From NCBI GenBank assembly GCA_965218975.1, contig OZ244717.1, forward strand, positions 544,001 through 608,000: 64,000 nucleotides of DNA. The letters are read 5' to 3'. The stretch is from Candidatus Oxydemutatoraceae bacterium. Lineage in GTDB: Bacteria > Pseudomonadota > Gammaproteobacteria > Poriferisulfidales > Oxydemutatoraceae. Shown piece after piece: positions 1 to 64,000 of the stretch. Within the stretch, counting starts at the first letter, position 1, and each line of letters starts with the position of its first letter. The notes under the pieces are model-generated. The model was not told where the DNA came from, did no database searches, and saw nothing but the letters and a program-made list of their open reading frames with translations. Made by a program: the position numbers and the translations under genes.

Positions 1-9885: not shown

Positions 9886-10227
9886 TTATGCTTCAAATAA
9901 TTGATCGGTCTTTGCCGCCATTACAAAATCATTCTCATGTAGCCCCTTCACTTTACGGCTCCACCAAATTACAGTCACTTTACCCCATTCAACAACGATT
10001 GCGGGGTGATGCCCTTCAGATTCGGCAAGTGCGCCGACTTGGCCGGCAAAACGCATCGCCGCCACGAAGTCTTTAACCGAATATTGTTTTTGCAAACGCT
10101 TGATATTTTCCACTTTGATCAAGTCCCATCCCGGAACTTGCGGTGATAACTGTTTAATTCGCTCTTCAGTTATTTGAGGCGCCCCGACTCGACAGGCTTC
10201 ACAACGTTGCTCATTTAGCTTAGTCAT
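9886..10227 (-). CDS. phhB: Pterin-4-alpha-carbinolamine dehydratase
   Basis: CEAC, AESEGHHP, GLHENDFVMAAKTD. Confidence 0.93.
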   Translation of the reverse strand: MTKLNEQRCEACRVGAPQITEERIKQLSPQVPGWDLIKVENIKRLQKQYSVKDFVAAMRFAGQVGALAESEGHHPAIVVEWGKVTVIWWSRKVKGLHENDFVMAAKTDQLFEA

Positions 10228-10355
10228 ATTACATTACTCCTGTTGGCATTAGCATAGGTACAATCATAACGTGCGGCAACCATGCCCGGCAGCGCTATAC
10301 CAATATCAATATAAATCAAATACTTCCGCCCGACACCAAATTTCTTCCGGCTAAA

Positions 10356-10481
10356 ATACTAGATATAGGATACTTCTGCAACCTCTCTGAATTCTTATAG
10401 AACTCATCAATGTTGATTTATCAACGCTTCAGATTTATTTAAAGTCATTTCTTGACACCGGCTGATAACTATATATAGTGC
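10356..10481 (+). promoter_or_regulatory. nrdAB promoter with NrdR boxes
   Basis: TTGACA (10452-10457) + 16 bp + TATAGT (10474-10479). NrdR-box-like palindrome taaCTATATATAGtgc (10466-10481) overlaps the -10; a second box ataCTAGATATAGgat lies at 10356-10371. Confidence 0.72.
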
Positions 10482-10616
10482 TCCTAAAACATAATATACA
10501 TATATACTAAGCGTGATCTTGACTAGGTTTACCATATTCGTTAATTGATGGCACCGGTTTCAAGACGACTAAAAGACCGGATAGGACGCTTGTTGACAAA
10601 TTAGGAGGAAGAATTA

Positions 10617-13514
10617 ATGAGCAGTGCCGACACAACGGAGTTGCACCAACCGACATCGGGTACCGACCCCAATAATCACAGCCAATTCCCGCATGCGACA
10701 GATACCGAGCTATTGATTGCCGCACCGAGCGAAGGGAAATACCGCGTTATCCGCCGCAACGGTAAAGTTACCGTATTCGATGAAAACAAAATCAAATTTG
10801 CAGTAATGAAAGCATTCCTTGCGGTTGAGCAGGACAGCGCGGTCACTTCGCGTCGTATTCACGATATTGCAGAGAACCTAACCAAACAAGTGGTATATGC
10901 CTTGCAACGTAGTCGCCCCGAAGGTGGTATTTTCCATATTGAGGACATTCAAGACTATGTTGAGCTCGCGCTGATGCGCAATGGCCACCATCAAGTGGCC
11001 CGTTCTTACGTCTTGTATCGCGAAGAACATGCCAAACAACGAAAAGAAGCCGGTACCGCCGAAGGCAAAAAGCAGGTTGATGCCGCAAAATTCAATGTCG
11101 TGATGAAGGATTCCAGCCGAAAACCGCTGAATCTTGAGCGTATAAAAAAAGTGATCAACGAAGCATGTAAAGATACGGATGACGTTGAATCGCGTTTGGT
11201 TATCGAAGAGTTTCTACGCAATATTTTCGACGGAATATCTGAAAAAGATGTCGGCACCGCATTGGTTATGAGTGCGCGCACCTTGATTGAAAAGGAACCA
11301 AACTACACCTATGTTTCCGCCCGTTTGCTCCTTGATCAACTGCGCAGAGAAACTTTGTCTTTCTTATCCGGACGGTTTGATGAAGCCACAGCGACGGAAA
11401 TGAGTAAACGTTATCCCGAATACTTCAAGAAGTGCATTCACCGAGCGGCGGAACTTAGGCTACTAGACTCAAAACTTGCTAATGAATATGATTTGGACAA
11501 AATCGGGAAAGCGATCAAACCCGACCGCGATCACCGGTTCACTTATCTTGCGATGCAAACATTATACGATCGCTACTTTATTCACTTTCAGTCGCATCGC
11601 ATTGAACTACCCCAAGCATTTTTCATGCGCGTGGCAATGGGGCTTGCAATCAATGAAATCAATTGCAACACCCGCGCGATTGAGTTTTATAATTTATTGT
11701 CATCATTTGATTTTCTCAGCTCGACACCTACATTGTTTAATTCGGGTACTTTGCGCCCGCAGCTATCGTCGTGTTATTTGACAACTGTCGCAGATAATTT
11801 ACATAGCATTTTCAGCGCTATCCAAGACAACGCAATGCTATCAAAATTCGCCGGCGGTCTAGGTAACGATTGGTCGCGAGTGCGCGCAATGAAATCACAT
11901 ATCAAAGGTACCAACGGTGAATCGCAGGGAATTGTCCCGTTCCTAAAAGTTGCCAATGATACCGCTGTTGCGGTCAACCAGGGAGGCAAACGCAAAGGCG
12001 CGGTTTGCGCTTATTTAGAAACTTGGCATTTAGACATTCTTGAGTTCATTGAGTTGCGCAAAAACACCGGCGATGATCGCCGTCGCACACACGATATGAA
12101 TACCGCCAACTGGGTCCCCGACTTATTCATGAAACGCGTGGCGAATGACGGAAAATGGACGCTGTTCTCTCCCGACGAAACTTCCGATTTGCACGACTTA
12201 TACGGTGCGGCGTTTGAGCGGCGTTACACCGAATACGAAGCGATGGCGGAACAAGGCAGAATAAAAAATTCCACTCAGATGAAAGCCAACGATCTGTGGC
12301 GCAAAATGCTCAATATGGTGTACGAAACCGGTCATCCGTGGATGACATTCAAAGACCCGTGCAATCTGCGTTCGCCTCAGCAACACAATGGCACCATTCA
12401 TTCATCTAACTTGTGCACTGAGATAACTCTCAACACATCGGACGATGAAATCGCAGTATGCAACTTAGGCTCAATCAATTTTTCCACGCATGTCAATGCA
12501 AACGGCTTAATGACGGATAAGATTGAGAAAACCATCACGACCGCAATGCGTATGTTGGATAATGTGATTGGCTATAATTACTATAGTGTTGATAAAGCGC
12601 GCACCTCCAACTTACGCCATCGTCCGGTCGGGCTAGGCGTGATGGGATTCCAAGACGCACTGTATAAGCTGCGGATACCTTACGCATCGGAGGAAGCTGT
12701 TGAATTTGCCGATCGCTCAATGGAGGCTGTCAGCTATTTTGCGATCAAAGCTTCTAATCAGTTAGCACGTGAACGCGGCGCTTACTCGAGCTTTAGCGGA
12801 TCGCTCTGGGATCAAGGCATCTTGCCGATTGATTCAGTCGCCAAGCTAAAAGAATATCGCGGAGATTATCTTGACTTGGACATGTCCCAGACCTTAAATT
12901 GGGATATCCTGCGCGAAGATATTAAACATTACGGGTTACGTAATTCAAACACATTGGCAATTGCGCCGACCGCAACTATTTCTAATATTTGCGGTGTGTC
13001 GCAAAGCATTGAACCTACGTTTCAAAATTTATTTGTCAAGTCCAACTTATCCGGTGAGTTTACCGTGGTAAACCCTTACTTGGTTAAAGATCTTAAAAAA
13101 TTGGGTATCTGGGACGAAGTAATGGTCAATGACCTGAAATACTATGACGGCAGCGTCGCCAATATTGATCGTATTCCGCAGGAACTCAAGGAGCTGTTCG
13201 CCACAGCGTTTGAAATAGACCCTCGCTGGTTGGTTGAAGCCGCAGCGCGGCGTCAAAAGTGGATTGATCAATCGCAATCGCTCAACTTGTACATGAACGA
13301 ACCGTCCGGCAAAAAAATAGACTCTTTGTATAAGCTGGCCTGGCTAAGAGGCCTCAAAACAACTTACTACTTGCGCTCTGTCGCGGCAACTCATGTTGAG
13401 AAAAGCACGCTTGAAGGACGCAACAATCAATTAAACGCGGTCAAACTCAACAGTCAAGATAAAGATGCCGCCGCATGCTCAATCCTTGATCCCGAATGCG
13501 AGGTATGTCAATAA
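10617..13514 (+). CDS. nrdA: Class Ia ribonucleotide reductase alpha subunit with two N-terminal ATP cones
   Basis: VIRRNG and VVMKDS cones, TPTLFNSG, SSCYL, SSNLCTEI, LKTTYYLR, C-terminal CEVCQ. Confidence 0.98.
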   Translation: MSSADTTELHQPTSGTDPNNHSQFPHATDTELLIAAPSEGKYRVIRRNGKVTVFDENKIKFAVMKAFLAVEQDSAVTSRRIHDIAENLTKQVVYALQRSRPEGGIFHIEDIQDYVELALMRNGHHQVARSYVLYREEHAKQRKEAGTAEGKKQVDAAKFNVVMKDSSRKPLNLERIKKVINEACKDTDDVESRLVIEEFLRNIFDGISEKDVGTALVMSARTLIEKEPNYTYVSARLLLDQLRRETLSFLSGRFDEATATEMSKRYPEYFKKCIHRAAELRLLDSKLANEYDLDKIGKAIKPDRDHRFTYLAMQTLYDRYFIHFQSHRIELPQAFFMRVAMGLAINEINCNTRAIEFYNLLSSFDFLSSTPTLFNSGTLRPQLSSCYLTTVADNLHSIFSAIQDNAMLSKFAGGLGNDWSRVRAMKSHIKGTNGESQGIVPFLKVANDTAVAVNQGGKRKGAVCAYLETWHLDILEFIELRKNTGDDRRRTHDMNTANWVPDLFMKRVANDGKWTLFSPDETSDLHDLYGAAFERRYTEYEAMAEQGRIKNSTQMKANDLWRKMLNMVYETGHPWMTFKDPCNLRSPQQHNGTIHSSNLCTEITLNTSDDEIAVCNLGSINFSTHVNANGLMTDKIEKTITTAMRMLDNVIGYNYYSVDKARTSNLRHRPVGLGVMGFQDALYKLRIPYASEEAVEFADRSMEAVSYFAIKASNQLARERGAYSSFSGSLWDQGILPIDSVAKLKEYRGDYLDLDMSQTLNWDILREDIKHYGLRNSNTLAIAPTATISNICGVSQSIEPTFQNLFVKSNLSGEFTVVNPYLVKDLKKLGIWDEVMVNDLKYYDGSVANIDRIPQELKELFATAFEIDPRWLVEAAARRQKWIDQSQSLNLYMNEPSGKKIDSLYKLAWLRGLKTTYYLRSVAATHVEKSTLEGRNNQLNAVKLNSQDKDAAACSILDPECEVCQ

Positions 13515-13539
13515 CTCGGTACTTTAATAGGAGGTTATT

Positions 13540-14715
13540 ATGGAACTAACATGGGATGACCCACTGATTCAAATCAAGCAGAAGCAGGATAGTCGGTCAA
13601 TATCCGACCACAGCAAGATTGGCGACTCTCCCGCAGTACCTGCTATTATCAATCAATCCGGTATAACCGGCTTGGAAAATATAGAAATGGGGGCCGCGCG
13701 GGTACATGTTGATAACAAACAAATCATTAACTGCCGCGCCGACCTCAATCAACTTGTTCCGTTTAAGTATAAGTGGGCGTGGGATAAATATCTGCGTGCA
13801 TGCAATAACCATTGGATGCCTCAAGAAATTAATATGGCTGCCGATGTTAAGTTATGGAAGGATGAAAACAGCCTGAGTGAAGACGAACGTCGTATTGTTA
13901 AACGCAACTTAGGTTTTTTTTCAACTGCAGATTCATTGGTTGCAAACAATCTTGTGTTGGCAGTCTATCGTCACATTACCAACCCGGAATGCCGGCAGTA
14001 TTTGTTAAGGCAAGCTTTTGAAGAAGCGGTGCATACCCATGCTTATCAATATTGCATTGAAGCGCTGGGGTTGGATGAATCCGAAATATTCAATATGTAC
14101 CGCGAACTTCCTTCGGTCGCCCGTAAAGCAGAATGGGCATTGCCTTATACGCAAAGTATTAGCGATCCGAACTTTAAAACCGGGACTCTCGAAAACGACC
14201 AACGCCTGTTACGTGATTTGATCGCCTTTTATGTGGTGTTTGAAGGCATTTTCTTCTATGTCGGTTTCACGCAAATTTTATCCATGGGTCGCAGAAACAA
14301 GATGACAGGTGTCGCCGAACAATTTCAATATATCTTGCGCGATGAATCAATGCACATGAACTTCGGCATTGATGTGATCAATCAGATTAAAGTGGAAAAC
14401 CCGCATCTTTGGACTGAAGAATTCAAACAGCAAATTACGGAAATTATTCTCAGCGGAGTGGACTTCGAAAAACAATATGCGGAGGATACAATACCGCACG
14501 GTATGTTGGGAATGAATGCTAATCTATTTAAAGACTATGTCGAATACATTGCCAACCGCCGTTTCAGTCAAATTGGTTTGCCTAGACAATTTCCGATCAA
14601 AGCGGAGAGCCCATTCCCATGGATGTCTGAAATCGTCGACTTGAAAAAAGAAAAGAACTTTTTTGAGACACGCGTAACCGAATATCAAACCGGCGGCGCA
14701 TTGGAATGGAATTAA
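13540..14715 (+). CDS. nrdB: Class Ia ribonucleotide reductase beta subunit
   Basis: EEAVHTHAY (radical Tyr retained), [23 protein letters not shown]. Confidence 0.98.
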
Positions 14716-14750
14716 TAAGCATCGGCGCAAACAGCTTTGACTAATCTTAG

Positions 14751-15877
14751 TGTACGTGTCCAATACATTCCGGACAAATGAGGCCGGGTAAATAGAGCGG
14801 CTGCCGGGCAATGACTTGATACGGGGTCATGTAGTTTAATCCCCGCATGTAGTTTAATCCCCGGTGGGGGCGCTCACCGTTGTAGCGCTGCAAGTAATCA
14901 ATCATCTGCCGGTTAAACTCACCGATGTTTTCAAGCAATAACGCTTCCCGATAGTCGATAAACTCTTCCTGGACCGTACGGTTGAAGCGTTCGTTATAAG
15001 CATTCATCTTGGGGCACCCGGGTAAGTATAGCAGTGGCGGATCTTTCGTTGCCGAAGGTATTGATTGAATGCGCCTTGGAACTCACTGCTGTTGTCGGTC
15101 GATACTTGCTCGATTTTGCCCGGCAAGACTGTTTGCACCAAGGCGACAAACCGAGCCGCTTGGGCGCTATTGCCACGAGGCACTGCCGCCGCGAAGGCAA
15201 AGTGGCTTGAATGATCCGTTGCGGTCGGAATATAGCGTCGGCTGCCTTCGATAAAACGGATAATAGTATCGAAAGCAACACAGTGTCCGACATGCCTCGC
15301 ACCGGCTTTGCTATTCAGACGCGGGCGTGGCGGCTTACGTCGCAACGGGTTAGCTTGACCTTTGCGGTCCAAGCGCTGCAGTGAGCAACGCATCCGATCC
15401 GGGGCATCTGAAATCAAGCGCCCGATCGTCGTCGCACTCGGACACAACAGACCTTGCTTGCGGCACCACGGCAAGAGCAACACATAAATCTTATCCCGTC
15501 CCTAGTGGGGTATCTTAGGCGCAGACGACGGATTTCCCGGATCAGGGTTTGCGGCCAGACCCGCTGCTGGCGTTTACGCGGCGTTCTACTGCGGTCGTGC
15601 AAACTGCTCAACCCTCCCTGCCGATAGGCCAGGCGCCATGCATACAGCGTCGAACGACTGACCTTGAACGCATCCAGGGTTGCATCTAGTCCGTGTTTCC
15701 CCCAAAATAATAGGGCATCATATTTCTGTTGAAGCTTAGAGTGCTCATGAGCCTCTATTTTTGAAGCAAAATTGGCTCATATAGAAACCTTTGATGCGGT
15801 GGCCGATGTGCTGATATTGCATGTCGGTCACCTTTTTATTGACGTCCAAGAATCCAGTATGTATCTGGACACGTACA
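14751..15877 (-). mobile_element. Full-length IS481-family element with frameshifted transposase
   Basis: Terminal inverted repeats TGTACGTGTCCA(-/G)ATACAT at 14751 and 15877. Transposase split over several frames (HCVAFDT, TDNSSEF, NAYNERFNRTVQEE, YNGERPH). Confidence 0.92.
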
Positions 15878-16395
15878 TGATACCCAGGTTCTCTTTACGT
15901 AACATTTGCCTTGTCGGCATAATTACCTGTAGCGGAGCTTTAGCATTTGCCTATTGGTATTTGGAGCGGCATCTCGGTCTGACGCCTTGCCCTCTGTGCA
16001 TTTTTGACCGCGCCGTAATTGCCGTGCTCGCCGGATGTTTTTTCATCGCTCTGATGCATCAACCTGCGCGGATGGGACAGCGGATATATGCAGGAATTAT
16101 TTTGGCGTTTAGCATGCTAGGAATTGCTCTCGCCGGCAGACATATCCACTTACAGAACCTGCCGCCGGAAGCAACGCCTGATTGCTTGCCTGATCTAGGG
16201 TATATGCTGGAAAAGTTTTCTCCGGTCGAAGTTATTCAAACAGTGTTCAATAGCACGAGAGAATGTACGGAAATCGATTGGACATTTCTTGGACTAACCA
16301 TCCCGCAACAAACATTACTGGTATTCATTCTGCTGATGATTTTCGGTGTAGCGCTGGGGCTGGCCCGAGGCAAAACATCCGCAGCATCGCATTAA
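15877..16395 (+). CDS. dsbB: Disulfide bond formation protein B
   Basis: [11 protein letters not shown] motif, four TM segments, second Cys pair. The first 35 residues of the ORF-track call lie inside the IS. Confidence 0.93.
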
Positions 16396-17378
16396 ACGTT
16401 TGTCAAGCTCGGCAGTTGCCAACGCGGATATATTTGCGGGAAATCGGCGCCTCGTCGGGTATAGCGGAACAATCCCGCATAAGCAATCATCACCCCGTTA
16501 TCCGTGCATAATTCATGCTGAGGGAAAAAAACTTCGGCAGGCAGTTTAGAAAGAGCCTGACGAAGGGAAATATTAGCGCTCACTCCTCCTGCCGAAGCAA
16601 GATGCCGCACCCTAGTTTGTTCAAGGGCGTAACGGCACTTAGTCACCAGTGTTTCAATAATGGCTTCTTCAAAAGCAAGCGCGATGTCAGCTTTTGTTTG
16701 GGGGTCCGAAGGGCCATTTTGCACTGTGCGGAGTACACAAGTTTTCAGCCCGCTGAAACTAAAATCTAATCCTTTGTCCAACATCGGACGCGGGAACTGA
16801 AACCGACCGCTGCGACCCTGCTGTGCGAGCCGTTCAATCTCGGGCCCGCCCGGATAAGGCAAACCCAACAGCTTTGCCGTTTTATCAAAAGCTTCCCCCG
16901 CCGCATCATCCAAGCTTTCTCCTAGTAAGGTATAACACCCTGGCTTTTTTACTAGTACCAATTGTGTATGGCCCCCGGAAACCAGCAATGCAACGAACGG
17001 CGGTTTCGGTGCCGGCGTGTTCAACTGCAAAGTAAGTAAATGCGCTTCCATATGATGAATCGCCAATGCCGGAACCTCCAACGCATATGCAATGCTGTGC
17101 GCAAACACTGCGCCGGTTAACAAAGCGCTTGCCAAACCGGGACCTGCGGTATAAGCAACCGCATCGATATCTTGAATACGTGTCTTCGCAATTGCTTGAC
17201 GAATCAACGGAATCAATCGGCAAGCATGGTCGCGTGATGCCAGCTCCGGCACCACGCCTCCATAAGGTTGATGCAATTCGACTTGGCTGAATAACGACTG
17301 ACCAATAATACCTTGCTCTGAATCAACCAGACCGATACCGGTTTCGTCGCAGGAAGTTTCGATGCCTAATATGCGCAT
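16392..17378 (-). CDS. tsaD: tRNA N6-adenosine threonylcarbamoyltransferase
   Basis: [44 protein letters not shown]. Confidence 0.98.
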
Positions 17379-17382
17379 TGCA

Positions 17383-17943
17383 TCAATATAATGAGCGCAG
17401 GACCACTAGCAATAGATACAAACCAAATAGCGCAATCATAATGCTGAAGTCGACAGGACCGGTGATGGATAAACTTCGCCTTATCGGTTGCAGCAATGGT
17501 TCGGCCAGCTCATGCAATAAGACAAACAATGCATTGTTCGTACGCTGAATCGGGGAAATAAACCAGCTACTAATTGCGATAATAATCAACACAAAGATAT
17601 AAATATGTATAACGGTTTGTGCCAGTTGGATTATCCCGACGAGTAATAATTGTTCAAATGGGATTATTCCTTTACGGATCAAAATCAAAAATCCCGACTC
17701 GCTAACTTTGACAATATACGCAAACAACCAACACGATAAATCCACTCGTCCCACTGTCGGCAGAAACTGGCGTAGCACCGATAAAGGCCTTTCGGTCAAA
17801 CGAAAAATGAATTGCGATAGAGGGTTATAAAAACTCGCTTGAACAAATGTCAGCATGGCGCGTAATATCAGTACCAATGCGTAAATAGAAAATAAAGTCT
17901 CAGTTATAAATAACATGAGATTTTGCGCAATATTAGAACCCAC
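17383..17943 (-). CDS. yggT: YggT-family membrane protein
   Basis: Two YGGT-like halves ([14 protein letters not shown]; EPLLQPIRR...DFS); follows proC. Confidence 0.9.
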
Positions 17944-18796
17944 GATCTGCCCGATTAGTTGAGTGTGACCGGCTTACTTCATTAGCAAGGCTTACTTCAT
18001 TAGCAATTTGCGTGCAACGTTCGGTCGCCGCTTGCAAAGCGCGCTTGAAAATCGCAGGAAGATTCTCCTGTTCAAATATTGCCAACGCTTGCTCGGTTGT
18101 GCCGCCTTTTGAAGTCACGCGATCGCATAATTCGCTTAAATTCACTGTACTCTCACGCGCGTAAGCCGCCGCACCCAACGCAGTTTGTACTACCAGCCGT
18201 TTTGCCAAATCATGCGTCATACCGGATGCCATTACCGCGTCTTGCAGCGTTTGTAAAAAATAGAAAAAATAAGCCGGGCCGCTGCCGGATAATGCCGTTA
18301 CTTGCTCCATTAGCGTTTCGTCTGTCAACCACGCAACTTCTCCGACTGCAGCAAAGATTTCCTCCGTCGCAGCACGTTGCGCAGGCAACACTCCTTCAGC
18401 CGCGCACAACACACTCATCCCTTGTCCGACCGCAATCGGCAAATTAGGCATGCATCGGATAACGATCGTTGACGATGTCCATTTCTGAATCATCTCCAAA
18501 CGAACACCCGCAGCAACTGAAACCAGCAATCGACCGTCTAATACAGAACAGATTTCCTTGCATACCGAACGTATATCATTCGGCTTGACACACAGTAAAA
18601 CAACTTCCGCAGAAGCAACCGCGTCCGCCGCTCGGGAACAAATGCTGATAGTCGGGTATTTGCTTCCGACCTGTTTACTTTGTTTAGGGTTAATATCGAA
18701 AATGTATAGATTGCGCAACGGGTCCGATATCCGCAATAAACCTTGCAGCAGACTCCTTGCCAGATTTCCCGCACCGATCAAAGCGATTTTCTTCAT
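17933..18796 (-). CDS. proC: Pyrroline-5-carboxylate reductase
   Basis: IGAGNLA, RCMPN, TALSGSGPAY, VTSKGGTT. ATG 18796 overlaps the plsY stop (ATGA). Confidence 0.96.
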   Translation of the reverse strand: MKKIALIGAGNLARSLLQGLLRISDPLRNLYIFDINPKQSKQVGSKYPTISICSRAADAVASAEVVLLCVKPNDIRSVCKEICSVLDGRLLVSVAAGVRLEMIQKWTSSTIVIRCMPNLPIAVGQGMSVLCAAEGVLPAQRAATEEIFAAVGEVAWLTDETLMEQVTALSGSGPAYFFYFLQTLQDAVMASGMTHDLAKRLVVQTALGAAAYARESTVNLSELCDRVTSKGGTTEQALAIFEQENLPAIFKRALQAATERCTQIANEVSLANEVSRSHSTNRADRGF

Positions 18797-19392
18797 TTTG
18801 CCCCCACTTTGTTTTCTTCGCCTGCCAATATTAAGCGAATATTTGTTTGATGTCTGACAATTAGCATCGCGGCCATCAGCATCATAACAACAGATAGAAA
18901 AAGTGATCCCGAGCTCCACCACGTTATCAACGGTGCGGCAATTCCCATAAAAATGTTAGCGAGCGAAACGTAACGCGTCGCCGCAATCACCAATAGCCAG
19001 ATACCCGCACAGATTAACGCAGTCTGCAGGTGCAAAGCAATTAAGCAACCCATTAATGTCGCACCCCCTTTCCCGCCGCGAAAACCATGATATAAAGGAA
19101 ACAAATGTCCGAGGAAAGCCGCTAAACCTACAAGCGTCAGTACCGATAGTTCAAGCCCGAGCTGCGTTGCTATACCAATCGGTACAATCGCCTTGAACAT
19201 ATCGCCGATCAAAGTCAAAAATCCTGCGGCCCAATGTCCATCGCGCGAAACATTGGTTGCGCCCGGGTTGCACGAATGCACGGCACGCGGGTCCGGCAAA
19301 CGCAATAGTGCGGATACAATAATTGCAAATGAAATAGAGCCGATAAGATAACCGGCAATAATTGCTATCGTGTTAATCCAATGTGACATCAA
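18793..19392 (-). CDS. plsY: Glycerol-3-phosphate acyltransferase
   Basis: GYLIGSIS, NPGATNV, GHLFP..GFRGGKG, RHQTNIR. Confidence 0.96.
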   Translation of the reverse strand: MMSHWINTIAIIAGYLIGSISFAIIVSALLRLPDPRAVHSCNPGATNVSRDGHWAAGFLTLIGDMFKAIVPIGIATQLGLELSVLTLVGLAAFLGHLFPLYHGFRGGKGGATLMGCLIALHLQTALICAGIWLLVIAATRYVSLANIFMGIAAPLITWWSSGSLFLSVVMMLMAAMLIVRHQTNIRLILAGEENKVGAK

Positions 19393-19435
19393 GATTTGTT
19401 TGTTTGATATTATGCATCACGCACTAAATTACGGA

Positions 19436-20209
19436 ATGTTTATTGAACGAACCGGGCAAGGTACCAATCTTTTTCTGATTCATGGCTGGGCAATGAATCG
19501 ACACTGCTGGAACCCACTGCGGGCGGAACTTCCGTCTCATTATCGCCTAAATACCATTGATTTACCCGGACATGGCAATAGTATCAATTGCACCGTATCC
19601 CTTGGTCAACCGCAAGCCTTAATCCGTGCATTGCTTGATATGGCACCGGATAATGCTATTTGGATTGGTTGGTCGTTAGGCGGATTGCTCGCTCAAATGG
19701 CGGCGGTCCGAGCACCCGATCAAATTCGCCGGCTAGTCAGCATCGGAATGGGGGCACGCTTTACCGCAACACATAATTGGTCTTCGGCAACTCCTCTCGC
19801 ACGAGTCGCGCAGATAAAAAGAAATTTAGCGGCTCATCCGTCACAAACTATGCATGACTTTATTGAAGCACAAATTGATTCGTGCCACTCCCAAGAAGAA
19901 GTACGTACACAACTGCAACGCATGATACAACCCCCTTTTGAATTGGAGGAAATACGGAATGGACTTGCTCTGCTTCAAACCGGCGATTGCAGAGCTGAAA
20001 TGTCGCAGTACCGAGGACAAGTTTTATATATCAGCGGCGCGAATGACATGATTTGCCCGCCGCTTTCCGTAAAACGAAGCGCCGCATTATGCCGCAATGG
20101 TCGTTTTGAAATCATTGCTAAAACGGGACATGCTCCTTTGCTCTCGCATCCCTTCCGGATTTCACAACTTTTGGAATCTTTACGCATAAAAGATGAACCG
20201 ATTAAATAA
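19436..20209 (+). CDS. bioH: Pimeloyl-ACP methyl ester esterase
   Basis: LIHGWAMN, DLPGHG, GWSLGG nucleophile, GHAPLLSHP; upstream of bioC. Start uncertain. Confidence 0.88.
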   Translation: MFIERTGQGTNLFLIHGWAMNRHCWNPLRAELPSHYRLNTIDLPGHGNSINCTVSLGQPQALIRALLDMAPDNAIWIGWSLGGLLAQMAAVRAPDQIRRLVSIGMGARFTATHNWSSATPLARVAQIKRNLAAHPSQTMHDFIEAQIDSCHSQEEVRTQLQRMIQPPFELEEIRNGLALLQTGDCRAEMSQYRGQVLYISGANDMICPPLSVKRSAALCRNGRFEIIAKTGHAPLLSHPFRISQLLESLRIKDEPIK

Positions 20210-21032
20210 ACGATTAATTCGCCAATCATTTGAGCGAGCCGCGAAACATTATGCGGCAGGTGCCGACCTGCAACGTTGTTTGGCAACGCGTTTAATTTCA
20301 TTCGCCAAACCTTACTTGTCCACACTACCAAAATCTGTTCAATTGCTTGACGCAGGTTGTGGTTGCGGAATTAACATCCCCATGCTGACAGAAACTTTTT
20401 CCGGCGCGCACTCCAACCATATTGTCGGTGTCGATATTGCCACCGCTATGCTACAGCAGGCAAAGAATCAAATAAGTACCGATACAACCGCGCCGGTAGC
20501 CGATCATACCGTCCGGTTTATTTGTGGCGATTTAGAGGCGTTACCGATTAAAAACGGCACGTTTGACGTAGTCTTCTCAACCGCCGCGTTGCAATGGTGT
20601 AATGACATTGCCTGCGTAATTCGAGAGTTCAGACGCGTATCTAATGCAGGCAGTCGGTTGTTAATTGCCACTTATGGACCCACAACTCTGTATGAATTAC
20701 ACAATAGTTGGCAAGGCATCGATCACCATCGACATACACTGGATTTCGTGTCAGTCAATCAACTGACACGCCATTGCGGTAACGAAGGATTCCGAATCCT
20801 GCACTGTAAGCAACAAAGGGAAGTGGTGCTGTACCCAAACGTCAAATCACTGCTCATCGCACTCAAAACTATCGGCGTTAAAAATTGCCGTAATGATCGC
20901 GCGCGCGGCTTGACGTCACCGACTTCGCTGCAAAAAATGATGAAAAATTATGTACGCCGCTATGGTCAATGCAACAAAAAAAGCATCCCGGCGAGCTATG
21001 AAATCATCCAATTAGTCGGGCAAGCCATTTAA
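20193..21032 (+). CDS. bioC: Malonyl-ACP O-methyltransferase
   Basis: SFERAAKHY, LDAGCGCG, ALQWC, GPTTLYEL, PASYEII. Confidence 0.9.
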   Translation: MNRLNKRLIRQSFERAAKHYAAGADLQRCLATRLISFAKPYLSTLPKSVQLLDAGCGCGINIPMLTETFSGAHSNHIVGVDIATAMLQQAKNQISTDTTAPVADHTVRFICGDLEALPIKNGTFDVVFSTAALQWCNDIACVIREFRRVSNAGSRLLIATYGPTTLYELHNSWQGIDHHRHTLDFVSVNQLTRHCGNEGFRILHCKQQREVVLYPNVKSLLIALKTIGVKNCRNDRARGLTSPTSLQKMMKNYVRRYGQCNKKSIPASYEIIQLVGQAI

Positions 21033-21470
21033 ATGATTAAAACTAAGGAAAATACGATATATGACAAACCGCAATCTGCATAAGTTCAGAAACTTTTGGC
21101 ACTCCTGCCGACAGAAGGAGAAGCCTTGCAGGTCCAACATTATAGGCTATCGAATTCGGGGGTTGTATAGTGCCAGATACATATGGGACTCACGGCACGA
21201 CTCGAAAAGGTGACCGACATGCAATATCAGCACATCGGCCACCGCATCAAAGGTTTCTATATAAGCCAATTTTGCTTCAAAAATAGAGGCTATTATGAAC
21301 ACAACGGCTCAACAGAAACACGATGCCCGGTTATTTTGGGAGGGTTGTAACTCCCGAACGCATTCAAGGTCGGTCGCAGCACTTTGTACCGCTGGCGCCG
21401 ACGTTATCGCCGTACTGGACTCAGCGCCTTGCATGACCGCGGCAAAGCGCCGCGCAAGAGGCGTCGGCGG

Positions 21471-22185
21471 GTTGTCAGTAAAGTGCCTGTCGTCCATGAC
21501 GAGACTTGGTTCTGTCAATGAACGCCAGCCCCGACGTCTTTGTCGAGTCGTTCGCCGTTGAAAACCGATCGGTTTTCAGGGCACGTCTCACCCTGCGCCA
21601 GGCTTATCCGAATTTCGGCAGCAGTAAAGTCTTTGAGCTGATGAAACCGTTTTGTGTTTGTTGCAGTGTTATCAGCAAAGTGTCTGTCGTCCGTGACGAG
21701 ACTTGGTTCTGTCAATGAACGCCAGCCCCGACGTCCTTGTCGAGTCGTTCGCCGCTGAAAACCGATCGGTTTTCCGGGCGCGTTTCACCCTGCGCCAGGC
21801 TTATCAGAATTTCGGCAGCAGTAAAGTCTTTGAGCTGATGAAACCATTTTGTGTTTGCTGCCGGATTATCGGCAAAGTGCCTGTCGTCCATGACAAGACT
21901 TGGTTCTGTCAATGAACGCCAGCCCCGACGTCCTTGTCGGGTCGTTCGCCGCTGAAAACCGATCGGTTTTCCGGGCGCGTCTCACCCTGCGCCAGGCTTA
22001 TCAGAATTTCGGCAGCAGTAAAGTCTTTGAGCTGATGAAACCATTTTGTGTTTGTTGCCGTGTTATCAGTAAAGTGTCTGTCGTCCGTGACGAGACTTGG
22101 TTCTGTCAATGAGCACCAGCCCGACGTCCTTGTCGGGTCGTTCGCCGCTGAAAACCGATCGGTTTTCCGGGCGCGTTTCACCCTG
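21471..22185 (+). repeat. Tandem array with 197-bp period (element + short transposase segment), about 3.6 units
   Basis: Units end in TCACCCTG at 21595, 21792, 21989 and 22185. Confidence 0.96.
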
Positions 22186-22385
22186 ACGGACGGCGGGAGT
22201 GAGTTTCAAGGACAGTTTGCCCGGCTCATCCGGGAATCACCCGTGATTGAGCAGTGGCTGACCTATCCCAAGTGTCCAAAAATGAACGCGCACATCAAGC
22301 GCTTCAACCGCACCGTCCAAGAAGATTGTATCAATCATGCAGAAGACCTGCTATTCGCCGATACGGAAGCATTCAATGACCGGTT

Positions 22386-22644
22386 ATGAAACCGTTTTGT
22401 GTTTGTTGGTGGATGCTCAGCAAAGTGCCTGTCGTCCATGACGAGACTTGGTTCTGTTAATGAACGCCAGCCCCGACGTCCTTGTCGGGTCGTTCACCGC
22501 TGAAAACCGGTCGGTTTTCCGGGCGCGTCTCACCCTGCTCGTCCATGACGAGACTTGGTTCTGTCAATGAACGCCAGCCCCGACGTCCTTGTCGGGTCGT
22601 TCGCTGCTGAAAACCGATCGGTTTTCCGGGCGCGTCTCACCCTG
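22386..22644 (+). repeat. Two 5'-truncated copies of the ~175-bp element
   Basis: 22386-22537 and 22539-22644, both ending GTCTCACCCTG. Confidence 0.92.
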
Positions 22645-22811
22645 CACCGTCCTCATGCCAACAATGGACAGAAAGCACCGATCCGAATGTTACTGCCGAA
22701 CGCTTCCCCCGAAGCCTTTCAAAAATCCCATTTAGGGTGGCATCGTACAACTACTTGTCAGGTTGCGCGACGATACATATAATCGGCTACCTAAACTATT
22801 AGGAGGATTCA

Positions 22812-22898
22812 ATGCCGTTTGAAAACTATATTTCCCCGATTATTTTCTTTGCGGTGCTCATTTATCTTGAGTATCTAATTGCCAACGCGGCAGTTTAA
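22812..22898 (+). CDS. Putative 28-aa hydrophobic small protein
   Basis: AGGAGG RBS at 22801; translates MPFENYISPIIFFAVLIYLEYLIANAAV*. Confidence 0.4.
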   Translation: MPFENYISPIIFFAVLIYLEYLIANAAV

Positions 22899-23297
22899 TT
22901 AGAGCTACGCATAGCGCACATGTGATGCGCCGCATGCACGCTAAAAAATATTGAGCGACTATACAATATTTCTCGGAAGGTGATTTTCAGTGTGGTGGCT
23001 TTGCGTTGCCGACGATACATTATCCGACTATTTATTATTACTTTGAACTGAGCCGTATCTACTCTGATTTCGCTAGCATTGTCACCGTGTTATTTCTACA
23101 CGAGTTAAAGCGGATTGCTGCCCCATTCGGGGATCGTATACAACAGCGTATCCATTAGTAAGCGTACGGTATGAGTTCCAATACCTAAGGGAGGGTTACA
23201 TAACTTATAATCGGCGGCTTAGCGTTTCAGTACAATGCACGGTAAGTCGCTATGTCGCTTTTTGCCTCATTGATCTGAAAATTATCGGAGGTAGCAG

Positions 23298-23711
23298 ATG
23301 CTTACTCGACGCAATACATTAATTCTTCTAACAGTACTTTGGCCGGTGATGCTGGTAATGATCAGTGTTGTACGTTTTAGTATTGCAATGTTTTCGGACA
23401 TAATGTCATCGCCCGTGCAAGCTTTATTCGGTTTTTTATCCGGTTTGTTGATTTTTGCGTTGATCGGATGGCTGTCGGGTTTGTTGTTGTTAGCCTTTAT
23501 TAAGCCGGGGCGTTCTACGGCAAATATCGGTGCAGTCGTCGGGTATATCATCGCGGCAGTGCCGGCAGCTTGGTTTGCGATTGTAGGCGGATTATTGTTT
23601 CCGATTATTGGTCAAACGCTGTATGGACTGTCGGTTATTGGCATCGGAGTTGTCGCTGGTCGAATGTTCGGATCGTTGTTCGGGCGCATTGCTAAGCGTC
23701 TTAAAACTTAG
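23298..23711 (+). CDS. Hypothetical membrane protein (about 4 TM)
   Basis: GGAGG RBS and four hydrophobic segments. Confidence 0.75.
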   Translation: MLTRRNTLILLTVLWPVMLVMISVVRFSIAMFSDIMSSPVQALFGFLSGLLIFALIGWLSGLLLLAFIKPGRSTANIGAVVGYIIAAVPAAWFAIVGGLLFPIIGQTLYGLSVIGIGVVAGRMFGSLFGRIAKRLKT

Positions 23712-23723
23712 AGGGGCGATCCG

Positions 23724-24392
23724 GTGTTACAACGACGCCCTGAGCCTAATGAGCTCATGAATGGCGCCGAACAAGCGTACGCTTATGCGCATGCGGACTT
23801 TGAGACTGCACACCGCGCTCTGGTGGATTATTTGTGGCAGGTGTTTCCGGATTTTCCCGCAACTGCCAAAGTAATTGATCTTGGCTGTGGCGCTGCCGAC
23901 ATTGCGATTCGGTTGGCACGGCATTGCCCGCAGTGCACAGTGGTTGCGATTGATGGCGCACCGGCAATGCTTGCACATGCAAAAAGCGCTGTTCTTGCCG
24001 CCGGGCTACAGGACAGAATTGTGTTGCAATGTGTGATTTTATCCGAACAAAATTTGCTATCGGGGCACTATGACGCGGTTGTTTCCAACAGTCTTTTGCA
24101 TCACTTATATCAACCGAAGGTTTTGTGGCAAACGATTCAATTAGTCACAAAGCGCGGTGCGTATGTTTTTGTCGCCGATTTAATACGACCGGAAAGCGCC
24201 GCCGCTGCTAAAGACTTGACTATTCGCTATTCTGAGCGCGAGCCTGAAATTTTGCGGAAAGATTTCTATAACTCCTTGCTTGCGGCGTTTACTCCGGACG
24301 AGGTTCGGGCACAATTGGCGGTGGCGGCGCTCGGCCATTTGACAGTGGAAACGATTAGCGATCGACATATGGTTATTTATGGCCGTGTGTGA
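23724..24392 (+). CDS. Class I SAM-dependent methyltransferase
   Basis: VIDLGCGAAD, IDGAPAML, SNSLLHH. Confidence 0.9.
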   Translation: MLQRRPEPNELMNGAEQAYAYAHADFETAHRALVDYLWQVFPDFPATAKVIDLGCGAADIAIRLARHCPQCTVVAIDGAPAMLAHAKSAVLAAGLQDRIVLQCVILSEQNLLSGHYDAVVSNSLLHHLYQPKVLWQTIQLVTKRGAYVFVADLIRPESAAAAKDLTIRYSEREPEILRKDFYNSLLAAFTPDEVRAQLAVAALGHLTVETISDRHMVIYGRV

Positions 24393-24407
24393 CAAAAGAG
24401 GTTAATA

Positions 24408-25349
24408 ATGAGATTAGCTGATATAGAAAATCGTCTAAAAAAAATGAGCAGTTTGGGTAACAAATTCCTCATTGTCGACAATTTGGACGGCACGTTGGGC
24501 AATTCGGCGCACAAAGACGTTCTTGATTGTATCAATCAGGAAGGACCTAAGGAGTACAGAAAGTTTGATCAGATGTTGCTTATCACGCAAAGCATCAATG
24601 GTGCGGACTTTTGGGTGCGGGTTTTTAACTCTGATAAGACAGAGGCGGGACAATGCGGTAATGGCGTACGTTGTGTCGCGCAATATGCACGAGACGAAGG
24701 GTTGGTAGATGGGAATATTGTGCATATTCAAACGCAAGATGGGAAAGGCGGTGTGACAAGCCATGCCGGCAACACGGCAGCAAATCCCTCTTCTTATAGA
24801 GTGGTGGTAGCTAAATTGTTGAACGATATGAACGTTCGAGCAAACATAGGACCGCCGATTTTTGATCCTGACAAAGTGCCGTTTCGCACAAGTGTGCGAG
24901 CAGACTACTATCTGATCGAATTGGACTGTTTATCGTCCCAGCTGAAGGAGAAGTTCCACTGTGTGCTGAAAAAGGTCGGTATTGTTTCTATGGGTAACCC
25001 GCATGCGGTCATGCAAGTGGATAGTATTGACGAGTATAGCGCCGATGAAGTTGATGCGATCGGCACCATTTTCCAGCGACAAGAACTTTTATTTCCGGAG
25101 CAAATAAATGTTGGGTTGATGCAGGTGCAAACCCGAAGCTATATTCGTTTGCGAGTGTATGAACGTGGTGTCGGCGAAACGAAAGCATGTGGAAGCGGCG
25201 CGTGTGCGGCGGTTGCTGTCGGGAGACAGTGGGGCATGTTGAATAATGCGGTGCAAGTGGAGTTGCCGGGCGGGATGTTGATCGTTGAGCAGGATGCGAA
25301 AGGAAATTTAACGCTGACTGGCCCGGTGGAATCTTCTTGGGAAGATTAA
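24408..25349 (+). CDS. dapF: Diaminopimelate epimerase
   Basis: QCGNGVRC, SMGNPH, ERGVGETKACGSGA; dapF-DUF484-xerC synteny. Confidence 0.95.
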   Translation: MRLADIENRLKKMSSLGNKFLIVDNLDGTLGNSAHKDVLDCINQEGPKEYRKFDQMLLITQSINGADFWVRVFNSDKTEAGQCGNGVRCVAQYARDEGLVDGNIVHIQTQDGKGGVTSHAGNTAANPSSYRVVVAKLLNDMNVRANIGPPIFDPDKVPFRTSVRADYYLIELDCLSSQLKEKFHCVLKKVGIVSMGNPHAVMQVDSIDEYSADEVDAIGTIFQRQELLFPEQINVGLMQVQTRSYIRLRVYERGVGETKACGSGACAAVAVGRQWGMLNNAVQVELPGGMLIVEQDAKGNLTLTGPVESSWED

Positions 25350-25795
25350 TTAGGGATTAGCGAGGCAATCATGCTGAAATTAGAGTATCGCGGCTAATGC
25401 GCACGATGGCGGTGTAATGATTTGAAATGATCTCTTCTTTTCGGCTCGAGATTTCAGGGCCATATCGGGCTATTTTTTTTAAGCTTCTCTTTGGTTCTGA
25501 TTAGTGATTAAAAAGTTTGAATGTATTGGTTGACCCCATACGCAACTTCTCGATTGAGCATCGAGGAAGCCGCCGTTTTATAAGGTTTTCCGTATATAAT
25601 CGCAACAATTATTTCGAATAGACCTCCTCATGGATAAATATCATAATCATGTTTTGTGATAGTCATCTTGACCGGTGGGGCACGGACTCATTGCTGGCAA
25701 AGGGGAAAGGTTTAGCTAAACGTGCGCGAGAGAGCATTTTGATACGAGGTCTGCTCTTTGCTCACAAATGTAAATGTATATGAGCGATTCAGTAT

Positions 25796-26563
25796 ATGAG
25801 TGATTCACACTCAAGCAAAAGTCAAAATCCGTCAGACACTTCCGTACGGCAAGCGGTGGAATCCGAGTTAAGTGCTGACGAGGTGTTAGCTTATCTGCTT
25901 GCGCATCGTGACTTTTATCAGCGTTACCCGGAAGCATTTGCCGGTCTGCAACTCGCTCATCAGGTAACCGACAGTGCATCGTTATTGGAAAAGCAAATAG
26001 AAGTGCTGCGCGATAGAAATCGAGAATTAACCAATAAGCTAAAAGTCATGGTGGCAACAGTGCGAAAAAATGAATCCCTCAGTTTGGCGTTGCACTACCT
26101 CGCAATCCGGCTATTGAGCGTCTTAGTAGACGGCGCCAAGCTTGAGTTTCGCGATCGGAAAATTAGTGCCATAAAGCAAGTTTGCGGCGAAGTGTTTCAT
26201 GAACGATTTCCCGACACGAAAATTTTTTTGCATTGGTTTGCTGAATTTATTAATGATAATTCCGACAACACATTATCGATTATTCGCCGCGACGACCAGC
26301 GTATTGCCGGTTTGCTACATCGGGTATTTTCAACCGGGAAGCCGGATTGTAGCCGTCTGACTAAACCTCAATGTATTGTTTTATTGCCGCAGCTAAACAG
26401 TAGCGTCGCGTCGACAGCCGTAGTACCGTTGCAACAGCCTAAGTTCGGATCAAAGATAGGTCTGTTAGTGTTATATAGTTCTGACGCCAACAAATTCTCA
26501 CCGGGCAAGGGGACTATGTTTTTAGTTCAATTGGCGCAATTGATTGAACACTCTTGCGGCTAG
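25796..26563 (+). CDS. DUF484 (YigA-like) protein
   Basis: YLLAHRDF, SLLEKQIEVLR, GKGTMFL; sits between dapF and xerC. Confidence 0.85.
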   Translation: MSDSHSSKSQNPSDTSVRQAVESELSADEVLAYLLAHRDFYQRYPEAFAGLQLAHQVTDSASLLEKQIEVLRDRNRELTNKLKVMVATVRKNESLSLALHYLAIRLLSVLVDGAKLEFRDRKISAIKQVCGEVFHERFPDTKIFLHWFAEFINDNSDNTLSIIRRDDQRIAGLLHRVFSTGKPDCSRLTKPQCIVLLPQLNSSVASTAVVPLQQPKFGSKIGLLVLYSSDANKFSPGKGTMFLVQLAQLIEHSCG

Positions 26564-26617
26564 TTTAAAAAATGTTCAAAATGTTCCTTGATAAACTATT
26601 TTTTGGCAGGTAAGCGG

Positions 26618-27514
26618 ATGATATTTGGCAAAGCAGTTACAGAATTTCTTTCTATGCTTCGCTACGAGAAAAATTATTCGAAAAATACGATTCGTAGCTA
26701 CGACCACGACCTCAAGCATTTTCGACGCTTTCTTGTTGCGTTCGAACTTGAGGGTCGCTGGCGCAGACTTGATGCGGAGCAGATTCGTAGTTACATCTCA
26801 CAGCGGTATTTTGCCGGTTCGGGAGGGCGGACTTTGCAGCGTCATCTATCTTGCTTAAGAAGCTTTTATCAATACCACCTATCCTGCGGTAGCGTAACCG
26901 TCAATCCGGTTGAAGGGATACGACCGCCGCGTTCGGATAAAAAACTGCCGAAAACTTTGACGATTGAGCAAATTTCACAACTGCTAAATAATCCGACGAC
27001 GGATTTTTTAGAGATCCGTGATGTTGCAATGGCGGAGCTCTCTTACTCTTCAGGTTTGCGTTTGGCGGAACTGATTTCGTTGACGCTTGATGGCATTGAT
27101 TTGGAGGCGGGAATTGTCTCCGTTATCGGTAAAGGTTCCAAGCAGCGCAGGCTTCCGGTCGGCAAATGTGCGCGCAATGCTATTCAGCGGTGGCTGAAGA
27201 TTCGGACTCAGTTTGCTGGGGAAGAAGAGGCGGCTTTATTTGTCGGTCGTCAAGGACATGCTTTGACCGCGCGAGCGGTGCAGAAACGTTTTGCCGCTCT
27301 TGCATTCAAGAAAGCATTGAGCGTGCATTTGCATCCGCATTTGCTACGTCATTCCTTTGCCAGTCATCTGCTTGAATCATCAGGTGATTTGCGGGCAGTT
27401 CAAGAACTATTGGGTCACGCCGATATTAGTACGACTCAAATTTACACCCATTTAGATTTTCAGCATTTGGCAAAAGTTTATGATGAAGCGCATCCGCGCG
27501 CTAAGCGCCGGTGA
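26618..27514 (+). CDS. xerC: Tyrosine recombinase XerC
   Basis: SGLRLAEL, GKGSKQR, HPHLLRHSFASH, VQELLGHADISTTQIYTH; synteny. Start approximate. Confidence 0.95.
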   Translation: MIFGKAVTEFLSMLRYEKNYSKNTIRSYDHDLKHFRRFLVAFELEGRWRRLDAEQIRSYISQRYFAGSGGRTLQRHLSCLRSFYQYHLSCGSVTVNPVEGIRPPRSDKKLPKTLTIEQISQLLNNPTTDFLEIRDVAMAELSYSSGLRLAELISLTLDGIDLEAGIVSVIGKGSKQRRLPVGKCARNAIQRWLKIRTQFAGEEEAALFVGRQGHALTARAVQKRFAALAFKKALSVHLHPHLLRHSFASHLLESSGDLRAVQELLGHADISTTQIYTHLDFQHLAKVYDEAHPRAKRR

Positions 27515-27591
27515 TTATTAGGTCGGCATCCATTCAACCGGATGTTGTAAAATAGTTTACCTTATGAGATTAAGACGACAAGAATAAGTTT

Positions 27592-28116
27592 ATGCATGGG
27601 ACAACGATAGTCTCGGTTCGCAAAGATAATCAAGTAGTACTAGGTGGTGACGGACAAGTTACTCTGCAGAATATTGTGATGAAGTCCAATGCACGTAAAG
27701 TGCGTCGTCTGTATCACGATAAAGTGCTAGCGGGGTTTGCCGGCGGTACGGCGGATGCATTTGCTCTGCTGGAACGTTTTGAGGGTAAGATTGAGGAACA
27801 CGGAGGTAATTTAACGCGTTCCGCATTGGAACTGGCAAAAGACTGGCGCACCGATAGAATGCTACGTCGTTTGGAGGCCCTGCTGGCGGTTGTAGACAAG
27901 GAACAGTCGTTGATTATTTCCGGCAACGGCGATGTGATCGAACCGGAAAACGGATTGATTGCCATTGGTTCGGGTGGCGCGTATGCACAAGCGGCGGCAA
28001 GCGCGCTGATCGCACATAGTGACTTAGGCGCAAAAGAAATCGTTGAACGATCTTTAGCCATTGCTGCTGGTATTTGTATCTATACAAATACCAATTTAAC
28101 TGTTGAGATTTTATGA
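27592..28116 (+). CDS. hslV: ATP-dependent protease subunit HslV
   Basis: [28 protein letters not shown]. Confidence 0.98.
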
Positions 28117-28126
28117 AGGTAAGCGG

Positions 28127-29422
28127 ATGATGACTCCCCGGGAAGTAGTGCGTGAATTAGACCGACACATTGTGGGCCAAGATCAGGCTAAACGAGCGGT
28201 TGCGATTGCCTTGCGCAACCGTTGGCGCCGGATACAGTTAAGCGAACAGCTGCGCCGTGAAATTTTTCCAAAGAATATTTTAATGATCGGTTCAACCGGT
28301 ATCGGCAAAACTGAGATTGCGCGACGACTTGCACATTTGTCCGATGCTCCTTTTACCAAAGTTGAAGCGACTAAATTTACTGAGGTTGGTTATGTCGGGC
28401 GCAATGTCGAGTCAATCATCCGTGATTTATGTAGTGTCGCGGTGAAGCAAATGCGTGAACGGGAGACTGACCGAGTGTATCATCGTGCTGAGGAAATTGC
28501 TGAAGACATTATCTTGGAAGCATTATTGAAAAGCGGACGGTATGGTTCCGATCGTCAAATGCTGCGGGTACGCTTTCGTCAGAAAGAGATAGACGATGAA
28601 GAAATTGATATCACAGTTGCAGCGTTATCTGCCAATGTCGAGATCATGACGCCACCGGGTATGGAAGGGTTGACCAATCAATTGCAAGGGATGTTTGATA
28701 AGCTCGCCGGCGGCCAACGTCAGTCGCGACGATTGAAAGTTCATCAAGCGTTCAAAACACTGACTCAGGAAGAAGCACAAAAATTAATTGATGATGAAGA
28801 TCTCAAAGGGAAGGCGCTCGAGAGTGTTGAGCAAAATGGAATTGTTTTTATCGATGAGATTGATAAAGTTGTCAAACGTAGCGAGAGTGTCGGCGGAGGG
28901 GATATTTCGCGCGAAGGTGTTCAGCGCGATTTGCTGCCATTGGTTGAGGGTTGTACGGTCAGCACTAAATACGGCACGGTGAAAACCGATCACATCCTAT
29001 TTATCGCATCGGGTGCGTTCCATACGAGCAAACCTTCCGATTTGGTTCCGGAACTACAGGGTCGATTCCCGATCCGTGTTGAGTTGCAAGAATTAACTGC
29101 GAAGGAGTTTGTCAAAATTCTTAAGGATACCGATGTCTCATTAGTTTATCAGTACGCCAAGCTAATGGAAACTGAGGAAGTGAAGCTGGAATTCACCGAT
29201 GATGCGATTCGTCGCATTGCTGAGATTGCTTATGAAGTCAATGCGAGAACCGAAAATATCGGCGCGCGCCGTTTACATACTGCGATGGAGTATTTGCTTG
29301 AGGAAATTTCTTTCACCGCGCCGGATAATAGCGGGAAGCACGAAGTGATTGATGTTGAGTATGTTGAGAAAAATCTTGCTCCGCTGGCAGAAGATGAAGA
29401 TTTGAGCCGTTACATTCTTTAA
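28127..29422 (+). CDS. hslU: ATP-dependent protease ATPase subunit HslU
   Basis: [39 protein letters not shown]. Confidence 0.98.
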
Positions 29423-29440
29423 CATTTTATTACGGAACCG

Positions 29441-29812
29441 ATGTCGCAACATCTACCCACCGATATTCAGCTGTATCAGCAGTCACGTGTGCTGGAAGTT
29501 ATGTTTGATAATGGTGCGGCTTTCAAAATGAGTTGTGAATATTTACGGGTTTTTTCCCCGTCCGCCGAAGTAATGGGACACGGCGGCGGTGAAGGCAAGT
29601 TACAAATCGGCAAGGAGGATATCAACATCATTTCAATTGAGCCGGTTGGTAATTATGCAATTAAATTAGTTTACGATGACGGGCATAGCAGCGGCATTTA
29701 CTCTTGGGATTACTTGTACAGTTTGGGTGTCAATCAGATGCAAAACTGGCAACGTTATCTGGAGCGTCTCGCCGCGGCGGGTTATCAGCGCAAAGAGAGG
29801 CGGTTTAGTTGA
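29441..29812 (+). CDS. DUF971 / gamma-butyrobetaine hydroxylase N-terminal-like protein
   Basis: EYLRVFSPSAEV, PVGNYAI, DDGHSSGIYSW. Confidence 0.9.
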   Translation: MSQHLPTDIQLYQQSRVLEVMFDNGAAFKMSCEYLRVFSPSAEVMGHGGGEGKLQIGKEDINIISIEPVGNYAIKLVYDDGHSSGIYSWDYLYSLGVNQMQNWQRYLERLAAAGYQRKERRFS

Positions 29813-29816
29813 TCAC

Positions 29817-30554
29817 ATGGCTAAGAGAGTTCATTTTGGTTATCGAAAAGTTAGGCTAACAGAAAAAACCGAATTGGTCGGTAAAGTCTTTCAATCCGTT
29901 GCCCGCCGTTATGATTTGATGAACGATTTGATGTCGTTTGGTATTCATCGGCTATGGAAGCGCCATACTGTTTTTTTATGCGCGGCGCGACGGAAGCAGC
30001 AGATTTTGGACCTCGCCGGCGGCACCGGTGATTTGGCAGCGGGTTTACACGCCGATCTTAAAGGAAATGCCGAGATTGTTGTTGCTGATATCAATATGGC
30101 AATGCTTAAAGTCGGTCGTGCACGTTTGATTGATCGAGGGATTAACACATTAAAATTTGTTCGTTGCGACGCCGAGCTGTTGCCGTTTGCCGATAACAGC
30201 TTTGATCGAGTGGTGATGGGGTTTGGATTGCGCAATGTTACCGATAAATCCGCTGCGCTATCTGCGGTGCAACGCGTTCTAAAACCAGGCGGATATATTT
30301 TGGTGCTTGAATTTTCACAAGTCAAAGAATGGCTTGCGCCAATTTATGATTTGTGGTCTTTTACCGTGTTGCCGTTGCTTGGACGTGTGGTTGCCGGTGA
30401 TCAAGAAAGTTATCGCTATCTGGCCGAATCAATACGGATGCATCCGAATCAAGAAGCATTGCTACGTTTGATGGAGGATGCGGGTTTGAAACGTTGCGAG
30501 TATTTTAATTTGTCGCAAGGTATTGTCGCCATCCATCGCGGTTATAAGCTATGA
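29817..30554 (+). CDS. ubiE: Ubiquinone/menaquinone C-methyltransferase
   Basis: YDLMNDLMSFGIHRLWK, LDLAGGTGD, FGLRNVT, YLAESIR. Confidence 0.97.
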   Translation: MAKRVHFGYRKVRLTEKTELVGKVFQSVARRYDLMNDLMSFGIHRLWKRHTVFLCAARRKQQILDLAGGTGDLAAGLHADLKGNAEIVVADINMAMLKVGRARLIDRGINTLKFVRCDAELLPFADNSFDRVVMGFGLRNVTDKSAALSAVQRVLKPGGYILVLEFSQVKEWLAPIYDLWSFTVLPLLGRVVAGDQESYRYLAESIRMHPNQEALLRLMEDAGLKRCEYFNLSQGIVAIHRGYKL

Positions 30555-31207
30555 GAAGGTTTGATCATATTTCGGTTGGTTCCGATCAGGTTTTATCGTT
30601 TGCACATCGTGCGTTTGCATCGATAGCTGAACGGATGATCAATACTCGCCTGCGGATGAATCCTGAGGTGGCAGCAAATCTGTACGAGTTGAGTGAAAAA
30701 ATGATCGGATTGGAAATCACGACATTGGGTTTACGGACATTTTTTACACCGGATACCGAATCCGAACCGCTGCGAATTCGAGTAGAAGCGTCGTCGCAAT
30801 CGGAACCGACAACTTGGATACGTGGCAGCATTGTAAATTTAATTAAAATGACGCGGGAGGGGCATCGCTCCGGCGCTCAATTGGAAATTTCCGGCGATAT
30901 CGGAGCTGGAGAAACATTTCAGCATATTTTGCGTGAAGCGGAGCTAGATTGGGAAGAATTGCTTGCGCAGTTTGTCGGTGATATTCCCGCACATCAAGTC
31001 GGCAAAGGGGCGAATGCGATTAATCGTTGTACCCGCCGTGCGATCAATTCCGTTGCATTTAGCGCAGGCGAGTATTTGCGTGAAGAGATTGATCTTGCGG
31101 TTGATGCAAGGCAAATCAATAAATTTATCGATCAAGTAGATAGGTTGCGCGACGATGTTAGCAGACTTGTGGCGCGTGTCGATCGTTTGCGGGGGAAACA
31201 TCGATAA
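30551..31207 (+). CDS. ubiJ: Ubiquinone biosynthesis accessory factor (SCP2 domain)
   Basis: DWEELLAQFVGD, EYLREE; lies between ubiE and ubiB. Confidence 0.88.
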   Translation: MRRFDHISVGSDQVLSFAHRAFASIAERMINTRLRMNPEVAANLYELSEKMIGLEITTLGLRTFFTPDTESEPLRIRVEASSQSEPTTWIRGSIVNLIKMTREGHRSGAQLEISGDIGAGETFQHILREAELDWEELLAQFVGDIPAHQVGKGANAINRCTRRAINSVAFSAGEYLREEIDLAVDARQINKFIDQVDRLRDDVSRLVARVDRLRGKHR

Positions 31208-32769
31208 TGATTGTTCAGACCGCACGTTTCTTTCAAGTAAATATGACTTTGCTAAAGTATGGTTTGACCGATTTGCTTTTTAAGGTGTCACCGCCTTGGT
31301 TTGTGCGAGGGCCCCTTCATTTGCTACGGTTTTTAGTCAGAGGTTGGCGATATGACAAAGCGCCGCTGGCAGCGCGCATTCGTTTGGCATTGGAAAAATC
31401 CGGAACCATTTTTGTTAAGTTTGGTCAGACTTTGTCCACTCGCCGGGATTTATTACCCAAAGATATTGCTGATGAATTAGCCAAGCTGCAAGACAAAGTG
31501 TCACCGTTTGACGAGGAGCGCGCAAGGAATATTATTACAACTGCTTTGGGTCGACCGCCGGAGGAAGTGTTCTTATCATTTGATGAAAAACCGTTGGCCG
31601 CTGCTTCTATTGCGCAAGTACATGCGGCGATTTTGGAGGTCAACGGCAAAGATCAAGAAGTTGTCGTCAAAGTTCTGCGCCCGGATATTGATCGTCAAAT
31701 TCATTGCGACATTGCGCTGCTTTACTTGTTAGCAAAACTATTCGGCTGGATAAAACCGGCAGAGAGCAAACGTCTGCGCTTGATTGAAGTGATCGAAGAA
31801 TATGAAAAGACTATTTTAGGCGAGCTTGATCTGATGCGAGAGGCGGCGAACGCGAGTCAGTTGCGGCGCAATTTTGAAGGATCGCCTTTGCTTTATGTGC
31901 CGCAAGTTTATTGGCGCTATTGTCGTCGTGAAGTGATGGTGATGGAACGAATCCGAGGGGTGCCGATCAGCGATATCGAGCGACTTAAACAGGAACGAGT
32001 TGATCTGAAGAAATTATCCGAACGCGGAGTTGAAATTTTCTTTACTCAGGTATTTGAACACAATTTTTTTCATGCCGATATGCATCCTGGCAACCTCTTT
32101 ATAGAGATGAGCAATCCACAAAACCCAAAGTATTTAGGGGTTGATTTCGGTATTATGGGGACTTTGTCGGTTGATGATCAGCGATATTTGGCGGAGAATT
32201 TTTTAGCTTTCTTTCAAAGTAACTATCACCGGGTTGCCGAATTACATATTGAATCTGGATGGGTGCCTGAGGATACCCGTATGGATGAGCTTGAATCTGC
32301 GATCCGCACAGTTTGTGAACCGATCTTTCAGCGTCCTTTGAATGAAGTTTCGTTTGGTCAATTACTGGTTCGTTTATTTCGCATCGCCCGCGGGTTTAAT
32401 ATGCAAGTGCAACCCCAGCTGATTTTATTGCAAAAAACTTTGCTGAATATTGAAGGATTAGGACGGGAACTTTATCCCGATCTTGATTTATGGGAAACAG
32501 CGAAGCCGTTTTTGGAAAAATGGGTGTCGCAACGAACGGGACCGAAGTTTATTCTCTCCGAGTTACGGCAGTATCTGCCTCAGGCGTTGACGCAATTACC
32601 GCTTCTGCCGAAAATCCTAGTAGATCATTTTGAGCATTCGCATGAGATGCAACGCCGGACTGAAGCAAGCAATCGTGAGCTGTGTCAAACAATTAAACGT
32701 GCGCACCGCAATTTAATCATTGTTTTGCTATTTTTAGCTGCAGTCATTGTCGTCGTTTTTGTACTGTAG
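31207..32769 (+). CDS. ubiB: Ubiquinone biosynthesis kinase-like protein
   Basis: KFGQTLSTRRD, AASIAQVH, FFHADMHPGN, DFGI. Confidence 0.97.
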   Translation: MIVQTARFFQVNMTLLKYGLTDLLFKVSPPWFVRGPLHLLRFLVRGWRYDKAPLAARIRLALEKSGTIFVKFGQTLSTRRDLLPKDIADELAKLQDKVSPFDEERARNIITTALGRPPEEVFLSFDEKPLAAASIAQVHAAILEVNGKDQEVVVKVLRPDIDRQIHCDIALLYLLAKLFGWIKPAESKRLRLIEVIEEYEKTILGELDLMREAANASQLRRNFEGSPLLYVPQVYWRYCRREVMVMERIRGVPISDIERLKQERVDLKKLSERGVEIFFTQVFEHNFFHADMHPGNLFIEMSNPQNPKYLGVDFGIMGTLSVDDQRYLAENFLAFFQSNYHRVAELHIESGWVPEDTRMDELESAIRTVCEPIFQRPLNEVSFGQLLVRLFRIARGFNMQVQPQLILLQKTLLNIEGLGRELYPDLDLWETAKPFLEKWVSQRTGPKFILSELRQYLPQALTQLPLLPKILVDHFEHSHEMQRRTEASNRELCQTIKRAHRNLIIVLLFLAAVIVVVFVL

Positions 32770-32778
32770 CAGTGAACA

Positions 32779-34941
32779 ATGGATGTCTCGCCGATACTGG
32801 ATGCGTTAAATTGCGAACAACGTGATGCTGTCACTGCCTCAGCGCAACATGCACTGGTGCTTGCCGGTGCAGGCAGCGGCAAAACTCGCGTTTTGACGCA
32901 CCGCATTGCTTGGTTAGTTGAAACTCAGAAAGTTTCTCCTTTTGGGATTGTTGCCGTGACCTTTACCAATAAGGCGGCGAATGAGATGCGCATGCGTCTT
33001 GAATCTCTGCTTGAAACTCCGGTGCAAGGCATGTGGTTTGGTACTTTTCATGGACTGTGTTATCGCTTACTGCGCCGGCATTGGCAAGAAGCCGGTCTGA
33101 TGCAGAATTTTCAGATTATGGATACCCAAGACCAGCGTCGTCTCATCAAACGGATTCTGAAGAACTTGAATCTGGATGAAACGCAGTGGCAACCTAAGCA
33201 TGTGCAATGGTTTATTGAACAGTACAAGGATCAGGGAATACGGTCGCGGAATATACAAGAAAACGATGATATGGTGCAGCGCCAAATGATGAAAATTTAT
33301 GCGGAATACGAAAAAGTTTGTACGCAGTCGAGTTTAGTTGATTTTTCAGAGCTGTTGTTGCGCACAGTGGAATTATTGCGTGACAATAGCACATTGCAGC
33401 GGCTGTATCATGAACGATTCCGCTCTATTCTGGTTGATGAATTTCAAGATACGAACCGATTGCAATATGCTTGGATACGCAATCTTGCCGGCTGCGACAC
33501 TTCAATATTCGTTGTCGGGGACGACGATCAATCAATTTATAGTTGGCGTGGCGCATGTGCCGAAAATGTAAACAACTTCAACCGGGATTTTCCCACCGCA
33601 AAAATATACCGCTTAGAGCGTAATTATCGTTCAACACAAATAATTCTGTCTGTGGCTAATGCATTGATCCGACATAATCAAGGACGTCTTGGTAAGAATT
33701 TGTGGACGGATGAAAAGCAAGGAAATCCGATTCTATTTTTTGCGGCACATGATGAGCGAGAGGAAGCGAAGTTTACGGTCGCAAGAATTCAAGCGTGGAT
33801 TGAGTCGGGGAAACCAGGGAACCAAGCGGCAATTTTATATCGCTCCAATGCGCAATCGCGGGTTTTTGAAGAACAGCTGGGTGCGGAAAAAATTCCTTAC
33901 CGTGTTTATGGGGGAGTGCGCTTTTTTGAGCGTCTAGTCGTCAAAGATGTGTTGGCCTACTTACGGCTTGCGCAAAACTTCGCGGATGATCCGTCGTTTG
34001 AACGGATCATTAATATGCCGCCGCGAGGAATCGGGAACCGCACGATTGAGACTTTGCGCATGACCGCAAGGGAGCAAAACATCAGTTTATGGGCAGCAGG
34101 GTTACATTTGCAGAAAACGAACCAGCTATCCGCGCGAGCAACCAATGCGCTGGCAGACTTTTATCATTTAATAAACAAACTGAAAAGTAATACGGCTTTG
34201 TTGCTTGCCGAACAAATCGAGAATGTGATTGCTTGGTCGGGGTTGAGAGATCATTATGCTCGATTAAAAGATGAAAAATCTCAATCTAATATTGAAAATC
34301 TTGGTGAATTGGTTATCGCCGCCGAATCGTTTGAAAAAAATCAATTGGCGGATGAAGATTTGACTCCGCTTGAGGCATTTCTGATTTATACTGCCTTGGA
34401 GGCGGGAGAGCGATGGAGCGGATCACCGGATGATTGCGTGCAGTTAATGACTTTACATTCAGCAAAAGGGTTGGAATTTTCGTTAGTTTTTATGGTGGGT
34501 CTTGAAGAAGGACTATTCCCCCATGCTATGTCAATTGAAAATCCGGCCGGTTTGGAAGAAGAACGACGGCTATGTTATGTGGGGATTACACGTGCAAAGG
34601 AACAGCTAGTTATTAGTTACGCACAAACGCGACGACGTTATGGCGCTAAAGAAGTGCATAATCTGTCGTCACGATTCGTTTATGAGTTACCTTTGAAATT
34701 GATTAAAGAAGTCAGGCCGGAGTTACGTACAAGTCAAGCGATTTCATCAAAGAAAGTTACGCAAACATTTAGTACCAATAATGCGATTCATGTTGGTCAA
34801 ACAGTAAAACATAGCAAGTTCGGTCAAGGAATTGTCCTAGCATGTGAGGGCTCGGATGTCGGCGCACGCGCACAAGTGCGGTTTAAAAATGTCGGAACCA
34901 AATGGTTGGTTGTCGCTTATGCCAATTTGCGCGTCTGCTAA
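32779..34941 (+). CDS. uvrD: DNA helicase II
   Basis: AGAGSGKT, LVDEFQD, VGDDDQSIY, HSAKGLEF, EEERRLCYVGITRA. Confidence 0.97.
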   Translation: MDVSPILDALNCEQRDAVTASAQHALVLAGAGSGKTRVLTHRIAWLVETQKVSPFGIVAVTFTNKAANEMRMRLESLLETPVQGMWFGTFHGLCYRLLRRHWQEAGLMQNFQIMDTQDQRRLIKRILKNLNLDETQWQPKHVQWFIEQYKDQGIRSRNIQENDDMVQRQMMKIYAEYEKVCTQSSLVDFSELLLRTVELLRDNSTLQRLYHERFRSILVDEFQDTNRLQYAWIRNLAGCDTSIFVVGDDDQSIYSWRGACAENVNNFNRDFPTAKIYRLERNYRSTQIILSVANALIRHNQGRLGKNLWTDEKQGNPILFFAAHDEREEAKFTVARIQAWIESGKPGNQAAILYRSNAQSRVFEEQLGAEKIPYRVYGGVRFFERLVVKDVLAYLRLAQNFADDPSFERIINMPPRGIGNRTIETLRMTAREQNISLWAAGLHLQKTNQLSARATNALADFYHLINKLKSNTALLLAEQIENVIAWSGLRDHYARLKDEKSQSNIENLGELVIAAESFEKNQLADEDLTPLEAFLIYTALEAGERWSGSPDDCVQLMTLHSAKGLEFSLVFMVGLEEGLFPHAMSIENPAGLEEERRLCYVGITRAKEQLVISYAQTRRRYGAKEVHNLSSRFVYELPLKLIKEVRPELRTSQAISSKKVTQTFSTNNAIHVGQTVKHSKFGQGIVLACEGSDVGARAQVRFKNVGTKWLVVAYANLRVC

Positions 34942-35014
34942 TATTTTCTTTGCATAAAACGGTTACTTGGTCAATTTGCTATAATACCGTCATCCGTAAT
35001 AACATGTAGTCGTT

Positions 35015-36124
35015 ATGCGCCGCAGAGAGTTTTTCACTAAATTAGGTTCAGGTGTATTGGCGGGCGGCGCTTTGAGCGCGTGCGATCAGTCCCAGCCAAC
35101 TCGACCGAATCATCAGTCGAAAGCCGCTACGCATGTTTTCCAATGGAAGATGGTAACGACTTGGCCTAAGAATTTTCCGGTCATCGGCACGGGCGTTGAG
35201 CAATTTGCGCAATGGGTTGACGAGATGTCAGGCGGACGGTTAAAGATTAAAGTGTATGCGAGCGGTGAATTAGTTCCGGCATTTGAGTGTTTGGATGCGG
35301 TATCCGATGGTGCGGTGCAAATGGGGCATGGCGCATCTTATTATTGGCAAGGGAAAAATCCCGCACTACAGTTTTTTTCTTCGGTTCCGTTCGGAATGAA
35401 TCCTTTGCAGATGAATGCTTGGCTATATTATGGCGGGGGGCTCCGTTTGTGGACGGAAGCCTATACGCCTTTTGATGTCATTCCGATACCGGCAGGAAAT
35501 ACCGGAGTGCAAATGGCGGGATGGTTTAATCGCGAGATTAATGGGGTTGATGATTTCAAAGGCTTGAAAATGCGCATTCCCGGATTGGGGGGCAAAGTGT
35601 TAAAGCGTATGGGAGGCACTCCTGTTACCTTACCGGGTGGCGAATTATTGACTGCCATGCAAACGCGAGTAATCGATGCGGTTGAATGGATTAATCCTTA
35701 TTCGGACTTTGCTTTTGGTCTGCATAAAGTTGCAAAATATTATTATTATCCGGGTTGGCACGAGCCCGGTACCACATTGGAATGTATTGTCAATCGTAAG
35801 GCGATGGAGTCTTTACCTAGAGATTTGCGGCGGATTATTTTGACTGCGACGAGAATGATGAACACTGGGATGGTTGCCGAATATGTGGCAAAAAACAAAG
35901 ACGCGATCAGGAGAATAAAAAATTTACCCGAAGTCCGACTGCGACGCTTATCCGACGAAATTTTGGCTGAATTACGTGATATTTCCGAGCAAGTAGTTGA
36001 GGAGCTGGCGCAGGATAGCGATTTTTCTCGCAGAATTTATGATTCTTATGTACAATTTATGCAGCAAACACAAGTTTGGCTTGATGTTTCAGACCATGCA
36101 TATTATTCAATATCAATGTCATAA
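35015..36124 (+). CDS. TRAP transporter substrate-binding protein (DctP family, Tat/lipoprotein signal)
   Basis: MRRREFF...LSAC, WKMVTTWP, GLKMRIPG, YYYPGWHEPG. Confidence 0.93.
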   Translation: MRRREFFTKLGSGVLAGGALSACDQSQPTRPNHQSKAATHVFQWKMVTTWPKNFPVIGTGVEQFAQWVDEMSGGRLKIKVYASGELVPAFECLDAVSDGAVQMGHGASYYWQGKNPALQFFSSVPFGMNPLQMNAWLYYGGGLRLWTEAYTPFDVIPIPAGNTGVQMAGWFNREINGVDDFKGLKMRIPGLGGKVLKRMGGTPVTLPGGELLTAMQTRVIDAVEWINPYSDFAFGLHKVAKYYYYPGWHEPGTTLECIVNRKAMESLPRDLRRIILTATRMMNTGMVAEYVAKNKDAIRRIKNLPEVRLRRLSDEILAELRDISEQVVEELAQDSDFSRRIYDSYVQFMQQTQVWLDVSDHAYYSISMS

Positions 36125-36157
36125 CATCAATGCGCTAAACGAAGGAAGGGAAACTCA

Positions 36158-36370
36158 ATGAGTATAATTTTTGATCTTGATATCGGCACACTGGCATTTT
36201 TCGTGTTTAGTTTTTTAGTCGGCATTATCGTTGCGATTCAAGCAATCTTTTTTAGTCGCAAAGAAACTAAAATGCACCGATTAGTACGCGGCGTTGTCGG
36301 TGTTGCCTATCTTGTCATCACAACGGCTGCGTTTCAACAGCTGCAAGTCGTTGATGTGATGGCAAAGTAG
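36158..36370 (+). CDS. Small 2-TM hypothetical protein
   Basis: Purine-rich RBS; 70 aa with two hydrophobic helices. Confidence 0.55.
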   Translation: MSIIFDLDIGTLAFFVFSFLVGIIVAIQAIFFSRKETKMHRLVRGVVGVAYLVITTAAFQQLQVVDVMAK

Positions 36371-36376
36371 CAAATA

Positions 36377-37744
36377 CTACTCCGAGAAAAGTAAGTTCGG
36401 TAACCAAGTTGCTGTCATGGGGAACAGCGCGAGTAGTGTCAGCATTAACAACTGCAGAGCGATGAACGGTGTTACACCGGCATAGATTTGACCGGTTGTA
36501 ATTGACTTGGGTGCAATACCGCGCAGATAGAAGAGAGAAAAGCCGAACGGAGGGGTAAGAAAAGAAGTCTGCAAATTAATTGCAATCATAATTCCTAACC
36601 AAATGGGGTCAAGTCCGAGCATTAGCAATATTGGCGCGACAATCGGGACGATAATCAAGGTAATTTCAATAAAATCCAAGAAAAATCCCATAGCGAATAT
36701 TACTAGCATCACAACAATGACTTTAGCTCCGGTTCCGCCCGGAAGTTGGGATAATGCCTGATGTACAAGTTCATCACCGCCAAAACCTCGAAAGCTCATA
36801 GAGAAAAGTGATGCGCCTATCAAAATCATAAAAACCATACAGGTAATACGGGTTGAAGAAATGACGATTTTACGTAAATTTACTAGATTCATACTGCGGT
36901 TTAATGCGCTAAGGATTAGGACGCCGACTGCGCCGATTGCTGCCGCTTCCGTCGGTGTCGCCACCCCGAAGAGGATGGCCCCCAACACTGCCGCCATCAG
37001 AAATAGAGGCGCGAACAAGGCCTTGCTTAAATTTTTCCAATCAATCGTTTGCCGAGGTGCAATTCGTGATGCGGGGACCCATTGTGGCTGAAAAATAGCG
37101 ACGGCAATTAGGTAAGTTGAATATAACACGACAAGTAGCAGCCCCGGAATCAGCGCACCGGCAAAAAGATCAATCACTGAAACCGATTTCGGAGAAAAAA
37201 TGCCTTGACTGGTTTGAGCAATTTGATAGGAAGATGAAATTACATCGCCGAGTAACACTAGTATGATCGAAGGCGGGATAATTTGCCCTAGAGTGCCTGT
37301 GGCACAAATTGTGCCGCAGGCAATGCGCGGATCGTAATTATTTTTTAGCATGGACGGTAGTGCGATTAATCCCATTGATACTACAGTTGCGCCGACAATC
37401 CCGGTGCTTGCGGCAAGCAGTGTTCCGATAAGCACTACAGCGAAACCAAGATTTCCACGAACTTTAGGGAATAGATAAGAGATTTGGCTGAGCAAGTTTT
37501 CAGCGATACGGCTATGCTGCAACGTAACACCCATAAATATAAATAATGGGACTGCAATCAATGTGCCGTTCGTCATAATTCCGTACAAACGTCCGCTGAT
37601 AAGGTGCAAAAATGACGCATCGATTGTACCGCTTAGTATTCCGACAAAAGCAAACAGTAAAGCGGTGCCTGCCAGCACAAAGGCGACGGGAAATCCGCTG
37701 AGGATCAAACCGATAGCAACGATAAATAAAATGACCGCCATGCT
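36377..37744 (-). CDS. TRAP transporter large permease (DctM)
   Basis: GFPVAF, AVPLFIFMG, GTLGQIIPPS, ATPTEAAA, LTPPFG. Start approximate. Confidence 0.94.
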   Translation of the reverse strand, partial: SMAVILFIVAIGLILSGFPVAFVLAGTALLFAFVGILSGTIDASFLHLISGRLYGIMTNGTLIAVPLFIFMGVTLQHSRIAENLLSQISYLFPKVRGNLGFAVVLIGTLLAASTGIVGATVVSMGLIALPSMLKNNYDPRIACGTICATGTLGQIIPPSIILVLLGDVISSSYQIAQTSQGIFSPKSVSVIDLFAGALIPGLLLVVLYSTYLIAVAIFQPQWVPASRIAPRQTIDWKNLSKALFAPLFLMAAVLGAILFGVATPTEAAAIGAVGVLILSALNRSMNLVNLRKIVISSTRITCMVFMILIGASLFSMSFRGFGGDELVHQALSQLPGGTGAKVIVVMLVIFAMGFFLDFIEITLIIVPIVAPILLMLGLDPIWLGIMIAINLQTSFLTPPFGFSLFYLRGIAPKSITTGQIYAGVTPFIALQLLMLTLLALFPMTATWLPNLLFSE

Positions 37745-38289
37745 TAATTTACATGGTTTGAAGAAGGACCGCGGTAGCAAAGAGTGCGAAGATTGTGCGC
37801 AATGTCGGCGATACTTTGTGTTAGTAACAATATTGCCATCAAAGGAATAAAGGTCTTTAAGATAAATACGAATGGCAGGCCGCCTGCCTCAAGAGATTTT
37901 TCCATCAACTGCCATGAACGTAGCGTATAATTGGCGCTGATGATAATGATCGTTATGCTAAAAGGCAGCACTAAAAATATATGGCCTAATAAATTGACCT
38001 TGGCGCGCGTTACCTCTGAAAACTTTGCATAGAAAATATCAATGCGCACGTGCTGTTCGCAGCGCAAGGTATATCCCATGCAGGCCATTACAATTATTGC
38101 GTGCAAATAGGTGGTGATTTCCTGCATCCAGATTACGCCGAAGTTTAGGCTATAGCGCAAAGCTGCCACGATGAATGTGACAATGATCAACGGCAGAAAT
38201 AGCCATGAGATGATATGACCGATATAGTCGGATACCCGACCCAATTTTTTTTCAAGGTTTATTAGAAATGTCGTTATTGATTTTGACAT
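37744..38289 (-). CDS. TRAP transporter small permease (DctQ)
   Basis: Four TM segments, HVRIDIFY. Confidence 0.9.
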   Translation of the reverse strand: MSKSITTFLINLEKKLGRVSDYIGHIISWLFLPLIIVTFIVAALRYSLNFGVIWMQEITTYLHAIIVMACMGYTLRCEQHVRIDIFYAKFSEVTRAKVNLLGHIFLVLPFSITIIIISANYTLRSWQLMEKSLEAGGLPFVFILKTFIPLMAILLLTQSIADIAHNLRTLCYRGPSSNHVN

Positions 38290-39221
38290 AAAGAAGGTGC
38301 TTCCCGGATACGTTGATACAAGATGTTTTTAATAAAATTCGGGTCTTTGGTATGAGTGATGTGTCCGCGTCGCGGAAAATGTTTGTCGTACAGGCGGGAC
38401 AGCCAGAAACGTAACGCAGCGTGACGTAATGCATTTTGCCATTGTAACTGCTCATTTTTGTTGAAAGTGCGGAGTTGTTGATATGCAGCTATAAACGCAT
38501 GATATTTTTTTAAATCAAATCTTCCATCAGGTTTGACACACCAGTCGTTGACAGTAATTGCGATGTCATAGATAAATTTATCGTTACAGGCATAATAAAA
38601 ATCAATTAACCCGGTTAATCGACCATGCTCGAATAACACATTATCGCGGAATAAATCGGCATGGATTGTACCCGCGGGAATGTCTGTCAAAGGATAATCA
38701 TTATGGTGCCGGAGCTCTCTATCAAGCAAGTCTGCGTCTTCCAAATTCAAGCATGATCGCACTCGTGCGTTAATGTCGCGACACCAAGCGAGCCCGCGCT
38801 GATTGGCACGTTGATGCTTGAAATTGCTAGCGGTAAGATGTACCGTTGCCAACATGCGGCCAAGCATATAGCATTGCTCAACAGTTGCTGTGCGGATAGT
38901 TTGTCCGCTTAACCGGGTGATTAAAACCGAAGGTTTGCCGCGCAGTTCTTGCAAGTAATTTCTTTGCTTGTCGGGGACCGGGGTCGGGACCGGAAGATTG
39001 GCATCCGAGATGTACGCCATGAGCTTTAGAAAATAAGGAAGATTATCGGAACTTTGCTGCTCAAAAATCGTTAGGACGAATTGTCCTTTGGTTGTATCTA
39101 CGAAGTAATTGGTATTCTCAATACCCTCATTGATACCGTGATAGGCAAGCAGGGCGCCGACCGAGTAACATTCCAAAAAATCATGCATTTCTGCTTCCTC
39201 AATTGAAGTATAGACGGACAT
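38274..39221 (-). CDS. thrB: Homoserine kinase type II (APH fold)
   Basis: MSVYT, GIENTNYF, IHADLFRDN, IDFYYAC, ALRFWLSRL. Confidence 0.95.
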   Translation of the reverse strand: MSVYTSIEEAEMHDFLECYSVGALLAYHGINEGIENTNYFVDTTKGQFVLTIFEQQSSDNLPYFLKLMAYISDANLPVPTPVPDKQRNYLQELRGKPSVLITRLSGQTIRTATVEQCYMLGRMLATVHLTASNFKHQRANQRGLAWCRDINARVRSCLNLEDADLLDRELRHHNDYPLTDIPAGTIHADLFRDNVLFEHGRLTGLIDFYYACNDKFIYDIAITVNDWCVKPDGRFDLKKYHAFIAAYQQLRTFNKNEQLQWQNALRHAALRFWLSRLYDKHFPRRGHITHTKDPNFIKNILYQRIREAPSLCQNQ

Positions 39222-39289
39222 GTGAATATCAAGAGTTTAAGAAATGTGCAATACTAACAAACTTTGCGCGGACTATAGTGTTTTTTGAT

Positions 39290-41986
39290 ATGGCTGAGAA
39301 GAAAAAATTAGTTTTAGTGGATGGTTCAGGCTATTTGTTCAGAGCATTTTACGCCGTTCCGCCGCTAACTGCCCCTGACGGTCGACCGACCGGAGTAATT
39401 TATGGCGTAATTAACATGTTGCGCCGGTTATTAAAAGAAGAGAAACCGGATAATTTTCTGGTAGTTTTTGATGCAAAAGGCGAAACATTCCGACATCGAA
39501 TGTATCCTCAATATAAAGCAAATCGTCCGCCGAATCCGAAAGAATTGCAGGTGCAAGTTCAGCCCTTGCTTGAATTGGTCATGAAATTAGGTTATCCGAT
39601 GCTGCAAGTTGAGGATTTTGAAGCGGATGATGTGATAGGCACTTTGGCGGTATCCGCGCCGGAAAAAAATTATAAAGTTATTGTTGCGACATGCGACAAA
39701 GATTTCGCGCAAATCGTAACGGAGGACATCATTTTATTTGACCCGATGAAAAGGCAGTTTTTGCGTCGTGAGTCAGTTAAAGAAAAAATGGGCATATTTC
39801 CCGAACAAGTGGTTGATTACCTCGCTTTGATGGGGGATAAGTCTGATAATGTTCCCGGAGTAGAGGGTGTCGGACCGAAAACTGCGATACGTTGGCTGAA
39901 GGAGTACTCAACACTTGAACAGCTTTTGGAGCATGCGGAGAAAATCAAAGGAAAAGTGGGTGAAAAGTTACGCGCGAGCCGAAAAGATTTGGCCTTGTAT
40001 CGCAAACTAGTGACAATTAACCGCGCAGTGCCTTTGAATGTTGGGATTAGTGATTTAAAAATGAGCGCACCGGATTTGCCGGCGTTACATGAGATATATG
40101 CGGCACTTGGTTTCCGGAGTTTGCTCAACGAAATTGAAAACTTATCTGCCGAAGGAGAGAGTGCTCCGCAGCAGCCGGAAGGAGCGGACTATCAACTTAT
40201 TTTAGACGATAAAGTTTTCCGGGAATGGTTAGACCGTTTAAAAGCAACCGAACTATTTGCTTTTGATATTGAAACCGTCGGTGATAATTATATGCAAGCT
40301 GAAATTGTCGGCATGGCTTTTGCAACCACGCCGAAGGTGGCGGCTTACTTGCCGGTCGCGCATGATTATGGCGGGATGCCCGTACAATTATCGCGTGAAA
40401 AAACCTTGGATGCGCTACGTGATTTATTACAAGATGAACAAGCAAAAAAAGTGGGCCATCATCTGCAATATGCTCGTAATGTGCTGTTTCATCACGGTAT
40501 AAACCTGCGCGGCGTTGTACATGATATAATGCTGCAGTCTTATGTGCTGAATTCAGCGACAGGCAATCACGATTTAATCTCATTATGTCGGCAGCATCTT
40601 TCCTGCTATCCACCTGTATGGGAAGAGATTGAGAAGAGTATGAAGAAGCAGCCGATCAGTCAAATGGATGTTGCGGCAATATGTCGGTATTCTGCCGGGA
40701 AAACAAGTGTTTATATAAGTTTGTATCAAACGCTGAATAAGAAGTTGAAACTTTGCGAGCGCTTATTAAAGTTTTATCAAGAAACCGAGTTGCCGATGCT
40801 GTACGTGCTTTCGGATATAGAGCGGAAAGGAGTTTGTTTGGACACTAATCTCTTAACTAAGCAAGATAAACATTTGACCGAACGAATCCGTCAAATTAAG
40901 CGGCAGATTTACGCTGTATCCGGTTATGAATTTAATCTTGATTCGCCGACGCAAATACGACAAATATTATTTATTGATCAGGGTTTACCCGTGATTAAAA
41001 AGACTAAGAAAGGCGAGCCGTCGACCGACGAGGAAGTGTTAAATCAGCTGGCTGAAACATATCGTTTCCCGCAATTAATTTTACGGTATAGGTCGCTGAG
41101 TAAGCTGCAATCTACTTACACGCGGAAATTACCTCAGGCGGTGAATCCAATAACACAGCGTATTCATACCTCGTATCACCAAGCGGTAACTGTCACCGGT
41201 CGACTTTCTTCATCAAGCCCGAATCTACAAAATATTCCGATTCGTACTGTGGAAGGAAGGCAAATACGTAAAGCTTTTGTCGCAGCTGAAGGTTATAGCC
41301 AAATTGCGGCGGATTATTCCCAAATTGAACTGCGTTTGATGGCACATATTTCTCAAGATAAGAATTTATGTGCGGCTTTTCATCATGGGGATGATGTGCA
41401 TAAACTTACCGCCTCTGAAGTGTTTGGGATACCTATTCAACAAGTGACAGAAACGGAGCGACGTGATGCAAAGGCAATTAATTTTGGTTTGATTTATGGA
41501 ATGCAGGCTTTTGGGCTTGCCAAACAACTTGGGGTTAGCAGGGTGCAGGCAAAAGAATATTTGGAGGCGTATTTTGAGCGCTATCCTAAGGTGCGGCAAT
41601 ACATGTCCGATATAAAAGAGTCGGCACGCCGGAAAGGGTATGTTGAGACTTTATTCGGTAGACGCCTGTATTTACCCGCAATGAAGTCACGTCATGCGCC
41701 GACGCGTCAATATGCCGAACGGACTGCAATCAATGCACCGATGCAAGGCAGCGCTGCGGATATCATAAAACGTGCGATGGTCGGTTTATATCGAAGATTT
41801 GACGAAATGCGAATTGATGCTGCAATAATTATGCAGGTGCATGATGAATTGATTATTGAAGCCAAAGAATCCGATGCCGATGATATCGTGATGGAGTGCC
41901 GGCGTATTATGTCTACCGCCGCTCATTTGATAGTACCGCTTGAAGTGGATATTGGTGTTGGGGCAAATTGGGACGAGGCACATTGA
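39290..41986 (+). CDS. polA: DNA polymerase I
   Basis: LVDGSGYLFRAF, EADDVIG, DYSQIELR, KAINFGLIYG, QVHDEL. Confidence 0.98.
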   Translation: MAEKKKLVLVDGSGYLFRAFYAVPPLTAPDGRPTGVIYGVINMLRRLLKEEKPDNFLVVFDAKGETFRHRMYPQYKANRPPNPKELQVQVQPLLELVMKLGYPMLQVEDFEADDVIGTLAVSAPEKNYKVIVATCDKDFAQIVTEDIILFDPMKRQFLRRESVKEKMGIFPEQVVDYLALMGDKSDNVPGVEGVGPKTAIRWLKEYSTLEQLLEHAEKIKGKVGEKLRASRKDLALYRKLVTINRAVPLNVGISDLKMSAPDLPALHEIYAALGFRSLLNEIENLSAEGESAPQQPEGADYQLILDDKVFREWLDRLKATELFAFDIETVGDNYMQAEIVGMAFATTPKVAAYLPVAHDYGGMPVQLSREKTLDALRDLLQDEQAKKVGHHLQYARNVLFHHGINLRGVVHDIMLQSYVLNSATGNHDLISLCRQHLSCYPPVWEEIEKSMKKQPISQMDVAAICRYSAGKTSVYISLYQTLNKKLKLCERLLKFYQETELPMLYVLSDIERKGVCLDTNLLTKQDKHLTERIRQIKRQIYAVSGYEFNLDSPTQIRQILFIDQGLPVIKKTKKGEPSTDEEVLNQLAETYRFPQLILRYRSLSKLQSTYTRKLPQAVNPITQRIHTSYHQAVTVTGRLSSSSPNLQNIPIRTVEGRQIRKAFVAAEGYSQIAADYSQIELRLMAHISQDKNLCAAFHHGDDVHKLTASEVFGIPIQQVTETERRDAKAINFGLIYGMQAFGLAKQLGVSRVQAKEYLEAYFERYPKVRQYMSDIKESARRKGYVETLFGRRLYLPAMKSRHAPTRQYAERTAINAPMQGSAADIIKRAMVGLYRRFDEMRIDAAIIMQVHDELIIEAKESDADDIVMECRRIMSTAAHLIVPLEVDIGVGANWDEAH

Positions 41987-42019
41987 TTGTCGGGTATTGC
42001 AAGCTAAGATCTTTTACAG

Positions 42020-43963
42020 ATGATTCAGTTCATACGAAAAATTCTAACAAATCTCGGCAATAATCCTTTCTGCCGAAAAATTCTAACAAAGCTTGGCGAT
42101 AATCCTTTCTACGAAATTTTTCAACGTTTAAGAAAAGTTTATCGTGTTGGGGATACGGCGACGCGCCGGCGTATTATCTTTCTTCATGTATTTCGCGTGC
42201 TACAAGGTTTACTCCAAACATTTCTCGTTGCCAGCGTGGTAATAATGATATTGCTACTGAAATCTTCCGCAGCGATTCAGGATAATCGTTACGTTGCGTT
42301 AATCTATAACGGGTTAGGTTTTACGGATACTGATGTTTTTGTTTTAGCGTTCACTTTTTTAGTAATCCTTGCTTTTATAATCGGGGGAGTTTTAAATTTT
42401 TTTATGCGCGTTTATTTAATGCGCTTTAACCAGCTAGTCGTTCAATTTTATATGCAAAGGACTCTCAGGCTTAATTTTAGCCGGAGTTATGAAGAAAACT
42501 TGATCATCAGTACCGATGAAATGCTGCACAAATCAATGGGTGTAGTCCAACAAGTTATTTCACAATCCATTTCGATGGCAGCCCGATTGGTTTCAATAAT
42601 CATCAACTTGTTCGTAATCAGTCTGGCGCTTTTCGTATTGAACTTTATTTTTGCGGTCGTTATGTTTCTCACCCTAATACTTTACTACGTCACAATTTAT
42701 AACTTCTCCAAGCGAAAGCTTGTTATTTACAGCAAGCAGATGTATGAGTTGCGGCGACAAAAGATTAAGGTGTTGCGAGAGGGGTTTTCCGGCTATCTGG
42801 AAGTGTTTTTGCTCGGCAAAAGAGAAGAATACCTTTGCTTCTTCCGGCGTAATTTTGTTAAGCAGTTCACGATTCAATTAAAGACTTTTTTCCTTAACCA
42901 GATTCCCTCAACCGGCATCAAGATGTTAGTTGTTCTTATATTGTTTACAGTAGCGGCATTTGTAATTTTGGGAGGAGGCGAGGGGCAGGATTTAACGGGG
43001 TTTATTATTTCTATAGGGGCAGCTTATCGAATGCTTCCGCTAGTAGCGCAACTTTACAATGTTTCTACTGGGGTTAAGAAAACGAGCTTCCAGTACCAAA
43101 AAGTAAATGAGGATTTAGAGGAACGCGTGGACACAGAAACTTTACCGCAGCAACCGGATGAAAAAGTATTTGGCGCTTCCATGCACGTGAGGCTTGATCA
43201 TGTTGATTACTCATATATTAAAGATCCCGATCAGCCTCTAATCATCAAAGATTTGTCGCTTTCAATAGAACCTGGTGAGGTGGTTGTTTTGTGCGGTCGC
43301 TCCGGAGCAGGAAAAACAACAGTTGCCAGACTAGTTAGCGGTTTAGTGCAACCCGACCGCGGCAAGATGACAGTCAACGGATTATCCTTAAAAGATAAGA
43401 GAATTAGGCAGCAATGGTATTATTCGCTCGGGTATATTGTCCAAAAGCCATTTTTTTCCGATGATACTCTCGCCGCAAATATCGCGTTTGAATTAGACTA
43501 TAAAAAAATAGATTTTCAAAAAGTGGAAGATGTTGTAAAGAAGGCATGCCTTAATGACTTTGTCGCATCATTACCCGAAGGTCTGAATACGCCTATTGGT
43601 AAAAGTGCTGTTACAATCAGCGGCGGTCAAGCGCAAAGGTTAGCGATCGCACGTACGCTTTATTGCGGTGCAAAGATGTTAATTATGGATGAGGCGACTA
43701 ATGCTTTGGATTCAATGACCGCAAAAGAAGTAATCCGATCGCTTTTAGCAATCACACCGCGAAAATCGTTTCTGATAATTTCTCACGGCATGGAAAGTCT
43801 CAGCTGCGCCGATCGGATTATGGTTATTGATGATGGACGCATAGGGGTGCAAGGGACATACGATGAGTTGCTGGACCGTAGCGATTTATTTTTATCCCTC
43901 GTCCGGCAGTACAGTAAAAATATTGCTTCTACGCCAAAGCCAGCTATAGATTTGCCGCAATAG
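42020..43963 (+). CDS. ABC exporter, fused permease + ATPase (glycoconjugate-export-like)
   Basis: Multiple TM helices, GRSGAGKT, ISGGQAQR, MDEAT; next to a glycosyltransferase. Confidence 0.9.
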   Translation: MIQFIRKILTNLGNNPFCRKILTKLGDNPFYEIFQRLRKVYRVGDTATRRRIIFLHVFRVLQGLLQTFLVASVVIMILLLKSSAAIQDNRYVALIYNGLGFTDTDVFVLAFTFLVILAFIIGGVLNFFMRVYLMRFNQLVVQFYMQRTLRLNFSRSYEENLIISTDEMLHKSMGVVQQVISQSISMAARLVSIIINLFVISLALFVLNFIFAVVMFLTLILYYVTIYNFSKRKLVIYSKQMYELRRQKIKVLREGFSGYLEVFLLGKREEYLCFFRRNFVKQFTIQLKTFFLNQIPSTGIKMLVVLILFTVAAFVILGGGEGQDLTGFIISIGAAYRMLPLVAQLYNVSTGVKKTSFQYQKVNEDLEERVDTETLPQQPDEKVFGASMHVRLDHVDYSYIKDPDQPLIIKDLSLSIEPGEVVVLCGRSGAGKTTVARLVSGLVQPDRGKMTVNGLSLKDKRIRQQWYYSLGYIVQKPFFSDDTLAANIAFELDYKKIDFQKVEDVVKKACLNDFVASLPEGLNTPIGKSAVTISGGQAQRLAIARTLYCGAKMLIMDEATNALDSMTAKEVIRSLLAITPRKSFLIISHGMESLSCADRIMVIDDGRIGVQGTYDELLDRSDLFLSLVRQYSKNIASTPKPAIDLPQ

Positions 43964-43964
43964 G

Positions 43965-44798
43965 ATGAAAATCATTTATCCTGAATTTTCTTTGCGCGAG
44001 CAGTATCAGTTTGGTGTGGCGATTATGGTACGTGACCGACCTTATTATGTGAAACGCTGTTTCAACAGTTTGAAGAAGAGCGATTTAACAGATACATTGA
44101 TCATTGTGCTTGACGATGCCAGCGAAAATACTGAAACGTTTGAATTTGTTAAGAATTTTTCCATACCGGATGTCCCAATCATCAAGATTTTGCTTTCAAA
44201 GCACATTAACTTTAATCTTCATAACCATCTGAAGCTAATGTGGGATATGCTATCTGAAAAATATGATTGTCAATACCTTTGCGTTTTAGATTCGGATATG
44301 ATTGTAAAACAACATTGGCTAAAAGCGCTTTACACGTTGCATGAAAAGGGTAAGCAAAAACACGGTAAGTGTATTGTTAGCGGTTTTAACAATTGTTCAC
44401 GTCGTGTAATATCATGCTCTAAAGAATATCGTGTTACGCCTGTACTTGGCGGCGCAAATATGTTTTTCGGTGCGCTGCTATACCACCAAATGGTCAGATA
44501 TTGTTTATGCAATTTTTGGGATGAACATTTGTGTAAAGCGGTTCAGTCTAGCGTTAAACTGCTTATTACTCACCCTTCTGTCTGCCAGCATATCGGGAAA
44601 CAAGGTTTGTTTTCCGGAGGAAATTTCAAATTCGACTTTGCGTTAGATTACTCATGGGCCGACACTATTTGCTACTCTCCGTTCTATCTGTGTAGGGGGT
44701 ATTGGCCTATGCCGTTAAGTTTTTATAAAAGTAAATTTTTTAGCTGGTTGTATAGTGCCGGATACATATGGGACTCACGGCACGATTCGAAAAGGTGA
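43965..44798 (+). CDS. GT-A/GT2 glycosyltransferase with IS-derived C-terminus
   Basis: IIVLDDAS and a DSD (DxD) motif; the last ~16 codons lie inside the IS end starting at 44749. Confidence 0.8.
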   Translation: MKIIYPEFSLREQYQFGVAIMVRDRPYYVKRCFNSLKKSDLTDTLIIVLDDASENTETFEFVKNFSIPDVPIIKILLSKHINFNLHNHLKLMWDMLSEKYDCQYLCVLDSDMIVKQHWLKALYTLHEKGKQKHGKCIVSGFNNCSRRVISCSKEYRVTPVLGGANMFFGALLYHQMVRYCLCNFWDEHLCKAVQSSVKLLITHPSVCQHIGKQGLFSGGNFKFDFALDYSWADTICYSPFYLCRGYWPMPLSFYKSKFFSWLYSAGYIWDSRHDSKR

Positions 44799-46178
44799 CC
44801 GATATGCAATATCAGCACATTGGCCACCGCATCAAAGGTTTCTATATGAGCCTGTTTAACCTCAAAGATAGAGGCTCATGAGCACTGCATAAGCTCAGAA
44901 ACATTTGGCACTCCTGCCGACAGGAGGAGAAGCCTTGCAGGTCCGACATATAGGTTACCGAATCCGGGGGTTTCCCCGGGTCGCTAAAATCGGGCATAGT
45001 TGGGATACTATGACTTACGATGCAAAACAACGACTCAAAATTCTCACCTTCCAGGAAAACCATGGCATGGCCGCTGCCTGCGATGCATTCAAGATCGGTT
45101 GCCGTACCTTGTATCGGTGGCGGCAGACCTTGAGGGAAGCCGGACACAACGCAGCGGCACTGGCGCCGCGTTCGACCCGCACCGCATCGCCGACGGCAGA
45201 CGCGGCGCCCGCCCGGTTTGATGCAAGCAATCCGTCGTCTGCGCGAGCAGTATCCGAACTTAGGTAAACAGCCGGTGCAGAAGTTGCTTGAGCTGTAGTG
45301 CGAGCGCCACGGCCTAGCCAACCCCAGCGTCTCGACTATCGGGCGCATCATCGCCGCAGCCCCGATAAGATGCGTCGTATCCCGCAGCACCTCAATGCCC
45401 GCGGCCGGCGCCGACCGTACCGCTGGGTCAACAGGTAAAGTCTTTGAGCTGATGAAACCGTTTTGTGTTTGTTGGTGGATTGTCGGCAAGGTGCCTGTCA
45501 TCCATGACGCGACTGGGTTCTGTCAACAAGCCCCAGCCCCGACATCCTTGTCGGGTCGTTCACCGCTGAAAACCAATTGGTTTTCCGAGCGCGTCTCACC
45601 CATGACGAGACTTGGTTCTGTCAATGAGCGCCAGCCCCGACGTCCTTGTCGGATCGTTCGCCGCTGAAAACCGATCGGTTTTCCGGGCGCGTCTCACCCA
45701 CCGCTACGTGTTCACCTTCATTGACCCGCGCTCGCGCGTTGCGTTTGCGTGGGCTTCCACTACCCGCAGCAGTCGGCGCAGCGCACACGCCCTGCGGCTG
45801 TTGTGTGAACTGGTGCCGAAACCGATCAACTATATTTTGTCCGACAACGGCTCGGAGTTTATGAAGGACTTCGAGACCGAGTTGAAACAGCGCCGGACCA
45901 CCCACTGGTGGACCTATCCGAAGTCACCAAAGATGAACGCGCACGTCGAGCGCTTCAACCGCAGCTTGCAGGAATCATTCACGGACTACCGCGCAGCTTC
46001 TTTGCGAGAAGCTCCTGTTCATTGATATGGCCCCTGCTTTAACCGGGAATTGGTGCAATGGCTGGTGTTTTACAACACCCAACGCCCCACCATTCACTGG
46101 GGTTGCAATCCCCGATACAATCGCTCCTGACTCACCACCCGGAGTGCCAAATGTTATGGACCTATACAGCATCGTACA
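44749..46178 (+). mobile_element. Composite nested IS481-family relic
   Basis: Outer left end TGTATAGTGCC at 44749. Inner element 44886-46168 with IRs sharing AACATTTGGCACTCC. Outer terminal GCATCGTACA at 46169-46178. Fragments LSDNGSEF and PKSPKMNAHVERFNRSLQE. Confidence 0.9.
45435..45699 (+). repeat. One full and one truncated copy of the ~175-bp element
   Basis: 45435-45601 and about 45601-45699; the first copy carries the palindrome variant GAAAACCAATTGGTTTTC. Confidence 0.92.
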
Positions 46179-46195
46179 CGCTGAATCAATGTGCT

Positions 46196-47062
46196 CTATA
46201 ATACCGTAGGCAGCTTCTCCAGAAAGATTCCAAGAAACACAATCAATCCGAGCCAAGCGTTATTAGTAAAGGCGCTAAGGCATGCAGTCGCTTCGCGCTC
46301 GCGGATTTCCCATAACTGATACAGCGCAAGAACGGCAGCGATAGCGATGCCGGCATAAAACCATAGGCCAAGTCCGAATAATTTTCCGGCAAATAAAAGT
46401 AGTGTCAATCCTGCGGTGTGAAACAGGCCGATAAATACTCTGTCATAGCGTCCGAATAAGATAGCGGTTGATTTAATTCCCGCTTCGAAATCATCGTCGC
46501 GATCAATTAACGCATAAATGGTGTCGTACGCAACCGTCCAACAAATATTCGCCGCATACAGTAGCCAGATGGCGGTAACTGGAAAGGTGTTGTTTTGTGC
46601 GACCCATGCCATTGGAATCGCCCAGCCGAATGTGACCCCAAGATATACTTGCGGTAGGTGATGCCAGCGTTTCATGAGCGGGTAGCTAATAATGAATGTA
46701 AGTGCGACAAGCGACATTAGAATCGTCGCAATATTCATTATTAACACCAATGTGAATGCAATCAACAATAAAATGGCGGCGAGCAGGCGCGCTTCAAAGA
46801 CGCTGACTGCACCGGTTGCAAGCGGTCGGTCGCGGGTGCGCTTCACTTGCGCATCAAATTCGCGATCGACATCATCGTTAATAACACAGCCGGCTGAACG
46901 CAATAGGATGACACCGAGCACAAAGACAACGAAAACGGTACGGCTCGGCTGTTCGTCGCCCGCCAGCCATAGCGACCATAATGTCGGGGCCAACAACAGA
47001 TAAATGCCGACCGGACGGTTCAATCGCATCAGTGCGATGTAGTTGCAAATTTTATCAAGCAT
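46196..47062 (-). CDS. ubiA: 4-hydroxybenzoate polyprenyltransferase
   Basis: RLNRPVG, AGCVINDDVDREFD..V.RT..RP, YDTIYA..D..DD. Confidence 0.96.
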   Translation of the reverse strand: MLDKICNYIALMRLNRPVGIYLLLAPTLWSLWLAGDEQPSRTVFVVFVLGVILLRSAGCVINDDVDREFDAQVKRTRDRPLATGAVSVFEARLLAAILLLIAFTLVLIMNIATILMSLVALTFIISYPLMKRWHHLPQVYLGVTFGWAIPMAWVAQNNTFPVTAIWLLYAANICWTVAYDTIYALIDRDDDFEAGIKSTAILFGRYDRVFIGLFHTAGLTLLLFAGKLFGLGLWFYAGIAIAAVLALYQLWEIREREATACLSAFTNNAWLGLIVFLGIFLEKLPTVL

Positions 47063-47454
47063 TATTTATGATGAGTATAATGTCATAGAGATTAATCTTA
47101 TGGCAATTCGCGATTATTGTGGTAGGCAGCCCCAAATTGCCCCTAGTGCTTTTGTCGACGAGATGGCGCTAGTGATCGGTGACGTCGTAATCGGCACCGA
47201 TAGTTCGGTTTGGCCGATGAGCGTTATCCGCGGCGATGTGCAGCCGATTCGAATTGGTGCACGCACCAACATTCAAGATGGTAGTGTTTTGCATGTTACC
47301 GGCAACGATAAGATTCCCTCCGATGTTTTCCCGCTGCAAATTGGTAATGCGGTTACGATCGGACACGGTGCGATATTGCACGCATGCACGATCGGAGACA
47401 TGAGTTTAATCGGTATCGGAGCAATTGTTTTGGACGGTGCAATCGTAAGTGGCG
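47022..47454. repeat. 433-bp direct repeat, left copy
   Basis: Appears identical to 49367-49799 and abuts the IS left IR. Confidence 0.95.
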
Positions 47455-47459
47455 CTTGA
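47100..47459 (+). pseudogene. 3'-truncated duplicate of the gamma-carbonic anhydrase-like gene
   Basis: Identical to the 5' part of 49445-49972; terminates at the IS end. Confidence 0.9.
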
Positions 47460-49366
47460 CTTCGTAGGTTTTGTCTCGTAAGTGATTGATATTATTGCCT
47501 TCAGGATTCTCAAGGGCACTACATTACGGTGTTGTTTGTAGCCCTCCGCGCTCAGCTTCCCCCAGGGCGTGACTTGTCGGGAAGCGGGAACGGAGCTTCG
47601 TTCCATTTCAGGCCGACACTACGGTAGATCCTGTTGGCGTCTGCGCTCGCGCGGCTCGGCATCGCATACCGCTTCTGTGTGTCGGTATGTGCCAAGATGC
47701 TCAACTGCAAGGTGTCGAGCTCGCGCCGGATCCGCTCCGCGCTCATCGGGAAGCCCAGCGCTTTGAGCCGCCGGCGCAGCTGCTGCAAGCAGCAGAAGGC
47801 CATATAGCAGATCGCAATGTGCGCCTGGATACGCCGCGGCTTCCAGTGAAAGATCGGGCGGATGCAAAGGTCATGCTTGTTAGTGCGAAAGCAATGTTCT
47901 ACTTCCCACAACCGACGGTACTGCGACAGCAATTCCTTTGGCGCCATCTCCTCGTTGCCGTGTGCGATGATTGCGCGCAGGCCGTCCCAACGCGCCGCAT
48001 CGGCCACCTTGGCCGCATCAATCTTAACCCGGCCCTTTGCGGGGAAGCTTAAGTAACAGGCATAGCCGCGCGCCACGAAACCTGCCGGGCGCTCGCTGCG
48101 TTGATACTTCCGGCGCAACTGTGACAATATGCGTTCCCGAACTTCTTGATCCTTGCGCGCGCGCCGGCGTGAATAGGTGACTATGATCCGCCGGCCTTCG
48201 TGGCGAATCATCCGGTAACGCAGGTCCTGCGTTTTGAGCCAGCCTTGATCGTCTGCTGCACTGAGGGCCTGCAGCTTGATCTTGGCCGGGGCCGACTTGA
48301 GACGATAGCCGAGCACATAGGCCAAGCCCTGCTCCTGCAGGAATGTCTGGTTCTCACGGCTCAGCATCGCCGCATCGGCCACTACTGTAAATACAGCACC
48401 CGGATGTCGCTGTTGCAGGGTTGTCACTGCCTGCATCAAGGTTTTGCCCTCAAAGGTGTTGCCCGGCAACAGTGCGTAGTCCACCGGCAGACCGTCGCAG
48501 GTCGTCATCAGTGCCAGCAACACCTGGCAGCGGTGCGGCTTGCCGTCCTTACTATAACCTTTCGCGCGCAACGGGTCCTCTTGCTCGCTCTCGAAGTACA
48601 GGGTCGTGCAATCAAAGAAGAACACCTTGAGGGGCTGATCATACAACTTCTGTGCCGCTTGATGAGACTGTTCCCGGATGTGCGCAATCACCGCCTCCTC
48701 AAGGTGATCCATAGTCTGGTAAACCCGGTCGAGATTGAGCGAAACGCCGCTTCGTTCGAGCTCGCACACCGTAGCGCGCTTGCTCTGCGGCTGCGCGATA
48801 CGCGCCAGTACCAGCTCGCGCAGGATGCGGTTCGCTACTGTGCGCCGCGCCCCCAACACCTGGTTCCAACCCAAGTGCGAATAAATCTGCGTGAACGCCT
48901 CGCGCACCCCAAGTATCAGCCGCATCTCCTCACGGCATTCGGCAAGATCTACCCCGAAGCGCGCCAAACGCGGTGCGTGCCGTGCCTCAGCTGCGAGATC
49001 CGCGTACTGCTTCGGTGTGAACAGCGACTGTTGTGCTGTACCGGCTTGGCGCAGCTCTTCCAAGGTGACCTCGCCGAGCTTGCGCAAAGATGCAAGCTGC
49101 TCGGGACTGTCGGCAGCGCCGATATGCCGAACCACACGCTGACGCGGACCATCGGCAGTGCGCACGGAGCGCACGATCTGCAAGCGAGTGCGGCCACGTT
49201 CGGGATCATATTTTTCACGCAAGTACATAGACCCGAATGATAACCCAAAATCCAAGTGAAAACAAGCCTGGGGGCACTACAATAGGGTTTTTCGGCAGCG
49301 TCCGGGTAACCCTATGATAATAAAAGATTTATTTTTTGCCCAAAGGTCAAAACCTACGAAGTCAAG
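47455..49366 (-). mobile_element. IS1634-family insertion sequence (1912 bp)
   Basis: 19-bp perfect terminal IRs CTTGACTTCGTAGGTTTTG and a single long DDE transposase ORF. Confidence 0.9.
47552..49228 (-). CDS. IS1634-family DDE transposase (intact ORF)
   Basis: FFDCTTLYFE, GYSKDGK, VVADAAM, YRRLWEVEHCFRTNK..L.IRPIFHW...RIQAHIAIC. Confidence 0.92.
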   Translation of the reverse strand: MYLREKYDPERGRTRLQIVRSVRTADGPRQRVVRHIGAADSPEQLASLRKLGEVTLEELRQAGTAQQSLFTPKQYADLAAEARHAPRLARFGVDLAECREEMRLILGVREAFTQIYSHLGWNQVLGARRTVANRILRELVLARIAQPQSKRATVCELERSGVSLNLDRVYQTMDHLEEAVIAHIREQSHQAAQKLYDQPLKVFFFDCTTLYFESEQEDPLRAKGYSKDGKPHRCQVLLALMTTCDGLPVDYALLPGNTFEGKTLMQAVTTLQQRHPGAVFTVVADAAMLSRENQTFLQEQGLAYVLGYRLKSAPAKIKLQALSAADDQGWLKTQDLRYRMIRHEGRRIIVTYSRRRARKDQEVRERILSQLRRKYQRSERPAGFVARGYACYLSFPAKGRVKIDAAKVADAARWDGLRAIIAHGNEEMAPKELLSQYRRLWEVEHCFRTNKHDLCIRPIFHWKPRRIQAHIAICYMAFCCLQQLRRRLKALGFPMSAERIRRELDTLQLSILAHTDTQKRYAMPSRASADANRIYRSVGLKWNEAPFPLPDKSRPGGS

Positions 49367-49799
49367 AATCGCATCAGTGCGATGTAGTTGCAAATTTTAT
49401 CAAGCATTATTTATGATGAGTATAATGTCATAGAGATTAATCTTATGGCAATTCGCGATTATTGTGGTAGGCAGCCCCAAATTGCCCCTAGTGCTTTTGT
49501 CGACGAGATGGCGCTAGTGATCGGTGACGTCGTAATCGGCACCGATAGTTCGGTTTGGCCGATGAGCGTTATCCGCGGCGATGTGCAGCCGATTCGAATT
49601 GGTGCACGCACCAACATTCAAGATGGTAGTGTTTTGCATGTTACCGGCAACGATAAGATTCCCTCCGATGTTTTCCCGCTGCAAATTGGTAATGCGGTTA
49701 CGATCGGACACGGTGCGATATTGCACGCATGCACGATCGGAGACATGAGTTTAATCGGTATCGGAGCAATTGTTTTGGACGGTGCAATCGTAAGTGGCG
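49367..49799. repeat. 433-bp direct repeat, right copy
   Basis: Appears identical to 47022-47454 and abuts the IS right IR. Confidence 0.95.
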
Positions 49800-49972
49800 G
49801 CACAATGGTCGGAGCAAATAGTTTGGTGCCGCCGGGCAAACAATTGGAAGGCGGATTTTTGTGGTTAGGTTCGCCGGTGAAAAAGATCCGTGAACTCAAT
49901 GAAAATGAAAAACGATTTTTAAAATTTTCTGCCGAACATTATGTAGAATTGAAGAACAAACACCGTACATAA
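49445..49972 (+). CDS. yrdA: Gamma carbonic anhydrase family protein (YrdA-like)
   Basis: IRGDV, TNIQDGSVLH, TIGHGAILHAC; near aroE. Confidence 0.9.
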   Translation: MAIRDYCGRQPQIAPSAFVDEMALVIGDVVIGTDSSVWPMSVIRGDVQPIRIGARTNIQDGSVLHVTGNDKIPSDVFPLQIGNAVTIGHGAILHACTIGDMSLIGIGAIVLDGAIVSGGTMVGANSLVPPGKQLEGGFLWLGSPVKKIRELNENEKRFLKFSAEHYVELKNKHRT

Positions 49973-50001
49973 TAACAACAAGTTCGTATCTCAGTAGTGC
50001 T

Positions 50002-50832
50002 TTATTTTCTTAGCTCTGCAATTACCGGTTCGGTTTCAGGACGGGTATTACGCCATAAAGTAAAAGATTCCGCAGCCTGATGCACTAGCATTCCCAACCC
50101 GTCATGGGTTTCGGATACGCCATGTTGATTTAACCAGCGGGTGAAAGCGGTTTCATTCTGCTTGACGGTTTTGTAGGCAAGATCATATCCCCATTGTACG
50201 CGATTGGTGATGGCGGTCGGTACATCAGGTACGACATTTGTCAGGCTAGTTGAAGTTGCGTTAATGACGCAGTCAAAAAATTGGTCGCCGAGTGTGGCAA
50301 AGCTTACTGCGTTGACAATGCCGTAGCTGGAAAATTCTGCGGCAATTTGTTCGGCACGTTTCAATGTGCGGTTTGCAATAGTAATGCTTTGTAAACCGGT
50401 CTTAAGCAAGTCATATAAAATGCCGCGGCAAGCTCCGCCAGCACCGATGATGAGTAGTCTATATCCCTCCGGAGACAGTTGTAATCTCTGCAAGTCGCGA
50501 ATTAAACCGACCCCGTCGGTATTATCGGCAAGGATAACTTGTCCCTGATTCATAACCAGTGTGTTTGCGGCATTTGCAATTCGTGCTCGCGATGTCGCCT
50601 CTTCCGCCAGATTTAGTGTTTGTTCTTTAAACGGTAGTGTTACGTTCGCACCGCAACCGCCCGCTTGCGCGAAATCGGCAACGGCTTTCGCGAAGCCGTC
50701 TACCGGAGCCTCAATAATCTCATACCGAATCGCCTCGTCGGTTTGTTCACCGAATATAGTATGGATCTTCGGCGATAAGCTATGTATCGCAGGATTCCCC
50801 AAGATGGCATAGCGATCGAACTTACGCATCAT
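50002..50832 (-). CDS. aroE: Shikimate dehydrogenase
   Basis: HSLSP, GANVTLPFK, DNTDGVG, GAGGA, GLGMLVHQAA. Confidence 0.96.
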   Translation of the reverse strand: MMRKFDRYAILGNPAIHSLSPKIHTIFGEQTDEAIRYEIIEAPVDGFAKAVADFAQAGGCGANVTLPFKEQTLNLAEEATSRARIANAANTLVMNQGQVILADNTDGVGLIRDLQRLQLSPEGYRLLIIGAGGACRGILYDLLKTGLQSITIANRTLKRAEQIAAEFSSYGIVNAVSFATLGDQFFDCVINATSTSLTNVVPDVPTAITNRVQWGYDLAYKTVKQNETAFTRWLNQHGVSETHDGLGMLVHQAAESFTLWRNTRPETEPVIAELRK

Positions 50833-51829
50833 CCTTTAGCCATTCGGCGGTTGCAAGCGCGTAATAAGTCATAATTGCACTTGCACCGGCACGTTTGATT
50901 CCGCTCAATGTTTCCAACACGCAGGGTTTCTCCGCCAACAAGTTTTTCTGTACTGCCGCCTTCAACATTGCATATTCTCCGCTGACGTGATAGGCGAATA
51001 CCGGAATGTCAAAACGTCTATGAATTTGATGAATCACATCCAGATACGGTGTTGCAGGTTTAACCATAATAATATCAGCACCTTCTTTAATATCCAATTC
51101 TGCTTCGGCAAGTGCTTCGCGTGAGTTGGCATAGTCCATTTGATAATTGTCTTTTCCCGTATCGCCGAGCGCGGCGCTAGATCGCACTGCGTCGCGAAAC
51201 GGCGCATAAAAATTTGACGCATATTTTGCTGTGTAAGCGAGGATACGTGTGTTGTGGAAGCGTTGTGCTTCAAGCGCTTGGCGTATGGCTCCGATCCGTC
51301 CGTCCATCATGTCGGAAGGCGCAACGATGTCGGCGCCGGCTTCGGCGTGAGTCAAAGCTTGGCGGCACAGTATTGCGACTGTTTCATCATTTAGTACGTA
51401 GCCGTCGTTGTCTACTATTCCATCTTGTCCGTGTGTCGTGTAAGGGTCCAATGCGACATCGGTAATAACACCGAGTTCAGGCAGCTCTCGTTTCAAAAGG
51501 CGCACTATTGACGGAATCAGTCCGTCGGAGTTATAGGCTTCTGCGGCGCAAGCGCTTTTTTTGTCGGCGGCAATTACCGGAAAGATCGCAATGGCCGAAA
51601 TGTTTAGTTGGTGTACCGTTTGAGCTTCTTTTAGCAGTAAGTCGGGAGTCAGACGTAAGCTGCCCGGCATTGAGTGAATTGCTTCCGACCGATTTTTCCC
51701 TTCCATCACAAACATCGGATAGATTAAATCACTCACATTGAGTGTGTGTTCGCGCATCAGGCGCCGACTAAAATTGTTACGGCGCATTCTGCGCATTCGA
51801 GTCGTCGGGTAATTACGGTGCATCAACAT
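50822..51829 (-). CDS. hemB: Porphobilinogen synthase
   Basis: [35 protein letters not shown]. Confidence 0.98.
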
Positions 51830-52757
51830 TTTCCGTTTTTAGCCAATCGCGAGGCTGTAAATAGTTTAAGTATAAGCTTTCTTCGGCGCTTCCCGGCGCC
51901 GGCTTCCAATCATAGTGCCAAATCGCTTGCGGTGGTAGAGACATCAACATCGATTCGCTGCGCCCGCCGGATTGTAATCCGAACAAAGTGCCCCGATCAT
52001 AAATGAGGTTAAATTCGACATATCTGCCGCGACGGTATCGCTGGAACCATCGTTCGTGTTCGGTGTAGGGATGTGCTATGTGCCGTTTGACGATGGCAAG
52101 ATAGGCTGGAAGAAAACTGCCGCCTACGCTTTGTATAAACTTAAAACAAACAGGAAAGCCCCATGCATTGAGTTCGTCAAAAAATAATCCGCCGATACCG
52201 CGGGTTTCGTTGCGGTGCTTCAAAAAGAAATAATCGTCGCACCATTTTTTATAGCGCGGATACACTTCCGTGCCGAACGGCTGACATGCTGCATATGCGG
52301 CACGATGCCAAGTAATCGCATCTTCAAAAAACGGGTAGTAGGGTGTCAAATCGTAACCGCCGCCGAACCACCAAACCGGCGGGTCGGTTTGTGTAAGAAA
52401 AAATCGGATATTGCAATGCGTTGTCGGCACATAAGGATTAAGCGGGTGTGCAACAACCGACACACCCAATGCTTCAAAACCGCAATTGCGCTCGGCAATG
52501 TTAATATGCCGGCCCCTTGCAGCCGGCGGTAATTGATTGCCGTAGATATGCGAAAAATTAACTCCCGCTTTCTCAAACACATTGCCGTCCGACAAAGTAC
52601 GGGTGATGCCGCCGCCACCTTCCGTTCTTTGCCAGCGGTCGGTCGCAAAGTTTTGTTTGCCGTCGCTTTCGGATAAGGCGGCGCATAAATGTTTTTGCAG
52701 TTTGAGCAAGTACGTTTTCACTTCATCAATGCGAGGTATGATATTACGTGTATTCAC
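51813..52757 (-). CDS. hemF: Oxygen-dependent coproporphyrinogen III oxidase
   Basis: [36 protein letters not shown]. Confidence 0.98.
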
Positions 52758-52810
52758 GACAATATTCTACAGTGTTATATTTTCGGTGAGCGTCTCGCTT
52801 CAGGCTAAAC

Positions 52811-64000: not shown

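Follow-up and report, generated by a model that had tools for sequence, protein, structure and literature searches.

A hairpin repeat with a constant 3' end inside decayed IS481-family elements of a Candidatus Oxydemutatoraceae genome

How does a short non-coding repeat come to lie, again and again, inside the transposase genes of a single insertion sequence family, in place of pieces of their coding sequence and with the same 3' end each time? The question is raised by the 64,000-nucleotide stretch of DNA analysed here (the window), which covers bases 544001-608000 of the single-contig genome of a Candidatus Oxydemutatoraceae bacterium (2,081,000 bases, 47.7% G+C, completeness 99.4%). The original prediction, made from the window alone, had described ten copies of an element of about 175 bp at three loci and had regarded it as an undescribed parasite or inactivator of IS481, spread by copying from single-stranded RNA or DNA or by template switching and not by DDE transposition. 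When the repeat, here named E, is followed through the whole genome, its distribution and its junctions suggest that it is probably a recombination-prone passenger multiplied together with IS481 relics, and not a self-mobile parasite.

The repeat and its hosts

All ten copies were recovered at the predicted places in the window, and each lies within an IS481 relic in the transposase sense. The size has to be corrected: the unit is 107-110 nt long, and up to 87 nt on the 5' side of what had been counted as the element is carried IS481 sequence. The features of the window are as follows.

21164-22749, plus strand: IS-X relic of the IS481 family, with TGTATAG... to ...CGTACA termini and six E units; the best NCBIfam match of its fragments is IS481
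21486-21595, 21684-21792, 21880-21989, 22078-22185, 22428-22537 and 22534-22644, plus strand: the E copies of this relic
21486-21595, plus strand: E copy 1, with a 15-nt hitch-hiked flank (21471-21485) on its 5' side
21596-22185, plus strand: composite tandem array, period 197 nt, 3.6 copies, 93% matches
22183-22388, plus strand: IS481 catalytic-core fragment LTDGGSEF...FNDRL, 98% identical to the element-free reference
22389-22644, plus strand: flank and E doublet, with a 39-nt hitch-hiked flank (last MKPF codons and 28-nt flank) and two E
7620-8644, minus strand: 5'-truncated IS-X relic with two E modules, each with MKPF and the 28-nt flank
7954-8063 and 8443-8551, minus strand: the E copies of this relic
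44749-46178, plus strand: hybrid relic with an IS-X-like left end (91.5% over 130 nt) and a divergent IS481 subfamily, IS-Z
45494-45601 and 45600-45699, plus strand: the E copies of this relic
14751-15877, minus strand: element-free relic of a third subfamily, IS-Y, with CAGGG at about 15616-15620

In the numbering of a relative's intact protein, the relic at 21164-22749 keeps transposase residues ~1-88, 101-122 (three times), 240-307 and ~318-350. The flank of its first E is joined behind the RRRR codons through a CGG(A/G)T-type microhomology, and on the 3' side this copy passes into the LRQAY codons through CTG. In the array that follows, a block made of the LRQAY..MKPF codons, a 28-30-nt flank and E occurs three times, and the last E (22078-22185) joins LTDGG, its presumed native downstream neighbour. 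The two E of the doublet stand head to tail via CCTG with a period of 107 and end at the CTG of LHRPH, the whole block taking the place of 22 nt (WEYLAWYK) of the transposase. In the relic at 7620-8644 the second E module comes after a short-homology crossover from FLRLA to LRQAY, and the FNDRL/LHRPH site is without E. The module of the hybrid relic (45436-45699) consists of 30 nt of IS-X codons, the 28-nt flank and two E with a period of 98; it displaces 86 nt of IS-Z and ends with CACC(C) ahead of RYVF. The CAGGG of the IS-Y relic is an empty site, and at three other genome loci an inverted E module is found there.

Genome-wide, one 197-nt array unit used as the query gave 330 matches, or 320 when only those of at least 40 nt were counted. 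A finer decomposition yielded 318-321 E units, with a total of 33,569 nt or 1.6% of the genome, grouped in 95-96 clusters, the smallest of one unit and the largest of 12, array lengths being those of the assembly alone and short-read contigs ending at IS edges. The copies match at ~80-100% identity, and their number and identity exclude a chance origin. Only five of 318 copies, at three loci, are inverted with respect to their IS481 host, the remainder being in the transposase sense. An IS481 protein match lies within 1 kb of 76 of the 96 clusters; at 19 of the other 20, relic-family DNA directly adjoins E (on both sides in 15), mostly as bare IS ends of the kind seen in MITE-like miniatures, and the cluster at genome position 393270 is the sole one of ambiguous IS481 context. 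A single-copy E event in unique intergenic DNA was not found anywhere in the genome, and in one array 222 nt of non-IS host DNA have been duplicated along with E in a 303-nt tandem array. The original observation that E occurs nowhere but in sense-oriented IS481 relics is accurate for the window, whereas genome-wide it has to allow for the inverted copies and for this array; the genome-wide search that had been proposed as a check nevertheless placed every E locus but the ambiguous one within or beside IS481-family relics. The genome also contains another abundant repeat, 1.9 kb long and present in ~25 copies, which encodes a 559-residue protein.

The hosts are themselves in decay. A profile search of the whole genome found no intact IS481 transposase, every copy being fragmentary: 118 fragments match the IS481 model, the best with 90 bits against a cut-off of 224. 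IS481 (NF033577) was the best NCBIfam match of all fragments tested (29.6-76.6 bits, each piece being partial), and the intact IS481 homologues of relatives, with 160-198 bits, likewise remain below the cut-off. Pfam matches in the window relics comprise pieces of rve, rve_3 and HTH_32. The clusters were mapped with two rulers, namely the intact homologues of relatives and an element-free coordinate reference pieced together from the genome, and at least three IS481 subfamilies (IS-X, IS-Y and IS-Z) were distinguished. Hybrid IS-X/IS-Z and IS-X/IS-Y relics are present, which indicates that the subfamilies recombine. Both termini, TGTA(T/C)AGTGCC... and ...GGCATCGTACA, are preserved in 32 relics, which are genuine transposon copies; a perfect 5-bp target duplication is kept at five of these 32 (0.13 under the null), a result that fits decay in place as well as transposition of relics already bearing E. 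MITE-like miniatures of 382-690 bp, made of IS ends and E arrays, lie for instance at genome positions 425070, 858254, 1862422, 1959118 and 513908. With both ends kept, small size, tandem repeats and no functional transposase, the relic set has the attributes of a non-autonomous IS or MITE that contains a minisatellite.

Beyond this genome, E is absent from the 40 related genomes searched, and a 36-letter degenerate pattern of it has no exact match in the species-representative genomes of GTDB or in the metagenome collection; nor was it found in plasmid or phage records. Rfam gives nothing at the gathering score, and up to an E-value of 10 only three chance-level matches, the best (0.15) to narK RNA on the opposite strand. 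A tRNA or tmRNA origin was rejected, no tRNA-like gene being detected. Full-text searches of the literature turned up no description of a repeat restricted to IS481. The view of E as undescribed has stood up across Rfam, the relatives, GTDB representatives, metagenomes, plasmids and phages, and E has no terminal inverted repeats. Short-read contigs from four samples of one study contain the unique flanks of the loci without differences and break at the IS edges, none of these records spanning an array; two further studies have runs in which parts of E and of the relics are found.

E is predicted to fold into three hairpins, the last of them around a perfect 18-nt palindrome, followed by a tail of ~12 nt. 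As RNA, the two strands give fold z-scores of -2.6 and -2.8; for DNA the value is -2.0. Compensatory changes are nearly absent, with 0-3 for any one pair across 261 distinct copies, and as many as 116 of these copies have lost outer pairs of hairpin 1, so that selection on the structure is not supported. Promoter and terminator signals within E are as frequent as expected from shuffled sequences. The possibility that E is a diverged or inverted piece of IS481 was rejected, as its local alignments to element-free IS-X and IS-Y and to the IS481 genes of relatives stay within the shuffled controls, apart from one score of 34 against a maximum of 29 among shuffles, on L011. A type IIS site, CGTCTC (1/5), which would cut at the 3' end of E, was also considered and set aside: the genome does not avoid this hexamer (observed/expected 1.06, rank 1689 of 2080), and many copies read CGGCTC instead. 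Translated from its reverse strand, E yields a GERP-like peptide that recalls the C-terminus of the transposase.

Junctions, the carried flank and the probable birthplace

The first bases of E are CCTGTCG and the last TCTCACC(CTG). These limits emerge from comparison with element-free alleles, which are rare (2 to 7 segments per site). At one site two element-free alleles read ...LQPVKYI/LTDGGSEF..., against ...QPGKV/E/LTDGGSEF... in the E-bearing relics, so that E stands directly 5' of the codons for LTDGG, a motif that we take to hold the second catalytic aspartate of the DDE/rve enzyme. The IS481 flank on the 5' side of E is 13-40 nt long and ends in GKV codons; it is often extended by a 10/21-nt mini-repeat, and sometimes also includes the MKPF codons or the entire LRQAY..MKPF stretch. 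A GKV-type flank precedes E at all the other sites too. The position before LTDGG, possibly that of a sister subfamily, is taken as the probable birthplace of E, since what remains of those upstream codons is found in every module. The flank at the native site is ~71% identical (17/24) to the element-free allele, compared with 92-96% for the rest of those relics, and the first insertion may therefore have occurred in another subfamily. The 5' ends had been called ragged; their limits do vary, and what varies is the amount of IS481 flank copied together with E, not the extent to which E is truncated.

The opposite end behaves quite differently. At all junctions the 3' end of E, CACC(C)(TG), is constant within 2 nt, and it is joined to at least ten different partners, which belong to three IS481 subfamilies and, once, to host DNA. 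In eight of ten partners the first bases are CTG, and the overlap with the end of E amounts to 3-5 nt. The partners are the following.

LHRPH (X1008): 47+ junctions, 56 loci
LTDGG (X780): 25+ junctions, 27 loci
LRQAY (X345): ~36 junctions, 21 loci
CPSV (X440): 17+ junctions, 19 loci
Base 1 of another E: 32 junctions, period 107
Base 9 of another E: 82 junctions, period 98
IS-Y site: module inverted, no target lost, 5-nt CAGGG homology
Two IS-Z sites: empty alleles preserved in other copies
CTG in host DNA: 303-nt tandem array of E and 222 nt of non-IS sequence

At 12 loci E is joined to X1025, an additional class that seems to have arisen secondarily through a deletion by slippage. There are fewer kinds of 5' junction, and each lies on a 3-8-nt microhomology between the recipient and the flank of the donor (CGGAT, GCCGCA, TGAAA, ATG, CAG(G)T and CGC.GCGC). 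Between the two junctions 7-86 nt of the recipient are missing; measured against element-free alleles the loss amounts to 8-33 nt after RRRR, 18 after MKPF, 22 after FNDRL and 86 in the third relic of the window, and the insertion is clean in only one examined event, that in IS-Y. The FLRLA to LRQAY join, by comparison, is an ordinary crossover at an 11-nt near-repeat. E has no terminal inverted repeats, its hairpins being internal only, and it does not behave as a MITE with inverted repeats and a target duplication of its own, since microhomology accounts for the CTG at either side and the target loses bases.

These results bear out most of what had been read from the window. Alignment to element-free alleles shows that the junctions quoted there as RRRRV/../LRQAY, FLRLA/../LTDGG, FNDRL/../LHRPH and ../HRYVF are all real, as is the one quoted as NLG/../PCPS, which reads MKPF../../CPSV. 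Substitution of coding sequence in place of clean insertion is borne out by the 8-86 nt lost, the fixed 3' end with CTG by the genome-wide junction tally, and the lack of terminal inverted repeats by the anatomy of the unit.

How the repeat may have spread

A first requirement of any explanation is the number of events. Among 109 loci, a given junction class is found at 6-56, and sets of three idiosyncratic junctions recur together, one at 13 loci and another at 11, which implies that copies were inherited with their relic or spread by recombination between relics. Because the classes recur in this way, a dozen or so events suffice, and about a dozen founding joins are the simplest account of all E copies. 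The notion of an individual insertion for each copy consequently fails for nearly all of the ~320 copies, 82 and 32 of the junctions being head-to-tail tandem joins. The nearest relative of an E unit lies in its own locus in only 9% of cases, and the closest E at other loci has the same 3' site in 39%, against 26% by chance. On a tree of the left arms the junction classes of site A are clustered (13 changes, where shuffling gives 18.6 on average and in none of 200 trials so few); they do not form clean clades (nine changes for X311, seven for X337), and the tree is weakly resolved, only four of its 32 inner branches being well supported. Inheritance has been blurred by recombination, or some junctions have recurred.

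The passenger reading, which we regard as probable, would combine these elements as follows. E would have become lodged in one IS481-family lineage, directly 5' of the catalytic LTDGG codons. Its spread would then have been largely passive: relics bounded by terminal inverted repeats, many of them shrunk to 380-700 bp, may have been copied around the genome or homogenised by recombination, and would have carried identical internal junctions to many loci. The composite relics could have been dispersed by a transposase acting in trans and now gone, by recombination among ~100 copies, or by both. Head-to-tail growth through CC/CCTG microhomology, together with unequal exchange of neighbours, would give the periods of 98, 107 and 197 nt. 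The first joins at new sites may be put down to about a dozen microhomology-mediated patch events, in which a polymerase on one IS481 copy would switch through 3-8 nt to a donor upstream of E, copy through E, leave the donor at the end of E and re-anneal on the recipient through CTG/CCTG, from a few to 86 nt downstream of the point of departure. Microhomology at both ends, the short replacement of the recipient, homologous or homeologous donors and the hybrid relics all suggest template switching among paired IS copies, and 3'-anchored template switching appears to be the best mechanism, RNA and DNA templates being alike as far as the sequence goes. To explain the fixed exit we propose that folding of the freshly synthesised hairpins may make the copying complex let go; alternatively, the template itself may have ended there.

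The restriction to IS481 would follow from the birthplace of E, from pairing among ~100 related copies, and from the neutrality of scars in dead transposase genes. A dedicated enzyme need not be assumed, and none of the reverse transcriptase, Y1-HUH, IS110 or TnpB kind is encoded today. Several facts speak against this reading. The exit lies ~10 nt past the last hairpin in at least ten independent joins, which is more regular than usual template switching; three of the events entered subfamilies with little DNA identity at the junctions, yet no single-copy event lies in unique intergenic DNA, an enrichment for which the reading offers only an argument; the junction classes of the left-arm tree are not clean clades; the native-site flank differs more from the element-free allele than the rest of those relics does; and the target duplication is kept by only five of 32 relics.

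It is this regularity that lends weight to a different explanation, namely true mobility, past or present. E would then be a non-autonomous element aimed at the transposase genes of IS481, made from a single-stranded RNA or DNA intermediate whose 3' end is defined. Template jumping or target-primed synthesis would do the copying, with a trans-acting enzyme since lost or of an unrecognised kind. One fixed 3' end in at least ten joins, eight of ten targets starting with CTG, the variable 5' extent, and the spread over three IS481 subfamilies, with an inverted, clean insertion in IS-Y whose empty site survives, would all be expected of such an element. A palindrome near a fixed end is reminiscent of the ends of rolling-circle elements, and E has a perfect 18-nt palindrome ~10 nt from its own. 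Against this, six-frame family searches of the whole genome gave no match to RVT_1, Y1_Tnp (Y1-HUH), Transposase_20 (IS110) or TnpB, while control genomes were positive; Y2_Tnp and Zn_Tnp_IS91 also gave no match, but here the control genomes were equally silent. These searches describe the present gene content, and a gene may since have been lost; the parent copy beside a reverse transcriptase, HUH/Y1 or IS110 gene that was to be looked for is not there, in a single contig that is 99.4% complete. Moreover, about a dozen events account for all copies, the target is replaced, unlike what HUH transposition or retrohoming would predict, the microhomologies used at the 5' side belong to the carried IS481 flank and not to E itself, and no copy outside an IS481 context defines a free element.

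We regard a mobile E of this kind as unlikely, and as slightly more doubtful still the stronger statement that E is a new kind of non-autonomous bacterial module with a defined 3' terminus, copied with differing lengths of upstream flank by polymerase jumping or from a single-stranded intermediate, and pasted at CTG-containing sites in the transposase genes of several IS481 subfamilies, as a parasite that colonises and destroys the family and helped to extinguish all its copies in the genome. As for the original wording, its parasite or inactivator of IS481 is right about the restriction to IS481-type elements, and goes too far in that about a dozen events are involved and the rest is inherited. 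Its preference for single-stranded copying or template switching over DDE transposition agrees with junctions that are unlike those of DDE enzymes and point to 3'-anchored copying, and lacks a parent gene of the reverse transcriptase or HUH type.

The opposite simplification, in which one ancestral composite relic already had all E sites and only unequal crossing-over and slippage followed, the 3' end being nothing special, seems to us quite improbable. It agrees with the sharing of junction classes by many loci, with the plain crossover at the 11-nt near-repeat between FLRLA and LRQAY, and with tandem arrays that are typical of slippage, yet ten or more unrelated partners meet E at one and the same 3' end, give or take 2 nt, among them host DNA and two other subfamilies whose empty sites are preserved, and unequal exchange of homologous units cannot make those first joins. 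Finally, we consider it highly improbable that E is a host-selected module, for example a structured RNA or DNA site that silences or truncates IS481 transposase expression: its position beside the catalytic LTDGG codons and its occurrence at two more points of the gene, disruptive each time, and its conserved hairpins with z-scores of -2.6 and -2.8 are what such a module might show, but compensatory changes are near absent and hairpin 1 is often broken, there is no terminator or promoter signature beyond the shuffled expectation and no Rfam family, and the transposase genes are also frameshifted and deleted, which leaves nothing to silence.

Meaning and comparison with known systems

If the passenger reading is true, the genome preserves a natural record of how a hairpin repeat born in a transposon grew into a genome-wide family (1.6% of the sequence) without a dedicated enzyme, since carriage by non-autonomous IS copies, growth of tandem arrays and microhomology-guided template switching with a strikingly fixed exit would be sufficient. 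It would also offer a testable bacterial case for the origin of satellite-like arrays from mobile elements, and for the question of whether structured DNA can set where a copying polymerase lets go. For annotation it carries a warning, as ~100 loci that resemble a novel mobile element are decayed IS481 copies. Were E instead a parasite, no repeat specialised on a family of transposase genes would have been known before it.

Several known classes can be set apart on their defining features. The ends of E are not complementary, and it forms three separate hairpins instead of the structure of an integron attC site. REP/BIME sequences are dispersed between ordinary genes, whereas 95 of the 96 E clusters lie within or beside IS481-family relic DNA. 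Relationship to group II introns or other retroelements is opposed by the lack of RVT_1 and of any Rfam match to domain V/VI RNA. Elements of the IS91/ISCR/Helitron and IS200/IS605 types typically lack both terminal inverted repeats and a regular target duplication. A hairpin lies just inside their fixed end, they prefer a short target, the opposite end varies and can take flanking sequence along, and head-to-tail arrays occur; E shares these traits. E is like rolling-circle elements in having a hairpin near its fixed end beside a short target (CTG in eight of ten partners), and unlike the IS200/IS605 group in that the genome has no Y1 transposase and no TnpB, so that a TnpB guide RNA is not indicated either. 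In most events, moreover, the target is replaced, with microhomology to the donor flank at both junctions, and a clean insertion is seen only in the IS-Y event.

The patches themselves resemble template switching and templated insertions, in which sequence is taken from a near or homologous template with 1-8-nt microhomologies and a loss of a few to tens of bases (PMC11724301; PMC7954356). As far as these sources describe them, such events are normally one-off and variable at both ends, whereas E has one constant end and the patch repeat then amplifies. Group II intron-like reverse transcriptases have been implicated in bacterial microhomology-mediated end joining (bioRxiv 10.1101/2022.03.14.484287), and no gene for this route, as outlined there, is present in this genome. 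A wider parallel is found in the tandem-repeat MITEs and transposon-derived satellites of eukaryotes, where a transposon disperses the repeat and the array then expands (PMC3879986; PMC6947457); these involve other transposon superfamilies, and in the parts of these two sources considered here no 3'-anchored microhomology copy-paste is described.

Judged by the portion of its description considered here, the nearest described thing to E is BrickBuilt of Porphyromonas gingivalis, a minisatellite inside a bacterial MITE (PMC4596501). Like E, it is a tandem repeat restricted to one species, and the small non-autonomous elements that carry it end in inverted repeats and are numerous in a single genome. 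BrickBuilt, according to the same portion of that source, has a 23-nt unit in a MITE without a stated parent IS and is always intergenic. The unit of E, in contrast, is 107-110 nt long, rich in hairpins and situated within recognisable remnants of IS481 transposase genes, and it has a fixed recombinogenic 3' end through which it was apparently copied between sites and subfamilies with replacement of the target. Seen beside these systems, E would best be described as an internal repeat of a decaying IS family, distinguished by an unusually regular, 3'-anchored microhomology copy-paste.

A slippage-prone array in the flank of E

The IS481 flank carried along directly 5' of E, the 107-110-nt three-hairpin repeat unit found inside IS481-family relics, contains a 10/21-nt mini-repeat of the CGGATTGT type, both at the following sites of the window and genome-wide:

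window 21655-21683, flank with the mini-repeat
window 22389-22427, flank with the mini-repeat
window 45466-45493, flank with the mini-repeat

The copy number of this mini-repeat differs among loci, giving rise to flanks of 28, 38, 49, 60, 78 and 91 nt, and the mini-repeat is a second, smaller slippage-prone array joined to E.

An E array that includes host DNA

The only case seen in which E has duplicated host sequence is the following array:

genome 1035012-1035696, tandem array of three units with a period of 303 nt

Each unit consists of 81 nt of E (bases 30-110) and 222 nt of non-IS DNA, and these two parts are fused at the 3' end of E via a CTG.

Remnants and miniature relics

The miniature relics at genome 841377-841993 and 879723-880269, short MITE-like remnants made of IS ends and E arrays, share the same architecture, and their unique flanks are near-identical on both sides; the copy was made by a larger segmental duplication and not by transposition. 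An isolated 67-nt right-end remnant of IS-X, the IS481 subfamily of two relics in the window, was also observed at window 56988-57054 (87% identity to 22686-22752), with neither an E unit nor a transposase match beside it.

Other repeats of the window and the genome

Within the window, a 255-nt unit unrelated to E occurs four times in tandem at 6136-7161 (99% identity), and two identical 300-nt direct repeats are found at 47022-47321 and 49367-49666. The latter (within 47022-49799) belong to a separate repeat family of about 25 genome copies, each of about 1.9 kb, and the copy at genome about 1020-2700 encodes a transposase-like protein of 559 residues. On a larger scale, the 56-kb stretch at genome 930805-986786, whose internal self-matches number over 2,000, is highly repetitive, as are several stretches of 6-16 kb, and it probably contains giant repeat-rich genes. 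Finally, one E copy (genome 405371-405486) is split by a second small repeat, which is palindromic, about 25-38 nt long and of the CCTG(C/T)CTGTG...CAGACAGG type. This repeat was seen again in the right flank near this copy and in read contigs, and it may represent a further hairpin repeat family of this genome.

Follow-up and report, generated by a model that had tools for sequence, protein, structure and literature searches.

A repeat-DNA mosaic inside a dead IS481-family transposase gene, with a core unit from a structured family laid out like tRNA-linked repeats

tRNA-linked repeats (TLRs) have reportedly been known in Escherichia coli since 1978, with Egan and Landy (1978) and also Rudd (1999) credited for them. 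Structured non-coding parts of about 150–200 nt are also associated with mobile elements, as exemplified by the bridge RNAs of the IS110 family and the omega RNAs of IS200/IS605. TLRs are defined in the introduction of PMC8144298, passages of which describe them as being without known function or origin, and name as examples the tyrT-tyrV 178-bp repeats, rttR/RtT RNA (Rfam RF00391), and rrA/rrB/rrF behind rRNA operons. A mobilome preprint that mentions rttR offers no mechanism. Regarding other small repeats, it is proposed in passages of PMC3049150 that RUP inserts preferentially into or near IS elements, and BRE, the Betaproteobacterial repeat element, is transcribed in Bordetella according to passages of PMC3110155.

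The locus described here lies in a 64,000-nt stretch (the window, all of which was analysed) of contig OZ244717.1 from a Candidatus Oxydemutatoraceae bacterium. The feature at 45435-45601 is a repeat-DNA mosaic that lies within a dead transposase gene of the IS481 family; its parts are collected in Table 1. The translation of 45612-46022 matches the NCBIfam IS481 model with 77.9 bits (E 9.3e-22), the cut-off being 224; none of the 118 IS481 fragments in the genome reaches this cut-off, and no intact IS481 transposase was found genome-wide. An N-terminal translation of 84 aa across the coding flank gave only a weak IS3 match with NCBIfam (E 0.062). Better evidence for this flank is an uninterrupted gene copy at genome ~211207 (-), which reads NLGSNKVFELMKPFCHRHQLLCPSVRTIAR through the sequence of 45435..45465; after ...CCGTTTTG, about 18 nt of the first-subfamily gene have given way to the repeat.

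Table 1. Coordinates (window numbering) of the insert, its host, and further family copies
Feature	Position	Strand	Remarks
Decayed IS481-family host element, second subfamily	44842..46190	+	Reading frame broken by stops and frameshifts; outer limits approximate, read off the sequence and repeats, not mapped element ends
265-nt patch from an element-bearing IS481 copy, first subfamily	45435..45699	+	Stands in place of 86 nt of the host's transposase gene
Coding DNA of a first-subfamily IS481 transposase, 31 nt	45435..45465	+	Carried with the repeat
G/T-rich head	45466..45491	+	One unit of the 10-11-nt variable-number repeat
Arms of the head stem of the sequence-only reading	45468-45474 and 45484-45490		"Loop" at 45475-45483
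Complete three-hairpin unit, 110 nt, tRNA-linked-repeat-like family	45492..45601	+	R2 96.6 bits; genome 589492-589601
Hairpin 0	45497-45500 with 45505-45508		Loop TCCA
Hairpin 1	45536-45543 with 45550-45557		Loop ATCCTT
Motif CGTTCA	45557-45562
Hairpin 2 (the palindrome)	45568-45585
Fixed end CTCACCC	45595-45601
Second unit, 5'-truncated	45602..45699	+	Without the 5' arm of hairpin 0
Further family copies in another dead IS481	21427..22642	+	Array period 197 nt; pair spaced 107 nt
Two further copies in a third dead IS481	7940..8624	-

The 86 nt absent from the host of the patch are present at genome 1542795 (+), in another gene copy without interruption. An empty allele is therefore known for two insertion sites, where 18 or 86 nt were replaced, and neither a target-site duplication nor inverted ends, the features by which a MITE is recognised, were found at either of them. 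Microhomologies of 2–7 nt are readable at the junctions (about 2 nt at either junction of the patch), and at one site a 7-nt microhomology within the unit was used instead of the canonical end. Sister copies at genome 1204847 hold junctions identical to those of the patch, and the left junction at genome position 1620735 differs from them. The first and the second unit are joined between CACCC and ATGACG, a junction type that follows 87 of the 306 canonical unit ends genome-wide.

Fold z-scores of the 167-nt feature are modest (-1.53 for RNA of the plus strand, -2.63 for RNA of the minus strand, and -2.31 for DNA of the plus strand) and do not tell the strands apart; no promoter-like or terminator-like site was found within the element. 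Two other ideas about its sequence were discarded. GAGAC/GTCTC lies 4–5 nt inside both unit boundaries, as in a Type IIS restriction arrangement, but this site is not avoided genome-wide (observed/expected 0.95, rank 133 of 512), and the predicted Type IIS ends fit the tandem junction inexactly. The other idea, a group II intron domain V for a 34-nt hairpin, had no Rfam intron match, and the loop and catalytic triad are unlike those of domain V.

The core unit belongs to a family of wider distribution. A covariance model built from copies of this genome only (R1), with no tRNA information and with hairpin 0 outside its structure, matched 4 of 100 other genomes, and seven of the eight matched loci hold a tRNA gene. 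Independent support for family membership comes from this finding of relatives by R1, the later model R2 having been built from 16 sequences that include the unit 45492-45601 (G000_E1) and one other from the window. With R2, the unit was placed in 32 of 150 other genomes, one genome per family of the class, as well as in 2 of 18 genomes of its own family. All the traits of the R2 family are found at 45492-45601: hairpins 0 and 1 with xTCCxT loops, the CGTTCG motif, hairpin 2, and the CTCACCC end. Homology is to be read here as covariance-model matches together with common motifs, without a tree.

Compensatory changes carry the structural side of this assignment. When 16 units from 5 genomes were aligned with MAFFT, pairing was kept in 91.7% of the cells versus 73.9% in shuffles, double-change cells amounted to 31 versus 10.6, and the covariation score reached 0.437 versus 0.115, a value matched by none of 500 shuffles; with the structure slid along the alignment as a control, at most 45% of the cells were paired. 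For 34 further units from 26 other genomes, in an alignment fitted to the model, 95.5% of the cells are paired versus 76.1%, with double changes in 9 of 12 pairs and 60 such cells versus 12.5. The compensated hairpins are the CCCGAC/GTCGGG stem pointed out by the sequence-only reading and another one upstream that it had not listed, and their xTCCxT loops are conserved across genomes while the stems covary. Hairpin 2 is present in relatives with quite different sequences, forming at least 6 pairs in 43 of 43 segments, with z below -2 in 35 of them. The compensatory changes across genomes demonstrate folding of the family as a single strand; of RNA and single-stranded DNA, the more likely folded form would be RNA within pre-tRNA transcripts. 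The conserved structured scaffold proposed by that reading is thus upheld for two hairpins, compensated across 31 genomes, although the within-genome evidence that had been cited for it is not covariation.

On the other hand, the family has been invisible to simpler searches, and these have to be weighed together with the possibility that the unit is a genome-private junk minisatellite with chance hairpins. In favor of such privacy, blastn of a 151-nt unit found nothing in 60 relatives (0/60), the exact pattern of palindrome plus 3' end found 0 loci in genome and metagenome contig collections (its own genome possibly excluded), and no covariation is observed within the genome. The blastn result is explained by its insensitivity, as the covariance models did find the relatives, and in 32 of 150 other families these models locate the unit, its stems compensated and its loci linked to tRNA genes. 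"Private" is consequently refuted, and "junk in this genome" is kept as part of the explanation favored below; the reading as a whole is very improbable. The cmscan check against Rfam suggested with the earlier claims gave no match to a known RNA family, the best hit on the window and on 45300-45800 (E up to 10) scoring 16.8 bits versus a gathering score of 60. The unit family, with its compensated stems and invariant loops, is absent from Rfam 15 and occurs in about one fifth of the sampled families of the class.

The relatives are closely linked to tRNA genes. A tRNA gene lies within about 100 nt of the unit in 24 of 34 loci, and at 23 of 43 units the sequence continues with a copy of at least 13 nt from the adjoining tRNA gene, mostly reaching the exact gene end (13–19 nt, up to 39). 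Eighteen of the 24 linked loci show a mirror orientation, in which the 5' end of the tRNA is copied. The present genome departs from this arrangement. Its copies lie in IS481 remains and not at the tRNA- or rRNA-operon positions of TLRs; nine tRNA/tmRNA genes have a copy within 500 nt, none of them in the arrangement of the family, and the 18–19 bp tRNA-end identity of TLRs was found at none of the 306 canonical ends, which run into IS481 or other sequence. The organisation of TLRs into one to five tandem units is shared, with R2 matches that include loci with two or three adjoining units.

Within this genome, the evidence for structure that had first drawn attention to the element has a different nature. 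The palindrome at 45568-45585, GAAAACCAATTGGTTTTC, follows a pattern with 10 matches in the window for 0.02 expected, and the nine other palindromes of the window centre on GATC or GGTC. Among 297 units, the centre is GATC in 142, AATT in 80, GTTC in 19, GGTC in 12, AGTC in 8, AATC in 4, GATT in 3, and one of five rarer sequences in 7, with no call in 23. The symmetric double change from GATC to AATT falls within the 4-nt loop of the GAAAACC/GGTTTTC stem, where the changed positions cannot pair because only 2 nt separate them. Their coupling is the strongest of all column pairs (r2 0.71, with 0.62, 0.52, and 0.45 for other closely spaced marker columns), and the AATT centre is found on several unit backgrounds. 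AATT is a subfamily marker and not a compensated pair.

The same holds for the remaining stems. Covariation among genomic copies, which had been claimed, was not borne out: 62 distinct copies gave 13 double-change cells, 12 of them at the centre pair, and 2 pairs with a double change versus 1.6 in shuffles, 273 of 500 of which were as high. RNAalifold on genomic copies attributed -1.31 of -23.68 kcal/mol to covariation, and on 265 units it returned weak, uninformative structures. The one pair of hairpin 1 that varies on both arms reads CG in 215, CA in 26, TG in 22, and never TA in these 265 distinct units. Changes compatible with G-U pairing on the transposase-sense strand do occur in the head stem (55 wobble cells versus 6 unpaired, from only three polymorphic sites), but the claim fails for the inner stem of hairpin 1, with 57 GT/TG versus 40 CA/AC cells. 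No support was obtained for the outer stem GA(A/G)CG/CGTTC: at two of its five pairs, the share of units with a Watson-Crick pair is only 52% and 43%. Across the family, CGTTCG is conserved as an unpaired motif.

The head upstream of the unit, whose stem and loop are described from copies of this genome, holds the segment interpreted by the sequence-only reading as a variable loop of about 9 nt in a conserved scaffold, loosely like guide or bridge RNAs. The seven 9-mers that it listed are all present in the window, and hypervariability was confirmed, with a mean per-site diversity of 0.34 in the 9-mer and 0.085 elsewhere. No other 9-column window is as variable, a level reached in 65 of 20,000 column permutations, and the 9-mer is hypervariable even in 24 copies with one common junction. 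The fixed length was not confirmed. Between the anchor and the unit lie 25 nt in 66 copies, 35 nt in 11, and 46 nt in 34, with longer classes of about 56, 67, and 78 up to 103 nt (138 heads overall). The head is a 10–11-nt variable-number repeat whose first unit is the 9-mer; "minisatellite instability" describes the hypervariability of the 9-mer without proving its cause.

If this were a guide- or bridge-like RNA with a target-specifying loop, the loops would be expected to match their surroundings. The 9-mers and their complements were compared with the flanks with all family copies masked, against a permutation expectation, and no enrichment was observed. Exact matches amounted to 0 versus 0.2 expected in 300 nt, 2 versus 0.5 in 500 nt, and 7 versus 4.0 within 1700 nt; matches with one mismatch were 4 versus 5.4, 13 versus 15.4, and 94 versus 103.6, respectively. 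An apparent excess of 61 versus 10.3 proved to consist of self-matches and unmasked neighbouring heads. What speaks for a guide is that no window of the element varies more than the 9-mer, and that the 9-mer is enclosed by an imperfect inverted repeat of 7 bp, in which all three variable positions preserve wobble pairing on one strand, although three out of three wobble-compatible sites would arise by chance with a probability of about 1 in 8. Against it stand the loop length changing in steps of 10–11 nt, the unenriched flanks, a minimum-free-energy fold of the copy 45435-45601 that lacks the head stem, the missing promoter-like and terminator-like sites and Rfam match, and the lack of an intact recombinase or transposase gene beside the element, the only neighbouring gene being a dead IS481 transposase, as all hosts are. 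The guide or bridge reading is largely refuted, the loop being a minisatellite unit, and we regard it as extremely unlikely; for annotation, this unsupported label is removed and 2% of the genome is explained.

In this genome the family amounts to 318 pieces of at least 60 nt, which represent 2.05% of its 2.08 Mb. They group into 97 loci (clusters of pieces within 1.5 kb, with 1–12 pieces each), 82 of which have a like-oriented IS481 end no more than 2 kb away; the remaining 15 lack one under this crude test. The 3' end of the unit is fixed, its 306 canonical ends being followed by 36 classes of downstream sequence, and the 5' starts are variable (q1, 16, 32, 49, 73, 81, 91, 99, 120, and 130). 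Tandem arrays have periods of 98, 107, and 197 nt. In the contigs of four DNA sequencing runs, the repeat breaks the assemblies into short contigs.

The explanation that we consider probable for the whole is a repeat-DNA mosaic whose core unit, of TLR layout, landed in an IS481 gene and was multiplied to about 300 copies. One unit with its G/T-rich minisatellite head would have reached an IS481 transposase gene, and three routes would then have multiplied it. The first would be hitch-hiking on IS481 transposition before the death of all IS481 copies, which fits the presence of nearly all loci in IS481 remains and the many identical junctions. The second is tandem duplication, which is demonstrated and gave the arrays. 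In the third, patches would be copied between IS copies at 2–7 nt of microhomology, always ending at CTCACC(C); such copying is documented at several junctions, appears to be a general process, and is exemplified by the patch at 45435..45699. The roughly 300 copies in dead IS481 are presumably passengers without a function of their own.

Active mobility would be another way to reach such numbers. A non-autonomous element with a fixed 3' end and variable 5' ends could be copied by an enzyme acting in trans, either a reverse transcriptase (SINE-like, with 5'-truncated copies) or a single-strand HUH transposase such as those of IS200/IS605 or IS91. The fixed end with 36 downstream contexts, the variable 5' starts, and the co-mobilised upstream flank are in agreement with this, as are the insertions of the relatives exactly at tRNA gene termini with a flanking duplication of 13–19 nt, the head-to-head doublets with inverted ends of one genome (G164), which resemble miniature transposons, and the patchy distribution among families. 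However, this 99.4%-complete genome holds no match to RVT_1, the reverse transcriptase expected for a SINE-like retroelement, nor to the Y1 transposase (PF01797), and the variable 5' ends are also unlike an IS200/IS605 derivative (PATE or omega RNA), which would have subterminal hairpins at two precise ends. RVT_1 occurs in 11 of 32 unit-bearing genomes versus 40 of 118 others, and is therefore not associated with the unit; the high-copy genomes G125, G170, and G077 are without it. In addition, the junctions show microhomology, in one case inside the unit, and no fixed target, and most copies have common junctions, so that they arose by descent. Active mobility of this kind is thus quite unlikely.

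A further proposal regards units of the TLR type as self-propagating folded elements with a recombinogenic CTCACC end, whose GGA/TCC loops serve as a handle for a host factor. The CTCACC end would normally capture the terminal 13–19 nt at either end of a tRNA gene and, once freed from tRNAs, could have driven copy-and-paste through the IS481 genes, with no need for its own transposase or reverse transcriptase. Via the conserved loops, the element might exploit or titrate CsrA or some other loop-binding factor. This proposal is speculative, and we judge it rather unlikely.

ANGGA in a hairpin loop is a binding site for CsrA. Passages of PMC8144298 make part of this point as well. Read on the strand opposite to the unit, the CA(N)GGAUG-type loops of hairpins 0 and 1 could sequester CsrA, and the units would then be CsrA-titrating RNAs, transcribed in tRNA leaders and perhaps also from the roughly 300 units present here. 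The xTCCxT loops, which are A(N)GGA on the opposite strand, are conserved across genomes while the stems covary, and 18 of the 24 linked loci have the unit in antisense orientation to the tRNA, mostly 12–18 nt upstream of it (53 and 139 nt in two), so that the pre-tRNA leader would carry GGA loops. This genome has csrA, as do 29 of the 32 unit-bearing genomes (the three others are 69–88% complete), and in 6 of 28 unit-bearing genomes, one of them the unpublished G192, units lie within 1.5 kb of csrA in a csrA-tRNA-Ser-tRNA-Arg cluster, with 13 of these 14 units placing the GGA loops on the csrA-sense transcript. Furthermore, passages of PMC8144298 report in vitro binding of CsrA to three E. 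coli TLRs from rRNA operons.

Several of these traits are nevertheless open to other interpretations. csrA is not significantly more frequent with the unit (29/32 versus 93/118), and the linkage may only reflect a preference for the tRNA-Ser/tRNA-Arg genes that lie downstream of csrA in 25 of 28 neighbourhoods. The orientation is the opposite in 6 of 24 linked loci, where a tRNA-sense transcript would carry UCC loops. The units here lie in the sense of dead transposase genes; of the traits of CsrB/Rsm-type RNAs, csrA is in the genome, and GGA loops are confined to the strand antisense to the transposase, thus requiring antisense transcription. Wobbles lean to the unit strand (GT 15 versus AC 6, a count biased by the strand of the model), and 19 E. 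coli TLRs of tRNA operons score below 0.01 in a CsrA-sRNA predictor according to passages of PMC8144298. We therefore hold a CsrA-titrating role to be quite improbable.

Compared with the known systems, bridge and omega RNAs share the presence of a structured non-coding part of similar length associated with a mobile element. They differ in that no IS110 or TnpB gene adjoins the element here, no Y1 transposase is found in the genome, and there is neither a loop-target match nor an Rfam match. BOX and RUP of pneumococci, as presented in passages of PMC3049150, are likewise rich in stem-loops and probably parasitic, with a modular head and a variable number of tandem middle units. However, they hold terminal inverted repeats of their own, target-site duplications, and a resemblance to the ends of resident IS elements; the element described here has neither inverted ends nor duplications at either site whose empty allele is known, and the sequences are unrelated.

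Similarly, the VNTR loci of Wolbachia (PMC3287509) have units of about 100 nt that expand and contract in tandem, with a parallel in the minisatellite head, but they are a few intergenic loci in contrast to 97 loci in IS481 remains, and the unit described here has structured relatives across a bacterial class. BRE, in passages of PMC3110155, has a unit of about 90 nt, forms tandem arrays, and is found across families; it lacks the TCC-loop, CGTTCG, and CTCACCC motifs, and no tRNA linkage is reported in those passages. It was set apart as a relative by inspection of its published sequences only.

The closest likeness in layout is to the TLRs of E. coli. R2 has no match in the tyrT units beyond a CTCACCC snippet, and Rfam RtT (RF00391) matched neither the window, nor 45300-45800, nor the units in 24 loci of the relatives, a sub-threshold hit of 33.5 versus 45 bits lying away from the units at L043:298-432; "TLR" therefore stands for a common layout, common descent not being shown. 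The copies in IS481 genes, some 300 units versus 22 TLRs in E. coli, are a further difference. Units multiplied 300-fold after being freed from tRNA genes would offer dozens of datable junctions, all at one end, a natural experiment through which the spread of such units becomes approachable by strain comparison. Like the TLRs, the units of the relatives lie directly beside a tRNA gene, one to several in tandem, end in an exact copy of the terminal 13–19 nt of that gene, and are hairpin-rich and non-coding, with GGA or TCC motifs in hairpin loops. A unit of TLR layout thus belongs to a structured family spread over a large bacterial class, in which three quarters of the linked loci show the mirror form, outside the definition published in the introduction of PMC8144298; this form, upstream of tRNA genes and with a copy of the tRNA 5' end, is an addition to the TLR picture.

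The repeat copy at window 45435–45601 sits within a decayed IS481-family transposase gene with a broken frame, and the translation of 45612–46022 reaches 77.9 bits against the NCBIfam IS481 model, far under its 224-bit cut-off. This copy is one of the eight copies of a 167-nt repeat within the window, where palindromes of the pattern it carries number 10, versus 0.02 expected. With respect to an uninterrupted copy of the host gene at genome position 1542795, a patch of 265 nt (window 45435–45699) took the place of 86 nt, bringing along 31 nt of coding DNA from the other IS481 subfamily, with microhomology of ~2 nt at each junction. The copy at 45435–45601 is thus a secondary event.

Positions of elements within and next to the repeat copy (window coordinates)
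Element	Position	Remark
Palindrome variant GAAAACCAATTGGTTTTC	45568–45585	position confirmed
Second, shorter unit	45602–45699	directly 3' of the repeat copy

The IS481 copy at genome ~211207 (minus strand) has no interruption at the main insertion site, reading NLGSNKVFELMKPFCHRHQLLCPSVRTIAR. Therefore, the first 61 nt of the reference copy (201 nt, window 21790–21990, used as the blastn query for the census) and window 45435–45465 are transposase coding DNA and lie outside the repeat, which at the main insertion site stands in for ~18 nt of the gene. The coding DNA is followed by a G/T-rich head, where the spacing between a fixed anchor and the unit measures 25 nt (66 copies), 35 nt (11), or 46 nt (34), the longer spacings being ~56, 67, 78, and as much as 103 nt. 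This head is a variable-number repeat of 10–11 nt, and what the sequence-only reading had described as a ~9-nt loop is its first unit. After the head comes a three-hairpin unit (hairpins 0, 1, and 2) of ~98–110 nt, either single or arrayed with a period of 98, 107, or 197 nt. Its 3' end is sharp, with 306 canonical ends (...GTCTCACC) followed by 36 downstream sequence classes; the other junctions of the repeat hold microhomologies of 2–7 nt.

The loop had been proposed to be the variable part of a conserved, guide-like scaffold. It is indeed more variable than the remainder, since the 9-mer is the most variable window (diversity of 0.34 vs. 0.085), a value attained by 65 of 20,000 permutations of the columns. 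Nevertheless, with all copies and heads masked, neither the 9-mers nor their complements are enriched in the flanks, either as exact matches (0 vs. 0.2 within 300 nt, 2 vs. 0.5 within 500 nt, and 7 vs. 4.0 within 1700 nt) or with one mismatch (4 vs. 5.4, 13 vs. 15.4, and 94 vs. 103.6, respectively). Moreover, the proposed head stem is absent from the minimum-free-energy folds of the copy at 45435–45601. A guide loop is rejected on these grounds, together with its identity as a minisatellite unit. No promoter-like or terminator-like site was found within the element, and Rfam gave nothing at the gathering score in the window, the best match in 45300–45800 reaching 16.8 bits versus a gathering score of 60.

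The genome is a single contig of 2.081 Mb with 47.7% G+C, the window being its positions 544001–608000. It holds 318 repeat pieces of at least 60 nt by blastn, summing to 2.05% of the genome. Their 3' limit falls at reference positions 198–201 in 309 cases, and their starts are scattered (positions 1, 16, 32, 49, 70, 73, 81, 91, 99, 120, and 130). These pieces group into 97 loci, 82 of them with a same-orientation IS481 end at 2 kb or less. Genome-wide, none of the 118 IS481 fragments reaches the family cut-off, and no open frame of at least 150 aa covers the entire transposase. Exceptions to the same-sense rule are the copies at 326186–326546, 1216557–1216702, and 1751365–1751529, which adjoin the N-terminal part of the transposase gene in antisense and have in common another repeated upstream flank of ~200 nt. 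Outside recognised IS481 remains, genome positions 1035012–1035696 bear three 5'-truncated units (~80 nt) that recur every 302 nt, the spacer being A/T-rich. Other repeats in the window are a 300-nt sequence in four tandem copies spaced 255 nt apart, of which three are 100% identical (family D2, 6136–7200), and two 300-nt direct repeats, 100% identical and 2345 nt apart (family D4, 47022–47321 and 49367–49666), which may border a recent duplication or mobile unit.

Stem covariation, as claimed from the sequence, does not appear among the genomic copies: in 62 distinct full copies, two pairs exhibit a double change versus 1.6 in shuffles, and the RNAalifold covariation term accounts for −1.31 of −23.68 kcal/mol. 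From the 13 cells changed on both sides in these copies, 12 lie at the palindrome centre, whose double change had been noted as preserving the symmetry. This pair is unable to close a hairpin because it encloses only 2 nt, and is part of a 4-nt loop. Over 297 units, the centres read GATC (142), AATT (80), GTTC (19), GGTC (12), AGTC (8), AATC (4), and GATT (3), and the r2 between both centre columns (0.71) is the highest of all, other neighbouring marker columns giving 0.62, 0.52, and 0.45. The hairpin 1 pair varying on both arms is CG in 215, CA in 26, TG in 22, and TA in none of 265 distinct units. The observation was real in part. The head stem does show the G-U-compatible variation noted on the sense strand (55 wobble vs. 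6 unpaired cells), although this stems from three polymorphic sites; hairpin 1 does not (57 sense-compatible vs. 40 antisense-compatible cells). Variation at the palindrome centres goes only in GATC-destroying directions; in this genome GATC is rarer than expected (7662 observed vs. 10224), and no 5-mer is avoided more strongly than GGATC (observed/expected 0.72).

Neither blastn against 60 relatives nor exact-pattern scans of two collections matched the repeat. A covariance model built only from copies of this genome, without tRNA information (R1), matches four other genomes of the class. The alignments share a short hairpin with TCC in its loop, a 7–8-bp hairpin with an xTCCxT loop and a different yet complementary stem, the motif CGTTCGCC, a third hairpin unrelated in sequence, and the end CTCACCC; a tRNA gene adjoins the match in seven of eight loci. 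A second model (R2, 16 units of five genomes), applied to 150 other genomes that each represent a different family of the class, finds the unit in 32, several of which have more than 20 scored copies. Among 18 other genomes from the family of the genome under study, 2 carry it. In one genome (G164; loci L079 and L080), units form head-to-head doublets of ~240 nt, at least five by coordinates, with extended inverted ends (CAGGATT...AATCCTG) in a MITE-like palindromic form.

Across genomes, a MAFFT alignment of the 16 units has 91.7% of cells paired versus 73.9% shuffled (25–45% in slid controls), with 31 double-change cells versus 10.6 and a covariation score of 0.437 versus 0.115, reached by none of 500 shuffles. 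The middle pair of hairpin 0 is CG in nine, AU in five, and UA in two units, though this hairpin is outside the structure of R1. For another 34 units, drawn from 26 additional genomes, a model-fitted alignment, which favours structure, gives 95.5% paired versus 76.1%, with double changes in 9 of 12 pairs (60 cells vs. 12.5). The third hairpin forms at least six pairs in all 43 segments, with z below −2 in 35. Wobble pairs tilt to the unit strand (15 GT vs. 6 AC), a count biased by the strand of the model. The unit family thus folds as a single strand, which may be RNA or DNA. The structured element claimed from the sequence stands, on evidence which that reading lacked.

A tRNA gene lies within ~100 nt of a unit in 24 of 34 loci examined. 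It is on the opposite strand in 18 of them, with its 5' end mostly 12–18 nt from the hairpin-0 side (53 and 139 nt in two loci), and on the same strand in six, with its 3' end 1–99 nt before the unit (284 nt in one). In 23 of 43 units, ...CTCAC(CC) is followed by a copy of 13–19 nt (up to 39) of the adjacent tRNA gene, mostly running to the exact gene end. The sharp CTCACC end is the normal junction end of the unit family, joined in the genome under study to IS481 sequence in place of a tRNA end. At locus L040 (genome G066), the unit upstream of tRNA-Met bears a 5'-end copy of tRNA-Phe, which suggests that units carry the old fragment with them when they pass from one tRNA locus to another. 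Between tRNA-Met and the unit, L039:1501–1530 (genome G065) contains CCGTGTTGT, identical to one head loop 9-mer variant, an identity that could be fortuitous or a vestige of where the head came from. In six loci (L083, L087, L090, L097, L108, and L109, the last from the unpublished genome G192), units lie between csrA and the following tRNA-Ser(GCU)/tRNA-Arg(ACG), 13 of 14 being antisense to csrA and the tRNAs.

This arrangement bears on the idea that the opposite-strand loops of the unit are CsrA sites, which we consider improbable. On that strand, both conserved loops have the sequence CA(N)GGAUG. The genome under study has csrA, as do 29 of the 32 genomes bearing the unit (93 of 118 others). 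In 6 of the 28 unit-bearing genomes inspected, units are no more than 1.5 kb away from csrA, inside a conserved csrA-tRNA-Ser-tRNA-Arg cluster where the orientation of 13 of 14 would put the GGA loops on the csrA-sense transcript. However, this linkage may simply stem from a bias towards these tRNAs and towards the upstream mirror form, the opposite orientation occurs in a quarter of the tRNA-linked loci, and the units of the genome under study run in the sense of dead transposase genes. As for the means of spread, this genome holds no match to RVT_1 or to Y1 transposase, and across the class RVT_1 is found in 11 of the 32 genomes with the unit versus 40 of the 118 others; therefore, retro-copying is unsupported. 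The element at 45435–45601 is probably a unit resembling the tRNA-linked repeats (TLRs) of E. coli, with a minisatellite head, which would have multiplied as a passenger of IS481 and through misalignment at short homologies.

Betaproteobacterial repeat elements were discarded as relatives by inspection, their sequence being different. [quoted passage not shown] R2 does not match the E. coli tyrT units, nor does the Rfam RtT model match those described here; a sub-threshold RtT match (33.5 bits vs. a gathering score of 45) occurs at L043:298–432 (G066), downstream of a tRNA-Ser whose upstream side bears units of the new family. Like TLRs, the units of the relatives carry a copy of the tRNA-gene end, the defining feature of that group; they also exist in a mirror form upstream of the tRNA, which the published definition does not include (PMC8144298). 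The two are related by layout, a likeness that does not imply common descent.
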